DNA of 64,000 nucleotides from Octopus vulgaris (taxonomy: Eukaryota): contig OX597821.1 in assembly GCA_951406725.2 (NCBI GenBank), positions 54,560,001 to 54,624,000 on the forward strand. Reading direction: 5' to 3'. Position numbers and translations under genes: made by a program. Positions 1 to 64,000 of the stretch are shown in pieces (within the stretch, counting starts at the first letter, position 1; every line of letters starts with the position of its first letter). The notes under the pieces were generated by a model. The model worked only from the letters and a program-made list of their open reading frames with translations, ran no database searches and was not told where the DNA came from.

Positions 1-600
1 AAAATTACAACTATTAGTGGTTTGTAGTTTAATTACTCTTTCTAGCGAGTCAGATGTCCTGTTATGGCTATCTATTATATGTTTAAATGTACACTGTATT
101 TTTATATGAATAATATATAGTCTATTGACTAGTTTTTCCTTCTCGCTAGACCACTAGTAGAAAAGAATTTTTCTAAATTTTTTTGCTACCCTAAGATTTA
201 TTAATTAATGATAAAAGGATTTTAGCTAATTTTGAAGGAAAATCGGCACTTATATCTGCTGCCAAAAAAACCGCGCATGCATGGTGGATTTTGAAAAGTT
301 ATAACATATAAACACGAGGCATGTTCTTTATCGTCTTGTATTTATATGTTAGCCTTGGCTTCCTGCTGAAGAGAGCTTCGCCTTATCATAAATTATTTTT
401 TTATTTACAAAAGATTGCTTGAAACTATGCATAGTCCAGGAAAAATAGGGTAAATGTTTTTTTTATTTTTCATTCCCTTTCAAAATTACAACTATTAGTG
501 GCTTGTAGTTTAACTACTCTTTCTAGCGAGTCAGATGTCCTGTTATGGCCATCTCTTATGTGATTGAATGTACACTGTATTTTTATATGAATAATATATA
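1..600 (+). repeat. Tandem repeat, period ~481 bp, carrying a hammerhead ribozyme (retrozyme/Penelope pLTR-like)
   Basis: 1-119 recurs at 482-600 with 7 mismatches; the second copy ends in a TA-rich tract; internal hairpin TAACATATAAA/TTTATATGTTA at 302-351. Confidence 0.85.
360..442 (+). ncRNA. Type I hammerhead ribozyme with short palindromic stem III
   Basis: Stem I TTCCTG(360-365)/CAGGAA(437-442); core CTGAAGA(366-372); stem II GAGC/GCTT; GAAA(421-424); stem III CTATGCATAG; GUC cleavage triplet ending at 436. Confidence 0.85.
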
Positions 601-611
601 TACATATACAT

Positions 612-854
612 TTGATGCTTAAAAATTAGTTTTATAGAAACTTCTTTCAAAATTCCTCTTTAGTTTTTCGCACATTAATTTCTGTAGGTTGAACTATGTA
701 AATTGTCAAAGAAAGGAGCTATTTCTTGCAATACATACCAATACATACGTTTAAATACTATTGCGAATCCCCAATTTACTGTTTTATTGTGTGAACCCCA
801 CAAAAACTTATGTTGACCCTCGGGGGGCATACGGCCCCCAGTTGAGAACCACTG
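612..854. mobile_element. hAT-type MITE, right end
   Basis: Ends ...CCCCCAGTTGAGAACCACTG, the reverse complement of a CAGTGGTTCTCAAC terminus; related to 22116-22332; left boundary uncertain. Confidence 0.6.
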
Positions 855-1338
855 CTCTGCTCTTTTTTGCTGATTCCTCTCATTTAACTATGGCCATGCT
901 AGAGCACTGCTTGAAATGATTTTAGTTAGTTATATCAATCCCAGTTTATTTAATTTTAGTATATATCTTTTCAATCTTTAACTGTGAAGTTATAGGCTAC
1001 AAAGGGAAACAACATAAACACAGATATGTTATTAGACTGAGGAAAATAGAAACACACACACACACACAGATGCAAGCACACAGGAACACACATACTGACA
1101 TATATATTGAGTTCATCAGTGTTTCCTTACAAAAAGACCATTTATCCTGGTTGTTCAGCATCCTCTGAACTAGTTTAATAGTGCTGAATAATCGTATTAA
1201 ACAAACTGTTTTTAAGAAAACACTGTTTGTCACTGTTATTGAGATTTTTTTCTGAATTGTAGATTCCTTGGTTGAGTGATGTAGTTTTGCAAATATTAAA
1301 GACGTGAAAGTTAAAATGAGAAAAACTTAAACAACAAG

Positions 1339-1675
1339 CATATGAGTGGCTGTGTGGTAAGTAGCTTGCTTACGAACCGCATGGATCTGGGTTCAGTCCC
1401 ACTGCGTGGCACCTTGGGCAAGTGTCTTCAACTGTATGTATGTGTGTGTGTATACATTTGTGTGTCTGTGTTTGTCCCCTCAACATCACTTGACAACCGA
1501 TGCTGGTGTGTTTACATCCCCGTAACTTAGCGGTTTGGCAAAAAAGACCGATAGAATAAGTACTAGGCTTACCAAGAATAAGTCTTGGGGTTGATTTGCT
1601 CAACTAAAGGCAGTGCTCCAGCATGGCCACACTCAAATGACTGAATCAAGTAAAAGAGTAAAAGAGTAAAGAGTA
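1339..1675 (+). mobile_element. tRNA-like-head SINE, family A (internal microsatellite, GTAAAAGA tail)
   Basis: Head GAGTGGCTGTGTGGTAAG...GGTTCAGTCCC; body close to 46627-47042; tail (GTAAAAGA)n. Confidence 0.85.
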
Positions 1676-1699
1676 ACAAATCAATCAAATTGAATATTT

Positions 1700-1925
1700 T
1701 TTCTTTTATCTCTGACTTGTTCCAGTCATTAGAGAGTGGCCATACTGGAGTACCACCTTGAAGCATTTTAGCTGTGAGAATCAACCTTTTGCTTATTCTA
1801 TTGGTCTCTTATGCCAAACCACTAAGTTATGGGGACATAAACACACCAGCACTGGTTGTCAAGATGTGGTGGGGGTAACAAACACAGATGCAAAGACACA
1901 CATATACATGTGTGGCTGTGTGTGT
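1700..1925 (-). mobile_element. SINE family A, diverged 3' part
   Basis: Reverse-complement similarity to 1450-1660. Confidence 0.7.
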
Positions 1926-2196
1926 GAGAAAATGCATACACTTCTCATTTCATCTTGTTAAACTAGTAATCCCTACATATTTTTTCTCTCTCTCCATTTT
2001 CTCATCCTCTCTCCATTTTTTCATTTGCATCCCTTTCTGTGGAAGAGAGCAGGCTCAAAACATCAAAGACTTTTCCCTTCTGCCTAAGCATCCACCTGCT
2101 TGTTGTTCCCTCACCTGTCTTCATCTTTTGTTTTTTGTAAATTTGAGCTATATATATAGCAGAATAAGAAATAGAATGTCCTTGTGTGACAGTATT

Positions 2197-2338
2197 ATAT
2201 ATTTGCAAAAAAATGAATTGAAATGGCTTTTCTGATAATTTTTTCACTTTGATAATCAAATGTTTATTAAGATATCTGATAAATTTTTAATTATCAAAAT
2301 GAAAAAATTATCAGAAAAGACATTTCAATTCAATTTTT

Positions 2339-2347
<9 letters not shown>
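2197..2347. repeat. ~150-bp near-perfect palindrome
   Basis: Arms ATATATTTG..GAATTGAAATGGCTTTTCTGATAATTTTTTCA.. and its reverse complement, centred on AGATATCT (2270-2277). Confidence 0.85.
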
Positions 2348-2374
<27 letters not shown>

Positions 2375-2520
2375 TTAAAATTATAATTAAGGGTATCTAA
2401 AAGATACCACCATGCAAGAGATAGCAGTCAAAACCTGACTATAAAACCACATCAAGTATTCATACAGTACCAGGAGAAAAAGACAAAGAGACAAATAAAC
2501 TAGCAAAAAATTATTGGATA

Positions 2521-2578
2521 ATCCCAAATCTAGATTTCTGGCTTTGCATAAGAATATACTCTGCTGCTTCAGTGGGAT
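2521..2578 (-). ncRNA. Degenerate type I hammerhead ribozyme
   Basis: Minus strand ATCCCA-CTGAAGC...GCCA-GAAA-TCTAGA-TT-TGGGAT: perfect stem I and palindromic stem III; last core A changed to C; stem II eroded. Confidence 0.6.
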
Positions 2579-2861
2579 ATACACAGATATTACATAATTA
2601 CAAATATATATATGTATGTAATATATATATATATATATATCAATAATAATATAGGGTGAAATTAATTAATTTGGAATAATCATTAATTTCACCAAGTAGA
2701 TTTCAGCATGTAAAAGCCCCCTTCGAGGAAGGTTTAAGTAATACTAAGTAATTAAGGGTTTAGCAACGATTTGCCTCACCACACACCGAATTTAGAAATA
2801 GCAGTCAAAGAGTTATGGCTATATATATATACACATGTACATACATATATATACGTGTGTG

Positions 2862-2899
<38 letters not shown>

Positions 2900-3055
2900 A
2901 TGGGCTTCTTTCAGTTTCTGTCTACCACATCCATTCACAAGGCTTTGGTCAGTCAAGGGCTATAGCAGAACACAATTGCCCAAAGTGTCATGCAGTGAGA
3001 CTGAACACTGAGCCATGTAGTTGGGAAGAAAACTTCTTACCACACAGCTAAGCCC
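2900..3055 (-). mobile_element. SINE family A, 5' part
   Basis: Reverse-complement match to the head at 46627-46790. Confidence 0.7.
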
Positions 3056-3079
3056 ACAAAAATTATATAATGCTCTTCA

Positions 3080-3282
3080 TTCCATTTCACTTATTTTTCT
3101 AGTAGTAAAAAAAACAGAAAAAATAGAACAGATTCTTAGCATGATATTTCTCTCCCTTACAGAAAAAAAAATAGTGTAAAAAAACATTCTCTCTCTTTCC
3201 ATCTCTTTTATCATGTAAGAATCCCCAAACTCCATTATAACATTATCACAGCAATGATTTTACCATTTATTGCATATATCTG
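3080..3282 (+). repeat. ~200-bp dispersed direct repeat, copy 1 (copy 2 at 5512-5703)
   Basis: Shared AACAGATTCTTA, CATGTAAGAA, TCCATTATAACATTAT and TTTTACCATTTATTGCAT blocks in the same order. Confidence 0.75.
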
Positions 3283-3967
3283 TTTCAAAGTCATATTTTA
3301 AGGATAGATATGCTTTGAACTTAATCATTATTTCGATCTATGATAGTATATTGTGCAACGTGATAAACCTATCATACAGGGTGGGTAAAAAAAGACATAC
3401 ACCAAAACATTTGTTGTTTTATGTTATTATTCATTTCATTTATCATGTACAAGTACATTAATATTCATCATTATTTTATATTTTATTCAATTTTAGAAAA
3501 TTTCAAAGTACATCAGACTTATTTTGTGCATGACGTTTTTTTGGCTCCTCTGTATTTTATTGGCCACAGAAGCCTTAAATTGCAGAATGCTTTCATGAGC
3601 AGGTCCATCACATAAAAAGTATATGCATTTACTTACACACACATGCACGCAGATACACGTACATGCACACACACACACATGCACATACATATATATATAT
3701 ATACACACATATCACACACATAACCTTGATCAATATTACTATTCTGCTCTTAGTATTGAGTACTTTGTAGCTGTTGTTTGCTTGTATTGTTATTATTATT
3801 AATATTTTGGGGTGAGCTTTGCCCTTCAATCTTTCAAGGTTGATAAAACCAGTACCAGTTCAGCAATGGGGCCAGTGAAAATGCCTATACTCCTCTCCAG
3901 AAATTTCAAACCTTGTGCCTAATAACAGCAAGGATTATTATTATCATTATCATTAACATTATTATTT

Positions 3968-4404
3968 CTCTTTATCACAGGTTTTGTAAGAGCTTCTTGA
4001 GTCTTGCATGCATAGTGGATTTACTACCTGCAACCTATGGTACCATGCTATTCATTCTTTTCAGCTATCTAATACTTTCATGATTATTCTGGCCGTGCCA
4101 AGGAGGCAAACCTTTTGTAACAGTTCTATTGGGCACTCTATTACAATTCCCTTTATATTCCACTTGATGCCTTCTAATACTGTTCCCAAGGACCCAACAA
4201 CAATTGGTACTATCTTCATCTTCTTCCTTTTCCATAGCCAGGCTATTTCATACTTAACTGGGTTGTATCTGTCTATCTTTTAGTCTTCCTTCTTAACTAT
4301 TTGTGGGTCAAAGGGACATGCAACATCAACTATATAACATATGTGGTGCACCTTGTGCACCACCAGTAGGCCCAATCTGCTATGCTCTAGCACCTGATTT
4401 GTTT

Positions 4405-4405
<1 letters not shown>
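3968..4405 (-). mobile_element. R4/Dong-like non-LTR retrotransposon 3' fragment (restriction-like endonuclease C-terminus)
   Basis: Minus strand reads ..YIVDVACPFD..KIDRYNPVKYEIAWLW..IVPIVVGSLGTV..ELLQKVCLLGTARIIMKVL*; ends at an (AAT)n tract. Confidence 0.8.
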
Positions 4406-4434
<29 letters not shown>

Positions 4435-4435
<1 letters not shown>

Positions 4436-5150
4436 AAATGGACAAAATGTTTAGTGACATTTTGTCCATATTTATATTTTGAGTTCAAATTCTGCCAAAG
4501 TCAGCTTAACCTTTCATCCTTTTAGGGTCGATAAAATAAGTACCAGTTGTGTACTGGGGTCGATGTAATCAACTATCCCCTGCCACCAAATTTCAGGTCT
4601 TGTGCCTATAGTAGAAAGGATATCAGAGTGGTTGGCACTACACTCTTGAAGTGGTTGGCGTTAGGAAGGGCATCCAGCTGTAGAAACTCTGCCAGATCAG
4701 ATTGGAGCCTGGTGCAGTTATCTGGCTCACCAGTCCTCAGTCAAACAATCCAACCCATGCCAGCATGGAAAGCAGACGTTAAACGATTATTATTATTATT
4801 ATAAAGTGGAGAGCTGACAGAATCATTAGTACACTGAGCAAAATGCTTTTGAGTTCAAATTCCCTCAAAGTCAACTTTCTCTTTTATCCTTTTGCAGTCG
4901 ATAAATTAAGTGCCAGTGAAATGCTGGAGTCGATGTGATTGCCTAGTCCCCACCTCCAAATTTATGTGCCTATAATAGAAAGGATTATTATTGTTAGTAG
5001 TAGTAGTTGTAAATTCTGCTGGGGTCGACATTACCTTTTGTCCTTTCAGGGTTGATAAAATAAGCACCAGTCAAGCACTGGGATCAATTTATTCGACTAG
5101 CCACTTCCCCCCAAATTTCAGGCCATGTGCCTATAATAGAAAGGATTATT
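4435..5150 (+). mobile_element. Cluster of SINE family B copies (GAGTTCAAATTC B box, (ATT)n tail) plus one RTE-type tail at ~4637-4800
   Basis: Repeated GAGTTCAAATTC..CCTTTCATCCTTT..GTCGATAAAATAAGTACCAG..AAATTTCAGG..TGTGCCTATA..AGAAAGGATTATT units; other copies near 3825, 12655 and 23033 (-). Confidence 0.75.
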
Positions 5151-5159
5151 ATCATTATA

Positions 5160-5490
5160 TCTTGATTTGACTCAGGTTTGTTCTTATTCCTGGAAGAATT
5201 TATGTGGGTAGTGGGTTACTAGATGTAACCTTAGATACCTACAAGCTTTTATTAATCCTTCAAGTACTCAAAACTCTTCTGGTAATCTTTCCTGTCCCTA
5301 AGAAGAAAACTTTCTGAAGAAGCTCTACAAGACATTCTATTCTAATCTCCTTCAATCATTTGTCTGTATCGTTATTCACAGTTCCTAATTCACCATTTAT
5401 TGCAGGCACAACCTTTACAGTTTTCATATTCTAAATTTTCGCAATTTCAAATTTTAAGGGATTATATTTTTTAATTTTTCATTTTCTCTC
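5160..5490 (-). mobile_element. R4/Dong-like LINE 3' fragment
   Basis: Minus strand KYNPLKFEIAKI*NMKTVKVVPAINGELGTV..ELLQKVFFLGTGKITRRVLST*. Confidence 0.75.
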
Positions 5491-5719
5491 TTTACATTTT
5501 TGTTTAAATTCTTCCATTTATTTCTCTAGCAGTAAAAGAATACAACAGATTCTTAATATGATTTCTCACTCTTGCAAAAAAAATAAAATAAATAAAAGTG
5601 AAAAGTAATCTCTCTCTTTTTCTCTCTTTTCCCATGTAAGAACTGCCAAATTCCATTATAACATTATAACATCATTGATTTTTACCATTTATTGCATGTC
5701 TGTATATCAAACTGATTCT

Positions 5720-7230
5720 GCTATGGTGAGGTGATGGTTGCATTAGTGATTACCAACCAGAAGAGGATCCTTATGAAAGGGGCCACAAAATGTTAATTAA
5801 GCATCACCTGGGAATCCTGGAGGAGCTAGCTGCTGAGTTTGGCCTGAAGCTGCAAGTAATTTTTGTGCCTTTGGAAAAAAAAATAAGGTGGATGCTCTAA
5901 CCAGGTTACAAAAAAGCACTAGTTGGAAATGACAGAGGATGTTCTGAGTGGAGTGACTGCAACATGTTGGTTGGAGGGCTGAGAACTGAGGAGGCTGTAC
6001 AACATGCACCACATGGGAGCCAACAGGACTTTGCTTTTGGCCAGGATAATTGACTCTGGTGTCACCAGGGAGAGCGTTTGGAAGGTTGTTGGGAATTGTG
6101 ACAGGTGTCAGTCCATCAACCCTGTGCCAAAACAGGTGAGATTCAAGTGAAGGAATACTGAAAGAGGCTAGCAATAGATGTGACATGCTATTGGGGAAGG
6201 TTATGCCTTTCAATAGTTGACTGTGGACCAGAATGAATAGTAATATGGAGAGAAATTAGGACAGAGACTGCAGCCAAATTTGCAGAGGTTCTGAATGTAG
6301 TATTCTTGGAAAGTGGACCAGAAGATGAGCTTTTGATGGCCAACAGCACAGCTTTTTGTTCAGAGCAGAAGAAATAGATGCTTAAAAGGTGGAACATCAG
6401 ACATTATTTCAGAGCTGCAAACAGGCTCAGTGAAAATAGGAATGTGGAACAACACCATCACACAATCAAAGCCATGGCTGAGAGGGAGCAAATCTCCACC
6501 ACTGAGGTAGTCTTTTGGTACAATATGTTGCCTAGGATAGAAGAAACTGAAGAGTCGATTCCACAAACAGTCATATTCTGGTATGAATGGAGACACCCAA
6601 ACATGGCTCCAGAGCAGCCAGAAATGGAAGGGATCGTGTCTGTACAAAGCAAACTGTGGGTGAAGCCCTCTAATGAACAGTGCACAAGGCAAAGGGAGGA
6701 AGGAAGGATGACCACAATCAGTATTGTGAATAGTATACTAGTGGACAGAATGTCATGTCCTATCTTGGACGTTTGGAGGGTGGTTAGTTCCTCTGATGAT
6801 GAAGGGGAGGGAGAGGTTGATGCCATGACCCCATGATGATCACAAAAGGAACATTACCCACCTAGGTGGATGGATGATTTTGAAACAGAATAGAGGGACA
6901 GTGTTCTTTAGATCAGGTGGGGTAGAGGAATGAAAGGAGGTGCCAGAAGTAAGGTGGGAAAAGTAACAACAGGACTGAAAATGAAGGGAAATGACACCAT
7001 GTGAAGAAGCTGAGTGTTTGGACAGCTTCTTTCTCACCAGGGCATCAAGTATGACAGATGCATGGGGGAGATCATTTTAGAGAGAGTAGTTCTTTCTGGC
7101 CAGAGGTTTGGGTAGAGTTCACATGTGAGTATGATTATTAAGTTCCACTAGTTCCCATGACTCGAAGTCTAGATAAACCGTTGATGGTCATATCTTGAGG
7201 TAAGAGAGACCTTATTTTTTTGCCTTACGT
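5720..7230 (+). mobile_element. Decayed Ty3/Gypsy pol remnant (RNase H end and integrase)
   Basis: Frameshifted reading ..LQVIFVP..NKVDALTR..HHMGANRT..VVGNCDRCQSINP (integrase HHCC) followed by core ..ELLMANSTAF..HYFRAANRLSENRNVEQHH. Confidence 0.75.
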
Positions 7231-7919
7231 CTCCATACCAAACAAAATGGTTAGTGACATTTCTTCCAGCTTTACTTTCTGAGTTCAAATTCCAGCCTTT
7301 TATCAGCTTTTACCTCTATCAAATCCATCTTAATGACTTGTTCTTATGTGATTATAATTAGCAATTAGATTTTTTGTTTCAGGTTTCCCCCTCTATCAGC
7401 CATAACTAGCATTCTTTACATCCATCAGTCTAAATTTGTGGCATGAGCTGCTCATCAGTGCCATCTTAAGATATGGGTACACTGGGTAGTTGTCCAGAGG
7501 CCTCATGAATCTAGGGACCCCCTGTCCTGATCTACGTATGCTGCGAAAAGTGAGGGTGGAGAGGAAGATCCTTTCTTTCAACAAACTGGTGGAAGTGGTT
7601 AGAATGAATGCAACTACTCTAAGCATGCATCTAAAGATTAGATAACAGTAGTTAGGTGAGGGATCATGCCTTGGTAGCTTGAGCGACCTTCAGTTTGTAG
7701 GATTCCTTAACTGACTTACTGTAGGCTCTCCTTTAAAAGAAGGACTGTGCCGTTCATGTATTTAAATATTTTGTATAAAATTCATACTTTTTATCTCATT
7801 TCTTCCCCTCCCTTGTCCCTTTTCTTCTTCATTTCTATGTACCCCTTCACACAAATTTAAAGCTGTCCCTATAATGCCCCTTCATTACAAGCAAGTAAAA
7901 GTTATTATTATTACTACTA

Positions 7920-8677
7920 TTTTGGCTTTGGCTCAAGTCTGGTCTTGTTTCTCGTAGGATTTATGTGGGTAGCAGGTTACTATCTGTAACTTAGGTATCC
8001 ACAAGTTTCCAGCAGTCTTTTAAGTGCTTAGGACCCTCCTGATAATCCTAACTGTCTCTAGGAGGCAGACATTCTATTTCAATCTCCTTCAGCCATTTGT
8101 CTATATTATTATTATTATCACTGCCTTTGCACAGCTTCTAACGCTGGAGATGTACTACAGTGTCAGCTGTTCACTACAAGTGAACTAAGGTAACACCTCA
8201 TATTTTTCGAGCATCTTCCAGAGTATTTGAGCAGTTCCAAGCAGTGCTCTGTTTTCTGCAAGTGCTCCACCATTATTACAGCCCTTATTTGTTCCCTAAT
8301 ACTTCACGTATGATTATTATTATTTTTTGTTCTTCTTTCTTCAAATTTTCTTCCATTTCTCGATGAGTATCTTTCATACACCTGGGGCAGAGAAGCTCAT
8401 TGTATGCATTCCCAGATTACACATGCAAATTCACAGGTAAAATATGTATTTAAAAAAATTGATAAATAAATAAATTCATGAATGGATGTTGTTTTCACAG
8501 CAATAATACTCTTCTCAGTACATGAGTCGTTCCAGTTAACACTATTTTTTGCACTTCCTGTAGGAGTGGTAAGCCTGGTATCATTTTCAAATAGGTTTCA
8601 GTACCTTTTTTTTTATCATTCCTAGAGATCCTACAATCACTGGTACTGTAGTCGCCTTAAGATGCCACATTTTTTTC
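7920..8677 (-). mobile_element. Three stacked R4/Dong-like LINE 3' fragments in (TTA)n tracts
   Basis: 8500-8677 minus strand: KMWHLKATTVPVIVGSLGMIKK..LQEVQKIVLTGTTHVLRRVLLL*; related ends at 7920-8100 and 8120-8310, each bounded by TTA repeats. Confidence 0.75.
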
Positions 8678-8697
8678 ATTTTTTATTGCTGCTGTTG

Positions 8698-8728
<31 letters not shown>

Positions 8729-9519
8729 CAATATTATTCATCGCATATTTGTGTGGTGTATGTATTTGTATATGAGTATTTGTATACAAATACATAGATT
8801 TCACACACACGTGTGCGCGCATACACACACACACACGGCAATGATATTTTTCAAGCTGGTAAGAATTCAATAATTTATCCATTGACTTAGCTATTTGTTG
8901 TAAATATTTTCTCTTTGATGCTGTTCCAATTTATCGACCACTGCATTCATCTATTTTCACATATACATAAACCAGAGTAGTGTAGCTTGCCTAAGGACAA
9001 TATCAAACAAAAACAAAATACCTTTCATAATGTTTATTTTATATATTAGAAAAAAAAAAAGATCTCAAACAAAAATACGTACACCAACAATCAAATCATG
9101 AAATTCCTCATAAACAACCAGAAATCTAGTTTGTATTATTAAATCATTTGAATGAATATATATAACTTGCTCATCTTTACATATCTGATAACGTTTTGTC
9201 TTTTATTTTATTTGATATCAATATTCCAAGTTGTTGTGTGTAATATATTTGATTAGGAATTCATTGTCTTGCCTAGTTGTGTGACTTCTCTAAAAATAAT
9301 GAGAGAAATGGTAGGAATATTATTTTTCACATAGATTGAGAGATTAATATGACTTGAGTCACTGACAAATTTGCAACATGATAGCCCTTTCTGTCAGAAA
9401 TAGCAGTTACATCACCCTTCAGTCATATTCAAGCATCTTATATAAAGAAGAGTAAATTAGACAATGCTGTTTGATGTAAATAAACAAAGAAAAGTGGAGT
9501 GGTCATGGCTGGAATACCT

Positions 9520-9739
9520 TTAACCCATTAGCATTTAAACCAACTATATCAGACCCAAATAGTTACCTATTATATGTTAAAAATGGCTAGGTCAAGCCTC
9601 TCACACTTACCCTATAATGTCATTCTAAAAACAAGCAATCACATCATTGAAATCTCAAAGCTATGAAGTAATCTTTATAAATTAAAATGTGAGTAAAAAC
9701 ATTAATTTTGACAGAGTAATCTGAATGCTAAAGGGTCAA
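9520..9739. mobile_element. piggyBac-type MITE
   Basis: TTAA-CCCATTAGCATT ... AATGCTAAAGGG-TCAA termini. Confidence 0.7.
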
Positions 9740-9764
9740 ATATGGATTTTCTGATTGAAGGCTA

Positions 9765-10003
9765 CTCCCACATTTTGCGGTGCAGTTTAACCAAAGCGGG
9801 TATGTTATAGTCGTGATTCTTATCGAGCCCTACTGGGTATTAGTGTGCATCTACGATGAGTCTACGATTTAAAAAAAAATTACCATAATTTTTTCCCATT
9901 TTAATGCATATTTTTTGCTATTATATAAGGGAAGTAACTCTCTAAAAATGCTTATGTAGTTATTTCCCTTACAAACCTGAGCAACGCCAGGCGATACTGC
10001 TTG
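9765..10003 (+). mobile_element. Non-autonomous Helitron 3' fragment
   Basis: Ends ACAAACCTGAGCAACGCCAGGCGATACTGCTTG, a decayed form of the hairpin+CTAG end at 16929-16960 (-). Confidence 0.7.
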
Positions 10004-10265
10004 GAGATGATAAATTAAAAATGAGTAAATAAGCATTAATTTTGACAGAGTAATCTGAATGCTAAAGGGTCAAATATGGATTTTCTGATTGAAGGCTAAC
10101 ATGGAGCAAAACAATAACAACATGTAAAACTACATGAGCAGTATTTCTCTCAGCTTAAAACATTTGTACTCAGAGCCAGAGTGAGTTTCAGCTGGGTTGG
10201 TAATGAAAGGGTTAAGCACTGGAAAGCATTTAGTCAAGGAATTAACATTTGCAACAAAGTTTCAA

Positions 10266-10492
10266 TTAACCCTTTAGTTACTGTATTTATTTTGAGATGC
10301 TCTGTGTTTCTTTCAATTACTTTAGATATAACAAAAAATTAGTAAAATAACTTAGTTATCATTCAGCTAGTATTAGGAACATAAATTGTGACTAAGATTT
10401 GGTGGAAGATTTTAATTCAAAACTTATGAAAACAAGACATTTGTACTCAGAGCCAGAGTGAGTTTCAGCCAGGTTGGTAATGAAAGGGTTAA
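10266..10492. mobile_element. piggyBac-type MITE (right end also duplicated at ~10160-10215)
   Basis: TTAA-CCCTTT ... AAAGGG-TTAA termini. Confidence 0.75.
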
Positions 10493-12218
10493 ACCTTTTT
10501 GATTCACTCACTAGCCTCTCCTATATTTCCCTCCAGCATCTGCTACAATCACCTCCACCCTACGCCCTCATCTAGTTCAAACTTCAATGTCACCACACCT
10601 GTTCTCACTGCCCTCAATGTTCCTCAAGAACATGTCCTTACACATTTTCATCATCATCTCTCTCACTATCACTCTCTTTATCTTACTCTTTAACTTGCTC
10701 TCCTTTCTTTTCCAGCTAGGGTACCCATGCATCTACTCTACAGCAAGATATTTATCTTTGTTCCCCTATACATTAGTATCTCAACTAACACAAAGCACCC
10801 CACACAATACTTCTCCTCACTTCACCCCAAGCTAAGGGATTTTTGTCTTGCAAGGTGCTTGATGACCCTGTCAGTGATGATGCCATGTAAAAAAGCATAT
10901 AAAAAGCACCAACGCTGGTTCCACACACAGAGCACTGGCACTGGTGCCATATAAAAAGCATCCAGTAATACTGTAAAGTGGTTGGCATTAGGAAGGGCAT
11001 CCAGTGGTTGGCATTAGGAAGGGTATCCAGCTGTTGAAATCAAGACAATGGTTTCTACAGACAAAGGAGCTTGGTGCAGCTCCCAGCCTTGCCAGGTCCT
11101 ACCAAACTGTCCACCCATGCCAGCACGGATAAGAAATGTTAAATGGTGACAATAATGATGACGTCGAGGATGACGATGATGATGTTGACGACAATGATAT
11201 GTTATTCATGTACAAGTTATTTGGAAAATGGAAGTGGGTGTGTGGATAAAAAAAAATGAGAAATACTGCTGTATGAGCTACTAATGATACCAAATAATTA
11301 TGCCTCGGAAAAATTCAGATGGTTTCAGAACCTTTCTATTTCATCTGCATATTTCACCCATGTATTTTATTTATGAATTTACAACTTTTATGATAACAAG
11401 CACAGCTATGACCATGTAGCGCAGAAGCTCATATCACAACTTGGTGAGTTTTAGTTCACTTACACTGCAAGGTTCTAGAGGCAGGTGTCTTCTACTATGG
11501 CTTGTGACAGCTCACTCCTTGTTCTTAGAATTTTTATCTAAAAATTGTATGGAGTTTGTCACATGTACACACACACACACGTGTTTTCTCTATTCTCAAA
11601 AACACATTTCCCTGTCCAAGTCTTTGTCTAAACTGAATCCGTCATTAAGCTGATGCACATAACAATTAGTGACCGAAGGAACCTCTACACAGTCACTTTA
11701 ATTAAAACACCAACCACATCTCACTCAAATCACACCCTAACCTAAACACAAACTCTAGTCTTCTTATATAAGGAGCTGATACATTGAAAGTAAGCCTAGA
11801 CATACTCTTGAAATGACAGAGGGGAGACATTTGAACACAGGTTTACGAATTCAGGGTTGACTTATTAAGTAACAAACAACAGCTACAAGAATTACTATTA
11901 CTGCAACTGCTCCTGTTGCTATACAATTTCTTAGATCCTGTTTCTCTTGGATTTATTATAAGCTGTCACAAATCCTACAGTGCCTTCCTGCAACATATTA
12001 TGTTCTAATATATAGTAATTAAAGAATTATATCGCTATATATCTACATTTTATTTCTATCTTATCTCTAGCACTCCATTCATGTAGAAACTTTCAGTGTT
12101 TTCCTTTAAATCTTTCAGTGTTATTTTCTAAACGAGAAAATGTTTTTAAGCAAGAAAGCACAATCAACTTATATTGTCATGTAGAAAGAAAAATCAGTTA
12201 AAAAAGTATTTACATTGT

Positions 12219-12285
<67 letters not shown>

Positions 12286-14179
12286 TGTATGTATGTATGT
12301 ATAGTGTATAATATTTATAAGTAATGAAGGGAAAAAAAATGTCTATTGAACAGTGTATATTCCTGCAGCTATACGTAAATGTTATTTAATATAACTATCT
12401 AAAATTGCCATCCAACACCTGACAACATAGAAAATGGAAAACTGATGACTCCAAATGATAAAAAGATCATTATGTATTTTGATTTATGAAAATAGAATGA
12501 ATATTAAGAAATAAATTAGAAATTTAACTCCAGAAAGTTATCCTGGAATGAGGATGTAAAACTTATAGCTCATGTCTTCAGAGAAACATTGAATTATTGC
12601 AGCATTTTTGAAAAATTGCTGCTTTTTAATAAGTGCAAAGAGGATGAGGGAAGCAGCAGAAAATTGGCAAAGACTTTGGAGAAAATGTCTTGCATTGTTT
12701 AGTTACAATCCATTACCTTCTGAGTTCAAATTTTGTTATGATGAGCTTTACTTTTCACCTTTTAAAAACTGATAAAATAAAGTACTTGCTCTCAGAACAA
12801 AAACTACAGTAACTGACTTATCAAAGGTTTATAAACATTAAGTATGATACATAGATGACTGTTTTAATTTAATACTTCCTCATTATTTTATTTATGATCC
12901 AGCTGTAGAAACCATCCTAAAATTGATGTCACCTGTACTGGTCCCATATAAAAAGCACTCAGTCCATTCTGCAGGGTAATTGGTGTTAGGAAGGGCACCC
13001 TGTTGTAAAACCTAAGTTAAAACAGACTCAGATGTACAGTCTTCTGCCTGGCCAGCTCATGTCAAACTGTCCAACCATGCCAGCATACAAGGAGGACATT
13101 AAGAAACGATGATGATGATGATGAGTGGCTATTTACATCAGTTTTATTCATTGTTTTCTAAATTGGAGGTATCTATACATTGAAAAAGCCCTCAAAAAAG
13201 CCAAAATGTAAATATACACCATTAAAAAAGCTCAAAAAGGCCAAAATGAATTTGACATTCTCTCTGGCTGCTGCTGCTGCGGTGATTTTTTTTTGTCTTG
13301 CTCTGATATTAAATGTTCTTTTACCACAACACACTCATAAGAGATGTTATCTCAAGACAACTATCACAGTAAAGGGCCTATCAAAAGTGTGATACATTGA
13401 TGGTTCTAATGATCAACTAATTTCTCCCCTAAATGTCGAAATGTCTATATAAGAATTTGTGACTATCATCATCATCATCATTTAGCATCCACTTTCCATG
13501 CTGCACGGGTTCCTCCAGTCTGTTTTGACTTAATTTCTATGACTTGATGCCCTTCCCAATGCAAACCTCTCCATTGAGTGTAATGTGTGTATTTTACATG
13601 TCACCAGCATGAGTGACTCACATGTAGTGAAAATGTGAGTCAGCAAGGATTCTTCTAAGTGATCATATGACTAGTTAGAAATAGAAGACATATTGCCTTC
13701 AAATTACACCTTTTAGTCATAAAAAATAGAATGCTATAACATGGAACAGTCGAGCCAGGAACAGATCTGATGTCACGTCTGCTCAATCAGGGTTCACCCA
13801 GAAACATACAACAACAAACATTCAGAATTGAATTATTGCAAAATAATTTCCATTTTCCTTCAGAAGAGAAGCCCCAGTCTGTTTATGTTTTAAACCCCAT
13901 TGTAAATGAATATTTGTTTCTCGCTGAGCATGAAGTACTCTTTTTATGTAAAGTCTACTTAACTCCTTTCCATAGTGTTTTTTTTTTTTTGTTTTTTTTT
14001 GGGGGGTTTTTTGTTAATACAAAAATAAGCAAAAATTACATATTTGTGGTTTCTGTGTGTTTGTGTGTGTACTTGTAAACATTACGCTCTCTGCTGTCAC
14101 AAACATAATAAGCCCTACACAAACGCATACATAAGTTAACATGACAAGCATAACAGGCTTCCATGTTCAATACATGCAT

Positions 14180-14219
<40 letters not shown>

Positions 14220-14844
14220 ATGTGTATGTATCACCAAGCGCTTCTACTCACATACATCTTTGTTTGAGAACACATGCAAACACACACTCATATACACAGC
14301 CAGAAGTACAGTGACAAATGCAGGCATATATGTTACATACTAACAGATACATATTCATGTGCACATGCACACATACATATACACCCATACATATAAACAA
14401 CATATATCAACTACATTTTCTAATCCCACCCGTTTCCCCCTACAATGTAACTTGAGACAACAAACCCTCCTGGTTACTTTGCTTACCTCCTAAACACCCA
14501 ACTACTAGAGAGTATACACATGCACATATCCATGCCCTGCATAATGCACATACCAATACTAACAATTATGCACACTAACATGCTGACATATACATGTACA
14601 CACACACTCCATCAGGAACAGCTACTTATATGTCTGCATTGATATTCAGTATATAGACGCACACTCTTAGGCATACCTACAAATACATACACACATATAA
14701 ACAAGTACAAACACACAGCAATACAAATTCATTAACTCACTGTAAGCTGGTATTTCTTTTCACTCCTCAGCTTCCTCATTTCATCTCATTTCAAACAAAT
14801 ATTTCCCCCCATCATTAAGAATTTCAGTTAAATTAATCATTACC

Positions 14845-15185
14845 TGCGTCGCCTTACTGGCACTTGTGCTGGTGGCATGTGAAAAAACATCTGAGCGAGG
14901 TCTTTGCCAGTGCCGCTGGACTGGCACCTGTGCAGGTGGCACATAAAAGTACCATTTGAGCGTGGCCATTGCTAGTACCACCTGACTGGCCCTCGTGCTG
15001 GTGGCATGTAAAAGCACCCACTACACTCTCAGAGTGGTTGGGGTTAGGAGGGGCATCCAGCTGTAGAAACTCTGCCAGATCAGATTGGAGTCTGGTACAG
15101 CCATCTGGTTCGCCAGACCTCAGTCAAATCATCCAACCCATGCTAGCATGGAAAGTGGACGTTAAACGATGATGATGATGATGAT
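14845..15185 (+). mobile_element. RTE LINE 3' UTR or RTE-tailed SINE ending in (GAT)n
   Basis: GTGGTTGG..TTAGGA.GGGCATCCAGCTGTAGAAAC..CCAACCCATGC.AGCATGGAAA..GACGTTAAACGATGATGAT; the same tail follows RTE ORF ends at 27.9-28.7 and 61.1-62.1 kb; other copies near 10830, 12900, 13465(-), 16555(-), 30380, 45285(-), 49962(-), 54830. Confidence 0.8.
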
Positions 15186-16928
15186 TTTACTGCATTAAAT
15201 ATGACATTACCCACTTTACTATTAACTTATCCTGCATCAGGTGTCTCCAGGAATTTTCCTCAAGTTATACTTGTCTTTATATGTTTGTCTTCTCACACAT
15301 CTCTCTTTTTCTTTATTGGAAGGCTGAGATTCAAAAGTACTACCACTAATAATTTGTCAACTGACTTGAATTATTATCTGAAATATTTTCCCCATTTCAA
15401 GAGTATATTCTTTTAGACAAAACTAATAAATGTGTATAAAAATAACAGTAATTCTTATAGCAGTTTAAATGATATTGTAAAACGTTTTCAACATTTCAGT
15501 GATATGATTATATCCTCAGACAAAAACTAAAAATGTGAATGAAATAGCATTAATTCGAAAAAAATTGTTTCTCTAACAACATTACTGATGCTTGTGGAAA
15601 ATAACAAAACAAAGCAACTAATATCACTACGTTCAAAAGATAAGCATGACTTGTCACCTATTTCCAGGATCTGGGTGGTGTAGGGACAGAATCAAGTGTA
15701 TGACTAATCAAATACACAATAAAATGATCTCAATGGATTTAAAATGAAGAACAAGAGCTGGCAGACCGATGATACCAAAAATTCAGTCATTTCGCTCACA
15801 TCAACTACTGTTTATTCTGTAACTGCTAACAATGAAGATATAAATCAATGAGAGAGCTTACAAAAATAGTAACCAAATCTCCCTCAAATCACACATTGCT
15901 GTCTTGAAGTGAAATTATGTCTTCATGCATTCATTGTTTGAGCAGACTGATCTGGGGCTTAAACAACAGCAGAGAGATTATAGATAAACCAAATAAAAGG
16001 TAATCACATAAAAAATTGTTTAGTAAATGAACTGACATTTCACATGGCTGTCGTAATCAACAGAAGATATGTTAATTTTTTTTTCATTAATTTTACTTCA
16101 GGTATGAATTCTTCATCTTTGAAATCTCTCAGACATTTCCGTATGAAGATTTACATTTGACATTTTAATTGAATTATCTGGAAAAGAAATTTCTTTAAAA
16201 TTCATTGGATTATAGTCTTTATCAGTTTTTACAGTTTTATTATAAATAATTATTTTTTAAAAGAAATGTCTTTTATTTCGTTGATCTTCTGACAGTAAAC
16301 AATAAACAAATATTACTTTCGAACACTCTTCAGAAATATTTCTTAACACAAATCACAGAATAATTGGAAGAATAGTTATTAAAAAAATTCAAATCTATCT
16401 CAACAAAATTATCATCACCATCAACATTGCTGTCGTCATCGTCATCATCATCATAAGAAGAAGTAGCAGCAGCATCAGCACCACCGAATATCATTGTGCA
16501 TTCTGTCCAATGCTTTAACTTAGTCAATCACTCATGCCTTAACAAAGATAAGTCATCATTATCATCATCATCATCATCATTTAACACCTGTCTTCCATAC
16601 TGGCATGTGTTGGACGGTTTGATAGGGGCTGGCAAACTAGGGGATTGCACCAAACTCCACAGTCTGTTTTGGCATGGTTTTTATAGATGGATGCCTTTCC
16701 TAATGCCAGATACTTTACAGAGTAGGCTTGAATGATTTTTATGTGACACTAACTCTGACGAAATTTGTTTTGGCATGGTTTTCACAGCTGGAAGCCCTTC
16801 CCAGCATCAACTGCTTTACCTGTTTGATTGCTGATCTAGGTTTGACAATAACAAGGACAGTGTTATATTACAACTCAGTCCATTTTTTGATGGTTCCAGA
16901 AGCATATCAAGTTTTTTTTTATAAGAGA

Positions 16929-17320
16929 CTAGCAGTATCGCCCGGCGTTGCTCGGGTTTGTTTCGACCCGCTAGAATTGAAATTTTTGAAAAGTAAAAGT
17001 TTTGCATTATGTAGCTTGTTATTCTCTTCAAGTGAACATTTTTCTGGTTGAAATACACCGGGAAGTGGCGACACAGCAGTGAAAAAATCGTTAAAAAATA
17101 GGGATTTTCGTAGAAAAAAGCACGTTTTTGATGTAAATAATTTTTGGTGTTAACATGGTCCGATTTGAATTTTATCTTCTACGGAAGGAAGAGCAACCCT
17201 TCTTCTATCATACTCTCAATTTTGGTCAACTTGCACCGCAGGGTCTCGAAGGAGATAGTGTTAGTTGAAGGTTACCAAACCTGGCGCACACAGACAACTT
17301 CAGCTTTATATAGAGAGAGA
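16929..17320 (-). mobile_element. Complete non-autonomous Helitron
   Basis: Minus strand A|TCTCTCTCTATATAAAG...CCCGAGCAACGCCGGGCGATACTGCTAG|T: 5' TC, subterminal hairpin, 3' CTAG, AT insertion site. Confidence 0.85.
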
Positions 17321-17559
17321 TAACACACACACATTAATACACATACACACACACACACACACACATGTATGTATGTATATATGTACATGAACCCAGGATC
17401 ATGTGTTTGGAACGTAGTTTGTTACCACACAGCCACACCTGCCCCTATGTATGTGTGTGTGTGCGTATGTGTGTATGAGTAGATATATTATGCATGTATA
17501 TATGTGTATATATATGTGTACATATTACATTACATCTATATATATACATCTACACATAA

Positions 17560-18012
17560 AATACAAAATACAAAGTTATATCTTGATATCGCTTGTGATA
17601 ACAATACTCAAAATATATAACAGACTGGAATTTCGAACAATTGGATCTTGTCCTCCCTCTTGTATAGAAGCGTACGGCTGCAGCGAAATTCATTTTTGGA
17701 CTTTCTTCTATGGAAGGCATTTTAACAAAAATGCTTCCGTAATGACGGTGAAAATATTGTCAATTTTCCCAAACAGGGACACAATTCAATTTTTAAACAA
17801 TAACCAAAGCCCCTTCTCCGAAAGGGGGAGGGTTACGGTTTACAATTATTTAACAAATGCAACACAACAACGTTTCCCTAACGCAGAACCAACAAACGTG
17901 ATTACAATAGTCAAACAGTAATAATAACAACAAACCTTATTAATTTATCCTCATTTATGTGAAACCACTTATTCAAGTTCAAGTCGTTCATGCAATTTTA
18001 TACGAATTGCTA

Positions 18013-18079
<67 letters not shown>

Positions 18080-18378
18080 ATAAGGGAATACTTTCACTTT
18101 AATAGTTTCACACTTGCAAAGAGAAAGTAGGAGAAAGTGTGGTGGTAATAGCAGGAGTAAACCACTTGAAATGTGAGAGGCAAATCGTAAAATATTGAGT
18201 TTTCTCGAATTTTTGCTTAATTGGGGTCAAATTGAAAAAACTTTACATGCCATGACCCAATCGAATCTACTTGGAAAAATCATAAGTAAATTCCAATTGA
18301 AGAAATTCTATATTGTAGAATTGTATTAAAAAGAAACATGGGAACAGGCAGAGAAAATCTGCCTTTTATCATAAGAGA
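17560..18378 (-). mobile_element. Probable Helitron 5' portion
   Basis: Minus-strand start TCTCTTATGATAAAAGGCAG; interior richer in CpG than the flanks; 3' end not found. Confidence 0.45.
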
Positions 18379-19605
18379 TTTCTGGCTTCTCAATCAGCCC
18401 TTGTGCATTTCTGCAGAATGAAACACTGCAATTTCCAACAACATTCCCATGATGCAATGTAATAAACTACAATTGGGAGAGAGTGAGTGACGAACTGACC
18501 CCAGCACTTGACTGGTACTTTTTATCAAACCTGGAAGGATGAAGAGATAAAGCTGCAAATTTATTCATGTTATTAGACACAGTAGAAGTGCCTCATTATA
18601 ATCAGAGATGTTATCAAAATAAGCAGGTCAAAATATATATAGGATATCGTTATATCTTCAGTTGGTTATTGTTGTGTAAAAGCTCCTCCCACATTGAACT
18701 TTTATTGCATTCACTTTGGGAGGGGCTCATGATGTTCGTATTTTATTAAACAAAAGAAAGATTTTTTTCTATTTTTTAACAGCATATAATATTCATACTT
18801 GATCAGGTGGAATACATCATTCTTAGTCGGAGAAATTGTAAGGAAAAATGTCTAAAGTGCAACATAATTTGTTCATAGTTATGATATATTCTTATGATTT
18901 TTCAAATGAAGAATTTTTTATGACTTTCTCGAATTGCTCCTAAACTGTTAGTGATAGCGCCCAAATCTTTCTCAAACCAAACCTTTCTCTCTTAGAAAGT
19001 GGAAAGATACATCAACTAAAGTAATCAGGCATATATTTTATCTCAAAAAGGAAAAGGTAGTATTGTGATAGCTTGAATGTCTTTGATAATAGAACTGTTC
19101 AGTTAAGACCGACTTGGGGTTAAACAAACAAACTTCAACAAACAAATTTATGGAATTAAGTTTGAAAATAAATGATGGCAAAATCCCATCTTAATAAGTT
19201 TCAAATGTAATAATGGAGAACTCATCTCGAAATTTTGTGAGAATTTTCTTGAAATAACTTTCATTAATCTTAATTATGGCTCTAAAAGCATGGCTTAGTT
19301 TCCAGTGGAAACAGGTTTCTATAGCTTTATTGCATTTAGATAGAAACCTAGTAATGGAAAACCACAATTTATTGACATTATCTAATTGTGTATTGATTAG
19401 AAATTTCTGGGAACACGACAGATAGAATACAGCAAGAACACAAGAAAATTCTCAAAAAATAAAAACAATCTAAAATTGTATTGACGTACTAATCATTATT
19501 ATTTATTATTTTTATTATTTTATAACTAATAATGCATCTCTAGCCTCAAGTTGGATGTATATTATTTCATTTTTCCACTGCCATTCATCATAAACTAATG
19601 AAGTA

Positions 19606-20824
19606 TTGGTTCATCCCATAAATAATGCGATTTTTTTCATTCACATAAACTAAAAGTTGGAGGAGGATGGGATAAACTGTCTGCATCAATTTTCTATAAA
19701 AACAGGTAGTGATTTTACCTTCTGCTTATTCTTAGTGCAAATTTTGAAGAGTGCGGTTCACTTTTAACAGTTATTTTTCAAAGCTATAATGGAAGTGACA
19801 AAGGCATATATTTGGCATATTTTGCTTTATGAGTTCAATAAAGGAAACAGCACAACTGAAAGTATGAGGAATATTAATGCAGTATATAGGGATTGGACAA
19901 TAAGTGTAAGCCAGTGTCAATGGTGGTTCCAGAAATTCCAAGCCAAAAATTACAGCCTAGAAGCCTTGTCCTGGAAGATCTGTACAGATCAACAAGAACA
20001 TCCTGCAAACCCTGGTGGAACAAAATCCCATTGTAACTGCTAAGGGAACTAGCAGAGGAGCTTGGATTTGGTCGTTCAACCATTCATCAACACTTGCATG
20101 CTATTGGAAGAATCAGCAAATTGGGTCAATGGGTTCCTCACAAATTTTTCAAGTGTATTCGCGTACAGAGAGTGAATGTGTGCTCTTCTTTGCTGTCATG
20201 TCTCACGAATGAATCTTTTTTCAGACCAAATAGCGACTGGTGACAAAAAATGGATTCTCTATAAAAATGTCAAGCACTGAGACACTGGAGCCCCAGGGTA
20301 AAGAAGGTCTTGACCCACGTAAGGTGTTCTTATGTTTGATGAGATATGAAAGGTTTAGTCCACTTTGAACTTTTAAACCCAAACCAAACGATAACAAAGG
20401 AGATCTACTGTGAGTAGCATGAGCAGCTTAAGTCAGCACTTGAAGAAAAATAGCCATCATTGCTTTCAAGACGAGAGGTTTTCTTCCATCATGATAATGC
20501 TCTGTCACATACAGTGAGGATGACATTCCAAAGGCTGGAGCAGTTTGAATGGGAAACAATGCCCCACCCATCATATTCAAAATCATCTGGTCATAAAAAA
20601 TATGAATTCTGCAGATGAGGTCAGAACAGTACTGGAGGAGTATTTTTCATCACAGACAAGTGAATTTTGCAAGTGGGACCTTGCAAGTCTACCAGATAGA
20701 TGGAAGAGCATTGTAGAAAATGAAGGAGAGTATATTTTAGATTAAAAACGAACTTTGTTTATCTTAACTTTGAAACATAAAAGAAATATATAAAAAAAAG
20801 CACATTATTTATGGGATGACCCAA
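19606..20824 (+). mobile_element. Mariner (DD34D-type) transposon with defective transposase
   Basis: TIRs TTGGTTCATCCCATAAATAATG / CATTATTTATGGGATGACCCAA flanked by TA; MEVTK..ILLYEFNKG, WVPH, TGD.KW, HHDNA and LPDRWKSIVENEGEYILD* motifs with frameshifts. Confidence 0.92.
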
Positions 20825-21561
20825 TAGTTGTGACATTGTTATTCAACCTGTGTAAAAGAGAAGTTATATCTCTTTCAGAATGCATTCTTCAATCATAAAC
20901 GGAGAAAAAGCACATTGAATATTGCATTCTTTCTTCATTCTTTTTGCTTCAACTAAGAACATGCTTCTTCATAAACTAATGATGCGCTTGTGAAATTGTC
21001 ATTCAACCTGCACTAAATAGAAGCTACAACTCCTTCAAAATGCACCCTTCAACCATAAAATAAAAAAAAAACACATTGAATAATGCATTAGTAACTACAT
21101 TATTTCATTCACTTCTAACGACTCTTCTAAGAATAAGATTCCTATAATATCATATAAAGGAACTTCTATGTTCTCACTCAGCCTATTAAAAACAGTAGCT
21201 ATATTTTCTTCAAATCAAGATGGATACTTTGAATAATAGAGTACAAGATGCATTAGTCCTGAAAACAAGATAGTATAGTTGTGGCTGGAAGACCATTAAT
21301 GAAGGACCAATTACATAATGTAATCCTAAATATGACTAAAAAGACTGGATGGTCACTATTGGAATGCCACCATTAGTCTGCTCAATCATTGTTTACCTAG
21401 AGATAAACAGCAGCTACTCTATTTCCAATTGTTGTTAATTTCTTCAGTTGTTAATTTCTTAATGATGAAATTTACTTCAGTTGCAATTAAAACAAATTAA
21501 GATTCCATTGTTAAATATTTCACAAAAAGCTTATACAGCAATTGAGTAAATAATTTCTTCA

Positions 21562-21830
21562 TCAGCCAACTAATTAACCAGCCAACTAATTAACCAGCCA
21601 ACTAATTAACCAGCCAACCAACAGATGTTAAGCACAACATGACTGACCAACCAACAAACAACTGCTATGTACAACATGACTGAACCAACAAATAGCTGCT
21701 ATCTACAATGCAGCTCACCAACTCTAGCAATAGGCAGCATGACTCACAATTAAATCGACCATCTGACTCTAGTTATGTACAACATGACTCACTAACCCAC
21801 CAACTCTAGCAATGTATGACATGACAATAG
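21562..21830 (+). repeat. Minisatellite: (CAGCCAACTAATTAAC)x3 followed by degenerate ~40-bp ACAACATGACT units
   Basis: Tandem units visible directly. Confidence 0.75.
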
Positions 21831-22115
21831 ATAGACTGTCACATGACATATTTAGCAGGTGCAAATGTGTTTGTGTGATTAAAAATGTTTGTTCTGAAAG
21901 TATGAAATTTTGGGTCTGATATCACAGCATGGAACAGTGGGGAAATCTCTTTTACTGCAGATATAGGTAAACCAAAACCTTAAGAAGAATTGGATTGACA
22001 GAGACTCTACTGATGAGCCTACTGGATGATAGACTTAATCGTTCACCCAGTTTAACATCTCTACCTGAGTTTTGAATGTCTTTTGCAGAGTTCATTTTAT
22101 TGCAAACATTTAGAC

Positions 22116-22332
22116 CAGTACTTCTCAACTGGGTTCCATAAGGTCGTTGGGGGTCCGGATAAGATTTTGTTATCTTTCTACTATACACAAAATAACTTTT
22201 TGTTCAATTCCTAATAATATTTAAGCAAGAAAATACAATCGGAATATTTAAACACCAAATAGCTAGGAGGGTCCTTCTAAGTAAAATAGGAATCAAAGAG
22301 GTCTATTGGTAAAAAATGGTTAAGAAACATTG
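22116..22332. mobile_element. hAT-type MITE with 8-bp target-site duplication
   Basis: CAGTACTTCTCAAC ... GTTAAGAAACATTG; flanks ATTTAGAC / ATTTAGGC. Confidence 0.8.
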
Positions 22333-22634
22333 ATTTAGGCCAGATCTCCAGTTTGAGAACAACTCTACACTGAAGCAATTCAAAGAATTATAGTCAAACA
22401 ATGGACTGCTTGTTTCTGACTACTGCTGTAGTTTATCAATTTCAACAATTGTTACTAACATGAGTACAAGGCAAGAAATTTAGTGGAAGGAGTTAGTCTA
22501 TTAAACTGGCCTCAGTTTTTGGCTAGTTGTTTATTTTAATGTTACTGGAAGGATGAACTACGAAGTTGACCATGGCTGTAACTAAACATAGCCAACCATT
22601 TTGTCAATATGTTTGGATGAGTATGTATTTCAGT

Positions 22635-22932
22635 AGTTGTTTGCTCCTTCTTGAGCTACGCCTGGCTCATAAGGGCCGGTTTCCTTGATGTATAGGTTCC
22701 TCACCTGGACGGGACACCAGTCCGTCGCAGGTGAGCTGCAAGATGCAGAAGAAAGAGTGGGAGAAGGTTGTGGCGAAAGAGTCAGCAGAAGTTCGCCACT
22801 ACCTTCTGCTGGAGCCGTGTGGAGCTTAGGTGTTTCACTGATAAACACACACATCACCTGGTCTGAGATTCGAACCCACGATCACTTGACTGTGAGTCTG
22901 CTGCTCTAACCACTAGGCCATATGCCTACACA
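22635..22932 (-). mobile_element. tRNA-derived SINE, family C
   Basis: Minus-strand head TGGCCTAGTGGTTAG...GGTTCGAATCTC; similar to 41953-42258 and 48638-48906. Confidence 0.8.
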
Positions 22933-23246
22933 TGTATTTCTGTAGAAGTGAAAGAAAAAAATAGCCCTAGAATCTAAGAAAGCTTGTGATGGACTGTATT
23001 GACAAAATAATGACAATATAACAATAATAATCATTTCTACAATAGGCACAGGGCTTGAAATTTTTGGGGAGGGGGCTAGTCAATTACTTATATCAGCCCC
23101 TGTGCTCAACTGATAAATATTTCATTGACCCCAAAAATTGAAAGGCAAAGTTGACCACTGCAGCGTTTAAACTCATAATGTAAAGATGGACTAATTACCA
23201 CAAAGTATTTTGTTCAATATGCTAACAATTCTGCCAGCCTGCCACC

Positions 23247-23257
23247 TTAATAATAAC

Positions 23258-23307
<50 letters not shown>

Positions 23308-23381
23308 TGATGATGATGATGATTATGATAATAATAATAATAATGATGATAATAATAATAATGATGATGATGATGATTATG

Positions 23382-23428
<47 letters not shown>
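23247..23428. repeat. Compound (TAA)n/(TGA)n microsatellite between SINE B copies
   Basis: Visible directly; source of spurious poly-N and poly-I ORFs. Confidence 0.95.
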
Positions 23429-23429
<1 letters not shown>

Positions 23430-25714
23430 GTTTTAAATTTTGGCACAAGACCCGCAATTTTGAGGAGGGAGAAAGTCAATTACATTGGCCCCAGTGCTTA
23501 ACTGGTACATACTTTAGTGACCTGCTAAATATCCAGCCATGGCTGGATGTGAATTTGGATTCAAAGCATCAAGGTATTTATTTATAACATGATCAGTTTG
23601 ATTTTCTAATGAGGTAAACTTTACACAATCATCTCATCTGTTAGAAATATAGACATGTCTCCTTCAAATTGCATTCAACTTTTTCAATAACGTATACATT
23701 GAACAATGTATTTCCATATGTACAACATACAGGATGGTCATGGTTGGAATGGCTTTTATCATAGTTTAGCCAAATATGAAGAATGTCTCTAAGATAACAT
23801 AGTCTTTTTATTATCTTTTTTTTCTTTGCTTATCACACTGTTTTTCTCATCTGCAATATATTTCTCTTACAATGACACATTTTGGCACTTGAGACGTTAA
23901 ATCTTCCCTTGGGTATATTTGGGACACTGATTCCAAATATATAATCAGTTTTACCTTAGCAGCTCTAGGATTGGAGATAAAACATAACCCTTTTATATGC
24001 TGATACATCCACTCCTGCACTAAAATTAAGGACCTCAGTTACATCATACAATTCGGTGCATAAGTCAGACATATTGTTGGATATATTTTTTCAAAAGAGC
24101 ATCATTTTTGCCAGATCATTTCTAATTAATCAATAATTTACTATTTTGATACAAAAATATCAACAGTATTAATGATTCTGATATATTATATGCTACCTCA
24201 TAGCACTAAATCAGCTTATTTTTATCATAAAAACTTTGGAGTTCACTACTAAATAAATTGTAATTGCTTCTGAATAAATTGTAATTCAAAAATAACCATG
24301 AAACACATTAAAATGATCAAAGGTACTCTTTCAGAGGGTATCTTGTATTGAAGTTTATTAACTGAGATCTACCAGAACAGTCCAGCTGAAGGTTCCAGTC
24401 GTAATCTCCTACTGTACTATGTATCTCACCATCACTGGGACTTTTTCCATTATTTTTTTTTTCCTCTTGGATGAAATCTTTCATCTTATTTTTGCTGAAA
24501 TAAGCAAGCTTTTCTGGAAAGATATTGGAGTGTCTGTGGACCTTGATACTTTTCTTTCAGATTTGGCTTAATTTCTGGGATAGCAACCTTTATTTATTAT
24601 TGCTGTTGTAGGGGGAGGATAGAGAGTCTCTCTCTCTCTCTCTCTCTTCTCTTCTCTTTTCTAACCATATATATATATAAATATCTTGTATTCATGATCT
24701 TATGAGGATGAGAGATCTCAAGATAATCCAACATTTTGTCACACTCCCCATTCTCAGGTGATCTGGTAATTATTCCTATCAGTTAGATAAATTAAAGAAA
24801 TATGGAATTAAGACTTCTGCATAAATAAACTACAAAATATTTGCATTAGAATTCAGCTCAGCTCTTTCATTTCTAGCAAACAACGAGCTTTATATTTAAT
24901 GCATGCACATTCTGAGCTCCTCTCCCACTTCACCACATTTCCCCCCATCAGGTACGAAAAGCCATATTCTTAGTTTCTCTTTTATTTAAACTAAAGTTGA
25001 CTTTTTTGTTCATATGTTTACAGTTCATTTTTAGTATGCTTGCATGAGATTGAATAGAGAGTTATAGAAAGGCAGAATTTTAAAGCTGGACTCTCTTCCT
25101 GTTGCTAACTGGAAGAAAGTCCAGCTTACCTGTTTTTTAAGTGAGGGACTTTTAATTCTAATGGTCTTTAAAAGCACAGGGTGATCTGTCATAATGCAAG
25201 CAAGGAATGTTAGCATCATGAACATTTCACTCAAGTAATGACAAGCTTGGAACATAAACATTTGAACCTACACACATAGCACATGCACACACATACACAC
25301 ACATTCACAGACATCACACTTGAATATTCATATTTATTTATTTGTTTTTATGTCCATTTTTCCAAACTAGCAAAGGTTGGTTAAATGTGTCATTTAGGCA
25401 CTGTTTTTTAGCTGGATGCTCTTCTTGTCATCCAACCTTTACTGATTTTTCAAGAAAGGGTGGTTCTTTTTTTCTACATATCTTTGAAAGTGCAATGCCA
25501 GCAGATGATTTATTGACATGAGAAATAAGGAAATGACAACATTGTTGCTACTTGTAGCTCTGTAACTGTTTAACTTGAGATTTTGAAAACAAAATTGCTA
25601 AACAAAATTTCCAAATAATGTGATAAATTCTTGAATTATATATTTTTTGAATGAAATCTTAATGCTAGTCTTTTATTTCATGTGATGAAAGTTTGTTTAC
25701 TATAAAATCAACGT

Positions 25715-27215
25715 ATTTCATATGATACTTAAGATACTGATTTTGCCAAATATCATATTTGATTTGATTGCAGCAGTTTAAGTAGGATTTACACATTAAA
25801 CACTAATTTATATGTTTATCTGTACTGAAATAATTTTGAATTTCAAGAGAAATGCAAAATGTAAAATACTGTTTGAAAGCAATCAAACAATGCTAGAAAC
25901 TCTTTGATGTTAAGTATATTCTAATAATTTTGAAGTCATCTGCTAAAAAAATGGAAAATGTCAATTTGGAAAATGTTAAAAAATAACAAAATCTCTTAGA
26001 ATTTGTAAATAATTATTTTATTTCTTGTAAGTGAAGTATGTATCTTTTGTTTCTTTTTTTTTTGTTTCCTATTAATTTATATTTGCATTCTTAATCATCA
26101 AGTACATTTACATTTGATGGATATTTGTCCTCATCTTGTTTGTTGTTAATACAACATTTTGACTGATATACCTTTGGGGAAATTTCGAACTTGGGTTCTC
26201 ATTCCTAAGGTATTTTTTTATGTTGTTGTTGAACTTACTTCAAAATTTCAGGCCTTGTACCTATAGTAGAAAGCATCATCATCATCATCACCATCATCAT
26301 CACCATCATTTAACATCCATTGTTCACACACACACACACACACACAATGAGCTTCCTGCAGTCACTCAAATTTTTATACATGTCATCAATCAGTTCAAGG
26401 GTATTGTAGAAGACATTAATGCAAGCAGTGGGATTAAACCCAAGGCCATCTGGTTTTGAAGCAAACTTCTTAACCACAACAGCTGAGTGTAGACCTATAA
26501 GTACTAAAAATGATAACTACTTGATGATTACAGTTCTATATTTAAGAGATGAGGAATTACGTACGTTATTTACATTTGACGGATATTTGTGATCTTGTTT
26601 GTTGTTAACAAAACGTTTTGGCTGATATACCCTGGTGGTGGTGGTGGTGATAGTGAAGATGATGATGATGATTTCTACTATAGGCACAAGGCCTGAAATT
26701 TTGAAGGAAAATCAACAACAACATAAAAAAATACCTTAGGAATGAGAACCCAGGTTGGAAATTTCCTTAAGGGCATATCAGCCAAAATGTTGTGTTAACA
26801 ACAAACAAGATGAGGACAAATATCCATCAAATGTAAATGTACTTGATGATTATTTAAGAATGTAAATATAAATTAAAAGGAAACAAAAAAAAAGAAACAA
26901 AAGATACATACTTCACTTACAAGAAATAAAAAATTATTTACAAATTCTTAGAGATTTTGTTATTTTTTAACATTTTTCATTTTTTAACAGATGACTTCAA
27001 AATTATTAGAATATACTTAACATCAAAGAGTTTCTAGCATTGTTTGATTGCTTTCAAACGGTATTTTACATTTTGCATTTCTCTTGAAATTCAAAATTAT
27101 TTCAGTACAGATAAACATATAAATTAGTGTTTAATGTGTAAATCCTACTTAAACTGCTGCAATCAAATTAAATATGATATTTAGCAAAATCAGTATCTTA
27201 AATATCATATGAAAT
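25715..27215. repeat. Long inverted repeat: arms ~25715-26306 and ~26634-27215, spacer ~330 bp
   Basis: Continuous reverse-complement match, e.g. ATTTCATATGATACTTAAGATACTGATTTTG vs CAAAATCAGTATCTTAAATATCATATGAAAT; roughly 90% identity by eye. Confidence 0.95.
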
Positions 27216-27700
27216 TTTTTTAAAAAATGATCAAGCTATTTCAAGAATTACGGTTTCTTTACTGTAATTCATTTGGGAATTTTGCATAGTAATTTTGATT
27301 TCAAAATTTAAAGTTAAAAATATTAATGTTAAAATATTAATGATAACGACAGAGATAATGATGAGTTAATTTTTAAGATGATCATACTATATCATTATGA
27401 TGTTAGTAAAAAAAAATTCAATGAAGAATTAAAAATATGTCACAGAATCAGTTCACTGAGAGATGCCCTCTCTTTTGCATTCCACCAAGAACATCAAAAT
27501 TATTGATTTCCCACATTGGCAAGCATCTCAGATTTTGTTGCTGTAGGGAAATGAAATTGTGTGGCCTTTCTACATTTATCTAAAGATATTAACTAAGTAA
27601 GTAATGAGACAGAGACTGATTTAAACAGAAAGTAATATGATAACCTGGACTTAATTTGCCAGCAGTCTAAAATCTTTGATGCTTGCAGTTATGTATTATA

Positions 27701-27744
<44 letters not shown>

Positions 27745-27857
27745 CATCCATCCATGCATCCAAACCCACCCATCCATCCATTTATCATGGTATCTATCTA
27801 TATATATATCTATCTATCTATCTATCCATCTGTCTGTCTGTCTGTTTATTTATCTTG

Positions 27858-27894
<37 letters not shown>

Positions 27895-27896
<2 letters not shown>

Positions 27897-28725
27897 ACTG
27901 CTGAGAACATGTGTAGGCTTGAAAGAAATGAAGCTAGTATGATCCACTGGATGTGTTATGTCTGTGTGCATAGAATACAGAGTGTAAGCACTCTAAAAGA
28001 AGGTTTGGGCATAAAAAGCATCAAATGTGGTGTGCAAGAGAGATGCCTGCGCTAGTATGGTCATGTGTTACATATGGATGTGGACAGCTGTGTGAGGAAG
28101 TGCCACTCCCTAACAGTGGAAGAAACCTATGGAAGAGGTAGGCCCAGGAAGTCATGGGATGAGGTGGTGAAGCATGACCTTCAAACATTAAGCCTCACAG
28201 AGGCAATGACAGGAAACCAAGACCTTTGAAGATATGCTGTGATTGAGAAGACCCAGCAACTAAAGTGAGATCACAGCCATGCATGCCTGGCCCAGTTAAG
28301 AGTACACCTGATGAGTCCAGTGATATGATATGCTTGAGAAGACCTGTTGAGTCAACTAAAACCAATATCATAGCTGTGGACGGTACCCCCTGACTGGCTC
28401 CCATGCCAGTGGCATGTAAAAAGCACCATCAGAACATGGCTGATGCCAGTACCTCCTGACTGGCTCTTGTGCCGATGGCATACAAAAAGCACCATCCAAA
28501 TGTGATCAATGCCAAGCCCACCTGACTGGCTCCTGTACCAGTGGGATGTAAAAAGCACCTACTACACTCTTGGAGTGGTTGGCATTAGGAAGGGCATCCA
28601 GCTGTAGAAACATTTTCAGATCAGATTGGAGCCTGGTGCAGCCACTGGCTCTCCAGACCTCAGTCAAACCATCCAACCCATGCCAGTATGGAAAACAGAC
28701 GTTAAACGATGATGATGATGATGAT
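27895..28725 (+). mobile_element. RTE-clade LINE 3' end
   Basis: LERNEASMIHWMC..GVQERCLR*YGHV..SCVRKC..GRGRPRKSWDEVVKHDL followed by 3' UTR and (GAT)n. Confidence 0.88.
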
Positions 28726-29199
28726 GTGTGTGTGTATGTGTATGATAGGAAAAGAAAATAACTTCAGGAAAGTACAAAAATGCAGAGAAAATGTGAAACA
28801 AGTAGGTTGAAGGTGATATATCATCATCATCATCATCATATACAAAAAAAATTGAATAAATTAACATTTGAATATTTTTATAAGAGAATCTCAACACTAA
28901 AACCTCTAATCTTTTATGTGCAATGTTTATGCTTTGAATAATGAAAATTCACTTTTATATTTGATAGCATCTAAATCTTATGCATGTCATAAATATTTTA
29001 TTGTATAGTTCTGGAAATATTTTAGTACATCTTATGTGTGTAAATTCTTAGATGATGACATATGAGAATCAAGTAGCTATTATCTTTTGAATAATTATTG
29101 AATATTTTATGATGTTATCTTACAGAATCTTCATTACTGACACTCTTCTTCAGGTTAAATCTGTGAATAAAAAGTTAATGCCATCTACTAAATTCGAAA

Positions 29200-29480
29200 T
29201 GTCAGTGATGCAGTGGGGCAGGAAGATTACAATGTTTTCCTGCTCTACAAAGATATGAATAGTGGCGTTACTGGTCTTCTCAGTTGTTCTGTATGGCTGT
29301 GAGGTATGGCTATAAAATGCTGGACAATACCACAAAACTAGCAGTTTTGATTTGTCGTACTGGTGCTATATGTTATGATTCCCATGGATAGCCACCTCCT
29401 CTAGGATCAACACCTCAGTCCACAAATAGGCAATCCTTTCAGCCTGCTGAACACAAGGATTTCTTAGGATATTTTCTGAT
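29200..29480 (+). mobile_element. Old BovB/RTE-1-like LINE fragment
   Basis: LVFSVVLYGCEVWL..SFDLSYW..PWIA resembles the RTE motif VFPVVMYGCESWT..AFELWCW..PWTA. Confidence 0.65.
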
Positions 29481-29519
29481 GGTAAAAAGCAACAGTGATC
29501 AGATATTGACATTTGTGTC

Positions 29520-29900
29520 TGCCATAAGGTATTTTAAAAAAGTCATTTCATTTCTACTGATTTATACTATGTTATTACAGCCTCCTTCATCTTCTTCAGC
29601 TTGGAAAACCTTCAAAAGTCACAGAGAGCACAGTCTGAACTGTAGGGTGGGTGAATGACAGATTTGATGCCCATCTCTCTCAAGTAGTTGGTCAGCAGGA
29701 TGGAATTGTTGAATGGTGCATTGTCCTGGTGCAGGTGCTTAGGTCGTTTGAAACCAGATCTCTTCATGAACCCCTTCGAAACCTCCACAAAGTACTTTTT
29801 GGTGACCATCTTGCTGGACAGAATCCAGTGGAACTAGCTGATGGCAATATTGTTGAAATAAGTGATCAGTAGGAACTTCCCAGTGTACTTGTGGTGCCTG
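29520..29900 (-). mobile_element. Mariner transposase fragment
   Basis: HLHQDNAP..HPPYSSDCALCDF (HDNA and YSPDLAP.D-like motifs). Confidence 0.75.
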
Positions 29901-31049
29901 GCCTCTTCTGACCATGAAATATAGCTGCTCAAATCATGCAAGTTAATCCATAAGCAATGTGGAAAATTTCATAATTTTCTGTAGCATTTTTGCGCAGTTT
30001 GACAAAAAAAGTTTTATTACATAGTGAGCTTCTAAATTGTCATCACATCATAATTGTATTCTGCAAACTAAACAGCTGTGATAAGCAATGTTTAGCCAAG
30101 TGTGTTCAAAATGTTTTTACAGCTGTCTCCTTCAATTTGGATTCACAAAAGTCAGCAGGTCAGTTTATTAGATGTATAGCAATGGCAAACTAGAATTACA
30201 ATAATATGTGACAGTTAAAATTGTGTGTGTGTGTGTGTGTGTGCGATGTTCTAATAGTTCTGCTTCCAATTCATGGCTCTGTTAGAGTTAACATTAAAAG
30301 AAGGAATAATAAAGAATTAATTATATAAATATGTGGGCCACAAGGCAGCCTCACAAGCAATAAGTGTAGCGAGAAAATACACTCAGCACACACTGTAAAG
30401 TCGGTGTAAGAAAGGGTTATCTAGTTGTAGAAACCAAGTCAAAATTGGAATGTAGATGTGAGGCATGGTCTTTCAATCTATCTTGGAGTGTAAGAGCTCT
30501 GAATAAAAACTGAAATCAACCATGGCAACATGCCCAGTGTATGCCAGCTTGGAAAGCAGATTGTGATGATGATGATGATGATGGTGATGATGATAAGGAG
30601 GAGGAGGCAGATGAGGTGGTGGTGGAGGAGGAGGAGGAGGAGGAGGGGAGCGGAGGAGGCAGTGAAGTAACTATGAGTATATAAGACAACTCTAGACATG
30701 TTATCGTGATTTTATCTGCAAAACGAAAACCCTCACTATATTTTGCAAAGGAAGAAATCAATAAAAAATGGGTCTCCTTGGAATTTCATATACTTTATGT
30801 TTCTGTTTCAGCAAACTTCACTTTTATACTGGAAAATATTGCAATCCCTTTCGATAAAAAAAGTGTGATATCACTGACTGATTTAAATTCATTATATTCT
30901 GGATACTGAAGACTGGTAAATCAATATAGTCCTCATAGAATTAGAAGCCAGATTTGTGAGGGACCAAACTTCATGCTGTAAAGATTGAAGTCAAACTCTC
31001 TAATAATTGTAACTCTCTAACATTTGTTTTTATATACATCGAAATCTGT

Positions 31050-31244
31050 ATTGTATGATACAAATATGAAGATATTTTCAAATGCAGAATTGCCATTAGA
31101 ACAACAGAAATGCTGGATAAATTACCCTTACAAAGCTGTTTGTTGGCAAATTTTTCTGTCTTGTATGGGTAATTTTCCCAGTACCTCTGCTGTTCTAACT
31201 GCAATTTTGTGTTAAAAAAAAATTAATTATTTGTATCGTACAAT
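31050..31244 (+). other. Long imperfect hairpin (fold-back)
   Basis: Inner stem 31081-31132 pairs with 31161-31213; outer ATTGTATGATACAAATA (31050-31066) pairs with TATTTGTATCGTACAAT (31228-31244). Confidence 0.8.
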
Positions 31245-32622
31245 TGTATTTATGTTTTTTAGATATTCAAAAACACTTAAATATGAAAAGAAATTATTTC
31301 TTTCATTTCTAGAAACCTAAAAATGTAAAGGTGAGAAGTGTATGGTGTTGAAAGGTCCATAGTATTTCATTCATAATTGTTTGATCAATAAGGATGAAAA
31401 AAAAGGTAGCACCTGGTGTTATTTAGTCTGGTGGCATTTCCATTTCTGTCATTCCAACATCTTCTCAATGAAATTGTGGATCTCAGATGTTAAAAATGCA
31501 TGTTACTAGAAGTGTTTGTGAAGAGAAACAGGCAACAATGAAATTACTGACAGTCAGACAAATAGGCAAGTATGTAGGAACATGTGCAGATAAGTAGACA
31601 GAGAGGCATACAGACAGACTGATAGAGAGATAGGTTGGTAGGTTGGTAAAGAGGTAGATAGATATATATGTGTGTAGTATTGGGGGGGGGGGGGGCACAC
31701 GCATACACAGACATACACATATACAGAACAATAAACTGACAGACAGTGACAGAGAAATATACTGAAATATGTTTAGGAGTGAAATATGTTTAGGAGTGTA
31801 AACAGAAACATAAAAAGAGAAGCACAATAAAAAGTTTTCAAAATAGATTAATATTAAAAATTATAAACGCTAAACACACCAAAGAAAAGAAAATCCTACA
31901 TAATATGAATATTAGAAAAAAAATTATGATTTATTTATGGAAGTTGTAGAAAAATAACCATAACAACAGTATAGAGACTTCATAAACCATTTAGAATTAA
32001 TGATGATATTTTAAATGTTAATGGATTTTTTATTTTTTCATTTAAAACAAAATCAAATTGTATAAATTTCTGTTTGTTTCTGTGTGTTTTACACAATTTC
32101 CCTCCATTTTTATTTCAACAGATAATTATGGTGGAGAAGTGAAAATGAAGCCAAGAATATTCCTTACTATTTCATGTTTCTCAGTTCAAAATTCCACTGA
32201 GCATTTAATTGTCGTTACACTACATTGATGACACAATAACAAATACAATTACAAACAGATACTAATTGCATTCTGTGGACTTAACTATGCACACAAATTA
32301 ATGGATGTTGAAGAGAAAATAAAGAAAGCATTGTAAACAACAATACTACTATACATACACATGAACACACAAATATATAAATATATATTTGTGTGTGTGT
32401 GTGTGTACTTCCTGTGGCTATGAGCACTTTTGCTCTTATTTCTAGCTACCCTACACTGTTAGTCACAATTAGTAGTTACAACTGAATCTTTCCTTTTTGG
32501 TTTTTATATTACATATACCCACCTTTATTATACATATATATATACATAAATATATATACATATATATACATGCACACATATATATATATATGTATCTATA
32601 TATGTGTGTGTGGGTATATATA

Positions 32623-33884
32623 TTGGGTCATCCAGTAAAAATTTTTTTTATACTACTTTTATTTTTCAAAATTAAAATAAACAAAAGTCTTTTTTAATCT
32701 AAAATATACTCTCCTCCATTTTCTACAATGCTCTTCCATCTATCTGGTAGACTTGCAAAGCCCTTCTTCCAAAATTTATTTGTCTGTGGTGAAAAATACT
32801 CCTCCAGTACTGTTCTGATCTTGTCTACAGAATTCATATATTTTCTTTCCAAATGATTTTGAAGACTGCAGAATAAATGATACTCAGAAGGAGTAATATG
32901 TGGCAAATATGGTGGGTGGGGTATCGCTTCCCATTCAAACTGCTCCAGTCTTTGGAATGTCATTCTTGCTGTATGTGGCCAAGCTTTATCCTGATGGAAG
33001 AAAACCTTTCGTCTTGAAACAAAAGTAGTCATTTTTCTTCTAGCACTGACTTCAGCTGCTCAAGGTGCTCACAGTGGATCTCTTTTTTACAGTTTGGTTT
33101 GAGTTTAAAAGTTCAAAGATCATTAAACCTTTCTTATCCCACCAAAGAGATAACAAAAGTTTACATGGGTGAAAACCTTTTGGCCTGGGGTCCCAGTGTT
33201 TCTGCTTTCCCTACCCACTGTCATCAGTGCTTAAAATATTTTTAGAGAACCAATTTCTTGTCACCAGTCACTATTTGGTCCAAAAAAAGTTCTTTCGTGA
33301 GATGTGACAGCAAAGAAGAGCCCACATTCACTCTCTGCATGCAATTAGACTTGGAAAGTTTGTGAGGAATCCATTAACTCATTTTGCTGACTCTTTTGAT
33401 GGAACACAAGTGTCAATGAATGGTTAATCGACCAAATCCAAGCTCCTCTGCTAGTTCCCTTAACAGTTACAATGGGATTTTGTTCCACCAGGGTTTGCAG
33501 GATGTTCTTGTTGATCTATACAGATCTTCCAGGACAAGGCTTCTAGGCTATAATTTCTGGAACCACCATTGACACTGGCTTACACTTATTGTCCAATCCC
33601 CATATACTGCATTAATATTCCTCATATCTTCAGTTGTGCTGTTGTCTTTATTGAACTCATAAAGCAAAATATGCTAAATATATGCTTTGTCACTTCCATT
33701 TAGCTTTGAAAAATAACTGTTAAAAGTGAACTGCACTCTTTAAAGTTTGCACTAAGAATAAGGAAGGAAAAGGTAAAATTACTACCTACTTTTATAGAAA
33801 GTTGATGCAGGTAGTTTATCCCATCCCACTCCAACTTTTAGTTCAGGCAACTGAAAAAGGCACATTAGTTTTTGAATGACACAA
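32623..33884 (-). mobile_element. Mariner transposon, same family as 19606-20824, inverted, defective
   Basis: TA-TTGGGTCATCC ... GAATGACACAA-TA ends; ORF 32694-33032 HQDKAWPH..HPPYLPHITPSEY..RWKSIVENGGEYILD. Confidence 0.9.
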
Positions 33885-34139
33885 TATATATATATATATA
33901 TATAACCTAAAGGCAAATTTATAGACATCACTAAAGTGACAGAGAGAACAAAGTAGTACCCTTCTGGTAAATTTCAAGCCACTGGCTGCCAACAACCCAG
34001 ATATACTTCCTTAGTACCAGCCACCTGCACCAAGGTCACTATTACAAATTAACCCCCATGAACAACACCACAAATTGCCAATCCCCAACACTTCTCCATG
34101 CTTGTCTACCCACATATTCTCACCCCTTGTATATCATCC

Positions 34140-34760
34140 CTTGTGCGACAGGTCTTCTCAAGCACAGCATATCACCAAATTTCTTGGTCACTAGTCATTG
34201 CTTCTGTGGGGCCCAAAGTTTGAAGATCATGTTTCGCCACCTTGTCTCATGCCTTCCTTGTCTACCTCTACCACAGGTTCTGGCTACAGTTAGAGATCAG
34301 CACTTCTTTACACAGCTGTCCTCATCCATACACATCACATGACCTTACCAGTACAGTCGTCTCTCCTACATACCACATCTGTTGCCTCTTATGCCCAACT
34401 TTTCTCTCAAGATGCTTACACTCTATCGAACTTACACACTGACATTGCACATCCAGCAAAACATACTGGCTTCATTTCTTTCAAGCCTATGCATGTCCTC
34501 AGCTGTCACAGCTCCTGTTTCACTGTAGTGTAGCATAGCTGTTTGCACACAGGCATTATACAATGTGCTTTTCGCTTTGAGTGAGAGGCCCTTTGTTGTC
34601 AGCAGAGGTAGGAGCTCTCTGAACTTTGCTCAGCCTCTTCTTATTCTCACAGCTACACTCTCAGGGCATCCACCTCTACTACTAACATGGTAACTTAGAG
34701 AAGAGAATCTATCTCCTACTTCTAGCTTATCCCACTAGCACTTGATGGAGTCTATTTTCT
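34140..34760 (-). mobile_element. RTE LINE 3' fragment
   Basis: Reverse-complement similarity to 27.9-28.3 kb and 61.15-61.65 kb. Confidence 0.75.
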
Positions 34761-35054
34761 GTACACACACACACACACACGCACACCTATGTATGTATGA
34801 ATGTTTATTTAAAGAGATTTGTTGGGTATGGCTAGAACAGTTTTAACAGCAACTTCGTTTTGTTTTGTCTTTCTTTTCCAGTATACTTTGTATCTTCTTA
34901 CAGGCTCTCTGACTAACACAACAAATCTCTTTAAAATTATACCACACAATGCTTAACCAAAAATATTCCATTATATATGTATATATATGGAAACAGAAAA
35001 TTTACAAGATATTTTCTTTGAGATTGGTGTTACTACTTTTCCAAGTAACTAAAA

Positions 35055-35094
35055 TTTTCAGCAGAAACTACTAATTTATATAGTTGTGTGTGTG

Positions 35095-35142
<48 letters not shown>

Positions 35143-35171
35143 CTATATAAACTAGTAATTTCCTCTGAAAA
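35055..35171. repeat. ~31-bp inverted repeat enclosing a (TG)n(TA)n tract
   Basis: TTTTCAGCAGAAACTACTAATTTATATAGTT vs AACTATATAAACTAGTAATTTCCTCTGAAAA. Confidence 0.75.
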
Positions 35172-36601
35172 AAATATGTATATATATATACATATATATA
35201 TACATATATATATAAATTGAAATTTAAACATTTATAATGTAAAATTTAATGCTTAAAATATTTAAATTTTACGAATTGACATGACATTTAGATATTAGGT
35301 TAGAAAGAAAAAGAGTGATAAAGAAAATTGTAATACAAAGAGATGAGATCGATACAGAAATAGATAAGGAAAAAAAGGAAGGGGGAAAATACAAAAATAA
35401 AGGTAGAAGCGAAGGAAAGAACAAGAATTAAGGTTGATATTTAAATGAAATGAAAGTAAAACAACATACCATATTCAATAGACAAAAACAGATTTGATGG
35501 GATTTTTGTTTGCAGCTTTGTAAAAAGTCAATTTATCAATAGTGAGCAGTTCTTTAAACAACAAACACAAAAATATCGTATAGGAAAGAGATCTCTAAAT
35601 ATTCATAGCCAATTTACTGAAATTCAGTGAATTAAAGATAATTGTCAGGAATTTCAAAAAATTCTACTTATTAAATTATAATATATTCAGCCTGTAGGTA
35701 GAATAAAATTAGGCAGAACTGTAAAATGAACTTATTTTCAAAATGGTATTTTGAAATGAAGAACTTTTCACAAGTAGAGAGGTAGTTTGCTTTAGATTCT
35801 CTAGAAAATGGTTGGACAAATTCAAACACTGTTCTTAATTCAACCACAATACCTCTAAATTTTGTGGGTTTATGACTTTCAGCCTGCAAATGTACTATAT
35901 ATAAAAGATGCTTTTTTTTATTTTGTTTATTATCTGAATGTCTAAAACAGTATGTGTTGTCTATTTGAATAAAGTGGCACATTCTGTTAAGTCTGAATTG
36001 GTATGTTTGCTGTAGCCTGAAAATTTCCCAATGTAAAAACCTGCAGTTTCATCATCTATTAGAATAATGGTTGGCTTTGTCCATTTGAAAAGTGTCTGTA
36101 TTTTAAACGAAGTAACAACATCATTTAATTGATGATCAAAAATAGTTAATTTCTGTCATGAAAATAAATTTATCTTAGCTTCTTCAATGCTCATAAAAAT
36201 CCAAGGCCTTTGATTCAAATCCACAGACATAGGACTTTTTATAGAGTAGTTTTTTTCTTTGATGCTTACAGACCTGTGTGGTCTCCTTTACATGACAGCA
36301 GTTTGGCCAACAATTTTTCAAACTTCCCTCATATCTGACCACATGAACAGCCTCAGCCAATGAGAATCAGTCCAGCTAGGGTGCTGCTCACAAAGCTTCA
36401 ATCATTCAATACATAATGCCTAACCAGTTATATCAGAATCTTAGGTGTGTAAAACTCTAAATTATAACAGTGTAAATCAACTTTAATCCATGTATTCTGT
36501 ATTATGTTGTGAGCATAAAATCACCTAAGATACACACACATATACATATATAACTATATTTATACATATACATACATATATATATGTATATGTATGTATG
36601 C

Positions 36602-36685
<84 letters not shown>

Positions 36686-36778
36686 CGTGAATATAAGAGG
36701 GATGATATTAAAATATCATCACAAGTGGCAAGCAAATTATCTATACATATATTTATTTCTACCTATCTATCTGTATGT

Positions 36779-36829
<51 letters not shown>

Positions 36830-36956
36830 ATATCTATCTACATATAGCTCTTATATAAAATCCGTTCTGTCTGTCTGTGTGTCTACTCAGATCTCAGGCA
36901 TCCTGCATTGTGCTTAAATTTAATATGTAGATACCGATGGTATCAGGGCATGTATA

Positions 36957-38215
36957 CGAGGGCCGTTCAATAAGTAATGCCCCTGACCCACTTCCCATAG
37001 CAGTAGAGCAACGAAACTTGGCACAGTTATTAGTCTTTTTCTACATAGGAACCACCCAGAGTTACGCATTTCTCCCATTGCTTGATGCAGCTCTGGAGAC
37101 CGTTTTTGTAGAAGACCCCAGCTTGGTCCTCCAACCTGAACGTGACTTCAGAAATCAAGGCTGCATCATCTGGGAAACGCTTTCCTTTCAAAAACAACTT
37201 CATGACTGGGAAGAGGTGAAAATCAGAGGGTGCAAGGTCAGGAAATTAGGGGGATGGGGGAGGAGTTCATAGCCATACGCCTGTGCTTCTGATCTGGCGA
37301 CAAGCGAGTTGTGGACCGGAGCGTTGTCCTGCAGGAGGAGGATGCCTTTGCTGATCTTGCCCCGCCTCTTGATTTTGATAACTTCTCTTAATTTCCTCAA
37401 AAGTGAAGCATAATAGGCTCCTGCAATTGTGGTACCCTTTGCCAGGAAATCTGTCATCACTACTCCGTCCTGGTCCCAGAAGACTGTGAGCATGACCTTG
37501 CCAGCGGAGGGCTGCACCCTTGCCTTCTTTGGAGGGGGTGAGTCACGGTGCTTTCACTGCATTGACTGGGCTTTGGTCTATGGATCATAGTGATGGACCC
37601 AGGTTTTATCCTGTGTGATCAGTCTTTTGAAAAATTTTGACTCATCTTCTTGGCACATCTCCAAATTCGTCCTGGAGCACTCAACGCGTTCTTGCTTCTG
37701 GAAGACACCTTTTGCATATGCAAATGGTCATGAATGATAGTTTCAACAGACCCGGTACTAATCTTGACCTCATGGGCTATTTGGCGAATAATTATGCGTC
37801 GATCGTCCAAAATGGCAGCTTCAACTTGACGGACAGATGCCTCATCAATGGCAGAAGGGGCGACCAGATCTGGGAGCTGTTTCCACAGAGTTCCGACCAT
37901 GTTTGAATTCACGATGCCAGCGTTTTACAAGGTCATATGATGGGGCATCATCACCATAAGTTACTTTCATTTCTTCAAAAGTCTCCCGTGGTGTGCGTCC
38001 TTTCAAATACAAAACCCGGATCACTGCTCGACACTCAACAGGCTCCATTTCACACTTGACTCGGTTCAAACACCTGTAAATCAGAAACCACAATTAATTC
38101 AGAGCTGTAATTTGCCACTTAATCTATAGAGATATAAATGATTGCACATGCACAATTTCAGCTAGATCAAACAACTGCAAGTGGGTCAGAGGCATTACTT
38201 ATTGAACGTCCCTCG
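36957..38215 (-). mobile_element. Mariner transposon (irritans-like), relatively young
   Basis: ~37-bp TIRs CGAGGGCCGTTCAATAAGTAATGCCCCTGACCCACTT / AAGTGGGTCAGAGGCATTACTTATTGAACGTCCCTCG with TA duplications. Confidence 0.95.
37030..38048 (-). pseudogene. Mariner transposase pseudogene (frameshifts, internal deletions)
   Basis: MEPVECRAVIRVLYLKG..RSGRP, SAGKVMLTVFWD, LLQDNAPVH and GGSYVEKD* split across frames. Confidence 0.9.
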
Positions 38216-38515
38216 TAAGTCTTGAAAAAATGACAATGATCGATTCCAGGTGAGAATGCGATCAATAAAGCCGTTTTTGTCCTGCTTTTCTTCCATCAAC
38301 CTGTACATAACTGCACCTTCCATTTTTTGTTGTTTTTGTACTGCTTAAAGGCATGTTTCTTTACTGCCAAGCTTACTGTTTAAACCATGTTTGCGTTCTC
38401 CCAGTAAACAGCCTTATCGTTACTGGTACATTAAACTCTTCAGTTGCATATTAGTGTGAATAAAATCGTTTTTCTTTATTTCTTCTTTTGCTGGTGTCTC
38501 AAATTTAGGTTAAAT

Positions 38516-38628
38516 CAGTGTTTCTCAAAGGGGTGGCCCATGGGGCAGTCGGACAAGTTGTTTTGAGAAAATTTGGTTTAAATATTTGACAACTCAGCAC
38601 CGTCCATTGGACGGGGAGCGTTATGCTC
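38516..38628. mobile_element. hAT-type MITE left end
   Basis: CAGTGTTTCTCAAAGGGGTGG terminus. Confidence 0.5.
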
Positions 38629-38681
<53 letters not shown>

Positions 38682-38723
38682 TGTATGTATGTATGTATGC
38701 ATGTATGTATGTATGTATGTATA

Positions 38724-39606
38724 CAGGGGGTTTCAAAAGATTGGATATCATTTCACAACCTAATAACTTTACCAGTTCTTGTTCAAATGACTTCAAATTT
38801 TAACAGCATCTGTACAAAAAGGTCAAAGTTTAATGTTTGATGTGTTTATCTTTTCAGGTATAGAAATGGCATTCACTGGAAAAGAAAAGTTGTTTTGTGT
38901 CTTGGAATATGTTTGAATACAGTCGAACAAGACTGTGCAGTGTGCATTTGTGAGAGAGTTCTCTAAAAAGTCACCAACAGCAATGCAGATTTGGAAAGAG
39001 CACAAAATTCAAACAGGAAGGCTGTCTGTGCAGGGCAAAAGGGTCTGAATGACCACTAACATTGGAAGAGATGATTGAGTGGGTTCTTATGGGCTTCTTG
39101 CCAAGCCCCAAGAAGTTCATAAGAATAGCCTGGAAATCCAGATCCTCCAACGACAGTTTGGCATGTCCCGAGGAAACGCTTGCAAATGAAACCCTACAAG
39201 CTGCAGCTCATTCAGGCCATAATGGCAGACAAGTGAAAGAACAAACAATTCTGTGTTGATATGCAAGAGAAACTTGAAGCCAATATCAAGGAACGTCTTA
39301 TTTTCAGTGATGAGACTACATTTCTTATGAATGGTAAAATAAATAAGCATAATGTTCACATTTGGGGTGAAGAAAATCCCCATGTCACAGTTGAGCATGA
39401 GAGGGACTCACCAAAAGTGAATCTCTTCTGTGCCATCTACAAGAAGTCATTCATGGAATTCACATACCTTTGAATTTCTCATTCAAATTTGGAGGAATAA
39501 ATGCTATGTTGGTCAACATTAAGCCTGTTTAGTTTTATTTGATTTGTACTATGTAGTTCCTGTGATATTTACATCTCAAATGATATCAAATTTTTTAAAC
39601 ACCCTA
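38724..39606 (+). mobile_element. Internally deleted Tc1/mariner element (DD41D/rosa-like)
   Basis: TIRs CAGGGGGTTTCAAAAGATTGGATATCATTT / AAATGATATCAAATTTTTTAAACACCCT; MAFTGKEK.FCVLEY from 38866 and FSDETTFLMNGKINKHNVHIWGEENPH..RDSPKVN. Confidence 0.85.
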
Positions 39607-39807
39607 TATATATATATATATAAAAGAAGAAAAAGAAAATGGAGATTGCAAAATTAACAATTGTTTATTATTAACAGCAAATCATCATCCCTTACACCTG
39701 TTTCAATTAATACTCAGTAAATATTAAGTAAATATTAAATTTATACAACCTGAGCATAGTAATTTCCCTTTGTTTAACTGTCATTTTCATAGCATTTTTG
39801 CTTGTCT

Positions 39808-39870
39808 TAATAACTGATGAGATGCCGGAGCAGATTTCCACCCCAACATCCAAAAGTCAGAGTTTTATTA
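39808..39870 (+). ncRNA. Degenerate type I hammerhead ribozyme
   Basis: TAATAA-CTGATGA-GATG...CATC-CAAAA-GTCAGAG-TT-TTATTA; stem I and first core intact, GAAA changed to AAAA. Confidence 0.55.
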
Positions 39871-39921
39871 TGGCAGCTGAATAATTGTCACGTATTATAT
39901 TACAGTTATATATATATATAA

Positions 39922-39975
<54 letters not shown>

Positions 39976-39989
39976 ACATGTATTTACAC

Positions 39990-40183
39990 AACAAGGTGCT
40001 GAAATGTTCCTGGGCTTGAGGCCCAAACTTCTGAGTTCTTTTACCGGGCTTAGAAAAACTGAAGGACCTCTGAAATAAGTGTGTGAATCTAGAGAAAGGT
40101 ACATGATGAATGAAATCATAATTAACTGATCCTCCTATATTTTCTTTTACCCAAAGCTAGTAACTTTTCAGTCCCACCTTCTA
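39990..40183 (+). mobile_element. Mariner-derived MITE (related pieces at 44105-44190 and 48310-48555)
   Basis: GGTGCTGAAATGTTCCTGGGCTT / AAAGCTAGTAACTTTTCAGTCCC inverted ends; residual transposase C-terminal sequence shared with 48400-48550. Confidence 0.6.
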
Positions 40184-41623
40184 ACCACATACATAAATAT
40201 TGACACACTTGTATATACATGCATGCATGTGTGTTTATATATATATGCATACATGTTTATGTATGTTTACACAAGATCGCTACAAATTGTAATGGGTCAT
40301 AGCTCTGCTGAAATAAAACCATCACAATTTGAACCCCACTAAAATACATAAAAAAACCATGCTAATTATATGACCTCATATATTTGCATATAACTGCAAC
40401 CCAATGCATACACATGTACACATACATGCAGGCATGCATTATTATTTGCAGTGTTGGAAATGGAATTTTAGGAAAAGCAATTTATGGTTTGGAAATTGAA
40501 AATCGGCAGCACACTTCAGTAACACCAATTTTACACTAGAAAATAGCCTTTGTGTTTCCATAAAAATCAACAAAGGAAATAATAAGTATATCTAATTATA
40601 TACTATACAGAAAATTGCGAAAAAATAGAAAGACAAAAGCCTCTGAAAATATAAAAAAGAAAATTGGTTGAAATCACTAGCACTTATCACTTTTATTCAA
40701 TTTCTGTTACTTTTTTCTGATCCATTTTCAAACCATGTTCCAACATAGTTCTTTATATAAAAGTAAAAGAAAAAATTATAATAGAATGAAATGAAATAAA
40801 AAAGAAATTATGTATCTCAAGTAATAAATGCTTTATATCTATTTTTCCCCCTTGTTATAGACTTCTTGTTGTTATTGTAGAGGTAACGTTGTTGGTTGGT
40901 CCTGAATCAGCGCTAATCAAGAAGAGTTATAGGATATATTCCAATTATGACCATCCCAACAAAAATTTATGTATAGTGTATCTTATGCAATGTGTAATAT
41001 TAAGAAAATAGGATGCAAGTTGAAAGCTATGTGACTACTATTTCTAACAAGTCAAGTTACCACGTAGAAACTCCTTTAGGTAGCCTTTGACTACCCCTGA
41101 ATACTCCACATTATAAGTTTCATGCCATTGCTCTCTTCCTGCTGATTTATCTCCTGACTGCAGACCATTATTACGTTGCCATCATCATTATTACTTTCTG
41201 TGGAACCCTGGTAATAACCATTTCTGAAACATTTTAAAGTGGTTAGGAATGGCATTTGGCAGAGAAAATTACATTGAACTCAACTATACAAAAGGGCTGT
41301 CACTAAGTAACTATGATGCATAACAGTGAAGATTGCAAATACAATTACAATGGGATAAAGACATTTATAAAAATGTCAGGTATACATTCATACCACTTCT
41401 GACTTTTATTTTGTTTATTTTATCAGTTACCAATGCGCAGATATACCTGGGTGCTTAAGAAGTTCACTTTGCAAACCATGTGATTCTGCATTCAATCTTA
41501 CACAAGTTATTTCTAATATTGCCATGGATTGATTGAATACCTTTCAACAATAATTTACCAGATGCAAGCAGTATGAAAACAGATTTATGTAACACATAAT
41601 GTGTGTATGTGTGTAAGTGTATG

Positions 41624-41687
<64 letters not shown>

Positions 41688-41708
41688 CACACACACACAT
41701 GCATACAT

Positions 41709-42258
41709 GTGGAGGTGCATGGCTTAACAGTTAGGATGTCAACACCATGATCGTAAGATTGTGGTTTCGATTCCTGGACTGGGCGACACATTGTGCTCTT
41801 GAGCAAAACACTTCATTTCACGTTGCTCCAGTCCACTCAGCTGGCAAAAATCAGCTGTGATGGATTGGCATCCCATCCAGCTGGGGAACACATATGCCAT
41901 AGAAACTGGGAAACTGGGACCATGAGCCTGGCTAGGCTTTAAAAGGGCGCAAGTGGAAGCACAATGGCCCAGTGGTTAGGGCAGCAGACTCGCGGTCGGA
42001 AGATCGCGGTTTCGATTCCCAGACTGGGCATTGTGTGTGTTTATTGAGTGAAAACACCCAAAGCTCCACGAGGCTCTGGGAGGGGGTGGTGGCGTCCCCT
42101 CTTGTACTCTTTTGCCCCAACTTTCTCTCACTCTTTCTTCCTGTTTCTTGAGTAACACTGTGATGGACTGGCGTCCTGTCCAGCTGGTGGGGAACACATA
42201 CGCCACAGAAACCGGGAAACTGGGCCCATGAGCCTGGCTAGGTTTGAAAAAGGCCGCA
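41709..42258 (+). mobile_element. Two head-to-tail tRNA-derived SINEs sharing a 3' tail (41709-41950 and 41953-42258)
   Basis: A box TGGCCCAGTGG and B box GGTTTCGATTCC; both end GTGATGGA.TGGC.TCC..TCCAGCTGG..GAAAC.GGGAAACTGGG.CCATGAGCCTGGCTAGG. Confidence 0.85.
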
Positions 42259-42294
42259 TAAATAAAAACACATACATACATAATTTAAAAAACT

Positions 42295-43099
42295 TTTTTT
42301 ACTTGTTTGAGTCATCAGACAGCAGCCAAGCTGGAGCATCATCTTGAAGGGTTTTAGTGGAACAAATTGACCTCTACACTTATTTTTTTTAGTATACTTG
42401 TACTATCAGTCCCTTTTGCTGAACTACTAAGTTGCAGGGATGTAAACAAACCTACATCACCTTTCAAGCAGAGATTGAAGACAAACATGCATGTGCATGT
42501 GCACACATGCACTTATGCATGCATGCACATACATACACACACACATGACAGGCTACTTTCAGTTTCCGTCTACCAATTCCACTCTCAAGGCTTTGGTTGG
42601 CCTGAGGCAATAGCAGAAGACAGCTACCTAAGGGTGTCACTCGGAACACTGCCTCATGAAGGGCACTGTTAGCTGTCACTGTACATGCAATCAAGTGCTG
42701 CCATCTGTTGGTGTGCTACAGGACTAGTCCATGAAGTTTTTGATACCACCTTGTATTTTCCCATAGCCTTGTACTTTCCCCAAACATGTTTTCACAGAAG
42801 ATTGGAAATGAATGACACAGCTTGTATGATGGTGACACTTGTTTCCAACTATCATATAACCTCAAGGCAGAGATTCATATATGTGTACACATGCACGAAC
42901 ACATAGACACGTGCACACCACACACCCACACACATATATATGAAGGGCTTCTTTCAGTTTCCTTCTACTATATCTACTCAAAAGGCTTTGGTTGATCCAG
43001 GGCTATAGTAGCAGACATTCCTTCATGGTACCATGGGGTGGGACTGATCTGAGAACCATGTGGTAGAGAAGCAAACTTCCTCCCACATATCCATGCCTC

Positions 43100-43100
<1 letters not shown>
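42295..43100 (-). mobile_element. SINE family A fragments (42295-42630 and 42940-43100)
   Basis: Reverse-complement similarity to 46627-47042. Confidence 0.65.
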
Positions 43101-43167
<67 letters not shown>

Positions 43168-43307
43168 GAGAGAGAGAGGTTAAAATAACCACCTTAAGGG
43201 ATAGAAAAGATCGAATGAATTACTGGTTTGTTACCTATTATTTTTTTTTTTTGTGAATAGTAATATTCCTAAAATAATAGGTTTAATTATAAAACTTGGT
43301 TTATAAA

Positions 43308-43613
43308 TATTCAAATTAAAATTCAGAAAATGGAGAAGTAGCATTAATATTATTTATTAACTGCAAAAATTCAACATCTTCCTTGACAACTGTTTCAATT
43401 TTTCCTAAATGAATTAAATTCCAGTAATTAAAACATTTTAGGGGGCAAAATCTCGCCAGAGAAGTAAAGAAGTGAAAAAGATATATAGTTAGGTTATTAA
43501 CATTTAATTTGTTTGGGCAAAATTGAAACAACTGTAAGGGAACATGTTGAATTTTTAGAGATAATAAATTATATTAATGCTACTTCTCCATTTTCTGGAT
43601 CTTAATTTGAATA
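43308..43613. repeat. Inverted duplication (~110-bp arms) containing a degenerate hammerhead; Penelope-like
   Basis: TATTCAAATTAA..CAGAAAATGGAGAAGTAGCATTAATAT.. mirrored at 43562-43613; minus-strand CTGGCGA..GAAA-CAGTTG-TC-AAGGAAG at 43378-43464. Confidence 0.7.
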
Positions 43614-44289
43614 TATATATATATATATATATATAAAATGGAATATATATATATATTTGAATATATATATATACAAAATGGAACAAAAAAACAATAGAGG
43701 ACAATAAAACATATGGACATATTAACAATACAAAAGAGAACAGGGAAAACAACAAATAAAGGGACAAGAAATAAAGGAAGGGTCATTCGTGACCTTCTTT
43801 CATCAGTCAAATTTTTAGATGTCATTACAGTTTCAGGCAGTTACACTTGAGACTGTTTAATTTGGTTGCCCCTCAGAAATTCTAAGCTAAAAGCAATAGA
43901 ATTTTTGTAGGAAAGGAAGCGAATGTGTACGACAACAAAGACAAAAATGGAGAACATGTTACGCAGTTACAAATACAAACAACAAGAATATAACAGCAGA
44001 CTAATGAGGATGGATCAATTTGAGCTGGCATGTATGAAGTGAAAACCTTGAGGCAATATATAGATATATATAAATTAATAAATTAAGGGAACAGAGCTGT
44101 ATATATCAAGGTTTTAACATACAGTTAATCACATCATTGCATGTCAGTATCAACATAATGTTTCCACAGCAAGTCAGTGCACACTGAAAATTTTGCATCG
44201 TGATGTGCATTTTGGTGTTAATTACTGATGCTGTTTCATCAGGGTACAATTTAACAGTATTTGAGATACATCTAAACAGAGTACTATGC

Positions 44290-44379
<90 letters not shown>

Positions 44380-44490
44380 TTAGAGACAAAACCACTATTA
44401 GGCAAATCAAACAATGAAAGACTTAAGCCAATACATAAATTAATTTATATTATTTAAATATGTAACAATTATTAAAAAAATATAATTAAT

Positions 44491-44557
44491 ATCCACTACG
44501 ATCATTTTCTGGCTGCTGTCATCAAATTTTTAGATCGCAGTCATTCATCAGGTGTTT
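44491..44557 (-). ncRNA. Degenerate type I hammerhead ribozyme
   Basis: Minus strand CAC-CTGATGA-ATGACTGC...GCAGCCA-GAAA-ATGATCG-TA-GTG; stem III is a decayed CGATCG palindrome. Confidence 0.55.
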
Positions 44558-44581
44558 CAAAATTTTTCTTGGCGAGTTTTA

Positions 44582-44616
<35 letters not shown>

Positions 44617-45831
44617 CATATATATATATATGCATACCTACATATATATATATATATACACACACATATATATATGCATACATACATATATATACACACA
44701 CACATATATATACGCATACATACATATATATATATACACACATATATATACACACATATACATACATATATATACACACATATATCTACATATATATACA
44801 CACATATATCTACATATATATATACACACATATATCTACATATATATATATATATATATATCACACATGCATAAATACACATACCTACACCACACACACA
44901 CGATGGGCTTCTTCTGCATTCTATTAAATCTACACATATTTGAAAATGGAGGGACCAACAATTTAAGGCCAAGTAGTCAATATACAGAAATTAGAACAGA
45001 TGCCTTTATTTATTAAAACCTCTGTGTGTGTGTGTGTGTGTGTTAGTTATATTATTCATACCTGTGTTAATGTTTATGCCAATCTAAGACACAGGGTTTT
45101 GTGTCGCTCTTTCTTCAATGAAGCAGTTCATCAAATAGCAATCAATGAAATAAGAACTAGGATCTCTATACTAGACTAAAATATTTGAACTGTACTTCCA
45201 CATGATTGTTGTGCAAGAACTGTATCCATTACAAGAAGAGAAGTATTTATAACTTCAGACTCAGATGAACCTCTGTTCATTTGACATCATCATCATCATC
45301 TGCTTTCCATGCTGGCATGGGTTAGACGGTTTGACCGAAACTGGTCAGCTGGAGAGCTGCACCAGGTTCCAATCTGATCCGACACGGTTTCTATGGCTGG
45401 ATGCCCTTCCTAATGCCAACCACTCCAAGAGTGAAATAGGCTTTATTTACATGCCACCAGTATAGGTGCCAGTTACATGACCCTGGCATTAACCATGGCT
45501 ACAATTTCACTTGGCTTGATGGGTCTTCTCAAGCATAGCATAGTGCCAAAGGTTTCAGTCACTCATCATTGCTTCTTTTTAATAAAATATCATCATTATT
45601 TCAGCACCTGTATTTTCCAATGCTTGCATGGGTTGCACAGTTTATTGAGGCAGATTTCCTTCAGCAAGATGCCCTTCCTGTCCCCAATCCTCACTTGTTT
45701 CCATGGCCAGATATGCGCCCACAGAATATTGGAAATGAATGCTACTGCTTACATAACAGTGACAATCATTTTACAACTATCACAGAATGTCATGATAAGG
45801 AATCACAAATACACACACACGCACACACACA

Positions 45832-46385
45832 CAAGGTGAAGCAAAAGTCATGCACCATAGGAGTTAATTAATTAATAATGTTTTAAATGTAGAATTTGTT
45901 TAGATGTTTTCTCATTTGCAGCAACAATTTTGACATAGTAAGATGGGGGAAAAAACTGATAAAGGATGAACGAGTTACCTTTGTGTTCATGTATGGGAAA
46001 GCAAGTGCTACTCACAGATCTGTTGCAGGGGAATTCAACAGGCAGAATCCACACCGAATTCCAATTGAAAAGTCAACCGTTGGACATCTAATTAATTATT
46101 CTAAAAAAAACTGGTAGTGTTGCTGACCACCTTCGAAGTGGCAAACCAAAAAGTACAACCAGTCCAACGTCAACAGGGGAATTGAAAATGAATGCAGTAA
46201 AATAACAGAGGAAACTCTCCGTGCTAATGAATCATGCAGGCATGGAATTGAAATGTGTTATGAAAAGGAAGTGTGTCATTTTGAACAGCACATATGACAA
46301 TTGAATCACTAGTAAATAAAATTTTCACGTGTAATTATACTTTTAATAAATTATCCCTATGGTGCGTGACTTTTTCCTCACCCTC
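45832..46385 (+). mobile_element. Internally deleted Tc1/mariner-superfamily element
   Basis: TIRs AGGTGAAGCAAAAGTCATGCACCATAGG / CCTATGGTGCGTGACTTTTTCCTCACCCT; HTH-like ..ERVTFVFMYG..VAGEFNRQNP..STVGHLI..TGSVAD..RSGKPK. Confidence 0.8.
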
Positions 46386-46626
46386 TATAAATGGATGCAC
46401 CCATTCACAAATATACACAGCAGGATTCTTTTCATTTTTTTTTTTATCTAACAAATTCACTCATAAGGTTCAACCCGAGGCTGTGGTAGAAGACACTTGC
46501 CCATGTGCTACATAAGGGAACCGAATCAAGAATCATATAGTTGGGAAGAAAACTCCTTACCGCACACCCATGACTTGACTTTTTAATAAATATCTAAAGA
46601 GAGAATAATAAAGAAGAAATATATAA

Positions 46627-47042
46627 GGCATAAGAGTGGCTGTGTGGTAAGTAGCTTGCTTATGAACCACATGGTTCCGGGTTCAGTCCCACTGCATCAC
46701 ATCTTGGGCAAGTGTCTTCTACTATAGCCTCGTGCCGACCAAAGCCTTGTGAGTGGATTTTGTAGACGGAAACTGAAAGAAGCCCATCGTATATATGTAT
46801 ATATATGTATGTATGTATGTATGTGTGTATATGCTTGTGTGTCTGTGTTTGTCCCCCCCAACACCGCTTGACAACCAATGCTGCTGTGTTTACGTCTCCG
46901 TAACTTAGCGGTTCGGCAAAGAGAGCAACAGAATAAGTACTAGGCTTACAAAGAATAAGTCCTGGGGTCGATTTGCTCGACTAAAGGTGGTGCTCCAGCA
47001 TGGCCACAGTCAAATGACTGGAACAAGTAAAAGAGTAAAAGA
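46627..47042 (+). mobile_element. Full-length SINE family A
   Basis: Head, internal (TATG)n/(TG)n, conserved body and GTAAAAGA tail. Confidence 0.9.
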
Positions 47043-47061
47043 GAGAGAGTATATATATTTG

Positions 47062-47119
<58 letters not shown>

Positions 47120-47782
47120 TCCTTTTGATTTCTTTAGAGTAAATACCTCTGAGTGCACTCATAAAAGCTCCTATGCTACTTGTTATTGACTACTACTTAC
47201 TATTCCCATCTTCCAGAGTAATCTAATGGGATGGTTATGTATGCAGAACTCCCAATAGCTTAGGATAAATATAGTAAAAACGAAAATTTGGGGGATGGAA
47301 ATTTATATATTTTATTAATGCATTGCAGGATATGTTTCTACATAAAATATTTGTTTGTGACTATATTCTCAAATCCAGAGAGTATTATTCAATATTATTC
47401 ATAATATCCATGGATCTTAAGCAAGTCTAATTTATATATATATATACATACACACACATACATACATATATATGTACGTACATATAATAATTATATATAT
47501 ATATAATTCCATAATTCTTCCTAGGAATTGGTTCTCTAGTCATGGGTAACCTTTGACTTATTCTATCCAAAATGGTTTTTCAATCCTATATTATATATAG
47601 TCTATAGCAATTATGTGCTTCAAAACCCAACTTCAAAAAAGGATAATTTCACATTCTCTTTTTAATTCATATCAACAGTGTAAATGCATATATGTGTGCA
47701 CATATATACACGTGTGCATGTCTATCTATCTATCTATACATACATATATATGTATATATATATGTATATATATATACATACA

Positions 47783-47877
<95 letters not shown>

Positions 47878-48077
47878 ATATATATATATATGCAAGCATG
47901 GCTGTGTGCTAAGAAGCTTACTTCCCAACCACATGGTTCTGAGTTCAATCCCACTATGTGGCACCATGGACAAGAGAAGATTGCATTGTTTTATACCATT
48001 TATTCTTTTGAATATTATCAATGAAATCTTCGAAATGTGTCGAAAGTAAAAGTATTTGATTTATACCTGTGTTAAAC

Positions 48078-48121
<44 letters not shown>

Positions 48122-48155
48122 TTAGAAAGAGAGAGAGAGGGAGAGAGATAGACAT

Positions 48156-48195
<40 letters not shown>

Positions 48196-48637
48196 ACACA
48201 CACACACACATACATACACAGTAGTTGATAGCTTCCGTTACCTAGATGACCAAGTCAGTAGCAGGGGAGGGTGCGTTGAAGTGTCACTGCTAGAATAAGA
48301 ATAGAAAAGAAATTTGCAGTGTGCACTGACTTGCTTTGGAAACATTATGTTGATACTGACATGCAATGATGTGATTAACTGTATGTTAAGGCCCATCCTT
48401 CTGAGTTCTTTTACTGAGTACTTTTAGAAAAATCTGAAGGACCACTGCAATAAGTGTGTGAATCTGAGAGGAGAATATGCTGAATAGAATTATAATTAGT
48501 TGATCCTTCTGTATTTTCCTTTACCTAAAGCCAGGAACTTTTCAGTACCCCTTCACAATTTCTGTGTGTTAATGTGTGTGTGTGTGTGTTCACGTGTGTG
48601 TGCCTGTGTGCATGCATGCATGTGTATGTGTGTGTAA

Positions 48638-48906
48638 GTATTGTTTGTTCCCTCTCAAGCCATGTCTGGCTCTTAGGGCCGGTTTCTCGGTTTCCTTGGT
48701 GTATAGGTTCCCCACCTGGACAGGGCACCGGTCCGTCGCAGGTGAGTTCCAAGATGCAGGAGGAAAGAGCGAGAGAAAGTTGTGGCGAAAGAGTCAGCAG
48801 GAGTTCGCCATTACCTTCTGCCTGAGCCGCGTGGAGCTTAGGTGTTTCGCTCATAGACGCACATCGCCCGGTCTGAGATTCGAACCCACGATCTCTCGAC
48901 TGCGAG
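48638..48906 (-). mobile_element. SINE family C
   Basis: Similar to 22635-22932. Confidence 0.8.
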
Positions 48907-49487
48907 TATGTTTAAATATAGGTATAGCTATATACTTTATTTGTGTTATTATATAGTGTATGTGGGTAAATATCTAGACACATCTATATCTAAGCATCAT
49001 TTATATGAACTGATAAGAATTACGGTCAGTAAATCCCTGTTAGTCTTTGTTCCTATGCCTAATGGTGTCATAAATCTATATTCCATTACTACTTACACAC
49101 TGTGCATATAAACATGCTTAAAGTCAATATCCTGTTGTGAATGTGATCTTTATCTAGTAAACTAATATTTTTCAATTAATCTTCTTCTGTATTGTGACAT
49201 GAAGAGAAAAGCAAACTTTGACACCACTTCTCTCGATGTACACATCCAACGTTTGCACTGTTGTATATTAACAGACCTTCAGCAAATATTCCAGTTTAAT
49301 ACGAACTGTGAGTATAGGTGAATGGAACTGTTACTTTGGGTTAGCTTTGCATAATTCAGTCTTACATTCATCACTTAAACATATGTAAGTGAATGATTTT
49401 TGAGAACAAACTCTCCAGTCTTGCTTTTTTTTTTTTACATATATGTGGGATGTGACTCAGTGACTGTGTGTGTGTGTGTATATATGG

Positions 49488-49900
49488 TTTTACTCTTTTA
49501 CTTGTTTCAATCATTTGACTGGGGTCATTCTGGAGCACCGCCATTACTCGAGCAAATCGACCCCAGGACTTATTCTTTGTAAGCCTAGTACTTATTCTGT
49601 TGGTCTCTTTGCTGAACCGCTAAGTTATGGAGACTTTAACACAACAGCATTGGTTGTCAAGCGATGTTGGGGGGACAAACACAGACACACAAACATATAC
49701 ACACACACATACATACATATATATATATAAAAATTTACGACGGGCTTCTTTCAGTTTCTGTCTACCAAATCCACTCACAAGGCTTTGGTCGGCCCGAGGC
49801 TATAGTAGAAGACACTTGCCCAAGATGCCACACAGTGGGACTGAACCCAGAATCATGTGATCAGTACGCAAGCTACATACTACACAGCCACTCCTGTGCC
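49488..49900 (-). mobile_element. Full-length SINE family A
   Basis: Reverse complement of 46627-47042. Confidence 0.88.
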
Positions 49901-49902
49901 TG

Positions 49903-49936
<34 letters not shown>

Positions 49937-50328
49937 TATATACACATATATATATATATATAATCATTTAATGTTTGTTTCCCTGCTGGCATGGATTGGA
50001 CAGTTTGACCAGAGCTGGAAAGCTGGGGAGCTGCACCTTACTCCAGTCTGAATTGGCATGCTTTTCCCAATGCCAGTTACTTTACAGTGTGTACTGGGTG
50101 CTTTTATGTAGCTCTACATGGGTGTTGTTACATGTTGCCCTACAGGTACTTTTATGTGGCACCACCATGAGTGCATTACACCAGCAGTGGGATTGGTCTT
50201 AACACTTCTGTTGCAAGGTTAGAGATTTCTTGAATATGGCAAGGTGCCAAGTATCCCAGCCCTTTGTAATCTTGCCTGAAAGGTTCAGCTTCCTGAAGAC
50301 ATTCTTCAGTATTTCATCCAAGGCTTCT

Positions 50329-50414
<86 letters not shown>

Positions 50415-50456
50415 GTATATATATATGTGTGTGTGTGTGTGTATATATATATATAC

Positions 50457-50952
50457 TAGCAGAGATACCCGACCTTGTTCGGGGTTAAAACGGTACAGTT
50501 TTTTTACTGTTTTACTTCTTTCAGTCATAGCTGCAGCACTGCCATTGGTCAAACAAATTGACCAAAAGATTTATTCTGTGTAAGCCTAGTACTTATTCTA
50601 TCAATGACTTTTACTGAACCGCTAAGTTATGGGAAAGTACATAGCAACATCAGTTGTCAAGCAACGGTGGGGGTACAAACACAGACAAACACACACACAC
50701 AAATATACACATATATAGATCAATAGTCTTCTTTCAGTTTCCATGTATGAAATCCACTCACAAGGCTTTGGTCAGCCTGAGGGTGTAATATAAATTAATT
50801 AATCTTATGTATTGGCTTAAGTTTTTCATTGTATGATTTGCCTAATAGTGGTTTTATCTCTAATTTAATATAATATAATATTTTACTATAAAATTGGATT
50901 CAATCCTAAATCTGATTTTTCCCTGTAAGTTTGGATTTATTCCCTAATATTT

Positions 50953-51013
<61 letters not shown>

Positions 51014-51556
51014 TACATGTATATGTATACACATATATACATACATATATATATATACATATGTATATATAAATATATATATATATATACACACACATAC
51101 ATATGTATTCATAAATATACATACATATATAGACATATCTGTATATACACACATGTATATACACATAAATATACATACATAAATATATATATATATACTT
51201 ATATATATATATATACATATATACATACATAATATACATACATATACGGACATAAATATATCACAGTGAAAGTATTAATAGTTTCACTATTAAAACTGAA
51301 AGTATTACCTCACATTACAATAGAGATGTTATTGTTTTACTTTTGACATATAATACTGACATATTGTAAGAGATAAGAAATTTCTCTGGGCTCGCATTAG
51401 GCAAGAAGTTGAAAATTTTTTGGCCCATGACACTGTTTGGACTCTAAGTAAGGCATGTGTAAAATTTGAATGAAATCGGTTGGGTAGTCCTTGAGTTTTA
51501 GTCATGCATGCATACAGACAGACACACACACATTCTCAGTTTTATATATATATAGA
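50457..51556 (-). mobile_element. Probable Helitron interrupted by SINE A (50500-50785) and microsatellites
   Basis: Plus-strand CTAGCAGAGATACCCGACCTTGTTCGGG at left (3' hairpin+CTAG) and ..CTCAGTTTTATATATATAGA|T at right (5' TC). Confidence 0.5.
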
Positions 51557-51841
51557 TTATTTGGTAATGCTTCAACAAGAAGAAAGGCAAAACGATAAAG
51601 ATAATCTTATAATAAAAACCACAAATCATGTTAAATACAACTACCAAAGATTTCTTGATTGATATAATTTATTTCACCATTTTCAAGCTCAGACGGTCTT
51701 GTTCTCCACTTGAAAAATGATGAAATGAGTTATTATTTCAACCAGGAAACCCTAGATAGCTGTATTTAACAAGATTTTGGTTCTTATTTTAAGAGTATAC
51801 ACACATTCACACATACATATACATATTTATGTATGTGTGTA

Positions 51842-51891
<50 letters not shown>

Positions 51892-52399
51892 AAATTTACA
51901 TAAATGTGTGTGTAAATATATATGTACACACTTGTATCTTCTGTACCAGAAACCACTTCTGGTTCCTCCCTGTCATAGTTTAACCATTTATCACTGTTAT
52001 ATCCTTGAAATGTTGGAATGTTATAATGCCCTCTTTGGTATACAGTATACTCAATAAAACCAGTAGGGACATGACTATCTCTGACTGCCTATGACATACT
52101 CTGGTACTTCACGTACTTCTCTTTACTTATAGTGACTTATTCCATTCATAACGTGGGAGGGGTGTACCATTATTACTAATTCCCTATATCTCCCATTTTA
52201 AGTTTTTCGTAAAAAGTGTCATTTTATTAAGCAATATTTTTTTATTCACCCCCACCTCCCTTTTTTGAGTCTTCTTTTTTTACAATTTCATATTTTTTTC
52301 GTTTGCTTTCAATTTTCAAGCATTCTTTTTTTTTTTTTTTATAGTTTCAGCTCAGAGCTGCGGCCATGCTTGATGCAATGTTTTCTTTTCCTCTCACTT

Positions 52400-52783
52400 G
52401 TGGAAGCACTCCGTCGGTTGCGACGACGAGGGTTCCGGTTGATCTGATCAACGGAACAGCCTGCTCGTGAAATTAACGTGTAAGTGGCTGAGCACTCCAC
52501 AGACACGTGTACCCTTAACGTAGTTCTCGGGGATATTCAGCGTGACACAGGGAGTGACAAGGCCGGCCCTTTGAAATACAGGTACAACAGAAACAGGAAG
52601 TAAGAGTGAGAGAAAGTTGTGGTGAAAGAGTACAGCAGGGATCACCACAATCCCTGCCGGAGCCTTGTGGAGCTTTAGGTGTTTTCGCTCAATAAACACT
52701 CACAACGCCCGGTCTGGGAATCGAAACCGCGATCCTACGACCACGAGTCCACTACCCTAACCACTGGGCCATTGCGCCTCCAC
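52400..52783 (-). mobile_element. Young tRNA-derived SINE (family C head, different tail)
   Basis: GGTGGAGGCGCAATGGCCCAGTGGTTAGG..GGTTTCGATTCCC head; CpG-rich; tail ..CGTCGTCGCAACCGACGGAGTGCTTCCACA. Confidence 0.88.
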
Positions 52784-54249
52784 CCTTTCACTTGTATGCC
52801 TGGGTTCAATCACCTGCAGTGGTCTTGGTACTTAAAACATATTGTACAACCATTCCATCAGTTCTCATCTGTGACTTCCTTATTTGATTTTCTAAGGGTT
52901 CTTTCGAAGGCATTGACAAAGCGTTCTTCCTGTCCATTAGATCTGGAATAGTATGGCACCATAGTTATATGTTCTACCATGAACATTTCATAAAATTTTA
53001 AAAATTTACTTGACACAAATTATATTCCATTGTCTAAGATGCTAAATCTTGCCAGAAATTCATGTAAAAAATTTATCACAGTTGAGGAGGCTGATTTTTT
53101 ACAACTACAAATTTCTGGCCATTTTAAGAAACTATCAACTACCACTAAGTAGTAAGAACCATTTAAAGGACCAGAAAAATGGATGTGTAGTCTTGACCAC
53201 AGGACACCTACTTTTGGACAATGTTTACTTTTTACAATGGGCAATTTTTCTTTTGTTTCAGTCCCTCAGCTGTATTCAAACCTTCAACTGAACTGATTAT
53301 ATTTCCATTCAAAAAATTTATGGGTGTATTCCATAGTTTGAATAGTTCCAAGTACCAACACCACTGCAGGTGAGTGAACCCAGGTGTACAAGTGAGAGGA
53401 AAAGAAAACATACAGAGCTCCTGAAAATAGATGCCAAGCGCAAAATTTATAAAATTGTACGGAAAAAAATCTCAAAAGTAGGAGGTGGGGGTGAATAAAA
53501 AAAATTATTGCTAAATAAAATGACACTTCCTAAGAAAAACTTAAAATGGCAAATGTGTCATGTCTTAATTTGACTATCCTTTCACATTCTTCTGACACTC
53601 ACTGTAGAGTTACATCCTGGTTTTGTTCCAGCTTTGCAAGAATTCTAGTTCTAACTTTCAACAGTAAGTCCCTGTGTAAAATCAGGCATTTGGACATATC
53701 TGGCATTAATTCATCCAGCTTAAACTTCTCCCATTCCCTGCTAACTCTACCAGCATATGTGATGTAGTCCTCCTCGTTGTTTTTCTCTATGTTCAGAGCT
53801 TTTTCCCTAAAAATTTTACACCCTATATCTATTGTGTCATTAAAGTTTATTGCAAAAGATTTTCTCGGGAGCTCATAATTGCTGTAACTCTCATGTTCAG
53901 CTGCTGCCAGTTTTCTTAAGATTAAGCATGTTTTCATCTTGTCATCCCAATCTTTACATTCTTTATCGAAGATTTGCTCATTCCATCGTCTGGTTCATAT
54001 TTGACCTCTGTTATTGAATTCGCAACTTATTCTGGTCAGAATATTTTTTCTGAATTTCCTGACAACTTCGTTTATTGCAGCATTTGTTGTAAAATATTCG
54101 TTGTTTTTGTTGCTTCTGTTGTTGTTGCTGCCATTGAATTTGCTGTTGTTGTTGTTGTTCTCACAATTCAAGCAAACCAACCAACAAATATTCCATAATT
54201 TTTTACAATTTCTTTCATAAAATCCACACAACAAAAACTTTGTAAGTTT

Positions 54250-54395
54250 GTTAACTCCTCATGAGTTGTTAATTTCTTGTGGGCTAATAAAATCCTCGTA
54301 AATTGTTTAAATCCACATCAAGTTTATTAATTCCTCATGAGTTCTTTAAATCCTCATCAAGTTTACTAATTCCTCATGAGTTGTTTAAATCCTAG
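54250..54395. repeat. Tandem ~20/40-bp repeats in the Gypsy leader
   Basis: Repeated TTAAATCC.CATCAAGTTTA.TAATTCCTCATGAGTT. Confidence 0.75.
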
Positions 54396-56029
54396 TTGCC
54401 ACTGTAATATCTTTAAAATGTTGGATTGATATAACACCCATTTGTGGGAGGAGTGTACCATTGTTACGAATTCCCTACGACAATCACCTAGCTTTAGTTG
54501 TCTCTCCCTTTACTGTATTCTCCTGTAGTCAAAAAGAAACATTGTGAATTGATTTGGTAGATGAAAAATGAATGAAGTCTCTCTTTATATACATCTGTGT
54601 GTGTGTGTGTCATTATATTTGTGTTTGTCCCCTCAATACTACTTCATAACTGGTGTTGGTTTGATTATGTCCCTGCAATTTAGGGATTTGGCAAAAGATG
54701 CATTGAACAAGTACCAAGCTTAAAAAATAAGTGAAATCGATTTATTTCACTAAACCCTGCAAGACAGGACCACAGTATGGACACAGTCCAATGAGTGAAA
54801 CAAGTAAAAAAAGATAAAAGAAGATCTCATAAGTGCTGGTGCCATAAAGAAAGCACTCAATACACTCAGTAAAGTTGTTGTCATTAGGAAAGTCATCCAT
54901 CCATAAAAACTATGCAAAAGCGAACACTGGAGCACAATGCAGTCCAGCAATCCATCAGATACAGTTGGACCATCCAACCCATTCCAGTAGGAAAGACAAA
55001 TACTAAGAAATTATGATAAGTAAATACAGTTTCACTTAATTCTTCTCACAATATATTGGTCAAAAAGTAACTTCAGTAGAAAACATTGTCTAAGTTGTCT
55101 TACAGTTAGACTAAGGCCAGAACTACATGATATAAAGCAAAGTTCTTAAACACACAGCCAAGTCCTCACTTGTAGCTGACATTTATCTAAACGATGTAGC
55201 AAATCTGTATTCCAGTTCCTGTTTAGTTGCAGCTTTTTCATTTCAATTGGCACTAATGCTCTTACAAACAGTGTGGACACTGCAATTACCATTCACTATT
55301 TCCATTCACTATTTTCACCATCATTTTAGTAGTAGAAAACATTCATTGATGAATCTCTCTGATCACAATCATGTCAGATAACAGATACTGCTCTGTATTT
55401 CATTAATGCATAGAATATATACATGCATTACTGTATGTATGCAATGCAATAAACTGTTAAAATACAATTGTTATGGGCTACAAGCTATTTCGTGCATCAT
55501 GTGAACTTACATAATACATTCATCTAGACATTCTAGAGCTCAAAAGAAAGTCTTGCATCTTTAACAGAAGAATGTAATCTGGGCATGATTTGAGAGGAAA
55601 TAGATAGGAGAGGACAGTAAAAGGAAAAAGCTATGTTAACTGATATTCTCATCCAAGCAAATAGAAAGCTAGAAAAGTGCATATTTGTGTGAAAAGAGAG
55701 AAAAGTGTATGCATGTGGGAAAATGGAGAGAAAATAGATTATAGATAAACGAGAGAGATGCAAGAAGTAAAATGGAATGTTGTTTAAAAAGTTTGCAGAT
55801 TAAAACATGGAGGCTTTAAAGTCATGTGTGATTTGACGTTAAATGTCTAGGAGGAACATTCTGTTTGGTGTGGATCTTTAAATTGTTTATAATCTGATAT
55901 TGTGAGTGGAAGCAGTGCCTTTCAAAGACTGCATATAAATTTTTAAAATCAACCTTAATATCAGGATAGCCACTAATCTCCCAAAATATAACAATAGTAA
56001 TGCCTTAATTGGCTGATAACAACATAAAC

Positions 56030-56272
56030 AAATAATAATAAGGAAATTATTGTATACAGTGCTCAGGTGCACCACAACTTGTCAAAAGTGCATATAAAGT
56101 ATATGCATTAAAGCACAAATGTCTGGAAAGCGAACAGTGTACGAGTCAGATACATGCTTGCATGTGTATGGGGGGGATCAGGTGTAGTGTTGGCAAATCT
56201 CAGGAAGCATGGAAGTTTTGAAGGATGCAGTGCTCCGACAACTAACAACTGATGCTGGCAGTCTGTTCCAAA
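56030..56272 (-). mobile_element. CR1/L2-clade LINE 3' end
   Basis: Minus strand WNRLPASVVSCRSTASFKTSM..* (WNxLP..S..FK motif) followed by a 3' UTR. Confidence 0.75.
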
Positions 56273-58465
56273 CAATGCCAAGTTTATTCAATTTAATATT
56301 CTAGGTTTTTGTATTTCTATCCCCAAATCTATATAATAATATAGATAACAGAAGTAATGACATATGTGAGGAAAACACTGCTATTTGATAATGATTCAGT
56401 ATAGATCAAGAAATCTGACCTGGACTGGTCTTCTATGTGAGCATGGTTTCATTTGATGGTGTAGTCTGGTATTTCATTGTATTGTGTATTTTAGATTTTC
56501 TCAGAAAGCTACACTTCAATAAATTTCAGTTTATCAGATGAGGAACAATTAGCTATTTCCAATAATGCAAACTGATAAATTTAGAAAAAAAAAATATTCC
56601 AAATCTTCAGTAATTTCAGACTAGAAATCACTGTAGTAACTAACAGTATTATAATTACTCTTAAACAACACTATTCACCTTAAGTACCAACATATGCAAA
56701 TTTTATAATACATATAAGAAGTTCCCCCACATCAATATAAGATCATGTGACCTACCCATAGTTTTTAGAGCATAACCTGACACAAGGACATCTAACCTGT
56801 TCACAATTGTAAATATTTTTAATAAGACAGCCCCATATTATAAGGAAAGTGAATTTAAGGACAAGATAACTTATATTAAGACACCATTCTATAAAAGTAG
56901 ATATGGTGCTAGATTTGGTTCATTTCCTTTATTTGCTTAATGTAAAATCCAATTTAGATAAATTCTTTTTTAAATTAGTAAACATGTCTCGCTAATTATA
57001 CATATAGTAAATTATTCACAGACACATTCCTAAATTACAATTGTACTGTAAATGTGATAAAAATCATATTGTAGAAGCCCACAGTCCTACCTGAATATAA
57101 TACTGTTCTGAAGGAATACTAATACTTAGACACAGAAAAGATTCTACAAGGTAAATACCATTATCTCTCAAGCAGAGGTTAAGCTACAAAATCTCAACCA
57201 AGGCAATACAATCAAGTGATATATAAAGGTAATGGAAGGAAAATTTTAAGTCAAGTTATCACAAGTTGTAGGCTATTGCTGTAGGTAATATGTATTTTTG
57301 TGGGGTCCAGGGGCAGAAAATGGAAGGGCCATCCTAGGTGGCACACACTCTGGCTACACTAGTGCAAGTATCTATCACACTTTTATAAATCAAAAAGTGA
57401 TACATGACTAAATTTTCGAGCTATATCTGGCTTTGAAAGCCAGTGACTTCAATTACAGTTTCAGTGGGAAAATACTTGAAACATCCAAACTCTCCAAACT
57501 GTGATCTTGAGCAGAACCACCTTGAAGATTTAACACACAGATAATCACACCTTGGTATCAACGCAATAGTAGGTGTATTGATACCTCTTAAATTCTACCA
57601 TCTCACTTTAAAACTTAACACTTGACTTTTCCCATTTCACACTTCACTCTCCAGATTCTTTGCATACCGTTCTTTACCCCTACTATCCATCTAGCTTCTA
57701 ATTTTCTATCTTCTTGCTTTCCTGTCTCACTTTCTACAAACATATGGAAGTATTTTCTGAGCTTCTATTTAGTTAGAGTTTCTCATAAGTATGGACAAGT
57801 AACTCACTGGATGAAAATATGTTATTTTTTTCCTTTTCTCTTTTACTAGAAAACTCAGAATTCTTTTCTTTTTCCTATGATAACCTGAATGCATTTAGCA
57901 TGCTTCCAAAACTTACACTCTCTTCTGTGAAGAAGCAAGACATTCTTATAAGTTCCAGAACAGCTAGGTGAGTTTGTATTATAGGATGTGTGAAAAGTCA
58001 GTAGCCAATATATATTATATTCCAACAGTTGATTGTATTAAATAACTATGATGATGATGATGATGATGATGACGACAACGACGATGATGACGACGACGAT
58101 GATGAGCATAGGAGCAATAATATTCTTAATTAACTGAACTGAGAAAAATACACATTTTGCAGTTTTCTTGGTAGTCCACACTTTTTACAGGCAGTCCAAT
58201 TTTATGAACAAAAAAATATTTGTTATTGAGGCAAAACTCAGAAAGTATCAAAACTAAAAATTAATTATTTAATAAAAGTTTAAACTATTCTCAGAAAGCA
58301 AGTTTATAAATTAACATAATTAAGGCATACAAAAATGCCAATGATGAACCTGAAATGCAGTGGGGAAAATGTCTATAAGGTAGCAGTGAAGAAATTGAAT
58401 AATGCCAAATGGAGAGTGATAAAGCAAATATGAACAGACTAAATTAAGACAATTAAGACAAATTG

Positions 58466-58742
58466 TTGAAAAAGTATAACCATGAGCACAAGAGTATCAT
58501 CATACATCAGACTTGAAATGCACTCAATACTGCCATGACAAACCAAGCTTCAGATAACCAGCTTGAATATATTACAAGTCTCCTCATATATCAACCCTGA
58601 AAGTCACTTTGACACCACCATGATAAAGCATGCATCAGATCACCATTTTGATAATACCCTGGATGTTATCTTGTACAACCTTTTGATGGTGCAGAGCATC
58701 TCCCTTGCCAAGTTCTTTTCTGCTTTTGTTGCATCCAGACAT
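58466..58742 (-). pseudogene. H4: Histone H4 pseudogene with an internal duplication
   Basis: [58 protein letters not shown] aligns to H4 [60 protein letters not shown]; two frameshifts and stops. Confidence 0.9.
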
Positions 58743-59746
58743 GATAATTGTAGGGAGAGTAAAAAAAAAAAAACGTAGCAAAATAACAGTTAAACAGTAA
58801 TGTAAACAAAAAAATTTTAAAAATAAATTACCATAAACAATCCTTTCACCCCCAACACCTATTATATGAAACCTTAAATTCTATGTCAAATTGTCAAATA
58901 TAATTATAATCGTATAAAATCTTAGATCTGATGAACATACCTATAAAGATTTTATATAAAGTGCCCCAAGAAACATACATTATAAAAAGATATGGAAAGA
59001 CAATTTAAAAAGTAAAATGAAGAAATGATATTAAATGTTATAAAAGAGTCCAAAGAAACTTTTTTAATTAATTATTTTCTTTATTCAGAAATTTAAAATT
59101 TTAAGTTACGAAAAGTTTCTGAGAAGAAAACAATTTAAAAGAAAATTCTTTAGATAATACTATAAGAGGATCTCATAGCAAATGAAATGAAATTAGTAAC
59201 AGATTTAACAAAGATTACTAAAATTCAGAAACTCATTTATTTTTTCTTCATACATATACACATGATAGTTAAGTAGCTATCAACAAAATAATACAAGGTT
59301 AGCAATGTGTCAGACCTCTGGATATTAAAGAAAAAATATTGAGGAACATTAAAGAACTGACTTCATTGAAATATTAAAAAAATATATATATAAAAGTTGT
59401 GGTCATAGTAGACCTGTAGGTACTAGGCTTTGAAATAACAGTCAATTTTCAATCTTAAAAATTCTAAGACTATTGTGTATATTACCTTTGTTATGTACAT
59501 CATAATACTTAAGAGAAAAAGATGGGTTGGTTGTTGCTGAAATGTTTTTGATTAATTAAAGCAACAAGCATACCAAACTTAACTGAACAGTGAAGTATAA
59601 TTATAATCATACAAAATATTAGATCTGAAGAACATGTCTATAAAGTGCCCCAAGATTGCCACACAGCACACTGTATGATTACCCATATGCCATATATCTG
59701 GCTATACTACTTAGGGCTACACCACAAAAGCAAAACTCTCTCTCTA

Positions 59747-59826
<80 letters not shown>

Positions 59827-60004
59827 GATAGTTTCTGCTGCAAACTTTAAAATTTATTCTTTCTTGTTTGTGGCAAACCGATTTTTTTTCAGTTTTGGAG
59901 TGTTTGTACTCACTAATTGCCATCACTACTTTCCTCTGATCTTACTGTTTACTTAACATATACATGTGTGAGTGTGTTCATACATGCATAAATAAATAAA
60001 ATTT

Positions 60005-60330
60005 GCTCCCCAATCATACAGTTCCAGGTTCAGTTCTTATGCATGTCCTCTGCTATAGCCCCAGACTGTGCAAAGTCTTGTGAGTGAATTTAGTAGATGA
60101 AGCTGAAAGAAGCCTGTCATATATGTGTGTGAGTGTGTCTGTATTTGTCTCCCAACACTGCTTGACAACCTATGTTTTATATCCCCATAACTTAGCAATT
60201 CAGCAAAAAGAGCCTGATAGAATAAACACCTGGCTTAAAATAAAACATGTACTGGGGTCAATTCATTCAACTGAAATTCTTTGACGTGGTGCCCCAGCAT
60301 GGCCACCATCTAATGACTTGAAACAAATAA
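60005..60330 (+). mobile_element. SINE family A, diverged (another copy at 54500-54812)
   Basis: GAAAGAAGCC..TTGACAACC..AACTTAGC..GATAGAATAA..GTGCCCCAGCATGGCC blocks. Confidence 0.7.
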
Positions 60331-61139
60331 AAGGTAGAAGATGTAAGATATCGTTTTTGCTCTTTTATTGGTTTCAGCCAAAGGCTGGGGCCATGATGGA
60401 GCACTGCCAGTAAAAGAAAGGTAACAAGTAGATGTAAAAGTTAACAATGATGTTACATAGATCTGAAATACCTTCCAGTTAAGTATTTCGTATTTTAGTA
60501 TAACAAAATAACCACATGGCCAAACTCCCATTTTTAGATCTATTTCTCTTACATTTAGATTATTTGTAGAAGCTTAACCATATATATATATTTTTTTTTT
60601 TATATATATAACAAATATATGATTGTCTAAAGATGAATTTTGGCCTTACCCTCATTGAAATTTTTGACCATTCTCGCTCTATAAGAACTTTTTACAACCA
60701 GCTTTTAATGATATTAATGGAAATAGATTCCTCTCATTGCGATCTTTAATTTAAGTGTAATTTATAAAAAAAAAAAAAAGAAAGAAGGAAACTATACTGT
60801 ATTATTCCCCCATTTTTGAAACATATTTTAACTTTTTTTTTGCCCTAGCAATTTTCTATATTTCAAAATATATTGGATACCTGCCTTTTCAAATCTTGCC
60901 AAGATCAAATTTACCTTAATCCAGAATATGAATGATTTTCCAAAGTGTTTAAATTGGAATGTGAAAGTTGAAAGGAAATAGAAATGACAAATGTGGTTAG
61001 TGTATTTTTAGTGTGAGCTTGTACTCGTATGTCAGATTTATTTGGAAGTGTTGAGTCCAAACAAATAAAAATGCTTTGACAAGTGTTGGTGAGTGAACAC
61101 TTATATCAGTATCTATGGCTATATGATAACTAAGACTTG

Positions 61140-62130
61140 TTAAATAGGGGTAAGCTAGTGGTGGTAGATAGCTTCTGTTATCTAGGTGACCAAGTTAGTA
61201 GCAGAGCTGGATGCTCTGGGAGTTTAGCTGTGAGAATAAGAATAGACTGGGCAAAGGTCAGTAGCTCCTACTTCTGCTGACAACAAAGAGCTTCTCCCTC
61301 AGAGTGAAAGGCAGATTGTTTGATGCCTGTGAGTAAACAACTATGCTACACAACAGTGACCACTGAGGACATGTGTAGGCTTGAAAAAATGAAGCTAGTA
61401 TGCTTTTTTGGATGTGCAGTATCAGTGTGGATGTATAACAAAATGTAAGCATCTTGAGAGAAAATTTAAGCTGTGGTGTGCATTGGTATGGTCGTGTGAG
61501 GCATATGGACGAGGACAGCTGTGTAAAGAAGTGCCGATCTCCAACTGTGGAGGGAACCTATGGTAGAGGTAGACCCAGGAAGACATGGAACAAAGTGAAG
61601 AAGCATAATCTTTGGATATTGGGCCTCATAGAAGTAATGACTGAGACCATGGTGATATGCCATGCTTGAGAAGACTTGAGAAGCCAAGTTAAATCAAGTC
61701 ATGGCCAATGCTGGTGTCACATAACTGGCACCCATGAGGATGACACAGAAAAAGCACCTTTTGAGCATTGAGCCTCACGGAGATAATGTGGTTGATGCCA
61801 GTAGCACATGGAAAGCACCTTTTAAGTGTTGGGCCTGATTGAAGCAATGATAAATAACTGAAGCCTTTGACAATATGCCGTGTTTGAGAAGAAGACCCAT
61901 CAAGCCAAGTGAAATCACAGTTGTGGTAGATACTGGTGTCACACCACTGGCACCCATGCTAGTAGCATGTAAAAGCACCCATTACACCCTTGGAGTGGTT
62001 GGCATTCGGAAGGGCATCCAGCCATAGAAACCAAGCCACATCAGACTGAGGTCTGATGCAGACCCTCAGCTTACCAGCCCTGGTCAAACTGTCCAACCCA
62101 TGACAGCAGGGACGACGGACGTTAAATGAT
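61140..62130 (+). mobile_element. RTE-clade LINE 3' end
   Basis: VVDSFCYLGDQ..WYGRVRHMDEDSCVKKC..GRGRPRKTW followed by the shared RTE tail. Confidence 0.85.
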
Positions 62131-63425
62131 GAGAGAGAGAGAAAGAGATGAGAAGGGATATTCTATAGGTTCTTCATCATAATCTGTAACTCTATGAGTA
62201 TTAAAAATGCTTAAGTCATATGATGTGGCTGCTTCCACCTGTTTACATCTATGTGAACTGAGACAGCAAGTCTTCAATATTTTGCCCATAAACATTCAGT
62301 AGTATGATGATATAATGTGAATTACCAAAGTTTTCCTTAACAGATAGTTGCATTTAGCATCACAGTCTCTGTGCTTTATAAGCAACACAGGGAAGGTATT
62401 CTCTTTTTGAATTTAAAATGCTCATGTTAACACAGTTTAGCTGATAATTACTGTCCAGCTACAGTACTTATCATTGTTATTATTCTTTTTATTCCAGTGT
62501 ATATGGGAACATATCTTCCAGGCAGTATAACTGATATTGCTGTATGATTAAAAATCATGCTTTGCAAAAATAAAAGATGGGGAAAGAGTTAAGAAAGAGA
62601 AATTTACAAACTGTGAAGATAGCAAATAATGAGGACAAACAGTAATGATTCCTTGTGTGTACAAGGAATCATGACCGCTTTTAAATTAGGGGCTAAATTA
62701 TTCATAGGAAAAGGTGGTATTGTGTTGTTTCACTTTTTGGAAACATAAAGTGTTTGCATTTTGGTGGCATTATATTTAACCAAGTGTTTGGACTTTGATT
62801 GGAAGGAGCCTTTGGATTTATTATGACCTCATATATTTAGCAATATCTGGTGTTTGAGAAATAACTACATAATACCGAGTGACAGTAAGGAAGGTAAAAG
62901 CAATCTGTGGAGATTTACAAGGAAAATAATCTGTGGCATATTATAATCCATGCTAAAGGCCATGTATCACATGCATGGATGAAATTGATGGTAAGTATTA
63001 GAGTTACTCTAAACCACATAAATATGTAAATATATACATACATACATATATATATATATATGTGTGTGTATATGTGTGCACATGCATGTGTATGTATCCA
63101 CATGGGTGTGTGCATGCATGTGTGTTGCAACAAAGGATAGTGACAGAATTTAGAATTTTCTTCATGTATTCCAGGCCTTCCCACACATACACATATACAC
63201 AATGCACATTCGTACAAATGTGCATATGTACATACATCTACATATCAACATACATGCATGTAAAAAATTCACTAATTGCTGATGAAGAGCTCTTATGAAC
63301 TCGTGATGAACGACAAGCTCAAAAACAAACAAACACACACACACTCATGCATCTACACATACACATACATACACACAAAGAAATTCAAATATATAAACAA
63401 AGAGTATTCAATACAGAGTAGTGAT

Positions 63426-63471
<46 letters not shown>

Positions 63472-63523
63472 ATAAAGTACTTGTATAGGCTACAAAAACA
63501 TCATTATTTACATATTCATGTGT

Positions 63524-63560
<37 letters not shown>

Positions 63561-63655
63561 TGTGAAATGAGGAGCATAGTTCGATTTGTTTTGCTCCGCC
63601 TCTGTTCTGTTTTGTTTTTCCAACGGATTTCTATTTTCTTCCTGAAGAGAAAGAC

Positions 63656-63690
<35 letters not shown>

Positions 63691-63697
63691 AATGCTA

Positions 63698-63738
<41 letters not shown>

Positions 63739-64000
63739 AGCTTCAAAACACTGACTATTGATAATCCAGATATACCACCTTATCATCAGCTGCTCCTCAA
63801 CATTGGCTGCCCCACAACCAGAAACAAGGTTTCTAACCACCAATGCCTATGCAAACAGCATACTGATTCCACAGCCTTATGCCTCACCTTTAACCTATAC
63901 ATTCACCCCCATAAACGTGGTCTGTGTACCTAAACACATACATGTGCATCTATGTTCACACACACCTATATAGTTCTCTCTCTCTCTCTCTCTCTCTCAC

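Follow-up and report, generated by a model that had tools for sequence, protein, structure and literature searches.

An ORF-less hammerhead family of Octopus vulgaris whose insertions have the geometry of Penelope-like elements

Metazoan non-LTR retrozymes have been described as units of 150–450 bp, a mussel family among them, and Penelope-like elements (PLEs) were proposed as their mobilizers (PMC7229834). A recent preprint regards them as non-autonomous PLE derivatives on the evidence of co-occurrence and of homology to pLTRs across 35 genomes, none of them from a mollusc, and reports that eight of nine Xenopus retrozyme dimers stayed uncleaved in vitro (Li, Clavereau and Pollet 2026, bioRxiv 10.64898/2026.07.22.740005). 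The case for PLE mobilization of animal retrozymes has so far been one of co-occurrence and homology. Published insertions of EN+ PLEs show an inverted 5′-truncated arm, a tail of 30–40 bp at one end and a bias towards (TA)n (Craig 2021, PMC8557442). Reverse transcription (RT) from two internal start sites, with both strands extended, has been reported, along with in vitro work on PAc in which both strands used the same start site and hammerhead cleavage was dispensable; the integration steps after priming are described there as awaiting validation (Frangieh 2024, PMC11167929). Junction palindromes have been documented and self-priming proposed (Arkhipova 2013, PMC3846280), and hammerheads have a dimeric mode of cleavage (PMC4209133). 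The main text of PMC7229834 does not mention octopus, cephalopod, inverted or microsatellite, and the main literature listings, taken without supplements, Repbase or Dfam, yielded no report of a cephalopod retrozyme.

We analysed a 64 kb window of the Octopus vulgaris genome (64,000 nt of contig OX597821.1; its first base is G000:C8:54560001), the first 600 nt of which had been proposed, in a sequence-only reading, to be a retrozyme in a tandem array. The window most probably opens within a decayed insertion of an ORF-less element of ~470–480 nt, whose RNA was likely copied in trans by an EN+ PLE from two fixed sites.

All elements of a type I hammerhead are present where they had been claimed, at 360–442 on the forward strand; with an extension of stem I (353–357/446–450) the motif covers 353–450. 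Stem I has 6 bp (360–365/437–442) and is followed by CUGAAGA (366–372), stem II (373–376/417–420), GAAA (421–424), a palindromic stem III (425–434) and GUC (434–436), with the cut predicted after C436. The window copy thereby has CUGANGA, GAAA, UH and three helices in type I order. A full descriptor of core and three stems matched once in the 64 kb window and in none of 100 shuffles; the bare core without stems is common there (19 matches at seven CUGANGA sites, 7.4 expected). Rfam Hammerhead_1 (RF00163) aligned to exactly 360–442, across a 44-nt insert in stem-loop II, with 19.8 bits against a gathering score of 34, and an Rfam scan of 1–3000 returned no hammerhead at E ≤ 1. In place of the G10.1–C11.1 pair that closes stem II, the window copy and its subfamily have G-U; other subfamilies have G-C, with or without a bulged base. 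The minimum free energy (MFE) fold of the window copy lacks stem II, and constraining it to the hammerhead costs 1.9 kcal/mol. Loop II is ~40 nt long, and its extension helix keeps five of seven pairs, compared with seven of seven in the commonest form. The window copy is somewhat decayed. Elsewhere in the window, a second hammerhead-like core with a palindromic stem III lies near (TA)n at 44497–44551 on the reverse strand and fails the full descriptor; similar sequence also flanks another locus (L266).

The 481-nt direct repeat was confirmed (1–119 against 482–600, 7 mismatches over 119 nt), and so was its lack of an ORF, the longest open frame across the whole insertion having 84 codons; GC content of the unit is low (30%). 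The array was not: a second hammerhead, predicted 481 bp upstream, is absent, as the tandem extends just 23 bases beyond the window start and then gives way to filler and an inverted arm. What stands there is a forward arm of 1.3 units (1–600 plus the 23 nt before the window; the arm starts at unit position 459, L001 1478–1500), 17 nt of filler and, just upstream, an arm of 250 nt in inverted orientation (G000:C8:54559711–54559960), with a single hammerhead in a total insertion of ~890 bp. The inverted arm, or B arm, comprises unit positions 437–481 and then 1–205; it starts at the first base 3′ of the predicted hammerhead cut and terminates in (TA)n at a site that we call B. The forward arm (A arm, 623 nt) ends in a second, partial unit (482–600) that terminates at a different site, A, and is followed by a short TA-rich flank. 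With one hammerhead, the locus would be unable to release unit RNA by itself, and this copy is likely a dead end. An adjacent ORF encoding RT and GIY-YIG domains had been named as the mark of an ordinary Penelope pLTR; neither the window nor the 20 kb upstream (84 kb in total) holds a PLE ORF, and tblastn for such an ORF was negative in the window and in L001, L031 and L032. Further into the window, 1349–1875, 2961–3048, 3812–3880 and 4477–4963 are dispersed copies of other repeats in both orientations, which we take to be SINE-like.

As anticipated, the unit has many genomic copies. It forms a dispersed family, with 57 BLAST matches (best 40 of 2890 candidates scored). Four exact patterns matched the genome 51 (hammerhead), 308, 263 and 947 times (a 22-mer), and their reversed controls 0 times each; the 947 matches include sister subfamilies that are 70–90% alike. 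After removal of duplicates and four co-duplicated loci, we analysed 219 unique insertions with 337 arms (loci up to L287), which are samples, best matches or first listed places, rather than the whole family. Unit length across the family is ~470–480 nt, and the arms within one locus are ~90% alike. Median arm length is 196 nt; 39 of the 337 arms exceed one unit, the unit end running straight into the same unit without an ORF, and the longest arm, at 1198 nt, amounts to 2.5 units. Two hammerheads on the same strand were flagged in 4 of 95 hammerhead-bearing insertions: L006 and L026 are clear tandems with a hammerhead in each of two consecutive units, and L227 and L277 are candidates. Contigs assembled from three presumed-RNA runs and one other run contain pieces of the unit without clustered ends. 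Excess contig depth at 89–132, considered as a sign of an autonomous partner, was traced to more abundant ORF-less sister subfamilies.

Several relatives and neighbours came to light in the same searches. A distant sister family at L097 (2864–3351, reverse strand), found as a weak HMM match, has the same module order over 1.3 ORF-less units with TA flanks, a hammerhead with a CUCGAG palindrome, and helices resembling H1 and H2 (below). At L326, short alternating inverted arms are nested, and the set is repeated twice 3.7 kb apart. Unrelated small hammerhead elements occur at L085 (5032–5454), L072/L137, L063 (6414) and L097 (6206); each has a palindromic stem III of its own, and some are palindromic two-arm insertions at PLE 3′ ends.

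Arms of the family end at two fixed places. Zone A (78–127) contains the ends of 166 of the 337 arms and zone B (184–225) those of 143, together 309; the remaining 28 terminate elsewhere. In the window, the AU-rich site A zone lies at 87–119, internal to the first unit, and the site B zone at 195–213, where the inverted arm of this locus also terminates; the two are spaced ~86–100 nt apart. (TA)4 was found within 12 nt of the arm end in 115 of 166 A arms, a count inflated by the TA-rich site A itself, in 101 of 143 B arms and in 3 of 28 other arms. The targets are AT-rich or (TA)n, without poly(A), as is typical of PLEs. By BLAST, 112 of the 219 insertions, or about half, consist of head-to-head pairs. 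Profile HMMs typed 108 pairs as 85 A+B, 7 A+A and 0 B+B, with 16 having one end unclassified, so that A+B accounts for 85 of the 92 classifiable pairs; BLAST gave 89 A+B, 5 A+A, 0 B+B and 18 unclassified (n = 112). In the least biased set, picked by a motif at 47–67 that both arm types contain, A+B made up 32 of the 34 pairs that could be classified. The inverted 5′-truncated arm, with an extension on one end only, is likewise PLE-type.

Both sites lie in a structured 3′ module. RNAalifold and pair counts recovered the long-range helix H1 (41–49 with 142–150, spanning 41–150 on the forward strand) that had been noticed in the sequence; it encloses site A of the first unit and shows compensatory changes between subfamilies. 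A further helix, H2 (156–190), was found by RNAalifold just before site B. The alignment held 58 sequences, the window and 57 locus stretches, most of these chosen from 89 B arms and weighted to diverse subfamilies. In it, 93.4% of the cells in the 3′ helices are paired, and two-sided cells number 45 against 17.8 in shuffles; by the pair-count measure the shuffles were not beaten (289/500), and the covariation stems from few independent, subfamily-level events. We predict that H1 and H2 are likely a protein-binding signal. Upstream of the ribozyme, the hairpin at 302–351, also noticed earlier, is conserved, with 88.6% of its cells paired and changes on both sides in 4 of its 18 pairs, and appears in the MFE fold, with a z of only −1.85. 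For the hammerhead itself (29 copies), 89.9% of cells are paired and 10 of 37 pairs have two-sided changes, likewise through few subfamily-level events.

5′ ends were analysed in 234 arms from four motif-picked sets. Of 123 arms at risk, 34 have their end within 15 nt 3′ of the cut, compared with 8/89 and 1/81 in the next two bins upstream and 18/141 in the bin downstream (Fisher P = 1.6 × 10−7 for the peak versus the upstream bins, with arms that are not independent). The peak is seen separately in A arms (22/73) and B arms (12/50), the ends of which differ in their distance from the cut. The other 89 arms (72%) read through, the mode of the peak is at +4, not +0, and the loop-II bin (−45 to −31) is also high (16/80); RT stalling at the foot of stem I, or alignment effects, could therefore produce the peak. 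Reading through the cut requires uncut multimers or circles. Of 109 whole hammerheads, 81 retain an intact core; N7 varies freely (A 52, C 33, U 23, G 1), and 52% of the columns nearby are at least as well conserved as those of the core. Stem III is palindromic in both main forms, CUAUGCAUAG and CCAUGG; the shorter would leave a 2-nt loop in the monomer, which points to cleavage as a dimer.

The two arms of a pair are also related at their junction. Their starts lie no more than 35 nt apart in 38 of 85 A+B pairs (permutation mean 18.7, maximum 31 in 10,000 permutations), and in 31 of these 38 the A arm starts 1–29 nt further upstream. Across all pairs, arm starts show no rank correlation (Spearman 0.04), so the coupling is a subset effect. 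The A arm extends more than 35 nt past the B arm in 32 of the 85 pairs, and B past A in 15. Because of these 32 pairs, fold-back of the B cDNA alone would be insufficient, and because the A-to-B segment cannot come from fold-back of an A-primed cDNA alone, both primings appear to be needed. Fold-back and annealing, or co-travel on one RNA, would each give the junction offset. Subfamily variants are common to both arms of a locus. Arm identity as a test for origin from the same molecule was set aside: in only 10 of 71 inverted overlaps were the two arms closer to each other than to the best outside copy, and the set includes a few self-complementary artefacts.

Candidate enzymes exist in this genome, which is rich in EN+ PLEs. 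Of 148 scored GIY-YIG matches, 16 lie in 781-aa open frames of apparently intact PLEs with RT and GIY-YIG domains; the RT domain scores 28.9 bits with RVT_1, just below the cut-off, and a 479-aa frame lies upstream. These belong to a young two-ORF EN+ PLE family (L084–L101, for example L087 268–4990), whose 479-aa and 781-aa frames overlap and whose copies are mostly 97–99% alike. Tandem CCAAT and TGACGTC boxes occur in its 3′ region together with a TATA-like motif, and its pLTR bears a hammerhead-like motif in which core position 3 is U rather than C and core position 8 is A rather than G. As a sequence parent of the unit this PLE was rejected, DNA-level matches being only short and AT-rich; its copies look younger than the unit family (98–99% identity versus ~90% between arms).

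Neither 20 extended PLE loci nor 20 GIY-YIG loci, a sample of PLE families, showed the unit as the pLTR of an autonomous PLE, and the sampled PLE loci have no more than short AT-rich matches in common with it. A PLE ORF lies near 8 of 204 family loci, and none of the six PLE-adjacent loci inspected has the unit in pLTR position, L108 and L278 being known by BLAST or tblastn coordinates alone. Match pairs 2.5–4.4 kb apart, candidates for a pLTR–ORF–pLTR arrangement, had no intervening ORF (L318, L319, L320). Apparent partner homology at L138, L139 and L148 (1461–1527) was traced to a 67-nt fragment of the unit that sits inside (TA)n in the 3′ part of an old PLE and was co-duplicated with that PLE at the three places. 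Elsewhere, at L134 (2300–4996) and L264/L324 (4122–7771 in L324), site B adjoins a 5′-truncated PLE body, and intervening (TA)n is short or absent, an arrangement that fits either a template switch or later insertion of a PLE into the TA-rich end; directly upstream at L134 lies another tandem element, of ~365 bp, with a degenerate hammerhead on the opposite strand. The arrangements at L134 and L324 are possible multi-template insertions.

The best reading of these data is that the family works like a PLE-mobilized non-autonomous element with the sequence features of a non-LTR retrozyme. The choice originally posed, between a retrozyme and a Penelope pLTR, draws the line too firmly: the lack of an ORF places the unit with retrozymes, yet the geometry of its insertions is that of PLEs. 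The retrozyme proposal thus holds as regards an ORF-less, non-autonomous hammerhead retroelement family with many copies, and fails as regards a tandem array with an upstream hammerhead. In mechanistic terms, rare two-hammerhead loci would be transcribed and the ribozyme would cut some of the RNAs after C436, so that multimers and monomers, and probably also circles, would result. By analogy with PMC11167929, a PLE protein dimer would then bind the 3′ module (H1, H2) and cut both strands of a (TA)n target. One target end would prime at site A (~87–119) and the other at site B (~201–213), a step for which the pattern of ends is observed and the enzyme is presumed. The two cDNAs would terminate prematurely, in many cases just 3′ of the hammerhead cut, and be joined head to head at nearby points, a step for which the arms display the pattern and the cause is presumed: either one cDNA folds back and anneals to the other, in the spirit of the self-priming of PMC3846280, or both travel together on one RNA. 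The window locus would be a product of these steps.

The same insertion geometry is that of PLE stubs, and the copies might instead be 5′-truncated remnants (solo pLTRs) of an autonomous PLE. Most arms are short (median 196 nt), and the genome searches took in the best 40 candidates, or the first 100 places listed per pattern. We nevertheless consider this origin improbable in view of the 39 arms in which one unit end leads into the same unit, ORF-less and up to 2.5 units long, of the thirty best matches to unit region 206–436, none of which has a PLE ORF, and of the distant sister at L097 with the same ORF-less 1.3-unit layout. Still further from the evidence is the satellite-like picture of the sequence-only reading, a classical retrozyme array that grew in situ or was mobilized by LINE machinery. 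Unit size, GC content and the type I hammerhead suit it (compare PMC7229834), but the best matches include no long array (nothing above 1198 nt), same-strand hammerhead pairs were flagged in just the 4 of 95 insertions, and the arms, inverted ones among them, terminate at fixed internal sites and not in poly(A); for this assembly we regard it as largely refuted and give it very little weight.

A more serious contender accepts PLE mobilization and differs from our explanation only in the first step: the hammerhead would have no part in making the template. Uncut linear multimers transcribed from tandem source loci would serve as templates, template jumps would produce the partial tandems, and RT stalling at stem I the 5′-end peak. 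That 72% of arms pass the cut agrees with this, as do stop rates that are also raised at the foot of the upstream hairpin (8/44, 9/53), the PAc hammerhead mutants that insert normally in vitro (PMC11167929) and the uncleaved Xenopus dimers (10.64898/2026.07.22.740005). Against it, stops drop sharply immediately upstream of the cut, within the structured core, where 170 arm-bins contain 9, and a free N7 within a kept core, together with compensatory stem changes between subfamilies, points to selection on catalysis. On balance we think it unlikely, though clearly less so than the stub origin. Involvement of the ribozyme in a PLE-mobilized family remains the preferred reading. We are evenly divided on the stronger proposal that the family is a fossil record of PLE integration, with both RT starts used in each insertion, one per target strand, probably on a single ribozyme-processed or circular RNA, and with the two cDNAs resolved at a coupled junction. 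If true, it would provide junction-level evidence that PLE enzymes move animal retrozymes, and would define a minimal structured cis-signal (~250 nt) by covariation. The family supplies testable coordinates, namely the start sites A and B, the covarying helices H1 and H2, the one-A-one-B rule and the offset at the junction, and its unit provides a short non-coding RNA on which to assay a PLE RT–endonuclease.

Compared with the retrozymes of PMC7229834, the octopus unit is alike in being ORF-less, a few hundred nt long and low in GC, with a tandem junction, and in its type I hammerhead with a short palindromic helix III. It differs in having dispersed copies, most of them shorter than a monomer and arranged head to head, whose 3′ ends lie at fixed internal sites, and at ~480 nt it exceeds the range of 150–450 bp given there; its loop II is ~40 nt. 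With the preprint (10.64898/2026.07.22.740005) the family shares the conclusion on origin, many monomeric dispersed copies and co-occurrence with EN+ PLEs. Here, however, the evidence is the geometry of insertion junctions, a homologous pLTR was not found in the sampled loci, and the window locus falls short of the two hammerheads by which that study calls a locus ‘active’. The class and its link to PLEs are already published, and the gain lies in details of the mechanism and, probably, in a new group of hosts. Unlike EN+ PLEs, the unit has no RT or GIY-YIG ORF, and its tail is ~86–100 nt rather than 30–40. The one-A-one-B rule and the junction offset have been counted for the octopus family; we found no such count in the PLE literature consulted. 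In other respects the insertions resemble those of EN+ PLEs: 5′ truncation, partial tandems, a head-to-head inverted arm with an extension at one end, AT-rich or (TA)n targets, two internal RT starts, near-palindromic junctions and a hammerhead upstream of the 3′ ends. The family is an unusually clean record of PLE-type integration.
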